Source of the DNA: Leucoraja erinacea | Lineage: Eukaryota | Direction: 5' to 3' | DNA: 64,000 nt | NCBI RefSeq assembly: GCF_028641065.1 | Contig: NC_073400.1 | Span: forward strand, 19,840,001-19,904,000 | Shown: one piece after another, positions 1 to 64,000 of the stretch | Position numbering within the stretch: position 1 is the stretch's first letter | Layout: each line of letters starts with the position of its first letter | Translations under genes and position numbers: made by a program | The notes under the pieces: model-generated | What the model saw: the letters and a program-made list of their open reading frames with translations, nothing else | Database searches by the model: none | What the model was told of the DNA's origin: nothing

Positions 1-154
1 GGACAGTTCCTGGAACCAAAGACGGCTGCAAAGGTTTCCACTTGTGTTTGTTCTGTGATGAAATTGCCAGTTTGTCTGTAATGACCGGACATCCCCTCCT
101 CCCCTCCTTCCTCCCCATTTCCTTCACTCTCCCCCTCCCCCTTCCCACCTGTAA

Positions 155-1895
155 AGGGCCTGTCCAACTTTGCGATTTGTTCAGCGACTGCGAGCGTCAG
201 TGACTGACACCTGTAGTCGCCCTAACAAAACGTCAAGTTGTACGTCAATCTACGACAGGCTACGACATAGAAACATTGAAATTAGGTGCAGGAGTAGGCC
301 ATTCGGCCCTTCGAGCCTGCACCGCCATTCAATATGATCATGGCTGATCATCCAACTCAGTTTCCTGTACCTGCCTCTCTCCATACCCCCTTCCCTAACC
401 ACAAGGGCCACATCTAACTCCCTCTAAAATATAGCCAATGAACTGGCCTCAACTACCTTCTGTGGCAGAGAGTTCCAGAGATTCACCACTCTCTGTGTGA
501 AAAATGTTTTTCTCATCTCGGTCCTAAAGGATTTCCCCTTTATCCTTAAACAGCGACCCCTTGTCCTGGACTTCCCCAACATCGGGAACAATCTTGCTGC
601 ATCTAGCCTGTCCAACCCCTTAATAATTTTGTGAGTTTCTATAAGATCCCCCCTCAATCTTCTAAATTCTAGCGAGTACAAGCCAAGTCTATCTAATCTT
701 TCTTCATATGAAAGTCCTGACATCCCAGGAATCAGTCTGGTGAACCTTCTCTATGGCAAGAATGTCTTTCCTCAGATTAGGAGACCAAAATTGTACTCAA
801 TACTCCAGGTGTGGCCTCACCAAGACCCTGAACAACTAGAGTAGAACCTCCTTGCTCCTATACTCAAATCCTTTTGCTATGAATGCTAACATACCATTCG
901 CTTTCTTCACTGCCTGCTGCACCAGCATGCCTACTTTCAATGACTGGTGTACCATGACACCCAGGACTCGTTGCATCTCCCCTTTTCCTAATCGGCCATC
1001 ATTTAGATATAGTCTACTTTCCTGTTTTTGCCACCAAAGTGGATAACCTCACAATTATCCACATTATAATGCATCTGCCATGCATTTGCCCACTCACCCA
1101 GCCTGTCCAAGTCACCTTGCAGCCTCCTAGCATCCTCCTCACAGCTAACACTGCCCCCCAGCTTCGTGTCATCCGCAAACTTGGAGATGTTGCATTCAAT
1201 TCTGCGTCACCCACCTTCACAACACAAGAAGGTTACACTGAAGTATAATAATCACATTGGAAATGAACTTATCTACAATAAATCTGAGGACCAATAACTT
1301 TTTAAGAAATAAATTGTTTATTTAATAGCTCAAAAATAACATCATATTGAAAAAACAGCAATTTGTTTAACAAGAAAGGTTTAACGTCAACAAAAATAAC
1401 TGTATATATTTAACGCCATATTTCAAAGAACACCATACTTATACAAACATTTTATTCAAGAACAATAGTCAGATCTGACAATGACGTTACAATTTACATC
1501 AACTCCAATGAACTTCAAGAAGGCAAAAAGATCTTTATTTGTTCACCACATTAGAATGAACATCATTTCAGATGTTCTTAATAATGTACTTTGTACATTT
1601 ATGTACTTTTGTACTTTTCATTCTTTATGGGCACTTTGGCCCTGGCTATCTTCAGCCAAATAATCTAAAAAGCTTTGAAAGTCGGCGCGTTATATACCCG
1701 CGTCACTGGGCATCACCCGCAGGACAGCGTACGTCAGCGTGTGACAGGACGCACGACATGACAAGACACCCAGTTGTCGTCTGAAGATTTTGAACATTCC
1801 AAAATCCAGGGGCGGCAGGGAGACACCGCGCGTCTCCACATGCGCCACCCCGCGACAACCTCTTTTCAGTCTGTCGCTGAAAATGTCGCCCAACT
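155..1895. mobile_element. Non-autonomous DNA transposon (PIF/Harbinger-like end), interrupted by a CR1 insertion
   Basis: Starts AAAGGGCCTGTCCAACTT. A similar end AAGGGCCTGTCCCACTT occurs at ~62927. The sequence resumes after the CR1 at ~1202. The right TIR is degraded and the superfamily call is inference. Confidence 0.45.
267..1201 (-). mobile_element. CR1 LINE 3' fragment (ORF2 C-terminus and 3'UTR)
   Basis: Translates to [10 protein letters not shown]...[28 protein letters not shown]...FFTQRVVNLWNSLP; has a (CATAGAAA)-type tail. Confidence 0.95.
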
Positions 1896-2462
1896 GGGGC
1901 TCCGATGTTAAAGCCCCCGGTGGACGATGGTAAGTCCTGTGGCCATTAAGCCGCGCCGGGCGATGTTAGGCCCCGGCTCCTTGTCCTTTAAACCCCACGA
2001 TTCCAGCGGTAGAAGTTGCCGTTACGGGAGCTCCAAAAAGCCGTCCCCCCCACTAGGGACCTGGAGCTCCCGATGTTCCTGTCCACCGGGCCTGCGGCCG
2101 GAGCCTCCGAAGCTCCGAAGTCTGGCCGCAGCTGCACGCCACCACAGATCCTCCCGTTCCGAAGTCGGTCAGCTCCGCGATGTCAGGTCTGCAGGCTCCG
2201 CGACTGGAGCCCTCAGGCTGGTCCCGGCCGGAGGCTGCCGCCGGCTCCACGATGCTGGGCTCAACGACACCGGAGACGCGACAGGCAAAAACTTGGGTCC
2301 CCGTTAAGGGAAGAGATTAACGGTTTCCCCCACCCTCCACCCCCCACATATACAGAGCTAAAAAAATAATAAAAACTAGGATCAAGGCATACATTTAACA
2401 AGGCAAAAATTTAAAAAAAGACGACTGTAGTCGAGCCGCTGCCGTTAGGCGCCGCCACACCC
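1896..2462 (-). repeat. GC/CpG-rich interspersed repeat fragment (unclassified, likely a retroelement 5' region)
   Basis: Sharp compositional block between AT-rich flanks; no recognisable protein in any frame. Confidence 0.35.
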
Positions 2463-3965
2463 ACCTAAGATTAAAGAGATTTTTTAAAAAGGACTGAAAC
2501 TGATGAGCTGCACTGCTGGGAACTATATTCTGCTCGCTATATATTCACCTTTGCTCTATCTACTGTACTTTAGTTTGAAGTTATTGTCTGTGTATGGACT
2601 ATCTAATCTGTTTGAGTAGCATGCAAAATAAAGCTTTCCACTGTACCTCAGCACACGTGACAATAATAAACACAAACTTAAAATGTTACCAAAGTTTGTA
2701 GCATTTGTACCCACGGTTTGTAAAATGTTTCACAGTTGAGAAAAGGATCAAGTCATTGGCAAAGAAAGGGGCAGAATAAAAGAGCAAGAAAAACAACAAA
2801 TGTTTACAAACATCTGTGGATCTGTAGAGTGGCAATGATTGAATAATGTTGATATGGAACCATCACGACTCAGACAGGAGAAACTATATTTTAATTTAGG
2901 TAGGAAATGCAGCGTGGAACAGGCCCTTCAGCCCACCCAGTCCATGCAGACCTTTGATTACCTATTCACACTATAGGGCATTTGTTACAGTACATGTAAA
3001 TACCGAGGGAGGGGATGGAAAATGTGGGAAGGGATGAATGAAACATGGAGGTGGAGTGTCTGCGAGTGGAGCAGGTGAGACCGGGAGAGGGATAACGCCG
3101 CGGGCACAGGATCAGAACAGAGCCTGTGCCAGATCAATGATCCCAAGAAACAATGGACTGTTCCTGGAACCAACGGCAGTTGCAAAGGTTTCCAATTGTG
3201 TTTGTTCAGTGATGAAATTGCTAGTTTGTCTGTAACGACGGACATCCCCTCCCCCCCCCAGCAACTACAGTGTGAATATATCTGAATAAAGCAAACTGAG
3301 AGCAGACACTGCGATGACTGTTTGACTGAGATTCTACCTTCAAAAACATGGTAGGAGCCAGTAATGGCACCCTTTAACTAGACCGAGCCAGTAGTTAGAA
3401 ATATTTCCACACCGGAACACAAACATAAGTACGACATCTGTGGTTAATCTGTGGTTAATAAGATTAAAGAGATTAGATCAATGGAAATGTTGAAAACTGG
3501 TGCCACAATGATGGGAACTATATTCGACACTCTATCTTTGTCTTTGCTCCATCTACTGTACTCAATTTGAAATGATTGTGGCTGGGCATGGACTATCTGA
3601 TCTGTTTGGGTGGCCTGCAAAATAAAGATTTACACTGTACCTCACACACATGACAATAATAAACTCAAACTTAAAATGTTACCAATGAATGTTGGACCCA
3701 AGGACTGCAAAACATTTCACAGTTGAGCAAAGGATCAAGGTGTTGACAAAGAAAGGGGAAGTAGAATATCAGAGCTAGAAAAACAGCAAATGGTTACAAT
3801 ATTTTAATATATTTAACTATATTTTAGGTTAGGTAGGAGATACAGATTGGAACAGGCCCTTTGGCCCATCTAATTCTTGCCGACCATTCACATTATAGAG
3901 CAGGTGTCACATGTAAGTAACAAAGGAAGGGGTGGAAAATGTGGGAAGGGATGAATGAAACCAGG

Positions 3966-4322
3966 TTGTGAAGGGAGTTGTCTCTGCAGAAGGTGGAAAG
4001 GGGTGGGGATGGGAAGATGAGACTGGTGGTGGGATCACATTGAAGATGGCAGAAATGTCGGAGAATTATGCAACTGCCAATCAAATCCCACCTCACCTGC
4101 ACCAACCTATCACTTCCCAAAGTTTGTCCTGCCCCCACCTCTCTTCCAACTATCTATATCTCCAACAGCCTAACCCCCTCCCACCCCAATTCACTATTAC
4201 AATCAATCTGAAGAAAGGTGTTAACCTGAAATATCACTTGTCCAGACATTCATCCGGGCCCTTTGCCATTTGCACTGTACGTCTTTATAATAAACCAGAT
4301 TCAGCAGTTCCTTGGGTCTCCA
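3966..4322. mobile_element. Penelope-like element remnant with hammerhead-type pLTR motif
   Basis: 3966-4070 resembles the PLE at 27960-28060. CTGAAGA-A-AGGT(GTTA)ACCT-GAAA at 4208-4231. Confidence 0.55.
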
Positions 4323-5205
4323 AGAAGATAGGCTCTTCGGCCCAACTCATCCTTCCTAACTTAGCTGTTACCATTTGCCAAAATTTGACATCCATCTAAA
4401 CCATTCCACGTACCTGTCCAAAAGTCTTAAATGTTACGAAGTACCTACCCCTGGCAGCATTCCATATACAGTATTATATATATATTCCACCCCCTCTTTC
4501 TATGTGAAAAATATGCCCCCCAGGTTCCTGTTCAATCTTTCCACTCTCATCTTAGAGCTCTGCCCTCAAGTTCTTAATTCCCCAACACCAGGAAAAAGAC
4601 TATGTGCAATCATCCTATCTATGTTATTCATGATTTTAGATACCTCGATAAGATTAGTCTTGTCCGTTCAATGAATAAAGTCCTAGCCTGGCCAACCTTT
4701 CCCTGTAACTCAGTCCGCATTATCTTGGCAACATCCTAGTAAATCTTTTCTGGTCCACAGGATCTCAGCGTTTTTCTTCCTGTCAACAACTTCAGGCCAC
4801 TCACCGCCGACCCCCACCCCACCCCTCACCTTGCGAATGTTCTGTTGCATTCAGACACATCCCCAACTCTGGCACCAGGGAGGCACACCATCCTGTGTGT
4901 GGGTTCATCAGCTGGGACATTTAATACAGAACAGAGAGGTTATGGTACAACTTTGTAACACATTGATTAGAATTCAGCGAGCGTATTATATACAGTTCGG
5001 GTCACCGCACTAAAGGAGGGATTTCATTGCACTGGTGAGAGTGCAGATGAGATTCATCAGTATGTTCCCTAACCCCACAATAGATGTGTTCACAGTAAGG
5101 GGGCATAAGGTTAGGGTGAGGAATAAGAGCGATCTGAGGAAAAGATTGTTTCACCCAAAGGGTGGTTGGAGACTGGACCACACTGCATGAGAGGGTGGTG
5201 GACAA

Positions 5206-5582
5206 AGATACCAGAGAAAAGCCGTAGTAGCGGATGGGTAATCTTCAGTGCCATTTCCGTAACCGGCTTCTGTCATCTACAAGCGCAGCGTACTGCTCAA
5301 ATCGCCATGGTATGCGACCCGACCAATCTTTCTTCAGGTTCCCCACGAAAAACGAAAGGTGAGAAAAAATGTATTACTTTCTGTCGTGTAATGAAAATAT
5401 TATTTAGCCTGCCCGCTCTCTCCCTACAGCTCAGATAGTCGACTCGTTGCCATGACTTGTCTATCTGAGCTATCAAGTGGGAGAGATCGGGCAGGCTAAA
5501 TAATGCAATTTCTTTCTGCCTCTCGTACAAATTCAACTGAACATCTAGACCAAAGATCGTAGAAGGGACTATGATCTAGACT
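5206..5582. mobile_element. Small MITE-like element with internal hairpin
   Basis: Inverted repeat ATTATTTAGCCTGCCCG (~5398) / CGGGCAGGCTAAATAAT (~5488); two TCTAGA sites at the right end. Confidence 0.35.
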
Positions 5583-7168
5583 CTGTTGCACGTGTGCAGC
5601 TCCCATACCAAGGGAACAACGACATGCCACGAGGACCACACATTAAAGCCTTAATTTCCTTCCTAATGTATGATGACTGTAACCATATACATGTAACATA
5701 CAACCATATACAATTCTATTCTTATGATCCCAACAATGTATTATATTATGTGGCATAATTGTTATATTAATGTATCTGTTATTGTCCATCATCCTATCCA
5801 CTTTATTAATTGCTCTGTCAACCTGCCCCACCTGGTGGCCGATTACAGAAAAGGGAGATGCAACGAGACCTGGGTGTCGTGGTACACCAGTCATTGAAAG
5901 TAGGCATGCAGGTGAAGCAGGCAGTGAAGAAAGCGAATGGTATGTCAGGCCCGTACGAAGCTTTTCAAAAAGGGGGGGGTGGCATGACAGGAATCCAAAA
6001 GATTTATGTGAAATAATGTGCACGCAGCGCACATCACAAGCGGGAAGCCCCTCACGTCCGGGTTCCAGGGGCCCTGAAAGCTTTGGAGTTTTAGATGCTC
6101 TCTGGTGCATTCTGAGCCTTATTTTGGAGCTTTTTGCACCAAATTTAAAGAAAACCTTTTTTTAGAAAATGTTTTGTGTGATGATTTGATTGCCTGTTAC
6201 TGTTACTGTGTTAGTGTGTGCAGTGCACCTTTAATGATACTCCTGACCTAACAACTTCACATCACATCAACTTTGACATGAAATAGTTCAGTTTTCCGAG
6301 AATGTAACTGTGCAAACCTACTCATCACTTTATCCAAGTCATGAGCAAAGTCATAGTGAATGTGCATTAAGGCGAGTGCAGACAGCTTGTCATTGCTCAT
6401 GGAAGTCCTGGCGTAGTGATGCAGGTGATGGACACTCGTGGCACGCCTGCATATATTGCCATTTAGCCATAAATCGTGTTTTCCAGTCTATTTTCCAGGA
6501 ATGTAACTGCGCAAACCTAGTCACGACTTTCTCCAAGTTATGAGCAAAGTCATAGTGAATGTTGATTAAGGCAAATACAGACAGCCTGTCATTGCTCATG
6601 GAAGTCCTGGTCTTTACTTCTTTGCGGATGTGAAAACGTGTTTGTCCTCTTTGGCTGGATCAAAGCAAGATGCTGAGCGAGATCGCGCCCACTGCAAGCA
6701 TGTCGCCCGAGGCGAGCATCTCTCTGGCACTTAGGCTCATGTCCAAGGGTTCCGGCTACCCCCGTAGACAAATGGAGGGGGACAGGCGGGGTCGGCAGAG
6801 CACTGTGGAGAGACTGGCTGCCAACAAGGCCAAGCATTTGAGGAGCCAGGCGACGAGGTGGTGCAAAGTGGAGCCCAATGGTTTGGAGCAGCTCTGCCTC
6901 CGAGGAAGGCAGCGGCAGCAGGGTCAGCAGCAGCATGAAGACTTACCTGGCCTCCGGCAGCCCCTAGCAGAGCGGGCAGCTGGGGCTCCCGCCTGACATT
7001 GTGCGTCACTCCAGCTCCAAGAGGCAGCTCAGGCCTGACTCGCTGGTCATGTATCGGCAGAAGTGCGAGTTTATGCGAGGAGCGGCGGCCACCAGTTTCA
7101 AGGGCACTGGCAGCCTGGTCCGTTGGCTACTGTCCGGCTCTAGCGGCCGGGGCGACAAGCAGCAGGGG

Positions 7169-8726
7169 CTGGCAACGGGAGCAGCAACGTCGGAAGGGGG
7201 AGAATTAGCAGAGGGGACAGAGGCTGCAGCACCCCACGGTGCACAAGTAACCACACCAGCAGCACTCCAGGAAGAAACGGCAGCCTCACCAGCAACAACC
7301 CAGGGTGCACAAGTAACCACTCCAGCAGCGTCCCAGGAAGCACCAGTTGCCACGCCAGCTGCATCCCAGGGTGCACAAGTAACCACGCCAGCAGCGTCAC
7401 GAGAAGCAGCATCAGGTTGCCCCAAGGAGCCGCTCAAGGGGCAGGTTGGTGAAGGGTCAGGGGGGGGGGTGGGTGAATCAGTGCGGGATGGATAGATGGG
7501 GGGGTTGAGAAGGCAATCGTTGCAGAATGGATGGATTGAGGCAGGAGAATAGGGAGGTTTCATGGCAGTCGAGTCACGACCCATGACCCATACTGTTGCT
7601 ACACTACTCCAAATGGAGTACAGGCGATGAACTGCAGGTAAGCACTTACCATTGTTTCCAGCGTAGTGGGCCCGTTAAAACCCGCTGAAATTGTTAATTT
7701 TTGCGCTGTAAATAATTATGGAAATCGGGATAAGCGTGTGAGACATTTAGCCTACTTCAGAATTCCAAAAGTGAGGAGAAATGACGGTAGATAGAAGCGA
7801 GATCTGAAGGGACAACAGTCAAAGTGCTTAGCGAACATTGGCCGTTTGCTCACTGCATTTCATCAACTAAGGCATTATTTGTGTTTTTTGTTGATCCCTT
7901 TGGCATCTAAAAAGTTTCAGAAGTGATAAATCTGGCTGTAAATTTTTTAAATCGCCCATGCTTCTCAAGTGGGTTTTTACATACAAAATTAAAATGCCTC
8001 TGAAGCAAGATTTAGCCAGATTTATCACTTCTGAAACTTTTTAGATACCAAAGGATTCAACAAAAAACACAAATAATGCCTTAGTTGATGAAATGCAGTG
8101 AGCAAACGGCCAATGTTCGCTAAGCACTTTGGCTGTTGTCCCTTCAGATCTCGCTTCTATCTACCGTCATTTCTCCTCACTTTTGGAATTCTGAAGTAGG
8201 CTAAATGTCTCACACGCTTATCCCGATTTCCATAATTATTTACAGCGCAAAAATTGACAATTTCAGCGGGTTTTAACGGGCCCACTACGCTGGAAACAAT
8301 GGTAAGTGCTTACCTGCAGTTCATCGCCTGTACTCCATTTGGAGTAGTGTAGCAACAGTATGGGTCATGGGTCGTGACTCGACTGCCATGAAACCTCCCT
8401 ATTCTCCTGCCTCAATCCATCCATTCTGCAACGATTGCCTTCTCAACCCCCCCATCTATCCATCCCGCACTGATTCACCCCCCCCCCCCCCCCCCCCCCC
8501 ATGACCCTTCACCAACCTGCCCCTTGAGCGGCTCCTTGGGGCAACCTGATGCTGCTTCTCGTGACGCTGCTGGCGTGGTTACTTGTGCACCCTGGGATGC
8601 AGCTGGCGTGGCAACTGGTGCTTCCTGGGACGCTGCTGGAGTGGTTACTTGTGCACCGTGGGGTGCTGCAGCCTCTGTCCCCTCTGCTAATTCTCCCCCT
8701 TCCGACGTTGCTGCTCCCGTTGCCAG
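7169..8726. repeat. Long near-perfect inverted repeat (arms 7169-7937 and 8014-8726, 76-bp spacer)
   Basis: The arms are reverse complements with few mismatches. The right arm lacks one 60-bp unit of the internal GAQVTTPAA-type minisatellite. Confidence 0.95.
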
Positions 8727-9583
8727 TGATAAATCTGGCTGTAAATTTTTTAAATCGCCCATGCTTCTCAAGTGGGTTTTTACATACAAAATGAAAATGC
8801 CTCTGAAGCAAGATTTAGCCAGATTTATCACTTCTGAGACTTTTTAGATACCAAAGGATTCAAGAAAAAACACAAATAATGCCTTATTGTTGATGAAATG
8901 CAGTGAGCAAACGGCCAATGTTCGCTAAGCACTTTGGCTGTTGTCCCTTCAGATCTCGCTTCTATCTACCGTCATTTCTCCTCACTTTTGGAATTCTGAA
9001 GTAGGCTAAATGTCTCACACGCTTATCCCGATTTCCATAATTATTTACAGCGCAAAAATTGACAATTTCAGCGGGTTTTAACGGGCCCACTACGTTGGAA
9101 ACAATGGTAAGTGCTTACCTGCAGTTCATCGCCTGTACTCCATTTGGAGTAGTATAGCAACAGTACGGGTCATGGGTCGTGACTCGACTGCCGTGAAACC
9201 TCCCTATTCTCCTGCCTCAATCCATCCATTCTGCAACGATTGCCTTCTCAATTTTCCCAATATTTTCAATTCCGATATCTGCACAGCCAATGTTTACCAA
9301 GCACTTTAGCTGCTGTTGTCCCTTCAGCTCTCGCTTCTCTTTACCTTAATTTCGTTTCACATTTGGAATTCTGAGGTTGGGTACATGTCTCTCACACTTA
9401 CCCCGACTTCCACAATTTTTTTCAGTGCAAAGATTCAACATTTTGGCAGTTTTTAACAGGTAGGAAAGTACGCGTTTTATAACATTAATAACATATACCG
9501 GAAGTTACGGATGTCCTCCAGGTGGATTGAGTGGCTCCGTGCGTCAAGCCCTATGACCCAGTGACCTTACGTGCAACCCCCCT
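7551..9583. mobile_element. Non-autonomous TIR element (ISL2EU-like), internally rearranged
   Basis: Imperfect TIRs AGGGAGGTTTCA / TGCAACCCCCCT flanked by an AT duplication (7549-7550, 9584-9585). Diverged subterminal inverted segments (~7670-7845 vs ~9285-9460). Superfamily inferred from the AT TSD. Confidence 0.5.
8725..9251 (+). repeat. Direct repeat of ~7922-8446
   Basis: AGTGATAAATCTGGCTGTAAATT...GATTGCCTTCTCAA is repeated with a handful of substitutions. Confidence 0.95.
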
Positions 9584-9599
9584 ATTAGTGTGTGTTGGT

Positions 9600-10080
9600 T
9601 GAGTAGGTAAAAATGTGAGGGGAGAGTGCGGGGATGTCAGTGGGGGAGTACGGGATAGATGGGGGTAATCAGTACAGGATGGATGGGAGGGGGGGGGGGA
9701 GTCCGTGCAGGATGAATGGGGGGCTCAGTACAGGATGAATGGGGGTGGGTCAGTACAGTGTGGATCGGGGGGGGTCTGTGCAGGATGAATGGAGAAGACA
9801 GTGCAGGATGGATGGGAAGGGGGTCAATACAGGATGAATTGGGGGACCAGTGTAGGATGGATGGGGGGGGGGGGGGGGGGGCAGGAGAATCAATGCGAGG
9901 GGGATAGGGAGATCAGTGCAGGATGAATAGATGGGGGGGGGGGGGGGGGGGGGTTTAGTTCGGGAGGGAAGCACGGGGGGTGGCAGTAAGGGACTGAATA
10001 GATGGGGAATTGGGATCAGTGTGGGGTGGATAGGATGGGTCCCAGGATAAAGGGGGGGGGGGGGGGGGGGGTCGTACAAG
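9600..10080. repeat. G-rich degenerate minisatellite (TCAGTRCAGGATGRATGGG plus G runs)
   Basis: Repeated CAGGATGAATGG/CAGGATGGATGG units separated by long G tracts. Confidence 0.8.
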
Positions 10081-10371
10081 AGAGAGAAGATGCATAGGAG
10101 GTGGCGAGGAGGAAGGAAGGTCAGCGCTCCTCGGCCAACACCGGCATCATCGCCCCGCAGCCCGTCCCTGCTCACCGCCTAAAGGGGAGGCAGTTGGGTC
10201 TTTTTTTTTTACTCTGGAAATAAAGGGGGGTGTGGTCGCTCTCCTTTTCGCACCCCCGCTCTCCGTCACTCTCAGCACCGACCAATTCAAATGCGCCCAG
10301 GCCAGGATGCGTGCGAACTCGTTGAATGATGCCGTGGGTCACTAGTCTGGCGGCTGCGAGAAGAGACGTGG

Positions 10372-10555
10372 CGGAAGGAACTGTAGATTTACCCGTTTAT
10401 ACCGAAGATAGAATCAAAATGCTGGAGTAATTCAGCGGGACAGGTAGCGTCTCTGGATAGAAGGAATGGGTGACGTTTCAGAAGGGTCTCCACTCGAAAC
10501 GTCACCCATTCCTTCTATCCCGCTGAGTTACTCCAGCATTTTATGTCCATCTGCG
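10372..10555. mobile_element. Head-to-head (inverted) Penelope pLTR pair
   Basis: AAATGCTGGAGTAA...GAAGGAATGGGTGACGTTTC / GAAACGTCACCCATTCCTTC...TTACTCCAGCATTT; the same arrangement recurs at 12289-12490. Confidence 0.7.
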
Positions 10556-11923
10556 GGAAAAATACATTTGGTAACTGACCCTTGACGCTAACGCGAGGCA
10601 TGGACCAAATATGCTGAAGCATCTCCTTCTGCAGATGCTGCTCAACCCGCTGTTTTCCAGCAGGTTGTTCTTTGCATGACATCGTCAATGTTCTCTCTTG
10701 TCTCTGTGTAGACGAATCCCCCATCTAATTCCCACCCCACAGCAGGATATTAGAGACCATGTGGCCATGGCCCGAACAAAAAGCTTAGGGCAGTGTATGA
10801 TGGCGGGGGGGGGGGGGGGGGAGGGGATGCTTGATGTGAAGGAGATGGCGTGAGGCTGGCATGAGTAGAGAACTCTGGATAACAAGAGATATACACACAA
10901 ACTTTTGGAGTAAGGCCTGACCCACTGAGTTACTCCAGTGTTTTGGTATAAGCCAGCATCTGTAGTTCCTTTTTATTACAAAGATCGAGAAACTGGTCCA
11001 AATGTGCACTGTGAAAAAGAGGAACAAATGAGAGAATACCGAAGACCAAACTGGACATTTAAGTTTGGAGGAAGAAGAGATGGATGAGGTCCTCAATTAA
11101 TATTTATCCTCTCGTTCTTACAAATAGAGAAAGACATGAAGCCGAATTAACTTCGAAAATGCGGATGTCTTGGTAATTACAGAAGGTGCTTGACATGTTA
11201 AAATGTATTTTAAATTTTTTATTTTTTTATTTTTGTTAGAATTAAGTACAATACTGTGGTACCTCAGTACCTAATACTTGTTGACATATTACATTTCATA
11301 TACATGTTCACATGTTAAAATGTATGATGGTAAATAAATCTTCAGGGCCTGATCAGGTAGATCCAAGAACACTAGTAAGCTAGAGAAGAAATTGCAGGAG
11401 CCCTGGGTGAGATGTATGCATCATTGTTAGGCACGGGTGAGGTGCCGGAAAACTGGAGGGTTCTCTGTAATTTCTTGCCATCTTGGATGAAGATGTTTCC
11501 AAACTGTGCTGTGATGCCTCCTGATAAAATGCTCCCTACGGCGCATCAGTGGAGGTTGGTGAGCTTTGTTGGGAACATGCCGAACTTCCGAAGCCTTCAA
11601 AGGAAGTAGAGGTGTTGGTGTGTTTTCTTGGCCATTGTTTTGATATCGCTAGTCCTGTCACCCCTTTGTGGCTTCTATTGTGAACTCGCCTCCTCCCACA
11701 CTGACTTCCTGTCCATCTCTCTCGATTGTTTCAGTTGCACAGAAGCAGCGGGATAGGAAGGGCGCTGAGACTGAGGGAAGTCGCCCTCTGTCCTCTCTCA
11801 CATTGCTCCACTGCACCAATCCCATCCTTGAGTGAGTCCAGGAGTTTGACATCTTTCCTGAAGAGAAAAGGTGTCCATCGGGACAGATCAGGTGTCCACT
11901 TCACACTGGTTGCTGAGAAAAAG

Positions 11924-11978
11924 ATGGATGTTTGGTGCCTGCTCATCTGCTTCTGGCTGTCTCTCCCCAGCACAATCC
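11924..11978 (+). CDS. Orphan signal-peptide (leader)-like exon MDVWCLLICFWLSLPSTI
   Basis: AAGATGG start context, 55 nt (18 codons + 1), hydrophobic, strong phase-1 donor C|GTGAGT, upstream ETS-type ACTTCCTG (11704). No downstream + strand partner exon found. Confidence 0.4.
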
Positions 11979-12489
11979 GTGAGTTTCATTCTGAGCGAGT
12001 CATTTTATTTCATTTCCCCCTCTCTGAGCGGATTTCTTTCATTTTTCCAGAACAGGAACTAAACTCTTCAAGCGTGATGGGGAAGGAGGACTTAAAAGAG
12101 GAGCACATATTGCAATATTAGTTCAGGGGTCCACTGATGGAGCATACCATAGAATGCTCTTTGAATGAATCCAAGTGGGCTTTTCTTCTTAGTAGACCTT
12201 TCGGGGATCTTCTACATAGATTTAAAATTGGCATCCCTATAGTCAGCAGGAGATAGAGAAGCACGGATGCAGACAAATTATAGAATTATGTTGGAGTAAC
12301 TAAGCAGGCGAGGCAGCATCTCTGGGGAGAAGGAATGGGCGATGTTTTGGGTTGAGACCCTTTTTCTTCTGAAACCTGAGGCCCAGTCGCCCATTCCTTC
12401 TCTCCAGAGATGCTGCCTCACCCACTGAGTTACTCCAGCATTTTGTGTCCCCCTTCATTTTAAACCAGCATCTGCAGTTCTTTCTTACA

Positions 12490-14820
12490 CAGAATGGACC
12501 CTTTGGCCCAACTTGTCCATGCTGGTCATGCTTTAGTTCATTAAAACTGATCTAGTCCCATTTGGCTGGATTGGCCCATGTCCCTGTAAACCGTTCCTAT
12601 CTATGTACTTGTCTAAATGTTTTTTTTAATAGTCTCCATTATACCTTCCTCTGCAGCTTCTTCTGGCAGCTTGTACCACACATACACCACTCTCTACAAG
12701 AAAACATTGCTCGACAGGTGTTCTAAATCTTTCTCTTCTCATCTTAAACCCATGCCTCCTGTTCTCGACTCCTCTATCCTCTAAGGAAAAAACTGTGACC
12801 ATTCACCTAATTTATGCCTCTAATGATTTTATATACTTCTGTAAGGCCATCCTGCAAATCTCTTATATTCCAGGGTAAAAAGTCCCAGCTCACCAGCCTC
12901 TCATAACTCAAACCATCATGTCCTGATAACATTCTAATTAATCTTTTTTTCACCTTAGATTAAAGGGGAGGCCATTTAAGACTGAGGTGAGAAAAAAACT
13001 TTTTCACCCAGAGAGTTGTGAATTTGTGGAATTCCCTGCCACAGAGGGCAGTGGAGGCCAAATCACTGGATGGTTTTAAGTGAGTTAGATAGAGCTCTAG
13101 GGGCTGGTGGAATCAAGGCATATGGGGAGAAGGCAGGCACCGGTTATTGATTGGGGACGATCAGCCATGATCACAATGAATGGTGGTGCTGGCTTGAAGG
13201 GCCGAATTGCCTCCTCCTTCTCCTATTTTCTATGTTTCTATGTTTCACCCTTCACAGCTCAATGGCATCCTTCCTACCACAGGGCAACCAGAACTGAACA
13301 TAGTACTCCAAAAGTGGTATTGACAGCTGTAATATGATGCCCCGATACCTGTCTGTCTACCTGTGTTGTCATTTTCAAGGGAACTGCGAACATGTATTCC
13401 AAGTTCTGTCTGCTCTTCAACAAACTCCAGGGCTCCACACTTCCTGTGTAATTCCTGCCACAAGTTGGACTTAACAAAACGCATCACCTACAATTGTCCA
13501 AGTTAAATTCCATCTGCCATTCCCTGGTGCAATTCCATAGTTAATCAAGATCCTTTTGTAAATTTAGATATCATTTCTCATAGCCAGTATACATTCAATT
13601 TTTACTATTATTTGCAAATTTATAAACCACATTAACTACATCCAATTCATTAATATGGGCTACAGAAAATAGTGATGTTGCAGGTAGATAGGCTGGTAAA
13701 GAATGCTTCTGGTACACTGGCCTTCATGTGTACCGAGATGCAGTAAAAAGCTTTTGTTTGCATGCTATCCAGTTAAATTAAACAATACTGTACTTGTATA
13801 TAATCAAACAATACCCAAGGACAGCAAAGAGAAAAATGTTAGTGGGCTGAATATAGTTTTTAGCTTTATAGCATTACAGTTTCAGAGAAAATGTCCAATG
13901 TCCACAATAAGATAAACTGGAGGCATGGGACTACACCTTAGTTTATGAGAGAATTATTCCAATGTTGGATCACAGAGGGGAAGAAGCTGTACAGGGTACT
14001 ACCTGAGTCCGGTAGTACCCTGTACATGCTTTCAACCTTTTTTAATCAACTGCCAGATGGATGTGGGGAGAAGAGGTAATCACAGAAAATTACACATAAA
14101 CATTGGGGGTTATGTTACAGCTGTACACAATCTTTGTGAGGCTCCACTTGGAATATTGTGTTCAGATTTGATCACCCTGCTATAGCAAAGATGTAGGGTG
14201 TAGGTTTAACGTGATAGAGGAAAGATTTAATAGGAACCTGAGGGGCAATTATTTTCACACAAGGTGGTGGATAAATAAAACGAGCTGCCCGATGAAGTAG
14301 TTGAGGGAAGTACAATAACAATATTGAAAATACATTTGGATATGTATGTGGATAGGAAATGTTTAGTGAGGTAATGGCAAGTCACGGGCAAATGGGACAA
14401 TTGCTTTGAGGTCTTTAAATTTAACAGGGATTGACAGACTAGACCCAGGAAGGATGTTTTCCTTGGCTGATGTCTCTGTACCCATGGGACACCATCTTAG
14501 GTTAGAGAATAAATGTATTCACCCAGAGGGGTAAATGTTTGTAATTTACAGCCCCCGAGGATGTCGCTGACAATAGTCAAGACTACTATAAATAGACAAT
14601 AGACAATAGGCGCAGGAGTAGGCCATTCGGCCCTTCGAGCCAGCACCGCCATTCAATGTGATCATGGCTGATCATCCCCAATCAATACCCCGTTCCTGCC
14701 TTCTCCCCATATCCACTGACTCCGCTATCTTTAAGAGCCCTATCTAGCTCTCTCTTGAGAGTATCCAGAGAACCGGCCTCCACCGCCCTCTGAGGCAGGG
14801 AATTCCACAGACTCACAACA
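12490..14820. mobile_element. Mosaic of old CR1 3' fragments (both strands) and a Rex-like 3' tail
   Basis: FFTQRVVNLWNSLP-type and 3'UTR motifs at 12960-13245 (+), 12490-12950 (-), 13250-13600 (-), 14100-14400 (+) and 14590-14820 (-). Confidence 0.75.
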
Positions 14821-14959
14821 GTCTGTGAGAACCTATCAACTCCCACAGTTATCTGGACAATACTTCTTCCCACCTTGCCTCAATCAGTCTAAAGAAGTAT
14901 CCCAACCGAAGCCTCACCTATACATGTTCTTCAGGGATGCTGCCTCATCCACTGAGTTA

Positions 14960-15285
14960 CTGAGCGTCCAGGAGCGGAAAAGGCTGCAAAACATTGTAAC
15001 CATTGCCCAGTCCATCATCGGCTCTGACCTCTCTACCATCGAGGGGATCTATCGCAGTCGCTGCCTCAAAAAAGTTGCCAGCATCATCAAGGACCCACAT
15101 CATCCTGGCCACACACTCATCTCCCCGCTGCCATCAGGTAGAAAGTACAGGAGCCTGAAATCTACAACATCTAGGTTCAGGAACAGCTTTTCCCCACCGC
15201 TATCAGACTATTAAACACAACTTCAAACAAACTCTGACCTATAACAGCCCATTGCACTTTATCAGTTTATTGATGTGTGTATATC
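14960..15285 (+). mobile_element. Rex1/Babar-like LINE 3' fragment
   Basis: QERKRLQNIVTIAQSIIG...IIKDPHHPGHTLISPLPSGRKYRSLKSTTSRFRNSF. Confidence 0.8.
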
Positions 15286-16148
15286 AAGAACCAGAACAAG
15301 GGGCCGCAGTCTTAGAATAAAGGAGAGGACATTTAAGACTGAGGTTGATCATATGCTGAACAATCCAACCACATCTTTGTTTGGAAGTGGAAAGAAATAA
15401 TAGAAATTGCATTCATTGCAATGTGTAAAACGAGTTGAGATACTGTATTATAATTTTGCTGCATGTCATCATGGCTTAATTTGTGAATATGTTTAGTTTG
15501 TGACTTTATTTGAAGCAGAAATAATATGTGAATGCTTCATTGAGCATAATTCCGACTGGTAACTACACACTTCGTTCGAGCACATTATCGCATGCGTCAT
15601 GCAAGCCGCCTTAAATGACCACCTAAACTGTCATTTGGCAACTTAAAAAGCTGCCAAGGTTGCCCGGCTGACACCAGAGAAAAAAATGAAGTGAGTGCCC
15701 TGCAAGGTGTATAATATTTTTGACACTGTCATAGGCCTTTCTTACACATGCTGTCACAACGCACCGTAGTCTCTAAACAACCCTTCAGTAATTTTCCTTG
15801 CCCTCCATTTCAGAATAATAGTGTTTTAAGCCAATAACTCGACACTAGCACTGGCAATAAATAAATAAATAAATAAGCGCCATTTTCCAGCCCCTTATCT
15901 CATTGGCCACGCTCGGCTGCAAATCGGTGTCAATCTGGTGGACCATCTTCCTCTCGTCGTGGAGGTGGGGGATTGGGAGGGGCCCCACAAGTGGAACAAC
16001 TTAGGGCCTCTCTTCATCTAAGGCATGGATTAGATATAGAGTGAAGTTCCCTCCACATTGTCCCATCACACACTCCCAATACACTGTCCCAATGAACAAA
16101 TAAACTACTGTCCTCCCAATAACCTGGGATCCTCACTTTGACACTCAC

Positions 16149-16430
16149 CAGATGTGGTCCGTTTACAGATATCCTTCAGCCGGATCTGTGCCGTGCCCTC
16201 ACTAACCGGGTTCGTGGTGTCACACCTGTACACAACGTCCCCGACCTCTGCTGTGTGATGAGCCTGTATTGTCTTTCCATGTCCCTCGAGGTGATGGGTG
16301 TTGTCGTTTCCCGAAGCTTCCTTCCACCACGTGAAGTTGATGGGGTCACCAGAGGTCACGTAGCAGGTCAGGGTGAAGTTGCAGATCTCAGTGATGTTCT
16401 CAGCCTTGATCTGTGTTCCTGCCACGGGCT
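16149..16430 (-). CDS. Gene A exon 3: CD2/SLAM-type C2-set Ig domain
   Basis: 282-nt phase 1-1 exon (acceptor ...ctcaacctcAG, donor G|GTGAGT). EPVAGTQI...CNFTLTC...FTWWK...YRCDTTNPVSE...IC carries the four-Cys and NPVS signature of CD2/SLAM membrane-proximal domains. Confidence 0.9.
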
Positions 16431-18084
16431 CTGAGGTTGAGCAGAGAGAAGAAAGATGAGTAAAGGAGATCCTTGTGGACCCCTCGATACCCAACAACCC
16501 GTCTCCAACAGCGATGAGTGAATGTTAGGCCGATCCCAGCTCATTTCCACCCACCAGTTTATCTATTCCCTCCCCCTTCAGTTCAGACAGTTGTTGCTGG
16601 AGGAAGTCCACACATGCTGCGCCCCCTTCCCGACCACTGCCCGCACTCATCCACAAACTCTCCACTGTGTCCTGTTTACAGCCAAGAGTCAAAAGTGCGA
16701 TATTATCATATGCCCCATATAGAACAATGAAATTCTTACATTCAGGAGCACAACAGAATATGTAAACATAGTAATCTGTAAATAATATAATAAACATGAA
16801 AAATTTGCATTTCGCATATGGTAATGGGTTGAGGTTCTTGTTGAGGTAGGAGTTGATATGCACCGTAACCAATCTCTCAAAGCACTTCATCGCCACGGAT
16901 GTTAGTGCCACAGATCGATAGTCATTGAGGCATATTGCCTTACTCTTTTGGAAGAGTATGTCGCCTTACTAGAATTTTTATTATTGATGCCCTCTTAAAG
17001 CAGGTGGGAACTTCAGACTTCAGTAATGAGAGGTTGAAGATGTCTGTAAAATCTCCAGTCTGCACAGGTTTCATGGCTCTGTATGTTGGGAATTCTCCTC
17101 AGTTCCATGTATTTTGTCACTCCTGTGAGTGAGTGGTCCCCATGTCTCTTTCACACCTGATGGACATTTTTAACGTATTGATCGGTATGGGCAGAGGGGA
17201 CTGAGAGAAACGACCCCCAGTGGGGGGAGGACAAGAAACAGAGACAGGAGGAGTGGGTTAGAGATTCAGGATAAGGGGCTGTCCTTGTCAGATGGAGAAA
17301 TTGAGAAATTCCTTCTCTCTGAGGGTTGGAAATCAGTGGAATTCTCCCTTGGAGAGCTGTGGAGGCCAAGTCGGTAAAAGTATTTAAGGCCAAGACAGAT
17401 AGAACTTTGTTCTGGAGGGAAGGCGGGAATGTGTACAATGGATTCAGATTCCGAATCTGATTCCGAACAAAGAGGGATCCGGCATGGGGGGGGTGGGTGA
17501 GTGTGGGGGCACCAAGAGCAACGAGGGACCATCAGGACTATATTGATAACGTTTGTAACTTTGTCTGCACCCTATATGTGGAGACTCTTTGCGTATGTGT
17601 GTATTATATGCAAAACAAAGAATTTCTCTGTACCAAGTGTATGTAACAAGAAATCATCAACCAATCAATCAATCGTCAGATTCAGATTAATATATTATCA
17701 TCTGGTCAAGGTGCAATGAAATTCCTTGCTTACATGACATGGAGTAAGCAGTGTGTGTAGTAACAATAAGAGAATAATAAATACGACTGGCACAATACAG
17801 TGGAATGGTGCAAGAGAAAGCCCCCAATAATACTGGAATAGCGCAAAAATATTGAAGTGCAATAGTAAGCAGGAAAGTGGAGCTGAGGCCAAGGTCAGAC
17901 CAGCGCTGATCTCAATGAGTGGGGAGCAGGCTTGAAGGGCCAAATAGCCTCTTCCTGCTCATGTTCCATGCTCTGATGTTCTCCTCCCAACCATGGGAAC
18001 TGGTTAACCCTGGGATGAAGGAGGGAAGATTTCCCAGCCAGACGCTACTGGGTGAGATTATTGTGAACGTTATACAGAGTCGGA

Positions 18085-19132
18085 GTCATAGAGTGATACA
18101 GTGTGGAAACAGGCCCTTCGGCCCAACTTGCTCACACCGGCCAACATGTCCCGGCTATACTAGTCCCACTTGCCTGCGCTTGGTCCATATCCCTCCAAAC
18201 CTGTCCTATCCATGTACCTGTCTAACTGTTTCTTAAACAATGGGATAGTCCCAGCCTCAACTACCTCCTCTGGCAGCTTGTTCCATACACCCACCACCCT
18301 TCGGGTTAAAATGTTACCCCTCAGATTATTTTCCCCTTCACCATGAACCTATGTCCTCTGGCCCTCGATTCCCCTACTCTGGGTAAGAGAATCTGTGCAT
18401 CTCCCCGATCTATTCCTCTCATGATTTTGTACACCTCTATAAGATCTCCCCTCATCCTCCTGTGCTCAATGGAATAGAGACCCAGCCTACTGAACCTCTC
18501 CCAACAGCTCACACCCTCTAGTTCTGGCAGCGTCATCGTAAATCTTTTCTGAACCCTTTCAAGCTTGACAATATCTTTCCTGTAACATGGTGCCCAGAAC
18601 TGAAAACAATATGTGGCCTCACCAACGTCTTATACAACTGCAACATGACCACCCAACTTCTATACTCAATACTCTGACTGATGAAGGCCAATGTGCCAAA
18701 TGTCTCTTTGACCACCTTAACTACCTGTGACTCGACCTTCAAAGAACCATTCACCTGCACTCCTAGATCCCTCTGCTTTACAACACTTCCCAGAGGCCTA
18801 CCATTTACTGGGTAGATCCTGCCCTTGTTCGATGTCCCAAAATGCAACACCTCACACTTGTCTGTATTAAATTCCATCTTCACCATCTGCAAAACCATTC
18901 ACTTTTGTATCAGCAAACTTGTAATCTTGCCCTGTATGTTCTCATTCAAATCATTGATGTAGATGACAAACTGTAACGGGTCCAGCACAGAACTGTGAGG
19001 CACACCACTAGTGACAGGCCTCCAGTCTGAGAAGCAACCTTCCACCATCACCCTCTGCTTCCTTCCATGGAGCCAATTTGCTATCCATTCAGCTATCTCT
19101 CCTTGGATCCCATGCGATCTAACCTTCCAGAA
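18085..19132 (-). mobile_element. CR1 LINE 3' fragment (frameshifted RT)
   Basis: WRPVTSGVP...FNTDKCEVLHFG...LYKTLVRPH...RGDLIEVYKIM. Confidence 0.9.
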
Positions 19133-19761
19133 CACATATTATTGTAAGAGTGAGATAGGAACAATATTGCTGGGTGTGAGTTTGCTGTTGTGTACGTGTA
19201 CTGCCTCACTCATTGGGACAGTATGTTCTGTGGAATAAATACACAGGACAACGCTCAGCAAAGCAGAGCATGGAGGCTGAGGAATAAGAACCTTGCTGAA
19301 CTCACTCCCCAGTCTTGGGAATGAACAGGCAGAGCTGTGGGAGACAGATGGAACAACTGGGATCCCTGAACATAACATACAAGGCTTTTGACCTGTGGAT
19401 ACAGTGGGGTCTGTTTAACTAGGTCTCAGAGATACAGACTGTTCGGCTCAACTAAACTACCCCTCCCACCCTATCAATTCCTCCCTCCCCATGTGCTCAG
19501 CTCCGCCAGCCTCTGAGCTAAGCGGTTCCCCGTTGACGGTTTGTTCCGTGGCGGCCCCTGGCCCAGCCTCTGGGGATGTGGTGGGTCTGTCCCCCAGCCT
19601 GGCACTGCCCCAGTCGCACTACGGCCGTGACCCCCCACTCCGCACAATGGCAGTCAGTGGGGTTCAGTAAACTGGGGAATGCACAGGATCTGCCCTCGCC
19701 CATTAATTAGACGGGTTGAGCAGCCAGTGAAACACGGGACCTCTGTGGCAGTCTCACTCAC

Positions 19762-20079
19762 CGTACACCTCCAGTTGGACTGTTGCCGGAGTTTCCTCTC
19801 CTGAACTTGTTCCAAAAGTCACCTCATATTCACCCGCGTCCTCTCCCCGTAGATCACGGATTTCCAAACTGAAGTTCCTGCGGTGAAGAGTTACCCGTCC
19901 CGTGTAATTGATGTTAAAGTAATTCATCTTCCCATTCGAGCATTCCGCTATCTTGAGTCTGGGCGATTTCCGCCTCCACGTAATTTCCGTAATGTCCGGT
20001 GTGACTGTGATCCCAGCAGGTAAGGAGACCGAGTGTCCCCGAGCTCCGGTCACGGTGTCAGCGGCGGCCCCAGTCCCAG
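19762..20079 (-). CDS. Gene A exon 2: V-set Ig domain lacking the canonical B-F disulfide (CD2/SLAM N-domain)
   Basis: 318-nt phase 1-1 exon (acceptor ...gtctcctcAG, donor G|GTGAGT). TVTGARGHSVSLP...ITW...YTGRVTL...NFSLEIRDLRGEDAGEYEV...VQLEVY joins in frame to the C2 exon (VY-E-PV). Confidence 0.9.
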
Positions 20080-21035
20080 CTGAGGAGACAAGAGAGGCAG
20101 TCAGTAGGACAGCTCCGTGACTGGAGGAGGAATCGGAGCTGGGAGAATCACAGAGCACATGAGTAGGCCATGCGGCCCATCGTCTGGCTCCCGGCTCCGT
20201 GAGATACCCAGCCCACAGTCCCTGCATCAGTGAGCCCACGGAGGGAACAGGGTGCAGATTCTGTTGGTGATTGTAAACGGGCTCCTGAAAGCACCCTTTA
20301 CCTTTTTTACACCATGGAAACAGACCCTTCGGCCCAACGAGTTAATGCCGTCCATTGATCATTCGTTCACACGAGTTCTATACAATCTCACTTGCCCATC
20401 CACTGCCTGAACATTAGGAGCAATATTACAGAGGCCAATGAACGTACAAATCTGCACACCTTCAGGATGTGGAAGGACAATGCGCTTCACTTTGAAACAG
20501 GAATGCATCATGGATGCCCCATGTCAGCCCGTTGCATTCCCTTTGCCCGCAGCCATTCTTGTGTCATCAGAGGGAAAGGTTGTCATATTTGGTTCTGTAT
20601 GGGCCAGGCATAGGTGTAATTCTGCCATGTAATGCTATTGATGCGTTCCTCCTGTTGACCTATGAAAGATGTGCTTGCCAGCAGGTATTCTGCTCCATGT
20701 ATTCCTCAATGCGCAAATGTGAGAAAACCTATGGGATCCAAGCAAGTCAGTGAGTGGTCAAGTATCTGGCAGAGAAAACATAAAGCAACACCCACCTCCT
20801 CTAGTAATTGGAAGGCTGCCAACAAACTGGCAGCAACTGGAGGTGACAGTTACCATTCAGCTATAATTTGGATGTAGGGATTGAAGACTTTGTGGCCAAG
20901 TTTGTGGATGTGAAAAATAGGTGGAGGGGCCGGTAATGTAGAGAAAGCTGGGACTCTGCAGAAGGATTAGGAAAGGTAGGGAGAGTGGGCAGAGAAGTGG
21001 AATAGTTTAATTAAGGTGTAGACTATTTTCTAAAT

Positions 21036-21645
21036 AATAACCATATAACCATATAACAATTACAGCACGGAAACAGGCAATCTCACCCCTACAAGTCCAT
21101 GCCGAACAACTTTTTTTCCCTTAGTCCCACCTGCCTGCACTCATACCATAATCCTCCATTCCCTTCTCATCCATATCCTATCCAATTTATTTTTAAATTA
21201 TACCAACGAACCTGCCTCCACCACTTCCACTGGAAGCTCATTCCACACCGCTACCACTCTCTGAGTAAAGATGTTCCCCCTCATGTTACCCCTAAACTTC
21301 TGTCCCTTAATTCTGAAGTCATGTCCTCTTGTTTGAATCTTCCCTATGCTCAAAGGGAAAAGCTTGTCCACATCAACTCTGTCTATCCCTCTCATCATTT
21401 TAAAGACCTCTATCAGGTCCCCCCTTAACCTTCTGCGCTCCAGAGAATAAAGACCTAACTTATTCAACCTATCTCTGTAATTTAGTTGTTGAAACCCAGG
21501 CAACATTCTAGTAAATCTCCTCTGTACTCTCTCTATTTTGTTGACATCCTTCCTATAATTGGGCGACCAAAATTGTACACCATACTCCAGATTTGGTCTC
21601 ACCAATGCCTTGTACAATTTTAACATTACATCCCAGCTTCTATAC
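21036..21645 (-). mobile_element. Young CR1 3' fragment, (TAACCATA)n-tail subfamily
   Basis: Open reading YRSWDVMLKLYKALVRPNLEY...WNELPVEVVEAG; very similar to the + copy at 63120-63656. Confidence 0.9.
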
Positions 21646-22072
21646 GCAAATGTGGAGAGAATCCAGAAATCGGAGGTGCAAAAGGATTTTGGAGTGCTGG
21701 TGCAATATTCCCAAAAAGATAATCTGCAAGTTGAATCGGCAGTAAAGAATTCAAATGCAATGCTAGTATTTATTTCAAGAGGGGATGTACACATAAACAG
21801 GGATGGACTGCTGAGGCTCTACAAGGCGTTGGTCCGGCCACATTTGGAATATTGTGAATTGAATTGAATTGAACACTTTATTGCCAGGCGTGACAAGTCA
21901 CAGTGAAATTGTTTGCTTGCCCATCCAAGGTATGCAAATAGTTGCCACTAAAAGGTGCTTACAAAGTTACAAAGTACGCCCCCACCAGGTCCCCGTTTTT
22001 CTCCCCCCCCTCACGGCAGGTTCTGCAATATCCATTGTTCTGCCCTGTCCCTCATGTTCTGCCCTGTCCCGG

Positions 22073-22198
22073 ACGACAGATAGCCCAATGGGCTAAGCGT
22101 TCGGCTGGCGACCGGAGGGTAGCCGGTTCAAATCCCGCTTGGAGTGCATACTGTCTTGTGTCCTCCAAGACACTTCACCCACCTTTGCCTGTATGGAA
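22073..22198 (+). mobile_element. Short tRNA-derived SINE (tRNA head plus CORE-like segment) with 8-bp TSD
   Basis: A-box/D-arm TAGCCCAATGGGCTAAGCG, anticodon-like arm TTCGG-CTGGCGA-CCGGA, B-box GGTTCAAATCC, then GTGTCC...CAAGACACTT. Flanked by TGTCCCGG at 22065-22072 and 22199-22206. Confidence 0.65.
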
Positions 22199-22399
22199 TG
22201 TCCCGGCTCATGCGGGGCACACCGGACGCCCTTTGTTCCCTTTCATTCCCTCGGCATTTCGTGGCGTACACTGACAATGACAATTCCAATCGTGTTTCTG
22301 TCATTTTCATAGGTTTCAGTCGGTGCCATCATCGACCCCTCCGCGTCTTTGACCTCGTCCATTATCACACTCTCCGGTCTGTCCTCATGTGGGTGCACG

Positions 22400-22700
22400 A
22401 CCGACGCTCCAGGTCCACCACCGGATCCGCAGGCTCCTCTGACCCCCAGGTCCCAACCGCGGGCTCCTCTGACCCAGACACCATTGTCCGCGTGGCTTCG
22501 TCGACACGCGAGGCTCCACCTCTGACCGGCGAGATTCCGCCCCGTGAGATTCTGACCTGCGAGGCTCAGACTCCAACCCTTGAGACTCTACCTCCGACCC
22601 GCGAGGCTCCAACTTTGACCCGCAAGGTTCCGGCTCACGCTCCAGCCGGCGAGACACCGGCCCACGAGGCCCAGCCCATGAGGGTCCGGCCTCGGCTTCT
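22400..22700 (+). repeat. Degenerate ~21-bp GC-rich tandem repeat (CGCGAGGCTCC...)
   Basis: Repeated GAGGCTCC/GAGATTC/GAGACTC units. Confidence 0.6.
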
Positions 22701-24486
22701 CATGGGCACCTCTGGAAGGCGTCAGCTGCAGCAGCACCTCTGGAGCTATATCTGAGGAAGGATGTTCTGGCTCTGGAGAGGGTCCAGAGGAGGTTTACAA
22801 GATTGATCCCAGGAATTAATAGGTTAACATATAATGATCGTTTGACGGCACTGGGCCTATACTCACTGGACTTTAGAAGAATGAGGGGGGACTTCATTGA
22901 GGGAAAGTCAGTGGATATATTTAAGGCAGAGATAGATAGAATCTTGATTAGTACGGGTGTCAGAGGTTATGGGGAGAATGGGGTTATGAGGTAGAGATGG
23001 ATCAGCCATGATCGAATGGCAGAGTAGACTTGATGGGCCAAATGGCCTAATTCTGCTCTTATCACTTGTCATTATTGTCAGGATTCCTCTGTGTGCTGGT
23101 CATAAATCAACTGGTGACCTCCATGTCTGGTATCATTGGTCACTATAGGAAGTGACCCCTTGTTCTGGAAGTCCAGAAGAAGGGGTCACATTTTAAGGAG
23201 AAGGGGGAAATCTTTTAGGACTGAGATGAGGAAAACATTTTTCACACAAAGAGTGGTGAATCTCTTGAATTCTCTGCCACAGAAGGTAGTTGAGGCCAGT
23301 TCATTGGCTATATTTAAGAGGGAGTTAGATGTGGCCCTTGTGGCTAAAGGGATCAGGGGGTATGGGAGAAGGCAGGTACAGGATACCGAGTTGGATGATC
23401 AGCCATGATCATATTGAATGGCGGTGCAGGCTCGAAGGGCCGAATGGCCTACTCCTGCACCTATTTTCTATGTTTCTATGTATAGTGCAACTCCCACCTT
23501 GCAGCTGACAACCAGAAGTGATGGATTTTTCTGAGGCAAGAGAAATGCGGTCAACTGTGACCCTGAACCCAGGCAGTAACTCACTGCCTTTGAAACCTCA
23601 CATTCAGATTAGTTTATGCCATATACACCAGGGGCAATGAAGTTTCAAGTTCGCATGAAGCTCACAGAGTAAACGATAAAGAGAATAACGACAAACCAAA
23701 TACAATAATGTTTGCAAATCCGCAGATTTGTGCAAAGGTTTTTGTGTAAACTGAAGACGTACGAAAAATACTAAAATGCAATAACAAAATAACCAATTGA
23801 GGTAGAATTAGGTACAAGAGTACATTACAGCAGCTCAGGGAAGGGGGTGTGAAAGACATTAAAGGTTCAGGAAATTGAGAGCCATGGGGAAGAAGTCGTA
23901 CTTAAGTCTGTAAAGATACCTCCATGTAGACGCCACATTAAAGGTCTGTCAGGATATGATAAGCAAACTCGAGTCATGCACTCTATCAAATGGTGGCAGG
24001 AAGTGGTAAGGTGATCAGAACTAATGAACAGAATTATGTGAAACATAAAATGGTGCTGAACTTCCGATACGTATACAGAGGGAGACCATGAGGGAGAGAG
24101 AGGAATAAAAGGAGGAAGAGAGAATGAGAGAGAGGGGGCAACAAAGGGAAAGACAGTCTGTCCTACAGAGATGATTGAGGTGTTGAGGAACCAACAAACA
24201 TGGTCAAAGTGGCGAACAAAGATATAGAACGTCTGTGGATTAAGTGAGAGATAGAAAGAGACAAAGTGAGATGCAATGAGATCAAGACTTAGAGAGGGAC
24301 AGAGGAAAAAGTGTGAAAGAATGGAAGAGACAAAGAGCAAGTAAGCAATTTACATGCAAAGGTGTGAACAAGCAAAGGGAGGATGTCACCATGATGAATG
24401 GCTCGTGCAAGCACTATAAACCTCACATCGCTCACACATATTTCACCGCTCTATAATCAGAATCAAACTCTAAAACTTGACATTAC

Positions 24487-24553
24487 CCAAACATCTGGCA
24501 AAAAGATAGGCACAGAACAGGCAGACAACACTTCTTGAGGAGAGCCCCGACAT
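24487..24553 (-). CDS. Gene A exon 1: signal peptide MSGLSSRSVVCLFCAYLFARCL
   Basis: 67 nt (22 codons + 1), phase-1 donor G|GTAATG. Splices in frame to the V exon giving ...ARCLAGTGAAA|DTVTG. ETS-type GGAAGT/CAGGAA motifs at 24603-24625. Confidence 0.6.
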
Positions 24554-24715
24554 CTTGAGGTTTGAGTGAACTAGAGATCAAAGGTCCGGATATCTTCTGA
24601 AAAAGGAAGTAAAGAAACAGGAACTGATCTCACCATGAGCAGAGGAAGCACATATCACAACTAACCAACTTCTCTCACCCTGACTATTTCATTCAATCTC
24701 TTGATATTGAGGAAT

Positions 24716-27087
24716 ATAGAAACATAGAAACATAGAAATTAGGTGCAGGAGTAGGCCATTCGGCCCTTCGAGCCTGCACCGCCATTTAATATGATCATGG
24801 CTGATCATCCAACTCAGTATCTCGTACCTGCCTTCTCTCCATACCCTCTGATCCCCTTGGCCACAAGGGCCACATCTAACTCCTCTTAAATATAGCCAAT
24901 GAACTGGCCTCAACTACCCTCTGTGGCAGAGAGTTCCAGAGATTCACCACTCTCTGTGTGAAAAAAGTTCTCCTCATCTCGGTTTTTAAAGGATTTCCCC
25001 CATATCCTTAAGCTGTGACCCCTTGTCCTGGACTTCCCCAACATCGGGAACAATCTTCCTGCATCTAGCCTGTCCAACCCCTTAAGAATTTTGTAAGTTT
25101 CTATAAGATCCCCTCTCAATCTCCTAAATTCTAGAGAGTATAAACCAAGTCTATCCAGTCTTTCTTCATAAGACAGTCCTGACATCCCAGGAATCAGTCT
25201 GGTGAACCTTCTCTGCACTCCCTCTATGGCAATAATGTCCTTCCTCAGATTTGGAGACCAAAACTGCACGCAATACTCCAGGTGTGGTCTCACCAAGACC
25301 CTGTACAACTGCAGTAGAACCTCCCTGCTCCTATACTCAAATCCTCTTGCTATGAAAGCCAACATACCATTCGCTTTCTTTACTGCCTGCTGCACCCGCA
25401 TGCCTACCTTCAATGACTGGTGTACCATGACACCCAGGTCTCGCTGCATCTCCCCCTTTCCCAATCGGCCACCGTTTACATAATAATCTGCTTTCCCGTT
25501 TTTGCCACCAAAATGGATAACTTCACATTTATCCACATTAAACTGCATCTGCCAAACATTTGCCCACTCACCCAGCCTATCCAAGTCACCTTGCAGTCTC
25601 CTAGCATCCTCCTCACACCTAACACTGCCCCCCAGCTTAGTGTCATCCGCAAACTTGGAGATATTGCCTTCAATTCCCTCATCCAGATCATTAATATATA
25701 TTGTAAATAGCTGGGGTCCCAGTACTGAGCCTTGCGGTACCCCACTAGTCACTGCCTGCCATTGTGAAAAGGACCCGTTTACTCCTACTCTTTGCTTCCT
25801 GTTTGCCAGCCAGTTCTCTAACCACATCAATACTGAACCCCCAATGCCATGTGCTTTAAGTTTGTATACTAATCTCTTATGTGGGACCTTGTCGAAAGCC
25901 TTCTGGAAGTCCAGATACACCACATCCACTGGTTCTCCCCTATCCACGCTACTAGTTACATCCTCGAAAAATTCTATAAGATTCGTCAGACATGATTTAC
26001 CTTTTGTAAATCCATGCTGACTTTGTCCAATGATTTCACCACTTTCCAAATGTGCTGCTATCCCATCTTTAATAACTGACTCTAGCAGTTTCCCCACTAC
26101 CGATGTTAGGCTAACTGGTCTGTAATTCCCCGTTTTCACTCTCCCTCCCTTCTTAAAAAGTGGGGTTAAGTTTGCTACCCGCCAATCCTCTGGAACTACT
26201 CCAGAATCTAAAGAGTTTTGAAAGATTATTACTAATGCATCCACTATTTCTGGAGCTACTTCCTTAAGTACTCTGGGATGCAGCCTATCTGGCCCTGGGG
26301 ATTTATCGGCCTTTAATCCATTCAATTTACCCAACACCACTTCCCGACTAACCTGGATTCCACTCAATTCCTCCACCTCCTTTGACCCGCGGGCCCCTGC
26401 TATTTCCGGCAGATCATTTATGCCTTCCTTAGTGAAGACGGAACCAAAGTAGTTATTCAATTGGTCCGCCATATCCTGGTTCCCCATGATCAACTCACCT
26501 GTTTCTGACTGCAAGGGACCTACATTTGTTTTAACTAATCTCTTTCTTTTCACATATCTATAAAAACTTTTGCAGTCAGTTTTTATGTTCCCTGCCAGTT
26601 TTCTTTCATAATCCATTTTTCCTTTCCTAATTAAGCCCTTCGTCCTCCTCTGCTGGTCTCTGAATTTCTCCCAGTCCTCCAGTATGCTGCTTTTTCTGGC
26701 TAGTTTGTACGCATCATCCTTTGCTTTGATACTATCCCTGATTTCCCTTGTTATCCATGGATGCACTACCTTCCCTGATTTATTCTTTTGCCAAACTGGG
26801 ATGAACAATTTTTGTAGTTCATCCATGCAGTCTTTAAATGCCTTCCATTGCATATCCACCGTCAACCCTTTTAGAATTAATTGCCAGTCAATCTTGGCCA
26901 ATTCACGTCTCATACCCTCAAAGTTACCTTTCTTTAAGTTCAAAACCATTGTTTCTGAATTAACAATGTCACTCTCCATCCTAATGAAGAACTCAACCAT
27001 ATTATGGTCACTCTTGCCCAAGGGGTCACGCACAACAAGACTACTAACTAACCCTTCCACATTACTCAATACCCAGTCTAAAATAGC
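24716..27087 (-). mobile_element. Young 5'-truncated CR1 with a 731-aa open ORF2 (end of APE, RT, C-terminus)
   Basis: ORF 24910-27105 contains [37 protein letters not shown] and FADD; has an (ATAGAAAC)n tail. Confidence 0.95.
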
Positions 27088-28795
27088 AAGTAGGAATGAA
27101 CTCAAGTAGGTGATTAGAACTGACGCAAGTTGGGTTGAAGAAAATCATAATGCTTTTTATATGTATATTAAATCAACAAGGTAACCAGGAAGAAGTTAAG
27201 ACCACTCAAGAATACAGAAGGAAATGTGTTCTTGGCATCAGAGGATGTAGGTGAAGTACAAACTAAGTACTTTGCCTAAGAAAGAACTGCAGATGCTGGA
27301 TAAATCAGTAGACAAATATGCTGGAGAAACTCAGCGGGTCAGACAGCATCTATGGAGAGAAGGAATAAGCAACGTTTTGGGTCCAGACCCTTCTTCAGAC
27401 TGATGTCGGGGGGGGGCGGGGAAATGGAAAGGAAGAGGCGGAGACAGTAGTCTTGGGAGAGAGCTGGGAAGGGCGGGAAGGAGGGAGAAATCAAGGACTA
27501 CCTGAAATTGGAGGTCAATGTTCACACCACTGGCATGTAAACTACCCAAGCGAAATATGAGGTGCTGTTCCTCCAATTTGCGCTGGGCCTCACTCTGGCA
27601 ATGGCGGAGGCCCAGGACAGAAAGGTCAAATTCGGAACGGGAGGGGAAGTTGAAGTGCTGAGCCACCAGGAGATCAGGTTGATTATTGCAAATTGAGCGG
27701 AGGTGTTGGGCAAAGCAATCGCCAAGTCTGTGCATGGTCTCACCAATGTAGAGAAGTTGACACCTGGAGCAACGGATGCAGTTGATGAGGTTGGAGGAGG
27801 TTCAGGTGAACCTCTGCCTCATCTGGAAAGACTGCTTGGTCACTTGGATGGAGTTGAAGGGGGAGGTAAAGCGACAAGTGTAGTATTTCCTGCGTTTGCA
27901 AGGGAAAGTATCAGGGGAGGGGGTGGTTTAGGTGGGAAGGGACAAATTGACCAGGGAGTTACGGAGGGAATGGCCTCTGCAGAAAGCAGAAAAGGGAGGA
28001 GATGAAAAGATGTGGCCAGTGGTGGGATCCTGTTAGAGGTGGCGAAAATGTCGGAGGATTATATGTTGAATGCGACGGATGGTAGGGTGGAAGGTGAGGA
28101 CAAGGGGGACTTTGTCCTTGCTATGAGTAGGCAATGTGGAGTGAGAGCGGAGCTGTGGGATATAGAGGAGACCCTGGTGAGAGCCTCATCTATAGTCTGA
28201 GGAGAACCCCCGTTCCCTAAAGAATGAGGACATCTTCGATGCCCTGGTCTGGAACACCTCATTCTGGATGCAGATGCAGTGTAGATGGAGGAATTGGGAG
28301 TAGGGGATAGAGTTCTTACGGGAAGCAGGGTGGGAGGAACTATAGTCCAGAGAATCATGGGAGTCGATGGGTTTGTAGTAGAAACCCATTGACTTCCATG
28401 GCTGTCTGGACTACAAACACATTGAGTCCCATGGCTCTCTGGACGACACTTCTTCCCATCCTGCTCCCTGTAAGGACTCTATCCTCGACTCCCAATTTGA
28501 CTCCCAATTCCTCTGTCTATGCCGCATCTGCACCCAGAATGAGGTGATCCAGTCTAGGGAGATTATATGTTGTATATGCCGGCTGGTAGGGTAGAAGGTG
28601 AGGACAAGGGGGGTCTCTGTCCTTGTTATGAGTAGGGGAATGGGTAGTGAGAGCAGAGCTGTGGGATATAGAGGAGACCCTGGTGGGAGCCTCATCTATA
28701 ATAGCAGAGGGGAACACCTGTTCCCAAAAGAATGGGGACTTCTCCGATGCCCTGGTCTCATTCTGGGTGCAGATGCAGCCCCGGTTTCCTTCCCC

Positions 28796-28855
<60 letters not shown>

Positions 28856-29830
28856 ACCCATAGTACTTTGCCTATGTATTCATAAACAAGAAGAATACAG
28901 AGCACAGTGAGAATAGTGTGGAGAATACTAATATATAAGGGCAGTTTGAGGAAGTGGCGTTAGGACTCTCGAAGGGCATTCAGACAGTTAAATTCCAATA
29001 GCTATCCTATGTTATTAAAAAAAAGCAAGAGAGAAGATTGAATAGACCTTGACAAAGCTTTTTGCAACCTCTCTATCCACGGAGGACTGGACAGTAGCCA
29101 ATGTTGTTCCTTAGTCTAAGGAGGGAGGTAGAGTCAGTCCAGGGAATTATAGGCTGCTGAGCCTCACATCAGTGGCAAGGAATCTATTGGAGAAGGAATG
29201 GATTTATCCCATGGAAGGGAATTGGTTATTTAGGGAAAGTCGGCATGACTTTGTCTGCAACCGGTCAAGGAAGTCATGTCGCAGCTTTATACAACTTTGG
29301 TGAGGTTGTATTTGGAGTATGCAGTTCTGGTCGCCCCATTACAAGAAAGATGCGGGGGCTTGAAAATGGTGCAGAAGAGATTTACCAGAATGATGTCTGG
29401 ATTATGTGGTATTAGCAATAAGGAGAGGTTGGACAAACTTGAATTGATTTCTCTGAAATGTCAGAGGCTGAGGAATGATCTGATAGAATTATATAGGATT
29501 ATAAGAGGCATTGATAAGGTAGACAGTTAGAACCTTTTTTTGCAAGGTGGCATTGTCAAAGACTAGAAGTCATAGCTTTAAAATGAGAAGGTCAAAGTTT
29601 TAAGGAGATATGCATGACAATTTGGTTACACAGAGGGTGGTGAGTATCAGAAATATTCTGGCAGAAATAGTGATGGACGCATGCAGCATTTAAGAGGCTT
29701 TTAGATAGCCACTTGGATCTGCACGGATTGAGAGGAGCGCTATCATGTGCAGGTAGATGGAATTAGTTTATCTTGGTTGCATGCTAGGTACAGACACTAT
29801 TGGCCAATGGGGATATTCTTATGCTGTACC
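27088..29830 (+). mobile_element. Old decayed CR1 (host of the PLE insertion)
   Basis: Degenerate ORF2 pieces, e.g. LYTTLVRLYLEY...QKRFTRMM, and NYR-type motifs near 29140. Confidence 0.7.
27279..28861 (-). mobile_element. Penelope-like element (GIY-YIG endonuclease C-terminus and pLTR) with inverted and duplicated 5' segments and a 13-bp TSD
   Basis: RLGDCFAQHLRSI...VAQHFN...RKLEEQHLIFRLGSL..G.NID. AGTACTTTGCCTA at 27266-27278 and 28862-28874. Inverted piece at ~28390-28555. Poly-C at ~28797-28855. Confidence 0.85.
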
Positions 29831-30589
29831 TTTTCTGTATGTTTTCTACTTTTTTCACAAACTATCTTTCCTCTTATTAAACTTGCAGCATTCAACTCAC
29901 AAATTAACCAATCCTAGTATTATTATGAAACATACTCACAACAGTGGTTCCTTTGTGGTCTGGTAAACTGATCTCTGTGGTGCAGAAGCCTAGATTCAGC
30001 TCTCAGACACCTGATACCTCCTCTGGGACACAACCATTCCATCAAATCCACAGAGTCACAGAGCTCTCTTCAGAACCCCTTCCCTCCACAGCTTCCAATC
30101 TTGGTGCCATAGCCTGCACAACCCATTTCTACTTTGCTGCGAAGATCTATAGCTGGACTGCACAGGCAGGCCCATTGTTTCAGCCTGTTCTTGCCCAGCT
30201 AAACTTTCCTCTTCCCACCTTGACTCAACCCTTTCTCTGCTGTCGAGTCCCTTCAAATTGAACCTTTCCATTCACTTTATCCAAGTCAAAATTGTAGTGA
30301 TGTGCGCTGGTACAGGCCAAAATAGGCAAGTTTTTCTGTGAAATATACATGAGAACACTGAAGAAAATGGCCTCTCAAGCCTACCCTGCAATTCAATACA
30401 TTCATGACTGATCTAATACAGGACTCAACTCCTATTCTATGTAATTTCTCAATGAAGCTCAATTCCCTGATCTTTCAGACAATTATGTCTCCAATTTGAA
30501 TACTTTAAATGATCTCCATAACTCTCTGAGGTAGAGATTCCAGCAATCCTCTGTGAGAAGATATTTCTATGCACACTTTTTAATTGACC

Positions 30590-31320
30590 AAGCCAAAGCT
30601 TCAAGTTCCTAAGAGTAAATATCATCAACAACTTGTCCTGGACCAGCCATATCGAAGCAATGGACAAGAAAGCACGCCAACGTCTCTACATCCTTCGAAG
30701 GCGAAGGAGGATTGGCATGTCCCCAACAACCTTCACCAGATTATACAGGTGCGCTGTTGAAAGCATTTTATCAGGAAGGATCACAGCATGGTTTGGGAAC
30801 AGCTCCATGCAAGACCGCAAGAAATTGCTGAGAATTGTAGATGCAGCCCAGACCATCGCACAAACCAACCCATTGACTCAATATACACTTCACGCTGCCT
30901 CGGCAATGTTAGCAGCATAATCAAGGAGAAGTCACACCCAGGGTACTCTCTGTTCTCCCCTCTCTCCCATCAGGCAAGATGTACAGATGTTCAAATGCTC
31001 ACCTCCAGATTCAGGGACAGTTTCTTCACAGCAACTGAACTATTCTTATCAGGCAATTAAACCATTCCATCAACAACTGGAGAACAGCACTGAGCCACTA
31101 TCTACTTCATTGGAGAACTGCAGACTAGACAGTGTTTAATCGGATTTTACTGGACTTTATTTTGCACTAAACATTATTCCCTTTATCGTGTATATATCTG
31201 CACACTGTGAATGGCTCGATTTGCAGTTATGTATTGTATTTCCGCTGACTGGTTAGCACGCAAGAAAATCTTTTTATTCTACCTCGGTACACATGATTAT
31301 AAACTAAAACTAACGAACTA
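30590..31320 (+). mobile_element. Rex1/Babar-like LINE 3' fragment
   Basis: LSWTSHI...KKARQRLYILRR...YRCAVESILSGRITAWFGN. Confidence 0.8.
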
Positions 31321-31439
31321 ACCAGCCCATTACCTTGTGACTATGTCACCACATTCAAGACTCTCCATATCCAACAATACCCTCTCCCTCAATGTCTGCA
31401 AGATGAAGGTGCTAATTGTCGACTTCAGGAAATATGCTG

Positions 31440-31904
31440 CTGTGTTAAAGCCCAAACCTTGGTGCACAAGCCCAAAGATATCTGAAGGTGGCAGCATAGT
31501 TATGGGGAGCCAATGATTGGGAGTTGCAGGTTGATTTAGGAGGAAATCTTGTTATTTTTGTATGAAATTATTAGTACTAGTTTGAAGCCTGGTATAGTGT
31601 TACGGTCAGTTGGTCAGCAGATAGTGTATTTTATAGAACTGACGGTGCCTTGGGAGAACTTAGTGGATGAGGCTTATGAAAGGAAAAAGGTTTAGATATG
31701 TAGAGTTGGCAGCAGAAGATGAGCAGCAAGGTTGGAGAGCAAGAGTACGTCCAGTAGAGGTGGGCTGTAGAATTTTCATAGCGAGATTGACCATGTCGCT
31801 ATTCGGAGAGCCAGAAATTCGCAGACAGAGCTTGCAGCAGTGCAAGGCAGTAGGTTGATTTAGTGAAGAAGAAATAATGTCAGTTGTGGGCAGAAAGGAA
31901 ATGT
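31440..31904 (+). mobile_element. HERO-clade non-LTR retrotransposon remnant (restriction-like endonuclease end)
   Basis: DWELQVDLG...TSLKP.IVL...VYFIELTVPWENLVDEAYERK..RYVELAAE.EQQGWRARVRPVEVGCR, with frameshifts. Confidence 0.7.
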
Positions 31905-34224
31905 ATGACATGCAGTACTTCTTCTATATAGTGTTTTTTGGCGGTTGGCAAACAACTTTTTTGGTGCATTACCGCCACCAACTGGCATGGAGTGTGGATC
32001 AAACAACACCATTACATATTCTAATAACCTATATCCTTCCGAACAAATTGGTTACCCTAAGAAAAAGCATCAGGATTTGATAGCACTTATTTGAACTCCC
32101 TTGCAAAATATCTACCAAATCAAATTGTACTCCTTCTTTTCTGAACTGCTCACTCATCCGTTCTCTCTCCTCCTCATACCTCTCACAATGTACAATGACA
32201 TGCTCTATCGTTTCCTCTTGCCCACAGTATTCACATCTGCCTGTATTATGCTTGCCCATTACAAAAAGTGTACTGTTCAGACCAGTGTGTCCAAATCTAA
32301 TTCTTGAAATCACTGTCTCCTCTTCTCTGTTCTTTCCTGCACATCTCATCTCTCCCACTTTCCTCTGGACTCTGTAGAACCACCGTCCTTTCCACTCTTC
32401 CTCCCATTGCTTTTGCCATCTTTCCTTCAGTCTTTGCTTAATAATGTCTTTAATTTCAGTTTTACCTATGTTAATACTTAAATCAATCTTACTTCTTTTT
32501 GTTACCTCTTTTGCTACCTTATCTGCCATTTCGTTTCCTCTAATGTCAATGTGTGCTGGTACCCATAAAAATATGACTGTAAGCCCCATCATTTGAATTC
32601 TGAATAGTGTTTGTTGTATTTCTATCAAAATGTCTGGTCTATTGTCTGAATGACTGTGCTGTAAACTCTTTATTGCTAAACTTGAATCTGAACAAATAAC
32701 TGTCCTTAAAGGCCTAGTATCCTCGACCCACTGTACCGCTAACAATATTGCAATCATTTCACCTGTGTATATTGAGACCTCATTATTGATCCTCTTCCCT
32801 ACTTTGATGTGAAATTCTGGTACAATAAATGCTACTCCTACTTTATCTACTGAATCTTTTGATGCATCTGTATAAATTTGGACAAAACTGTAGTATCTGT
32901 CAATGTATTCCTGTATGATGACTGAATTATACATATGCTGTTTATCCTTGTTTTTCTGTTCTAATATTGTAAAGTCTACTGTTGCATCTGGAAGTATCCA
33001 AGGTGGAATTGAAGGTAATGGAACCGTTGGAACCACATTTAATTGGGCTATGCTAATTTGTATTGCTCTCTGGGTCACTGTCCATCCAAAACTTTTTGTT
33101 TCCCTTCTCTCCTTTTCCCAGCATGGTTTGACAGTAACTTGTACTGGGTGTTCTTGACTGTGGCCCTGTAGGTTAATCCAGTAATTCAATGAAAGCTGTA
33201 TCCTTCTCATCTCTAGAGGCATCTCCACCATTTCAACCTGTAATGCTGCTGTTGGAGTTGTTTTTATTGCACCTGTACATATTCTCAATGCCTGGTATTG
33301 AATGTTGGCTATTTTCTTAAGAGAAGTACTTGATGCGCACCCATACACCACACAACCATAATCTAACACAGATCTAATTAACCCAGTGTATATAGCCTTC
33401 AAAGCTGTTCTATCTGCCCCCCAATCACATCCAACTAAATATCTCATTACATTAAGTATCTTCGTACATTTGTCCACTACTTTCTGAATATGAACCATCC
33501 ATATAATCCTCTCATCAAACCAGGAATCAGTCTGGTGAACCTTCTCTGCACTCCCTCTATGGCAATAATGTCCTTCCTCAGATTTAGAGACCAAAACTAT
33601 AAACTTCACATTTCTCCCCCTTTTCCAGATTGCCCCATCATCCGCAAACAGTGAAACTCCCATTTAATTTACAATTTCTTCATTTATCATTACTAAAAAT
33701 AGTAAAGGACTTATTCTGCTCCCTTGAGTTGTTCCATTTTCAATATCAAATGTTCCTGAGTATTGATTTCCAACTCGTACTTGTATTGACCTCCCAAATA
33801 AAAAATCCTTAATCCATTTAAATATACGACCTTTAATCCCCAATTTACCTAGTTTAACTAATAGAAACATAGAAACATAGAAAGTAGGTGCGAGAGCAGA
33901 CCACCAGGTCCATCGAGCCCGCACCGCCATTCGCTCATGGCTGAACACTAAACAGACACACTTACCCACAAACAGTAGACACAAGACACAGAACACAAGA
34001 CACTACCCTCCCCTTTATACCGCTATCACCCCTCTCCACCCCAAGAACCTCGTGATCTCCTGGGGGAGGCAAAAAACCGGATAAAAACCCAGGTCCAATT
34101 CGGGAAAAAAATCCGGGAAATTCCTCTCCGACCCCAATCTAGGCGATCGACACTTGTCCAGGAGATCACTCAGGTCTTACTATACTAACCATACCTAGGT
34201 CCATATCCCTGCCCTCTCCCCGTA

Positions 34225-37090
34225 GCCCCTTATCCCCTTGGCAGCTAAAAAAACATCTATTTTAGTCTTAAATATATTTAAAGTTTCTGCTTCCACTGCT
34301 CCCTGGGGCAGTGAATTCCATAAATTAACCACCCTCTGGGTGAAGAAGTTCTTCCTCATCTCAGTTTTAAAAGAGCCCCCCCTTTATTCTGCAACTATGT
34401 CCCCTAGTTCTAGTTTCCCCGATCATTGGGAACATCCTCGGTGCATCCACCCGATCAAGGCCCCTCACGATCTTATATGTTTCAATGAGATCGCCTCTCA
34501 TTCTTCTAAACTCCAAAGAGTAGAGTTCCAGCCTACTTAACCTTTCCTCATATGTCAATCCCCTCATTGCAGGAATTAATCTTGTAAACCTTCGCTGCAC
34601 TGCCTCCAGGGCTAGTACATCCTTTCTTAAGTATGGACCCCAGAACTGTACACAGTATTCCAAATGTGGTCTCACTAATACTGTGTACAGCTGCAGCAAG
34701 ACCTCCGTGTTTTTATACTCAATCCCCCTAGCAATAAAGGCCAAAACTCCATTGGCCTTCCTGATTGCTTGCTGCACCTGCATACTAACTTTCAGTGATT
34801 CATGTACTAATACCCCTAGATCCCTTTGCGTTGCATTACAACGCAGCTCCTCCTCATTTAGAAAATAACTTGCCCTATCATTCTTTTTTCCCAATGTGAA
34901 TGACTTCACATTTATTAGTATTAAATTTCATCTGCCAAGTTGTTGCCCACTCACCTAGCTTATCTATATCCTTTTGCAGACTCTTCCTATCCTCCTCATC
35001 CCCTACTTTTCCTCCCATTTTTGTATCGTCCGCAAATTTTGATATATTACACTTGGTTCCCTCCTCCAAATCATTTATATAAATTGTGAACAACTGGGGT
35101 CCCAGCACCGACCCTTGCGGAACCCCGCTAGTTACCGGTTGCCATCCCGAGTATGAACCATTTATCCCCCCTCTCTGCTTCCTATTTGTTAGCCAATCCT
35201 CTACCCATGCTAATATATTACCCCCAATCCCATAATTTTTTATTTTTAGCAATAGTCTCTTATGTGGCACCTTGTCAAAAGCCTTTTGGAAGTCCAAGTA
35301 TACCACATCCACCGGTTCCCCTTTATCCACCCGGGTTGTTACTTCCTCAAAGAATTCGAGCAGATTCGTTAAACAGGACTTCCCCTTCACAAAACCATGT
35401 TGGTTCTGTCCGATGAAGTCATGTTTATCCAAGTGCCCCGTTAGTGTTTCTTTAATAATTGTCTCTAACATTTTACCCACCACCGATGTTAGACTAACCG
35501 GTCTATAGTTACCCGCCTTCTGTTTACTTCCTTTTTTAAATATAGGTGTTACATTGGCCATTTTCCAATCCACTGGGACCGTTCCTGCCTCCAGGGAGTT
35601 TTGGAAAATTATCACCAATGCATCCACAATCCCCACCGCTATCTCCCTCAAGACCCTTGGATGTAATCCATCAGGCCCAGGGGATTTATCCTCCTTCAGT
35701 CTCATTAATTTCCCTAATACCACCTCCTTGGTGATCTTAATAGTATTAAGCTCCTCCATTCCTACCGCCCCCTGTTTATCCAGCGTTGGAATATTTTTTG
35801 TGTCTTCTATGGTGAAGACTGATACCAAAATACTCGTTTAATGCCTTTGCCATTTCCATGTTCCCCACCAACAACTCTCCAGTCTCACCCTCCAATGGAC
35901 CAACGTTCACCTTAGCCACCCTTTTTCTTTTTATATAGCTATAAAAACTCTTACTATTAGTTTTTATGTTGTTCGCTAAATTCCTTTCATAGTCTATTTT
36001 CCCCGTCTTAATTAATCTCTTAGTTATTTTTTGCTGACCTTTAAATGCTTCCCAATCCTCTACCCTCCCCACTATCTCTGGCTACCTTATATGCCCTTGC
36101 CTTCAGCCGAATACTATCCTTTATAGTTTTACTGAGCCATGGCTGACTGTTCTTACCCTTACCCCTTTTTTTCTTCATAGGAATAAATTTTTCTTGAAGG
36201 TTATACAGTATACCCTTAAACGTACACCACTGCTCATGTACCGTCTTATTCTTGAGTCTGCTATCCCAGTCAACTTTGATCAGCTCAGTCCTCATACCTT
36301 CATAATCCCCCTTATTTAGACTAAGCACCCTAGCCTGAGTTTCAACCTGCTCCCCTTCTATTTGAATATGGAATTCGACCATATTGTGGTCACTTGTTCC
36401 CAACGAGTCCCTAACTATGACATTTTTAATTAATCCTGCTTCATTACACAGGACCAGATCCAAGATTGCCTCCCCCCTTGTCGGTTCTGTGACATACTGT
36501 TCTAGGAACCCGTCTCTAATACTTTCTATAAACTCTTCCTCTAGTCTACCCTGCCCAGTTTGGTTTGCCCAATTAATATGAAAATTGAAGTCCCCCATGA
36601 TTACAGCAGTTCCCTTTTTACATGCGTCAACTATTTGCAGATTTATGTTCTGACTAACAGCGTCACAGCTATTTGGAGGTCTATAAATTACACCCACTAG
36701 TGTTTTTTTCCCCTTATTATTCTCTATCTGTACCCAAGCTGTTTCACTATCCTGATCCTTCAACGCAATATCCTTCCTCTCTATTGCCGTTATTCCCTCC
36801 CTTATTAAAAGGGCCACCCCCCCTCCCTTTCTTTCCTGTCTATCTTTCCTAATTGTCGAGTACCCCTCTATATTTAACTCCCAGTCCTGATCCCCTTGCA
36901 GCCATGTCTCCGTAATGGCCACGATATCATAACTATATATACTTAATTGCACCGTTAATTCATTTATCTTATTACGAATACTCCGTGCATTTAGATAAAG
37001 CACTTTCAGATGATTTTTACTACCCTTCCTTTCCGTTTTTGCCCCTTTTACATCTAAAGCTTTATCTTCACACATTCTGTCTCCTGTCAC
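34225..37090 (-). pseudogene. CR1 ORF2 (APE-RT), broken by several single-base frameshifts
   Basis: Overlapping ORFs 36041-37090, 35776-36072, 34878-35828 and 34367-34909; motifs NARS, TETW, GDFN, SDHN, QGSVLGP, FADD. Confidence 0.9.
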
Positions 37091-37179
37091 ATTTTGACTT
37101 TCCGCTTCCCCACTGATACCCTGCTCTATTTCCTCTACCCCTGCCGTTATTACCCCCCTTGATACCTCCCCCCCGCTAC

Positions 37180-38187
37180 TTAGTTTAAAGACCTCTCTAC
37201 TGCCCTAGTTATATGATTTGCCAGGACCCCAGTCCCAGCACCGTTCAGGTGAAGTCCGTCCTTACAGAACAGATCCCCCCTGTCCCAGTACTGGTGCCAG
37301 TGGCCCAAGAAACCAAACCCATTTTTCCCACACCAGTCTTTGAGCCACGCATTTAGCTTCTTAATTTTACGTACCCTCGCCGATTTGGCCCGTGGCTCAG
37401 GTAGCAATCCGGAGATCAGTACCCTCGAGGTTCTGCTTTTTAATTTATTCCCTAACTGCTCAAACTCCTTCAGCAGATCCTCCTTCCTCGTCCTTCCTAT
37501 GTCATTGGTCCCCACATGGACCACGACCACTGGATCCTCCCCCTCCCACTGCAAATTTCTCTCCAGCATCGCAGAGATATCCTTAACCCTAGCACCGGGT
37601 AGGCAACACAGCCTTCGGGACACGTTCTGCTGGCCGCAGAGAACCCTATCTACCCCCCGAATAATACTATCCCCTATCACTACGGCATTTCTTCTAACTC
37701 CCCCCTCTTGAATGGCCTCCTGATCCACGGTGCTGCAGCCAGGTTGCTCATCCCTCCCACAGCCCCTGATCCCGTCCTTACATTGAGTAAGAGCCTCGGT
37801 CATGCTCGTCAGGGACAAGGGCTGTGGCTCCTGCCGCATCTCCTCCTGGTTCCCCCTACCTGCCTCGCTTATGGCCACACCTTCCTTTCCTTGCTCACTG
37901 CCTACTGAATTAGTTAAACTGGTCGGTGTGACCATCCCCTGGCACAAAACATCCAGGTAATACTCCCCCTCCCTGATGTACCGCAGCGTATGAAGTTGGG
38001 TCTCCAGCTCATCAATGCGGAGCTGGAGTTCCTCTAGCCTCAAACACTTACTGCAGCTGTAGGGATCTTCTACATCAATGGTGTCGACAAATTCCCACAT
38101 CTCGCAGTATTGGCACATCTCCTGACCGCCCATCTTATATAAGTAATTACTGGTCCTATTTAAGAATCCCCTACTGTATTGATACAC
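37180..38187 (-). CDS. CR1 ORF1: zinc finger/leucine zipper plus SGNH esterase domain
   Basis: CQYCEMW...CSKC, heptad LEELQLRIDELETQL, VIGDSIIR, CLPGARV, HVGTND, DGLHLN; intact 335 aa. Confidence 0.9.
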   Translation of the reverse strand: MYQYSRGFLNRTSNYLYKMGGQEMCQYCEMWEFVDTIDVEDPYSCSKCLRLEELQLRIDELETQLHTLRYIREGEYYLDVLCQGMVTPTSLTNSVGSEQGKEGVAISEAGRGNQEEMRQEPQPLSLTSMTEALTQCKDGIRGCGRDEQPGCSTVDQEAIQEGGVRRNAVVIGDSIIRGVDRVLCGQQNVSRRLCCLPGARVKDISAMLERNLQWEGEDPVVVVHVGTNDIGRTRKEDLLKEFEQLGNKLKSRTSRVLISGLLPEPRAKSARVRKIKKLNAWLKDWCGKNGFGFLGHWHQYWDRGDLFCKDGLHLNGAGTGVLANHITRAVERSLN

Positions 38188-40343
38188 CCCTTATTTATAT
38201 AATCCTACCTCCTATAAATGGGAAAGTACTCACCCCAGCCGTAAATTACCTACTGGTTTGGCTGTCTAGTGGTAATTCCGTCCGCTCTTCCTGTCTGGTC
38301 CACTGCTCCCTTGCAGTGCGTGGCAAACCTCTTTGCCTCTCCCAGAATCCTTAGCCTCTCAAGCGTATTGCGTGGTCTCCTCTCTTCAGCCTCCTCTCCG
38401 AAGACTCTCGAGCCAAAGACTCACACTTTTCTCACAGGGCACTTCACTCACTGCCGCTCGCAAAGGGCTGTCCTGCTTAAATTGACTGATAAATTGCCTA
38501 TTTACCAATTTACACAGCCAATTCCTCAGTTTTCAACTGTTTTCACCCCTCTGTAATAACCCTTCTCCCCACATCATATCATATGCTTTCTCAATATCCA
38601 AAAATACAGCTACTACACTTTCTCTGTTAATTTGTGCTCTCCTAATTTCATGTTCTAAACATATAGCTGGATCCATGGTATTTCTCCCCTTCCTGAAACC
38701 ACTCTGGTAATTGGATAAATATCCTTTATTTTCTACATAATATGTTAACCTTTCATTTACCATTTTTTCCATTACTTTACATATGTTGGATGTTAACGCA
38801 ATAGGCCTATAATTCCCTGGGTTTGTCAGATCTTTACCTGGTTTTCCTATTGGGATTACTACTGCCTCCTTCCAGCTTTGCGGTAATTTCCCACCCTCCC
38901 ACACTTTATTATAAAATTCTAACAAAAAATCCTTGGATGTTTCACTGAGATGGTTTAACATGGTGTAACAAATCTGATCTTTACCTGGTGCTGACATCTT
39001 GGTTTTTCTAAGAGCTCGATTGAATTCTGTCTTTGTGAATGGTTTGTTAAAAACATCGTTAGTGTCTTCCTCATATCGTATTAACTGTATATTCTCTGCT
39101 ATAGTATTTTCTTTTCCTTTTCTTCCTTCTTCACTAACATTGTCTGAACTGTGAATTTTAGCAAAAGATTTTGCCAACATCTCTGCTTTCTCTTCATCTT
39201 TCACTGCTGTAATTTCACCGTCAGTTAGGATTGGATATTTGTATTCTCTTTTAATTCCTTTCATTCTCCTTATCATTCCCCAAACTTGACCTACTTTTGT
39301 CTCCCTTCCCACTGAGTTACAAAATGTCCTCCAAAATTCCCTCTTTGCATTTTTTATTACTCTTCTTACACTTGCTTGCAACCTTTTGTATTCAATAAGA
39401 TTCTGAAAATTGTGATTTCTTTTCAAAATTTTAAAAGCTTTATTTCGACACTTAATTGCTTTGTCACACTCCTTAGTCCACCATGGTACACTCTTCTTGT
39501 TGTGCTTACCTCCTTTCTTTTTAATGGACTTCGTTGCTGCCTCTAAAATGGCTTCACAAACAGAAATATTTAAATTATCCACATCTTCATAAATATCAAT
39601 TTTCTCCATTTCTTGATCACTAACAATCTTAAACTTCTCCCAATCAGCACCACTAAAAGACCACTTCTGTATTCTCTCTGTATTATACTCCTCTAAACTC
39701 ACTCCTGCTACTATTTCTATCGGGTAGTGGCCACTTCCTACCGTTGTTCTTCGAATTACTTCCCATGAACAAACACCCGCCAATGAGTCTGACACTAGTG
39801 TGAGGTCTATGGCTGATTCTGACCCTGTTCTGATGTTGATTCGTGTCCCACTTCCATCATTAAGACACACAAGATTTTTATTCTCCATTAAATCCTCAAT
39901 CACCATCCCATTTTCATCATTAGAATCATCCCACAACGTGCTATGGGCATTAAAATCTCCACAACATATAACTTTCCCCCCTAAATACCCAGCAAGTTCA
40001 TCCATCAACTCCATTGAAAGCCTTTTACACGGATTATAAAAATTAACAATTTTAACCTTACCTTCTCTTGTCCAAATTTCAACCACTAAATATTCTAATT
40101 CTGTTCCTTTCACCAACAATCTATAATGTATTCCTTGCCTTATAAATATTACACACCCCCCTCCACTCCCCTCCCCCCTATCTCTACGGATACTATCATA
40201 ACCTTTGATGACAAAGTCTAATGAAGGCTTAAGCCAGGTTTCTTGAATACATATGACTTCTGGTTTCTTCTTTAACTCTTTAATGAATCCTTTAAACTCT
40301 TGTCCATTTGCTATTATGCTCCTTGCGTTCCATTGTAATATAA

Positions 40344-41559
40344 TCAATTTGACCTATCACCAGAACCTTCCTGCCTTCCATCTGCTTCAAGCTTTTTATT
40401 GATACTCTCCCATGATACTTCTTTTAAACCCAAAAACTTCTCTGCTCCCTTAACAATGATTTTTATTTTTTCTGTTTTGTGTTTAACCTGATCAGTACAG
40501 TTGATTACATATGCAATGAAAACAATAAGCTTATCAGCTGTCAGTTCTGTGTGAGTTTTGACTGCTTGACTTTCCTCTAATCTCAAAACCGGATGATTCT
40601 CTCTCCCAATTATATCCACTCTTCCCCTTTGTCCTTGCACCTTCTTCACTGCCTCTGAGTAGCTTATGTTACTTACTGTTTTCACTTGCTGAATCTCCAC
40701 AGCCCTCTTCCTGACTTCACATCCCCCATACGTTACCCTGTGCGGTCCTCCGCAATTGCAGCATTTATCCTGCATATTTTCTCTGCACTCTTCAAATCTA
40801 TGCTCTCCTCCACACTTGGGACACCTCTGCTTCCCCTTACACACCGCTGCTATATGTCCATACCTCTGGCATTTATAACATCGGAGCGGTGGAGGGATAT
40901 AAGGCCTCACTGGAAAACTCATGCATCCGATTCTCACTTTTTCTGGTAGTTCAGACTGCTGAAACTCCAGAAGCACAGACAAGCTCTCTACCCTCTTACC
41001 CTCCACTGTCCTTAACAATCTCTTAGCTACACTCACCTGGCCACCAAAAATACTCTGTTTGAGTTTCTCCAGGTCTTCATCTACAGGAATACCTGTTATT
41101 ACTCCCCTTGTCACTCTACTCTCACCCAGAGTCTTTCTTTCACTCACCATCTTCTTGCAAACACTTTCAATCTTCAGAGCCTTATTTTTCTGCTCCTCCG
41201 TTTTACATATTATTAACAAGTTCCCAGTCTCTCAAAATCTTAGCTGTTTCCACCTCTCCTACCTTCTTCTTTAGCTCCCTGGATAAAGCTATCGGACTTA
41301 AATTGACATGCTCATCTTCCTTTCTGAATTTCAGTATTATTTTAACCTCCTTCCTTTCAACCTTTTTCCGAACCGTTCTCCTATCCTCCTCTGAACTGTT
41401 CCCTTCAAAACTCCTTTTGCTGCTTTGGCTGAGCTCGTTTTGCCTGACTCCTCCTTCTCCTTGATTCCTTCCTGATCTCTGACTAGATACTGACGTCCAG
41501 TCACCAAAAGCCCCATCATCTTGGTCTTCGTCATCCTCTAATCCTACCTGAGTTGCCAT
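40344..41559 (-). pseudogene. Nimb ORF1 (gag-like, three CCHC knuckles), one frameshift near 41220
   Basis: CYKCQRYGHIAAVC, CPKCGGEHRFEEC, CCNCGGPHRVTYGGC; its stop overlaps the ORF2 ATG. Confidence 0.9.
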
Positions 41560-41766
41560 TTGATCCAGTCACAAACCAGTTTATGCCAACCGCCAACTCC
41601 TAGTCCCTCTCTCCCTTCCACACGGGAGCTCCCCTTCCCAGCCGGCCGTTCGATCCCTCCGCCCGCTTCTCCCTGCCTGACCTGCTCACAACGACTCAAT
41701 GGACAACCACCATGACATGCAGTATGTGTATTTCTTTGTAATTGTAGTCTGTGCAAGGGTGATATT

Positions 41767-42118
41767 CTTCTTCTTTGGAGTTTTACGGCAGCCGGCATCC
41801 ACAATGTTGCATTGCTGCCACCTTCTGGCTTCACTCCACAGTCCTCGTGTCTTTACTTTATTTCCTTTTCATAAGGCCAGAGGCCCTCAAGAAATTAAAC
41901 AACAAATTTACTCCTTTTCCTTCCCCTCCATACTCTAGAATGTTCTTTTCTGATATATCTGTCATTCCAATTTTCTTCATTTCATCGATCAAAACTCTTC
42001 TTTCTGTTGCATATCTTCTACATGCAACTAGAGCATGCTGAACTGTTTCCGGCTGATAACATTCCTCACACATCCCAGTAGGGTGTTTTCCCAACATTTT
42101 TAATGTGCTGTTCAGGTG
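41767..42118 (-). mobile_element. Second, 5'-truncated Nimb-family insertion (different subfamily)
   Basis: GKHPTGMCEECYQPETVQHALVAC...FLRASGL; GAAGAAG tail; 12-bp TSD AAGGGTGATATT (41755-41766, 42119-42130). Confidence 0.85.
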
Positions 42119-43024
42119 AAGGGTGATATTTGTGGTGTTACAAGTTTAATGATGGGCTATGATTAGTGGAAGATTGGATGCAGCTGTTTAGCATTTGTTA
42201 GAGTGAGCTAATTGCCTGCAGTTTCCTTTATTTAGCAGATACTGGTGGGAGTTGTGCTGTGCTAACCAACGGTTGAGCTTTCCCGAGGTGTCATGTGCCT
42301 AACTCAATGAAACACCAATGATATTCAGTACACCACTTGTTGCAGACTTCCAGTCAGAAAAACATTCTTCCAGCACTAACCTTAGCTGTAAGCTTCAAGT
42401 TCCTGAGTGCAAACATCACCACCAACCACAATGATGCCACTGCAAGAAAGCTCTATTTTCTCAGAAGACTAAGAAAATTTGGCATGTATGCAATGACTCT
42501 AAGCACCTTCAACAGATGCACCATGGAACGCCTCCTACCATGATGCACCACACCTTAGTTTCGCAATTATTCTGCCTAAATGTAAGAAATTTCAAAGAAT
42601 CGTGGACACAGCCCAGAACATCACGCAAAACATCTTCTACAAACACCTCCCCTCCCCCATTAACTCTATGTACATTCACACTGCCCACACACACCCCCAT
42701 CATTCTCTCTTATCCCCTCTCCCGGCACCTTTTGCAACTGCAGTACTGTATTCTGCACTCTGTTTCTTTCTCTGTTTGCACTCGTGTGATTGTTGTACTC
42801 GTACAGTATATGGTTTGATTGTGATCATGTATAGATGATTAGCTTGATAGCACACATAACAGTTCACTGTGTTGATGAATATGGGACATTAATAAACCAA
42901 TATCAATATCACCAATTCAACTTTGGATCAAATTAGTCAGATTATCCTGGATCCCTCTTGCTTTAACCTCCTCGAGCAGTTAATATAAGAGGACTTGTCA
43001 GATGGCTTGCTAAATTCCATATAT

Positions 43025-44186
43025 GTGTGTTTTTACAATCCTGGGTACAAAAAGTGTAATATAATAAATCATACATAAAACTGAAGTTCACAAATAAATA
43101 ATTTCAACATGATTCAGATTCATCAAAACCCCCCCCACAGCGACAGTACATGACAGGGAGAGATAGCTGATGAAGTTTGAGAAAATGTGATTAATGAACA
43201 AGATTCCTTGTTTAACATACGTTTTTTTACACTTTATGTTTGATGTCCACCATAACAACCGTTACATGAAATTTAGAAAGTCATTTTTTTCCAAAGCATG
43301 ATAGCTGATTTCCTCACTTTTGTTGTTTTTCAACAGACAAATGTGCTTTCTTGCTATAAACATGGAGTATGTGACCAAATGACCAATATTCCTGTTTTCT
43401 ACTGAAACGTGTGTTACGCACGGTACACAGTGTCCAAGAGTGGACACCAAAATGAAAGTAGCTCCTGTTTCACCCAGTATTTATTTTTTGTAATATCTTT
43501 CTCATGTTTTGAATACATTTTATGGAACTAATTGTCCATAAATAATAAGAGACTGCAGGTACATAATTTGATTGAAATATAGCTACTGCAAAATGCTGGT
43601 GTTACGCGTGTGATGGTGGACACCAAAAATATTCACTAATTTTGGCATGCAGCAGCTTTTACAGAATCTTGACATTAAGGTTACTTTCTTCTCATAATTT
43701 CAAACTAGAAAATGTTCAATCTCCTTGGGAAGTTCTTTGGTCTTAATTTACCATTGTGGTGTAACGGTGATTACTCTAAAATAGGGTGGACACCAAGAGT
43801 AACCACCAACACAGTCTTTAAAATATGGGCATTCAGAGCACTTAATGCCAAATTCATCAACAGTTTTGCTGATTACTGTGAAACATGCATCTCTGCAAAT
43901 CAACAAACTTGAAAATGTTTTGAATTATAATGTAATTAATGCAGAAATTGCCACTTTATTTCATAATGTCAAAGCATGTTATTTTTGGTGTCCTAAAAAT
44001 TGATATTTTTGAGATATAAACGGGTTGATTCGGGGAATTAATTTAATTCCTAACTTGATTTTATCTCTACTATCTCTTGCACATTTGAGTCACAATCCCT
44101 GAAAAAATTAACACCATACTACTTAGCGGCGATATGACATTTTTAATGCTCTGTGATAAAATCTTTCAAGTATTGTAAAAATACAC
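43025..44186. mobile_element. AT-rich non-autonomous TIR transposon (Sola1-like by 4-bp ATAT TSD)
   Basis: TIRs GTGTGTTTTTACAAT / ATTGTAAAAATACAC flanked by ATAT; internal GTGGACACCAA repeated at ~43440, ~43616 and ~43786. Confidence 0.6.
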
Positions 44187-44194
44187 ATATACAG

Positions 44195-45600
44195 CATCCA
44201 CCAGCGTGCCCTCATACCCGATGGCGTCCGGATGGCATGTGCAAGCCAGCTAGCGGGGGTGTTCATTGACATTTTTCAACCTCTCGCTTTCCCTAAGATC
44301 CGTTCCCGCCTGTCTGAAAACCACCACCATCATCCCCATACCCAATCACAACAAACTCACCACTCTCAACGACTGGGGACCGATGGCATTGACACCCATC
44401 AGCAGCAAATGCTTTGAGAAGTTAGTCAAGGATATAATCTGCTCCTCACTACCCAACAACCTGGACCACTGCCAATTTGCCTACCACCCCAACAGATCAA
44501 CAGACGACCCCATCGCCCACACCCTTCACACCGCCCTCACCCACCTGGACAAGAGGGACATTTTTTTTAGGATGCTGTTCATGGACTCATCGGTAAGCTC
44601 ATGGACCTGGGGCTTAACCCCCCCCCCCCATCAACATCAAACGGTGTAGCGGTGGAGAGGGTGGAGAGCTTCAACTTCCTCGGTCTCCACATCACGGAGG
44701 GCCTGCCCTGGACCACCCACATATCCCCCATCAGCAAAAAGGTGTAACAGCACCTCTAAAACCTCCGGCGACTGAAGAAATTCCGCCTGAACCCCCGGGT
44801 CCGCAGGGATTCTACAGAGGCACCGTGGAGAGCACCCTGGTAGGCTGTATCTCCACCTGGCATAGCAGCTGCAGCTGCACCAGCCACACCCGAAGGGCCA
44901 TGCAGAGAGTTGTGCGGAAGGCCCAGCTCATCGCCGGGTGTGAGCTGTCCTCCCTCCAGGACATCTACTCCAGGCGGCTGAAAAGCCCGGGGGATCAACA
45001 AACACCCCAGCCACCCGGGACCATGGTCTATTCTGCCTGCTGCCCTCAGGCATAAGGTACCGGAGCATCAGCCCCCGTACCACCAGACCTCTCTCTGGCA
45101 GGTATCTCTCGCTCAAGGATGTCTGTACAGGCACCAGTGACCCTCCTCCCTCTCCTTCAGAGATTATCTTTTCCCTGTCTTGTGTCTCTAAGTAACTCTC
45201 TCACATGAGATATCCATGCGTCGGTGTTCACGGTTGCTCTCTCTCAGTGGATAGCCATCCACTAGCCAGTATCTCCAGCTACCCTCACTTGGGGATGTCT
45301 CCAGATTCACTCCAACGTAGTTACAAACCTCCCCACCATCGAAGAGATCTACAGGAGTTACTGGCTCTAAAAGGCAGCAAGAATCCTCAGAGACCACACC
45401 ATTATGGCCACATTGTCATTGCACTCCTGCCATCGGGAAGAAGGTACAGGAGCCTGAAAACTGCACTGTCCAGGTTCAGAAGCAGATTCTTTTGAACAAC
45501 CATCAAGCTATTAAACACTACAGCCTCCAAATAAGCTCCGAACTACAAAGACATGGAGGTATTATTTGTGACTTTGCACCACTATTGTTTTCTTTATATA
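44195..45600 (+). mobile_element. Decayed Rex1/Babar-like LINE RT and 3' fragments
   Basis: FNLSLSLRSVPACLKTTTIIPIP...LND..P.ALT...KCFEKLV...QFAY..NRSTDD; LLPSGRRYRSL. Confidence 0.8.
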
Positions 45601-45604
45601 TGCT

Positions 45605-46965
45605 TGAATAATCTTATGGAATCTTTTGAGGATGTAACAAGTAGAATGGATAAGGGAGAGCCAGTGGATGTGGTGTATCTGGCTTTCAAAAAGCCTTTGG
45701 CAAGGTCCCACACAAGAGATTAGTGTGCAAATTTAGAGCGCATGGTATTGGGGGTAGGGTTTTGATATGGATAGAGAACTGTATAGGAAAGAACTACAGA
45801 TGCTGGTTTACATCAAGGGTAGACACAAAATGCTGGAGTAGCTCAGTAGGACAGGTAGCATCTCTGGAGAGAAGGAATGGGTGACGTTGCGGGTCGAGAC
45901 CCTTCTTCAGACTGATGCCAGGGGATAGGGAACTGGTTGGCACACAGGAATCAAAGAGAAGGAATTAACGGGTCCTTTTCAGAATGGCAGGCAGTGACTA
46001 GTGAGGTGCCTCAAGGCTCAGTGCTGGGACCCCAGTTATTTACAATACATATTTACGATTTAGACAAAGGATTTAAATGTAACATCTCCAAGTTTGCGGA
46101 TGACTCAAAGCTGTGTGGCAGTGTGAGATGGAGTTGCGAGGAGGATACTAAGTGGTATTAAGGATACTAAGGTGATTTAGATAGGTTGGGTGAGTGGGCA
46201 GATGCATGGTAGTTGCAATATTATGTGGATACATTTGAGATTATCCACTTTGGTGGCAAAAACAGGAAGGCAGATTATTATCTGAATGGTGTCAGATTAG
46301 GAAAAGGGGGGGGTGCAATGAGACCTGGGTGTGCTTGTACATCAGTCACAGAAAGTAAGCATGCGGGTACAGCTAGCTGTGAAGAAAGCTAATGACATGC
46401 TGGCCTTCATTGCGAGAGGATTTGTATTTAGGAGCAGGAAGGTCCTGCTGAAGTTGTACAGGGCCCAAGTGAGACTGCACCTGGAGCATTGTGTGCAATT
46501 TTGGTCTCCTAATTTGAGGAAGGACATTATTGCTAGTGAGGGAGTGCAGCACAAGTTCACCAGGCTCATTCCTGGGATGGCGGGACTGACATCTGATGAA
46601 AGAATGGGTCGACTGGGCTTGTATTCAATAGAATTTCGAAGGATGAGAGGGTATCTTATAGAAACATATTAAATTCTTAAAGGATTGGACAGGAGAGATT
46701 CAGGAAAAATGTTACCGATGTTGGGGGAGTCCAGAACCAGGGCTCACAGTTTAAGAATAAGGGGTAGGACATTTAGGACTTAGATGAGGAAAAACATCTT
46801 CACCCAGAGAGTTGTGAATCTGTGGAATTCTCTGCCACAGAAGGCAGTGGAGGCCAATTTGCTGGATTTTTCAAAAGAGTTAGATTTAGCTCTTAGGGCT
46901 GAAGGAATCAAGGGATATGGGGTAAAAGCAGGATCAGCCATGATCATATTGAATGGCGGTGCTGG
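45605..46965 (+). mobile_element. CR1 3' fragment interrupted by a solo PLE pLTR (45781-45925)
   Basis: RT motifs VPQGSVLGP and FADD; the pLTR is flanked by ATAGAGAACT/ATAGGGAACT. Confidence 0.85.
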
Positions 46966-47217
46966 CTCATTTCTCTCCGTCCGTCTCTCTCAGAGGGATA
47001 TCTGTACACTTGACTGGTGTCTCTCACTCCAAGGGAGTTATCTGTACACTGACTGCTCCCTCTCTCTCAGGATGAAATCTGTGCACTGACTGGTTTATAG
47101 CTAGTTATAGGAGAGTGTCGTAACTATCAGGGAACTCCAAAATAGGGAAGGTTAGAGGGGCTTGTTCAGGTAAAGAAGGGCATGAAGGCTGGAGGGGTTT
47201 ACAGAGATAAGGAGATA

Positions 47218-47810
47218 CATAGAAACATAGAAAATAGGTGTAGGAAGAGACCATTTGGCCCTTCGAGCCAGCACCGCCATTCATTGTGATCATGGCTGAT
47301 TGTCCCCTATCAATAACCCGTGCCTGCCTTCTCCCCATATCCCTTGACTCCACTAGCCCCTAGAGCTCTATCTAACTCTCTCTTAAATCCATTCAGTGAC
47401 TTGGCCTCCCCTGCCCTCTGTGGCAGGGAATTCCATAAATTCACAACTCTCTGGGTGAACATTTTTTTCTTACCTCAGTCTTAAATGACCTCCCCTTTAT
47501 TCTAAGACTGTGGCCCACTGGTTCTGGACTCATCCAACATTGGGAACATTTTTCCTGCATCTAGCTTGTCCAGTCCTTTTATAATGTTATATGTTTCTAT
47601 AAGATCCTCCCCTCATCCTTCTAAACTCCAGTGAATACAAGCCTAGTCTTTTCAATCTTTCCTCATGTGACAGTCCCGCCATCCCAGGGATCAATCTCGT
47701 GAACCTACGCTGCACCGCCTCAATCACAAGGATGTCCTTCCTCAAATTAGGAGACCAAAACTGTACACAATACTCTAGATGTGGTCTCACCAGAGCCCTA
47801 TACAACTGCA
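47218..47810 (-). mobile_element. CR1 3' fragment
   Basis: [18 protein letters not shown]...; (ATAGAAAC) tail. Confidence 0.9.
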
Positions 47811-50176
47811 GTTTGTAGATTGGATGCTTAAGTGGATGTAGGGCCTGGAGGGTAGAAAACTGGATGGGTGGTAGGGCTGGAGGTGGACAAATAAGAAAGG
47901 TGTCGAATCATAGTCATACAGCATGTAAACAGACACTTTGTCCTAAGCCACTATGCTTTGAACTGTTGCCCTCGGGCAGGCGTTACAGGTCAGCCAAAAC
48001 ACGCACCTCCAGACTCTGAGACAGTTTCTTCCCCAAAGCAATCTTCACACTCAAAATGAAAAAACACTGAGTATTATTCATGCTGTACTCTTCCACGCTG
48101 CTACCCACCTTGAACTTTTACTATCACTATGTACAGTACTGATTACTTACTTATTTTAATACCTAGTTTTTAACATTGTTTTTAAATTGGGTCCTGTGTT
48201 TTTATGTTTCTATATTATGCACCAATGGAGTGGCAACAACAATTTTGTTGTATGCAGTGCTTACAATGACAAATAAAGGCATTTCATTTTCATTTCATGT
48301 CAGCCATAATCCCCCATCTAAGTTACGCTCATTTATCTGCAATTGGTCCACATCCCTCTGAACATTTCCTATCCATATGCTTGACCAAACAGGGGATTAT
48401 GAAGATAAAAAGGGTTATTGGGCCAGAAGGGTTTTACAGTGTAGGGATTGGATTTTTGATGAAGCATAGGATCTGGACGGGTTACTGAAAGTGGAAGGTG
48501 TTAAGGGCTGGTGGGATTGCAGAGATTGTGGTTAGAGCGACTGGAGAGGTTTCAGAGACAGAAGGGTGTAAGGGATGGAGGGATTACAGAGAAAATGAGG
48601 GGTTAGGGACTGGAGCGATTATAGATGTAGGGATAGGTGCAGGCACTGGGGGGGGGGGGGGTTTCAAAGATAGGGGTGTTACAGAGGGAGCAGTGAAGGG
48701 GAATGTCTACGAGAGAGACTGTGATGAGGCCTATGGTGGAAGAAGTCCTCAAATTTGTACAGCCGATTTGGTTAAGTGGGATGTCTGTTTTCAATTTGTA
48801 AAATGGGATGACATGGGCACTGCGTGCATGAAGTTTCCATGAGTCAGTCACTTGCACAATCTGAGAATGTGTTCTCTCAGCTGGAAACAGTTTCAATGAT
48901 TCAATGTTACTTTATTTGCAAGCATTTCTCAGAAAATGCAGAAAAATTAAAATAAGGAAGTAAAAATTATTCTGAGATTAAACTGAGCCAACTACCTGAA
49001 ACTGCAGAGATCTGATAGGCAACACATCTCAGTAGTTGCTGGGCTTATTGACCACCACAACAGCCTGACCTCTGCTGGCTCATACTCGCTGGCAACCATC
49101 ACAGATGGAGTGTTGATCCCATCCCCATTCCCACAGCTGGGAATCTCAACTTTTCCCCTTATAGCCGAGGGCGTTGAAAAACTGGGAGAAAATTCAAAAA
49201 ACAGATAGGGGGTAGAGGTGGATAAAACTAGGAATGACCTCTAGTAGGTGAAGCAAGGTTTTCCCAGATGTCCCCAGTGTTTTGGTTATTGTGATGAAGG
49301 GTTAAAAAGTACAGTTAGAAAGAAAGAGAAAATAAAGGATGTGTAAAAGCTATAAATGGCAATTTAGTTCAAAACTGAAACTATGAAGAGATGCAGGAAA
49401 TGCACAGAAGGTCAAGCAGGGGTAATGGACAGAGAAAAACAGAGTTGACGTTATAAATGGAGATAGACAACAGTGCTGGAGAAACTCAGCGGGTGCGGCA
49501 GCATCTATGGAGCGGAGGAAATAGGCAACGTTTCAGGCCAAAACCTTTTGTCAGACTGATGCAGGGTGAGGGGAGCAGGAAGACAAAAGGAAGAGGAGAG
49601 CCTACACAAGGAATGGCAAACAGGGTTCTTCCAAATTGAAGAATTTGACAGTAAGTCCAGAAGGTTGCAACATGCCCAGATGGAGGAAGAGATGTTTTAT
49701 CCCAATCGATGTATTGGTCCAGTTTAGTTAAGAGATATAGCACGGAAACCAACCCTTCGGCCCACTCCACTGAGTCCGTGTTGACCAGCGATCCCTGTAC
49801 ACTAGTACTATCCTACACACTAGAGGCGTTACCATCTTTACTGAAGCCAATTATCCTACAAACCTGTTTGTCTTTGGAGTGTTGGGGGAAACCAGGGCAC
49901 CCGGGGAAAACCCATGCAGTCACGGGGAAGTCAGGACCAGGTCATTAGAACCTGTCCGAGTGGTGAAGGATGTCCAAAGTATCACAGATATAAGTGGGGA
50001 CGGACTGAATTGGGGAGAAAGTGTGGATACTGCAAGGGGTGTTACTTGAGTTTCATTGTGTTTAACAAGGGAAACAGAATGTATGTGGGCTGTGGGAGAG
50101 TGTATCGGTGTGGAGGGTCTATTGTAAGAGAGAATGTCCATGATTATGGGAGGCAATTCCGTGGGCAGGGAGTGTA

Positions 50177-50693
50177 TATAGAAACATAGAAAATAGATGC
50201 AGGAGTTGGCCATTCGGCCCTTTGAGCCTGCACCGCCATTCAATATGATCATGGCTGATCATCCAACTCAGTATTCTGTACCTGCCTTTTCTCCATACCC
50301 CCTGATCCCTTTAGCCACAAGGGCCACATCTAACTCCCTCTTAAATATAGCCAATGAACTGGACTCAACTACCTTCTGTGGCAGAGAATTCCAGAGATTC
50401 ACCACTCTCTGTGTAAAAAATGTTTTTCTCATCTCAGTCCTAAAAGATTTCCCCCTTATCCTTAAACTGTGACCCCTTGTTCTGGACTTCCCCAACATCG
50501 GGAACAATCTTCCTGCATCTAGCCTGTCCAACCCCTTAAGAATTTTGTACGTTTCTATAAGATCCCCCCTCAATCGTCTGAATTCTAGCGAGTACAAGCC
50601 GAGTCTATCCAGTCTTTCTTCATATGAAAGTCCTGACATCCCAGGAATCAGTCTGGTGAACCTTCTCTGCACTCACTCTATGGCAAGAATGTC
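50177..50693 (-). mobile_element. CR1 3' fragment
   Basis: [24 protein letters not shown]...GEKAGT; tail present. Confidence 0.9.
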
Positions 50694-52149
50694 CTATGAT
50701 AGAGTAGGGTGTCTGGTGGCTGTGGGGAGAATCAGTGGAAGTGGGGGTGTCCATGGGCTGCGAAAGGAGGTACAATGGGTCTGGAATTTCGCTGATGGGG
50801 GATAGTGTTTTTGGGCTGTGAGAGGGGATTCAATATATGTGCTGTTTATGATTGGGGAAGTGTAGCATTTTGTGATTGTTCATGCTGGGAATTACTGCAT
50901 CTCAGGCTGTGCGAGGAGATTCAATGAGTACATACTTTGGGTGTGGGAAAGTGTCATTGCATGGTGGTAAAGTTGTGGTTTTATCATTTTGATCTGCTGA
51001 AATAAAACATTTTCAGAAACTGGGGTTTGTCATGTGAGATGACTCTGCAGGCGAGCTGGGGAATGTTTTTTTTAGAACTGCCTTTCCTGATGTCTGCTAA
51101 TCTTTGGTTGTCCCTTGTTAAGCTCTTGAGCTCTGATGAACATGTCTCACACCTGTGTTAGGTGTGTCTTCAGTAGCTGAGTGGTGCACGGAGCTTGGTG
51201 GTGCTTGCAAGGCATCAGCTTGCCAGTTATCACTATGTAACAATGTGAGATTGGTAACAAGCTGCAGCGTGACGGGGATAAACATCTCACAGCAGGGGAT
51301 TGAGTTGTGTGGAGGGGCAGACGCAAATGGGACAGTCTTCTTATTCTTTCATGTCCATCTTCCATGTTTCAAATGTTGACATCGCTGTCATCGTCTGTCC
51401 TGAAAAGGTCGCAAGCTGCAACAAGTGATGGCTCCCACGGATTAAAGGCAGTCAGACGGAGCAACTCCAGGGGTGGGAAGGTTAAAAAGATTGGAGTTGG
51501 TTATGAACTGGAGGAGTTTAGGGGAAAAGGGGTTGGAGTTGGAGTGCTGTGTTGTTGATCACCATCGAGAAGTTCCTGTGACTTTGAGTAAATTATAGTT
51601 GAATGGATTGCAAGGGTTCATTTTCTGGGAACCTCTGTCACAGAGTTTCTGGAGACAATTCAATGCTACCTTTAGCACAGAGTAAAAATGCAGGGCGGGT
51701 TTGCTGGCAGGGCATATGCAAAGCTTGTGAGACCGCAGCTTAGTACTGTCCCCACAATGGTTCTTTATTGTCACGTACGCACAGCACAGTGAGATTCTTT
51801 TGCACAACCACAAATGCACAGTCGCCACCTTTTGGCGCTGCCTGGTGCTTCCCTCCAGTTCACGTTACTCCAGGAGACTGAGCAGAGCTCCACAGCTTTG
51901 TTATTGTCAAGTGCTGCAAGGTACATGTTTGTCGGCGGCCCATATGAAAAACACATGCATGGTGAAATCCAACTATTCCATTAAGTACACAGGAACATTC
52001 AAACAGCCAGCTGCTCGCACCTGGCTTTACTGACTAGCGTGCCTGAGCGAGAGAGAGAAAGTCTTTGTGTAGTACCATAATACCTTGTAAAGGGTGGCAT
52101 GCACAGATGTGTGATGAAGGTTATAAATGGCATGAATTAATAAGGGTTA

Positions 52150-52940
52150 ATCTACAGTACAGTGAAAAGCTTTGCTTTGCATGCGATCCAGTCAAATCAG
52201 ATACTTCTCCACATAAATGCAATCAAGTCAAACTATAATACAGTAGAGCAATGGGGGAGATACAGAATGCAGAAAGTAGCTCTCAATATTGGAATGCATC
52301 CGTTCCATAGACAAAGACCAATGTCTGCAAATGGGTAAAGGTGAATCTGACTTATGGAAGGATGGTTCAGAAGCCGGATAACAGAAGAGACGGAGTTGTT
52401 CCTAGTATGGTGGGGTGTGCTTTCAAGCTTCTGTACCTTCTACCAGATGGGAGCAGGGAGAAGAAGGAATGACCGGCACGGGACAAGCCTTTGATTATGT
52501 TGGCTGCTTTTCCAAGGCAGCATGAATTGTAGATGGATCAATGATGGGAAGTCTGGTCTGTGTGATAGACTAGGCTGCATCTGTAACTCTCTGCAAATTC
52601 TTGTTGTCGGGCAGAGTTGTTCCCAAACCAAGCTGTGATGTATGCTGTATATTTTATTTGGTGCATCTCAAGAAGTTGGTAAGAGACATTGAAAACATGC
52701 CTAATTTCCTGAGCCTCCTAAAGAAGTCAATGCATTGGCGTACCTTCTTGGATGTGACATCGATATGATTGGACTACGACAGAATGTTAGTGATATTAAT
52801 GCGAAAGAACTTGAAACACTCAGCCATTTCCACTTTGGCACCAATGAAGCTGATTGCGGCAAGTACACCACCACACTTCCTGAAGTCAATAATTAGCTTC
52901 TTTGTCTTGCTGACATTGAGAGAAAGGTTATTAGTCTGAA
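52150..52940 (-). mobile_element. Old Rex1/Babar-like 3' fragment
   Basis: Reverse-complement similarity to the 30590-31320 copy (WFGN, LLPSG motifs). Confidence 0.65.
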
Positions 52941-53939
52941 ACCATGAGTGGGAGCTGGCACAGACTCCTTCGCACCCGTCTGAGGACAGAAGTCTGTTGA
53001 GGATGAGGACCTCAGAAAATACAGCATTGACTCAAAACTGCCCTTCACACGGTGCATTCGCATCAGAACTGCCCCTCATATAGTGTAGCGTTCCATCAGC
53101 TGCCCTCCAACAGAACTGAGTTTCTGAATTGATGTGAACTGCCATTCCCACAGTCTCGAGTGCCATTGGAAGTGCCCCTCACACAGTGCTGAGTCTCATT
53201 AGGACTGCTGTACCGAGAGTGCAGAGTACCAGCAAAACTGCCTTTTGAACCATTGTGATGTAGCAAGTGTACGGATTGGAGGGGTTATGGACTGGAGGGG
53301 TTTACAAAATAGGGTGTGGAGTTGGAATGCTGTGTTGTTGATTTGTCCAGATATTACTGTGCCTTTGGGTAAATTATTGTTTCATTTATTGCAAGGGTTT
53401 GTTTTCTGGAAACCAATGACTCACAGAATTTCTGCAAGTGTATACTCAGAGTAAGAGTTCCGGCTTAGTGTGTTAAATCATTATGAGAAAGGCGAGTAGA
53501 GTCAGCATGTTGAAATCTCCTGTTTTCCTGGGGTAATCCTGGTAGTTCTCTTTCCCCATCCCACGGTGTGGGAGTCCCTCAGCACATTCTTTGCACAGTG
53601 GTGCACACTCAGTACTGCCCTTTAGATAGTGCAGTACTCCCTCAGTGCTGCCCTTCCTACAGTGTTGCACCCTCTCAGTGCGACTCCTCCCACAGTGAGC
53701 ACTTCCTCAACTCCACACTCCTCCACAGCAGCAACCCCTCAGTACTACTCCAGTATGACGCTCCCTTTAATATCTTCTATGGGTGCCAGTGTTGCCTCTC
53801 CCATATTGCAGCATTCCTCACATTTTTTCTCACCTTATATTCCATTTGCCTTGTCTTTCACCCCTTGAGGCCCCTCTATATCCTCCCCACAGCCTTAACC
53901 GCCATTAACCTCAATAACCTGGATATGTTACACGATCTC

Positions 53940-54600
53940 CTTAGTTTAGTTTAGAGATACAGCATGGAAACGGGTCCTTCGGCCCACCGAGCCCGCGCCG
54001 ACTTGCAATTCCCGCACACTAACACTATCCTGCACATTGGTGACACTTTACAGTTATACCAAGCCAATTAGCCTATAAACCTGGAGTGTGGGAGGAAACT
54101 GGATTGCGGGAGTGTGCAGGTTATATATAAACTCCTTACAAACATGCACTCGTAGTGAGGATCAAACCTGGGTCTCTGGCACTGTAAGGCAGCAACTTTG
54201 CCACTGTGCCACCCTTGCAGATTGTTGATGTCAACAGTGAATAATTGGGCTACAGCACCAATCCCGGTGGCATCTCTCTAGATGTAACTCAAAAATGACT
54301 CTTTTATTCCTACTGCCTGTTAACCAACCTACAACCACGCAGCATTCTCCTTATCAAATGGCTCTGAGAAACTTCTCTGGACCCAGTAGAGTGGCGAGGA
54401 AAGCTACTGGCCTCACGTCTCCAGAAACCCAGGTTCAATCCCAACCTCAGAAGCTGTCTGTGTGAAGTTTCCATGGTCTCCTCGTGACCACATGGGTTTC
54501 CCTGGAGTGCTCCATTTTCATCCTACATGCCAAAGGTGTGCAGAGAGGAGAATAAATTGCCCGCTGTAAATTGCCCCAGGTGTGTAGGCGAGTAGGGATC
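53940..54600. mobile_element. Two tRNA-derived V-SINE-like copies (53940-54215 minus; ~54385-54600 plus)
   Basis: B-box GGTTCAATCC followed by GTCTGTGTGAAGTTT...GTGACC..TGGGTTTCC; (TTTAG)n tail. Confidence 0.6.
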
Positions 54601-55399
54601 GGTGGTGGGTGTTGGAGCTCATGACATTGTCACAAGGCCAGGGGGAGATATGAAATTACATAGTGGGAAGAAAGGCCTCGTTCTGTATCTTTATAAATAA
54701 ATCAATGTCAACACTAATTAATAATTGAGTTTGAAGATGGGTTTCAACTTTTAGTTGAGTTTAATTTAGAGATACAGCGCTGAATTCACTGTATCTCTAA
54801 CTCGGATCTCTGGGGCTATAGGCAGAAAATACCACTGCGCCACCACGCCGACTTGAAATGTCAAGAATCTGTAAAAGGGTATCCACCCGAAACGTCGCCT
54901 ATCCATGTTCTCCACAAATGCTGCCTGACTAGTTGAGTTACTTCAGCACTTTGTGTCATTGTCTGCAGTTCTTTGTTTCTGCCTCTTAATTCTAGATAGT
55001 CGTAGACCATGCAAACAAGCCCTTTGGCCCAACTCTTCCATGCTGGCCAAGTGCTCATCTAAGCTAGTCCCATTTTCCAGCATTTGATCCATATCCCATA
55101 TTCCTCCTAATCTTTTCTAACCATGTTTTTCAAAATGTTATTATGCCTGCCTCAACCATTTCCTCTGGCAGTTGCCCCTCAGGTTCCAGATAACCTACAA
55201 ACCCGTACCTCTCTGGGATCTAGGATAATACCTGAGCACTCCTGGGTTTTCCTCTGTAGCCCTTCTTGATGAAAGCACAACATTTTGTTTAGTTTAATTT
55301 AGAGATACAATATGGAAACAGGCCCTTCGGCCCATTTAGTACACGCCGACCATCGATCAATAGTTCGCGTTAGTTCTATGTTATCCCACTTTCTCATCC

Positions 55400-56430
55400 A
55401 CTCTTCTTATCAACATTCTTCTTTTGCTTTCCCTGTCTCTCGTTATCTGCAAGTTTCTATTCCCCTCTTTCTTTGTCTGTTTGCTTTTGTTTCCTGTCTT
55501 CCTCTTTCCATCACCACACTCACTGTCTCCTCCTCATCCTCTAGCCCACTTCATCTTAATACACCTTCACCCTCTCTATCCCGTTTTACTCATTACTTTC
55601 TCTCTCTCTCTCTGTCCCACTTTCCTCAATCAATTTGCCCCTTTTCCTTTCTTGCCCCCTCTCTCTGCTCCCCTCTCCTTTCCCTCATTCCCTTACTGCT
55701 GCTCCATGCACCTTTCTCCCTCCCATCACCCTCGCTCTGACCTTTTGTCTTTACTTTCCCTTCTTTCTCACCCTCCCCCCAAGTCTGTCTTTCTCTCACT
55801 CTATCTGCCTGTTTTCCAATCTTTCTCTCCCCCACTGCTTTTTTATCTATTTGCCTCTTTTTTGGCTTCCCTTCTTTCTCTCCCAACCCCCTCTATGTCC
55901 CTCTTTCCATCAATCCCAGTGTGGCTCTGTCTCCCCCATTTCCCCTTACTCTCTCCCTCTATCTCTGACCATCTCCTTCTTTCCTGTCTCTCTCCCCGCC
56001 CTTACTCCCGCCTCTCCCCCCTCTCTCCGCATTTTCTGACACCTCTACTCTTTTTCTTTGGCACATCTCTCACTCCCCCTTGCTCTCTGCCCCTCCCCTA
56101 TGGCCCTACACATTTTCTCTTCCTCTCCCTTCTCCTTCTCTGTGCCCCACATTTACCTACCTCTCCCTCACCCTCTCTTTCCCCCCCACTGCAATATCAC
56201 TCCTCCACCCTCTTTATCTGCCCCGTTCCTTTCTTTCTCTGACCCCTTTCCTTTTCTCTCCCTTCCCGTTCTCCTTTACTCTCCCACCCTCTGTGACCCA
56301 TTTCCTCCCTGCCCCATCTCCTTCTCTATGCTCACTTCCCCGTTCTCTCCCCACCTCTCTGCCCTTTCTCTCCCTCTCTTTGTCCCCTCTTCTCACAGTC
56401 TCTCTCTCTGTCTACACCCCCTCCCTCTCT
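55400..56430. repeat. ~1 kb polypyrimidine (CT-rich) low-complexity tract upstream of gene B
   Basis: Strongly C/T-biased on +. Confidence 0.9.
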
Positions 56431-56459
56431 ACAGCCAGATCTGGGCTGATCTGGGCTGG

Positions 56460-56644
56460 TCCCTGTGGCTTTTATTTTGATTCTGCTCTCACGTGCGTCA
56501 GGAAGTGCTGAGTCTTGTGGTCACTTGACCATTCTGAGCCTCTCCCTCTCTATCTGCAGCCAGTCTGTGACCTTGTCTCACTGGGATCACACGGAATATT
56601 TGCCACCTCTGCCACTCAGACCCCTTTGCAACAGCTGTCAAACA
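56460..56644 (+). promoter_or_regulatory. Putative leukocyte-type promoter of gene B
   Basis: Overlapping CACGTG (56490), TGCGTCA (56494), CAGGAAGTG ETS (56499) and TGTGGTC RUNX (56516), ~125-155 bp before the ATG. Confidence 0.5.
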
Positions 56645-56702
56645 ATGGATACCCTGCTCAAGGCTGTACTGGGAGTCATCATCTTTTGCTCCATGTGGAC
56701 TG
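56645..56702 (+). CDS. Gene B exon 1: signal peptide MDTLLKAVLGVIIFCSMWT
   Basis: ACAATGG Kozak context, 58 nt (19 codons + 1), donor G|GTGAGT; joins GSAG of the next exon to complete a cleavage site. Confidence 0.8.
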
Positions 56703-58024
56703 GTGAGTTGGGGTGGGGACATGGAAGGCAGAGGAAGCGCGGAGTGAGAGAGGGTGGGAAAAGTGAGCGTGTGGGCAAGAGGGGCGAGCGGCAGAGACAG
56801 GGAGCGAGGACAATCAGCAGGATGAGACAGGGAGTAGTGAGAGAGTGATAGCAAGAGGGAGTGGGAAAGAACACTGAGGAATGAATAATAGACTGAGGGG
56901 CTGTTGCTCCTGAGGATGGTTCAGAGGGGCGGAGTGATGGGGAGGGAGAACCAAACGGAGGATCTGCTGTTGCTCTTGAATTCTCAGTTCCCCTCTATTG
57001 CCCATTGTCTCGGCATCCCCCGAGACACAGAGGGTAAACGATATACACTGTGACCAGTGCTGTGGGTCAACCTCTTCCCCAGCACAGTCCAGGCAAAGGT
57101 CCTTTCCCCCTTTTCAGCCACAACATTCTCCCAAGGGCTCTCACTGCATCTCAACCGGCTTTCTCACCCTATACCGCTGCCACTGCTGCTTCAGACTTAT
57201 AAGTCATTTCTATACTAACTGGTTGAGGAAGTGAGGATGCGGTGTGGGGGGGGGGGTGGTTAGCACCTGGTGAGGTGATATTGTAGTGGGTCAAGGGGTG
57301 GTCAGCACAAGAGGGCTGTGAGGGACCGTATCTCTCCCCTTTCTTAGAGTCTCCATTGTACAGAATAAGCTTTAAATGGGTGTATCGCAGGAAAAGTGAA
57401 CTGTGAGGAGGACCTCTGACACCCACAGGTTATGAGAGAGAGAGCGAGAGAGAGAGAGAGAGAGAGAGGAGTCAGCAAAAGCAGGGTGAGGAGTAGGGAG
57501 AGAGGGAGAATGTGGGAGGAGAGAAAGTGACAAGTCTGAGAAAAAGGAAATCAAGAGAGCGGGTGAAGTCAGCTGGCAGGACACAGAAAGAAGGGTGGTG
57601 GCAGTCAGTGGGATGGGGGGGCAGTAAAGAAGGGACGATGGGTGGGGGGAATGGTGATCTACCTCAATGCTATTGTCCGGCACTAACCCCACATCTTGTG
57701 ATTCCATCAATATCCAAAAATGTCAACTTTATCCAACTTTACACAAATTCTCCCATACATCTTATAGAGCATTTGTCAAGCTGGTGAGCTGGTGATAATA
57801 GTGACAATGTATTTCATGGTATTTATTAATGACTGCATTCAGTAAACATTCCATTTGCAGAATTACGGGTAATGTTGGTGTGTTTATTTGATGAAATGCA
57901 AGAATTTTAGCATGTGTATAGGGCAAAATGTAGATTTCTGCAGAAAAGTTTAGTTTTTGACGCATAGATACCGGCTGCTGGACTGTTCTCAGGAACGAAA
58001 CTCTGGCGTAACCCAGGGACTGCT

Positions 58025-58340
58025 GTATTAAAAAAAATCATAAAATGTATTCAATTACTTAAAATTAATATTTACACTACAATAAAACAACCTAGAACCC
58101 ACCACCATACCACAATACAAACATATATCCTTAATAAACTACTATACAACTATGATACAATCCTTATTGAGGATACATTCAACACTCTGCGGAGCCCAGT
58201 GGTCCCGGAACTCCCTCAGGGTGCCCGTGGACAGCGCGTATTCCCTTTCTAACTGCACCCAGACACGGACCTATCCCCGGAAATGGGGCAGGCAGCTAGT
58301 TCGATTAGAGCCCTCCACCGCCTGGCGCCATGACTCGCGG
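58025..58340 (-). mobile_element. Tx1/L1-like 3' end fragment
   Basis: The minus strand reads ...FRG.VRV.VQLEREYALSTGTLREFRDHWAPQSVECIL..., followed by an AT-rich 3'UTR. Confidence 0.55.
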
Positions 58341-58920
58341 AGGACTGCTGGTTTTGGTGAGGTTGTGAAAGATGTTCACACCAGCACTACTGTGCAGTTT
58401 TGTTCATCTAATTGAAGAAGATACACCAGCATTGTGGGCAGTCCCAAAGATATTCACTCTGACAATTCACAGGATGAAAGGACAATCCTATCGCAAATAA
58501 CTAAAGCAATTAGATCAATATTGTTTGGGGTTTAGAAGAATGAGGGGTGACCTTACTGATCCTACAAGATCCTGCTGGAGTTCAACAAGGTAGATGATAA
58601 GATGTAATAACCAGTGGAAGATTGTTGAATAGGGTAGAGAGTTACGTGGCAATTTAAAACAGAATATTTTGCAGAAGTGATGAATCTCTAGAATGTTTTT
58701 ACCCGAGAAGGCTCTGGAGGCCAGATCATTGGGGATTATAAAGAGGAAGTCTGTAAGTTTTTGTGAGGTTAGAGAGCTATGGGGAACTGGCACAGAACAG
58801 GAGTTGAGGCCTGCGACAGATCACCAGGATCATAATGAATGGTGGCAGGCTTGTGGGCCGAGTGGCCGCCTCCTGCTTCTATCTGTTTGTGTTCATTCTT
58901 AGTTTCTTCCTTTTTGGTTA

Positions 58921-59225
58921 CAGCGCCCTCCATAATGTTTGGGACAAAGACCCATCATTTATTCATTTGCCTCTGTACTCCACAATTTGAGATTTGTAAT
59001 AGAAAAAAAATCACACTGGTTAAAGTGCATATTGTAAGATTTTCATAAAGGCAATTTTTACACATTTTGGTTTCACCATGTAGAAATTACAGCCGTGTTT
59101 ATACATAGTTCCCCATTTCAGGGCACCATAATGTTTGGGACACAACAATGTCATGTAAATGAAAGTAGTCATGTTTAGTATGTTGCTGCATATCCTTTAC
59201 ATGCAATGACTGCTTGAATTCTGGA
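58921..59225 (+). mobile_element. Tc1/mariner IR-DR terminal fragment
   Basis: TA|CAGCGCCCTCCATAATGTTTGGGACA with an inner direct repeat CCATAATGTTTGGGACA at ~59126. Confidence 0.65.
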
Positions 59226-59483
59226 CATCATCAGTCCATGAATGTTCCCATCTACTGAATTTCCCACAGCCCACGGATACTCCATCTCTGCCCGCTGAAA
59301 CCACTCACACAGTGCAGACACTCTCTCCCATCACAGACTCTCTCCGCCCATTGAATCTCTGTGGGCCCATCGACATTTGCCTCCATCACCGAATCTCCCC
59401 ACACACCGAATCCCCTCTCCCACAGAAACTCTTCCCCCGTCGCCGACCCTCCCCACCAACTGAATCCCCCCCCTCACAGCATA

Positions 59484-60553
59484 CATAGAAACATAGAAAA
59501 TAGGTGCAGGAGTAGGCCATTCGGCCCTTCGAGCCTGCACCGCCATTCAATATGATCATGGCTGATCATCCAACTCAGTATCCCGTACCTGCCTTCTCTC
59601 CATACCCCCTGATCCCTTTAGCCACAAGGGCACATCTAACTCCTTCTTAAATATAGCCAATGAACTGGCCTCAACTACCTTCTGTGGCAGAGAGTTTCAG
59701 AGATTCACCACTCTCTGTGTGAAAAATGTTTTTCTCATCTCGGTCCTAAAGGATTTCCCCCTTATCCTTAAGCTGTGACCGCTTGTCCTGGACTTCCTCA
59801 ACATCGGGAACAATCTTCCTGCATCTAGCCTGTCCAACCCCTTAAGAATTTTGTAAGTTTCTACAAGATCCCCTCTCAATCTCCTAAATTCTAATGAGAA
59901 CAAGCCGAGTCTATCCAGTCTTTCTTCATATGAAAGTCCTGACATCCCAGTAATCAGTCTGGTGAACCTTCTCTGCACTCCCTCTATGGCAATAATGTCC
60001 TTCCTCAGATTTGGACACCAAAACTGTACGCAATACTCCAGGTGTGGTCTCACCAAGACCCTGTACAACTGCAATAGAACCTCCCTGCTCCTATACTCAA
60101 ATCATTTTGCTATGAATGCTAACATACCATTCACTTTCTTCACTGCCTGCTGCACCTGCATGCCTACTTTCAATGACTGGTGTACCATGACACCCAGGTC
60201 TCGTTGCATCTCCCCTTTTCATAATCGGCCACCATTTAGATAATAGTCTGCTTTCCTGTTTTTGCCACCAAAGTGGATAACCTCACATTTATCCACATTA
60301 TACTGCATCTGCCATGCATTTGCCCACTCACCCAGCCTATCCGTCACCTTTCAGCCTCCTAGCATCCTCCTCACAGCTAACACTGCCCCCCAGCTTAGTG
60401 TCATCTGCAAACTTGGAGATGTTGCATTTAATTCCCTCGTCCAAATCATTAATATATATTGTAAATAGTTGGGGTCCCAGCACTGAGCCTTGCGGTACCC
60501 CACTAGTCACTACCTGCCATTCTGAAAAGGACTTGTTTACTCCTACTCTTTGC
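59484..60553 (-). mobile_element. CR1 3' fragment in intron 1 of gene B
   Basis: RT C-terminal motifs; highly similar to 267-1201 and 24716-25800. Confidence 0.95.
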
Positions 60554-60806
60554 AGGAGTAGGATGCTCCCACTGCGTGTAGGTGCAGACGCACGCTGAAC
60601 TGTCCCATGCTGTATGCGGGGAATATTTACAGGAAGTTTCCTGCCTTTTGAGCAGATGGGTGTTCTGCCCTTTAAACTGATCGTGCACTTGCTGTCCCCG
60701 TGATGCAACACGGCCTGGTTCAGTCAGGTCGTGTGGCCCTGTGTTGATGACCCCGTGTGCAGCGCCGATATCAGACTGGGCTCTAACCTCACTCTCTCCT
60801 CCCCAG

Positions 60807-61088
60807 GTTCCGCGGGAAAGATTGCCTACACGGTTGAGAAACTCTCCCCCACGGGCAGTCCCTGTCAGTTGGAGTTGAGATGCGCTATCCAGGGACAAGC
60901 AACAAAATTCCACTGGTACCGAGGTAGCACCAAAATATCTGACGACAGCAGGCACCGTGTGGAATTCGGAGGCGAGCAGCTGACCGTCACACCTGACTCC
61001 AACACCAACAGCGCCGTGTACAAATGCCTTTCGGAGGCAACCCAGGAGGACCTATCCGTTGACGTGGCCCCAGCCTGTAACTTCATTG
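60807..61088 (+). CDS. Gene B exon 2: CD2/SLAM-like four-Cys C2 Ig domain
   Basis: 282-nt phase 1-1 exon (acceptor ...ctcctccccAG; donor G|GCGAGT, GC-type). CQLELRC...FHWYRG...LTV...VYKC...AC. Confidence 0.8.
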
Positions 61089-62561
61089 GCGAGTTTATGC
61101 AAAAAACTGGTTGGACTTTTTGTTATGTCTCCCCCCCTGCACCCCAGTAATTTCTCTCCTGTCCCGCCACCAATCTCACACAGTCGTCGAAGTGGAAAGG
61201 GACACACGTGCATATGCATTGAACCACTCACTCAATCACACGGTCATCCACTAGATAGTCGTGTACATATCTGCAGGAATCTTACCCAACTAGTCTTGCT
61301 CCCAGTGAAACTTACACACTCATGTATTTACACAAACACAATCTCAAACATGTCACAAGTTCACCATTACCGACGTACACTTGCACACATGCACCTACCT
61401 ACCTCCCATAATGAGTTGCAGATAGGGACATGAGAATTATGCACTTACACATAGTCTCACACAAACGCAGACCTGTGCAGAGAAAATCACACACCATTGG
61501 CACAAACCGTCTCACGGTTAAACATAAGTGGCCACACATACCTGTAACACTGCACAATAAAGCTATCTGCAAAGTTGGATGCCCAGCCTCTCACATACAG
61601 ACACATGGTCTGTCATACATAGACATGCATACATATACATAGTTTCTGTCTCTCTCCCCCACACACAGGCATAGAAATCAGATACACATCCACACGCACA
61701 CACAGATCCAAAGAAGTAATCAAATCAAAAAGGTACACCGCCTCACACACACAAATCAATACAATCTCATGAACACACACACATGCACACACACACACAT
61801 ACATGCACAGTTATCTGCACAATCATAGAATTGCATACACAATCACAGACACACAGATGAACAATCAAAGACACAGCCAACTGCACTAAAAATCACATTC
61901 TCACCATCACACACAGATACTACCATCAGAATCTCTCTCTGACACACAAAGTGAAATGTATGCACTTAGTTATACATAACGTTAAATACACATTTAGACA
62001 GGTACATGGACAGGGTAGATTTGGAGGGATATAAGCCAAAAGCGGGCAGGTGGAAATAGTTTAGTTGAGGAAAGTTGAGCCGAAGGGCCTGTTTCCGCGT
62101 TGTGTGACTATAAGACTAATTGCATTCATACATAGTTAAGCACACACAGACCATTACACATCTCACACATCTAGTCGCAGATATACATATGAACAGCCAG
62201 AATACACAATCACGGGCACAAACACACCTTGAGTGTTTCAGACATGCAATAGACAGGTGTGAACAGTTAAAGAACAGGATCATAAGTTCATGTTAGAGTA
62301 GCAGAATTAGGCCATTTGGCCCATCAGGTCTACACCATTCATTCATGGCTGATCTTGCATACACACCATACAGCGTGACACACAAATGGTCAAACACACA
62401 TGGATGGTCACGTCTTCAAAACCAGACAGGACGCTATTTCTGTCTCACATGTAAATTAACACGGATTGTCATAGGTAATGACAATAATGCACATGATGCA
62501 CAGCGATCCTCTACTCTGTGCACGGAACGCCGGTGAGTATCCCGTTTCTTTCTGTTCACAG

Positions 62562-62674
62562 GCTCTTCGTGCATGTGCTCCCGAGTTAGGATGGCCATGA
62601 CAATCACCTTCCTGTGCCTGTGGTTCAGTGCCTTGGGATTCACCGCCTACTTCTGCTGTGGACAGACCAGTTAA
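62562..62674 (+). CDS. Gene B exon 3: stalk (CxC), transmembrane helix and short tail
   Basis: Acceptor tttctttctgttcacAG, phase 1. GSSCMCSRVRMAMTITFLCLWFSALGFTAYFCCGQTS-stop is in frame with exon 2. Confidence 0.7.
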
Positions 62675-63004
62675 GTGGGGGACTTCTTGGGTTAGGGCAG
62701 CATGGAGAGGGCAGGGACTGGATGATAAACCAGAGGTAACGGACACAAGAAACTGTAGATGCTGGAACCATGAGCACAACGCAAGTGCTGGAGGAACTCA
62801 AAAGACTAATCATCAGTGTGATGAAGGCTCCCGACCCCAAACGCCTGTTGATTCCCTCCCTGAATGGCAAAGTTCCTCCTACACTTTGATTATACTCCAA
62901 ATGCCCGAAGCAGCTGAGAATTCTGAAGGGCCTGTCCCACTTGGGCGTCAATTGCGCGTCATTTATGTGACAGGCCGGTGGTGACTGTCGCACGAAAATC
63001 ACCT

Positions 63005-64000
63005 CTGGCCTAAATGGCCTACCCCATATTCCTTGACTGTGGCTCCTGTTTCTGGACTCCCCCAGCACTGGGAACATGTTTCCTGCCTCTAGCGTGTCCA
63101 ATCCCTTAATAATCTTATATGTTATATGGTGTACAATTTTGGTCGCCCAATTATAGGAAGGATGTCAACAAAATAGAGAGAGTACCGAGGAGATTTACTA
63201 GAATGGTGCCTGGGTTTCAACAACTAAGTTACAGAGATAGGTTGAATAAGTTAGGTCTTTATTTTCTGGAGCGCAGAAGGTTAAGGTGGGACTTGATGAT
63301 GAGAGGGATAGACAGGGTTGATGTGGACAAGCTTTTCCCTTTGAGAAAAGGGAAGATTCAAACAAGAGGACATGACTTCAGAATTAAGGGACAGAAGTTT
63401 AGGGGTAACATGAGGGGGAACTTCTTTATTCAGAGAGTGGTAGCGGTGTGGAATGAGCTTCCAGTGGAAGTGGTGGAGGCAGGTTCGTTGGTATCATTTA
63501 AAAATAAATTGGATAGGCATATGGATGAGAAGGGAATGGAGGGTTATGGTATGAGTGCTGGCAGGTGGGACTAAGGGGAAAAAAAAGTTGTTCGGCACGG
63601 ACTTGTAGGGCCGAGATGGCCTGTTTCCATGCTGTAATTGTTATATGGTTATATGGTTTCAATAAGATTCCCTCTCATTCTTCTAAATTCCAGTGTCTAC
63701 AAGCCAAGTCGCTCCATTCTATCAGCAAATGACAGTCCCGCCAGCCCGGGAATTAACCTTGTGAACCTACACTGCACTCCCACAATAGCAAGAATGGTCT
63801 TCCACAAATTTGGAGACCAAAACTGCACACAATACTCCAGATGTGGTCTCACTAGAGCCCTGCACAACTGCAGAAGGACCCCTTTGCTCCTATACTCAAC
63901 TCCTCCTGTTATGACAGCCAATATATCGTTAGTTTACTTCACTGCCTGTTGGACCTGCATGCTTACCTTCAGTGACTGATGAACAAGGACCCCCAGATCT
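63005..64000. mobile_element. Minus-strand CR1 with a nested plus-strand CR1 (63120-63656)
   Basis: The host sequence ...AATCTTATATG|TTTCAATAAG is split by a (TTATATGG)-tailed CR1 3' fragment. Confidence 0.85.

Follow-up and report, generated by a model that had tools for sequence, protein, structure and literature searches.

Three exons of the little skate Leucoraja erinacea, encoding a leader, one C2 Ig domain of the SLAM type, and a stalk with transmembrane (TM) segment, likely form the front part of a longer, expressed gene whose cytoplasmic exons follow past the end of the window, i.e., the 64,000-nucleotide stretch of DNA analyzed here, and which represents, in the skate, an elasmobranch family predicted at NCBI as 'uncharacterized protein' only. 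Apparently, the family comprises unstudied, V-less, SLAM-derived receptors occurring only in elasmobranchs, and its members probably signal, as judged from their sequences, via an ITAM of their own. A literature search for a V-less C2/ITAM family yielded nothing. SLAM/CD2 receptors are defined by a binding V domain and tails with ITSMs. A conserved and expressed C2-only branch with an ITAM would show that cartilaginous fishes rewired the old SLAM/CD2 family into a directly activating form; for comparative immunology, this makes the family an unstudied candidate activating receptor. A preliminary description had proposed an undescribed chondrichthyan activating receptor that has almost no tail and depends on an adaptor. 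The uncharacterized and probably activating nature was retained, while the tail-less, adaptor-dependent form was abandoned, because the RNA splices past the supposed stop and shark and ray relatives have a long tail with its own activation motif.

Exon structure and splicing of the skate gene

All three exons of the preliminary description (exon 1 at 56645–56702, an Ig exon from 60807, and a TM exon from 62562) were found with the translations given there. Each of them matched the Mobula birostris protein P0005, with identities of 52% for the leader, 52% for the C2 domain, and 46% for the TM segment. Tblastn of P0005 on the window gave matches at 56645–56713, 60806–61111, and 62561–62671. This exon-by-exon match exceeds chance by far. 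Homology and fold searches were run on the exons one at a time.

The coding part of exon 1 (56645..56702, plus strand) comprises the signal peptide MDTLLKAVLGVIIFCSMWT and ends after base 1 of a Gly codon, at the phase-1 donor G|GTGAGT. Intron 1 (56703..60806, plus strand) is rich in transposon fragments and contains no V-set exon. Its open frames of 72–128 aa gave no Ig match with Pfam, tblastn with the V exon of the neighboring gene returned transposon noise only, and a six-frame Ig pattern scan revealed no hidden V exon. Contigs of X1 and X5 carry 93 and 56 letters, respectively, 5′ of 60806 that are absent from 58001–60805. In the orthologue models, the same start Met is used and the leader leads directly into the C2 domain, which begins at about residue 22. 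Together, these contig letters and the orthologues lend indirect support to the junction 56702/60807. Both the intron without V exon and these orthologues support a V-less protein with a leader built for direct joining to a single C2 domain; the N-terminal V-set domain expected of the CD2/SLAM family is absent here.

Exon 2 (60807..61109, plus strand, phase 1 to phase 1) encodes one C2/I-set Ig domain containing four Cys residues (C19, C25, C73, and C90) and the start of the stalk, EFMQKT. Its main donor is CTG|GTTGGA at 61109/61110. Spliced contigs from two studies (X1 record 6, 2016; X3 record 19, 2023, at a depth of 385) join 61109|62562 with GT..AG borders. Originally, the junction 61088/62562 with a GC donor had been assumed, instead of which the RNA contigs of X1 and X3 use 61109|62562; compared to 61088, the donor at 61109 adds seven residues, EFMQKTG. 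The GC donor TTG|GCGAGT (61089..61094, plus strand) is probably a minor in-frame alternative to the main donor, from which it is located 21 nt in the 5′ direction. No spliced 61088|62562 contig was present among the matches listed. X3 record 20 consists of 62535, then one letter, then 61089–61770, and this letter order is as expected of a lariat with its 5′ end at 61089. From this record, the A at 62536 (plus strand; ccggtgAgta), located 25 nt 5′ of the acceptor, is a candidate branch point of intron 2.

Exon 3 (62562..62669, plus strand, phase 1 to phase 1) encodes the stalk SSCMCS, a flanking RVR, the TM segment MAMTITFLCLWFSALGFTAYFCC, and GQT, and it ends after base 1 of a Ser codon. It can be aligned without gaps to Hypanus CSRGLLAMKIALLCLWLGILGYTFYYCNRKTS. 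Directly downstream, the weak donor CCA|GTTAAG with an in-frame TAA was found (62670..62674, plus strand). Because both spliced contigs (X1 record 6 and X3 record 19) leave the genome at 62671, the donor A|GT at 62669/62670 is in use, which places the TAA at 62672 within an intron in these RNAs. Past 62671, 17 letters in X1 record 6 and 40 letters in X3 record 19 were unmatched when compared with the genome up to 64000. In Mustelus, isoform X2 (P0158) lacks 12 residues directly after LCHQQS, at the same place as the skate CCGQT|S border. Tblastn with four orthologues detected no tail exons within the window; the remaining skate exons are located beyond base 64000. A 150-aa protein with the tail CCGQTS as main product, as assumed before, is thus not compatible with the two spliced contigs, which run on past exon 3, and the idea of almost no tail is contradicted by further cytoplasmic exons indicated by the transcripts and present in the orthologues. 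As a caution, a weak donor just 5′ of an in-frame stop, near the end of a window, can make a long-tailed receptor seem tail-less. A GPI anchor was also considered, as the end of the initial model (small residues, spacer, hydrophobic stretch, and four residues) resembled a GPI signal, for which CD48 is an example; it was dropped in view of the onward splice and the orthologue tails.

The C2 domain and its SLAM-like relatives

With Pfam, exon 2 matched I-set (24.2 bits, E 3.5e-5), and the residues C19, C25, C73, and C90 were invariant in an alignment of 12 family sequences. The best per-domain sequence match of the C2 domain was a shark Ly-9-like/SLAMF5-like protein with 48.5 bits and all four Cys residues aligned. 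For the AlphaFold model of the domain (pLDDT 83), the closest fold in a wide search with VIA-align was the C2 domain of NTB-A/SLAMF6 (2if7_A, residues 107–193; Z 9.4, rmsd 2.1 Å, 79 aligned residues, 24% identity); the next-ranked structure scored one Z unit lower. Foldseek against PDB gave nothing at E 0.001 or better and generic Ig matches only, a profile search against PDB sequences gave weak generic I-set matches only (myomesin, VEGFR2, and CEACAM1), and a word search with exon 2 among proteins of 51–163 aa gave no match.

An adjoining SLAM-like V+C2 gene was found in the window as well, on the minus strand. Its V exon matched the Pfam models V-set (1.3e-10) and Receptor_2B4 (3e-4), and its C2 exon encodes four Cys residues, which supports a location of the skate gene in a SLAM-like cluster. 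The assignment of the C2 domain to the CD2/SLAM type is therefore substantiated by the four invariant Cys residues forming two disulfides, the fold match to NTB-A, and the adjoining SLAM-like gene.

SLAM receptors bind via their V domain, which in the CD2/SLAM proteins is an N-terminal V-set domain without canonical disulfide, and the ITSM in their tails binds SAP/EAT-2. With family members such as SLAMF6/NTB-A, Ly-9, and CD84, the skate gene shares the phase 1 exons and a C2 domain next to the membrane that contains two disulfides (C-x5-C ... YxC ... C). In contrast to these, the skate gene and its family have no V domain, and the orthologue tails carry ITAM-like motifs and no ITSM.

The elasmobranch family and its cytoplasmic tails

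The family set comprised 16 sequences from eight elasmobranch species, including NCBI 'uncharacterized protein' models from Mobula, Hypanus, Narcine, Heterodontus, Scyliorhinus, and Mustelus. Members are Scyliorhinus canicula LOC119971552, Hypanus sabinus LOC132395789, Mobula birostris XP_072106776, and several Mustelus asterias loci. Shark as well as ray species carry members of the family, which has multiplied in Mustelus. Its members are type I membrane proteins with two disulfides in the C2 domain, a short stalk often containing one Cys, and a TM segment flanked by a basic residue outside and Cys inside. Complete models consist of leader, one C2 domain, TM segment, and a tail of 110–200 aa, in which a membrane-proximal EEGIYS[DH][LV] and one or two ITAM-like motifs Yxx[LI]-x7-8-Yxx[LI] are present. 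Such a motif was found in 11 of the 16 members; those without include Heterodontus, where the second Tyr is lost, and three Mustelus models that end early. The Pfam model ITAM (PF02189) matched P0005 with 25.4 bits (cut-off 22.2), while an ITSM (TxYxxV/I) was present in none of the 16 sequences.

The skate exons are homologous to this family in leader, C2 domain, and TM segment, in the same order and with the exon border after the TM segment in the same place. Unlike the family, the skate protein has Thr instead of the Lys at the TM border, an Arg four residues earlier, and a second Cys in the stalk (CxC). The skate R-V-R stands ahead of the best 21-residue hydrophobic window; in the shark members, Lys is the residue just before this hydrophobic window, while the Lys of Mobula and Hypanus occupies its 5th or 6th position. 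The orthologue Lys is part of VKI[TI]L, four residues further in than the skate Arg. The previous interpretation of the TM Arg as an FcR-gamma-pairing signature was not supported, as the best hydrophobic window does not include this residue and the orthologues do not share it (Lys in the orthologues, where the skate has Thr). The CxC stalk was not conserved either; one of its Cys residues is common to the rays and Heterodontus, and none is present in catsharks and Mustelus.

The previously assumed coupling to an ITAM adaptor was not supported, since the orthologue tails have ITAM-like motifs of their own, so that FcR-gamma coupling is unnecessary to explain signaling. For the skate copy, an ITAM is predicted from the orthologues only. 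Most likely, the receptor would signal by itself: clustering of the ectodomains may lead to phosphorylation of the ITAM tyrosines by a Src kinase, and the phosphorylated ITAM could then recruit a kinase of the Syk/ZAP-70 type. The stalk Cys might link two chains by a disulfide, and the Cys beside the membrane might be palmitoylated.

Comparison with activating receptors and alternative explanations

FcalphaRI (CD89), NKp46, and similar receptors have short tails without motifs and an Arg inside the membrane. The skate protein resembles them in its basic residue near the outer TM end in an R-M-A context; it differs in that its RNA continues to further exons and its Arg is located at the membrane border and not conserved, and the orthologue tails are long and contain an ITAM. 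The combination of one Ig domain with a stalk Cys, one TM segment, and an ITAM in the tail is also found in CD79a/b, the CD3 chains, CEACAM3/CEACAM20, and the herpesvirus K1 glycoprotein, although by sequence only the Ig fold is shared with these, and an acidic TM residue is absent here. As leads only, the protein atlas listed the CEACAM20, K1, and allergin-1 clusters as look-alikes of P0005. Membership in the allergin-1 group, suggested by the protein atlas, was rejected, as the Pfam model Ig_C17orf99 was not matched.

CD79 and CD3 chains supply ITAMs to antigen receptors. It is conceivable, but unlikely, that the skate protein is not a ligand-binding receptor but a signaling subunit, which has no V domain for binding and as a lateral partner would lend its ITAM to V-bearing, tail-poor SLAM-like chains of the cluster. 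One Ig domain, the stalk Cys, the conserved Lys/Arg at the TM border, and the ITAM form a set like that of CD79/CD3, and weak Pfam hints pointed to the CD3-delta Ig_4 model (E 0.07–0.09). Similarly doubtful is the extended form of this idea, an elasmobranch invention in which a V-stripped SLAM C2 domain with ITAM tail would serve as a CD79/CD3-like shared subunit of such chains, with the TM-border Lys/Arg and the stalk Cys as contacts. The SLAM-like relatives examined (P0013, P0020, and P0037) have no acidic TM residue for pairing, however, and the Lys/Arg is placed at the membrane border. Moreover, public runs differed from the window at seven positions in exon 2, all of which change the amino acid, and this fits better to a ligand-exposed surface than to a buried subunit.

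The self-signaling, long-tailed receptor was also weighed against two explanations of even lower probability. Without splicing at 62669, a protein of 150–157 aa ending in CCGQTS would result, which would have no signaling tail and rely on the juxtamembrane Arg for coupling to FcR-gamma or DAP12. The weak donor CCA|GTTAAG with the in-frame TAA directly after it might permit read-through as a minor form, and throughout the family a basic residue is retained at the outer border of the TM segment. Nevertheless, this is very unlikely in view of the departure of both spliced contigs from the genome, the long tails in all complete orthologue models, the position of the Arg, and a cytoplasmic side that offers no basic residue for stop transfer. 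Very unlikely, too, is a decaying or non-functional gene copy with transcripts as noise. For it speak the transposon-rich surroundings, the two weak donors, and the fact that no skate protein of the family was found among the annotated proteins searched. Against it, the frames of the three exons are open, every invariant residue of the family is kept, and splicing was correct in two independent studies, with a depth of 235–385 in X3.

Exons and splicing of the skate gene

The three coding stretches on the plus strand translate as initially described: exon 1 (56645-56701) encodes MDTLLKAVLGVIIFCSMWT, with a good donor of phase 1 (G|GTGAGT) after it, the exon 2 frame (60809-61087) encodes a 93-residue domain with four Cys, and the exon 3 frame (62564-62674) encodes SSCMCSRVRMAMTITFLCLWFSALGFTAYFCCGQTS followed by a stop. 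Exon 2 was recognized as an Ig domain by Pfam (I-set, 24.2 bits at a cut-off of 23.7; E 3.5e-5). Immediately upstream of exon 1, a 1.2 kb C/T-rich low-complexity tract (55300-56500) is open in several frames, the Ser/Leu/Pro strings reaching 292 codons, and probably represents a non-coding, pyrimidine microsatellite-like region.

Exon 2 was detected in five public RNA runs by run search, and RNA contigs from four of them were aligned to 58001-64000. Two contigs were spliced, namely record 6 of run X1 (524 letters, study of 2016) and record 19 of run X3 (316 letters, depth 385, study of 2023), and both carry the joint 61109|62562 with GT..AG borders. The main exon 2 thus comprises 60807-61109 and ends 21 nt beyond the donor of the preliminary description, so that 61088/62562 is not the main joint. 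With the donor at 61109 the stalk reads NFIGEFMQKTGSSCMCS, equal in length to the stalks of Mobula and Hypanus. The donor previously chosen after 61088 is GC, not GT (TTG|GCGAGT), and may be used as an in-frame minor splice site, as suggested by one contig (X3 record 20) in which 62307-62535 is followed by one letter and then by 61089-61770. This order would be expected if reverse transcription had crossed a lariat with its 5′ end at 61089, which would place the branch A of intron 2 at 62536, 25 nt 5′ of the acceptor. The X3 depth was about 28 over the whole of intron 2 versus 235-385 for the exons; the X2 contig was unspliced and genome-like.

At the end of exon 3, the match to the genome stops at 62671 in both spliced contigs, and the following 17 (X1) and 40 (X3) letters have no place in 58001-64000. 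Since the sole GT at this exon end is the weak phase-1 donor at 62670-62671 (CCA|GTTAAG), the TAA at 62672 is intronic, and the proposed stop (62672-62674) with its six-residue tail arose artefactually, because a weak donor close to the end of the window had been read through. If the next exon started with GT, this would explain the two extra aligned letters and keep the split codon as Ser (compare NKKTS / NRKTS of rays). Isoform X2 of a Mustelus relative (P0158) is without 12 residues directly after LCHQQS, which places a Mustelus exon border at the same position. Towards the 5′ side, 93 letters of X1 record 6 and 56 letters of X5 record 28 preceding 60806 have no place in 58001-60805, which fits exon 1 but is not proof of it.

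The window also holds a LINE reverse-transcriptase frame of 744 open codons (24913-27144, minus strand) and related fragments at 23189-23398, 50197-50469, 59566-59775, and 63113-63571. In every run, contig depth was very high over the LINE copies in intron 1 (59400-60600) and 3′ of exon 3 (63000-64000), so that any read-through signal downstream of 62672 is masked.

A V-less family with a SLAM-type C2 domain

Database and fold searches were performed with the exons one by one. With exon 2 alone, a word search gave no match among proteins of 51-163 aa, while a full HMMER search matched many multi-Ig proteins. In four proteins one stretch spans the whole domain directly after a leader: P0005 of Mobula birostris (275 aa, 53% identity, domain residues 22-112), P0029 of Narcine bancroftii (model without TM segment), and P0022 of Heterodontus francisci and P0036 of Scyliorhinus canicula (models without leader), all four named 'uncharacterized protein' at NCBI. 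A profile search further found Hypanus sabinus, Scyliorhinus torazame, and seven Mustelus asterias loci; no skate protein of the family was found in either search. Complete models share a leader, a single C2 domain, a short stalk, a TM segment beginning VKI[TI]L (MKIAL in Hypanus) with a Cys at its inner border, and a tail of about 110-200 residues. By tblastn, the leader, C2, and TM exons of skate were matched by P0005 in this order at 52%, 52%, and 46% identity, with no tail match within the window, and the skate sequence CSRVRMAMTITFLCLWFSALGFTAYFCCGQTS, stalk plus TM, aligns gap-free to CSRGLLAMKIALLCLWLGILGYTFYYCNRKTS of Hypanus. Within searches of limited reach the family looks restricted to elasmobranchs, and a literature search found no description of it.

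The claim that the receptor is V-less was borne out. None of the open frames of intron 1 bears an Ig signature (Ig pattern scan, Pfam), the intron has no match to the V exon of the SLAM-like neighbour gene, and a V domain is absent from every complete orthologue model, hence its loss is older than the shark-ray split.

Assignment of the domain to the CD2/SLAM-like C2 type also held. Ten positions are invariant in 12 sequences, among them those of the four Cys, the Trp, and YxC. A Ly-9-like/SLAMF5-like protein of Heptranchias matched exon 2 with 48.5 bits per domain over all four Cys, the top repeat of a generic multi-Ig protein with 36 bits. In a fold comparison, the AlphaFold model of the domain (pLDDT 83) came nearest to the NTB-A/SLAMF6 C2 domain, which led the next row by one Z unit (Z 9.4; 79 residues at rmsd 2.1 A and 24% identity). 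A SLAM-like gene lies in the same window on the minus strand (16108-20341), with a V exon inside 19757-20071 (Pfam V-set 1.3e-10, Receptor_2B4 3e-4) and a four-Cys C2 exon inside 16108-16434. Its V domain very closely resembles that of P0037, a protein of Rhinoraja longicauda named 'HEPACAM family member 2-like'.

Signalling parts and alternative readings

On the best explanation, the gene is the representative in skate of a V-less receptor family of SLAM origin with its own ITAM, through which the skate receptor would signal; exons, splicing, homology, and fold are shown, while the tail in skate and all steps of signalling are predicted. The Pfam ITAM model scored above cut-off in P0005 (25.4 versus 22.2 bits), and 11 of the 16 family sequences contain Yxx[LI]-x6-8-Yxx[LI], with two copies each in Mobula and Hypanus; the second ITAM Tyr is lost in Heterodontus, and none of the 16 contains an ITSM. 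The preliminary description instead proposed a short-tailed chain, coupled to FcR-gamma by a TM Arg and dimerized by two stalk Cys (CxC). For such a mechanism the product would have to be tail-less and the Arg to lie within the membrane, neither of which is supported: the RNA splices past the supposed stop, and the skate Arg residues stand four and six residues before the family Lys position, outside the best hydrophobic window, with Thr at that position itself. All members other than skate have Lys as basic TM residue, directly before the best hydrophobic window in sharks and as its 5th or 6th residue in Mobula and Hypanus. Regarding the CxC, conservation holds for the second Cys, common to rays and Heterodontus; the first is not shared, and catsharks and Mustelus have neither. 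A short-tailed, Arg-coupled, CxC-linked chain is therefore possible only as a minor product of read-through. For the same short end, a GPI anchor was also considered and dropped, because it likewise presupposes a tail-less product. That the receptor acts as a subunit lending its ITAM to V-bearing neighbours is improbable, and nothing found here supports it.

A single shark, Mustelus asterias, has at least seven paralogues (P0156-P0162). Some carry an ITAM, and the models of three (P0160-P0162, 258-280 aa) stop short of the ITAM region. The set could consist of paired long-tail and short-tail forms, or some of the gene models could be incomplete.

Sequence differences in exon 2

No differences between public runs and window were found in exon 3. 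In exon 2, each of the four public runs departs from the window sequence at 4-7 sites (60848, 60851, 60891, 60894, 60900, 60921, and 60975), and all seven differences alter the amino acid (P14A, T15S, Q28L, G29A, A31G, R38Q, and E56A), a number that alone is not significant. The changes could stem from polymorphism at a ligand face or from a second copy that is very close in sequence.
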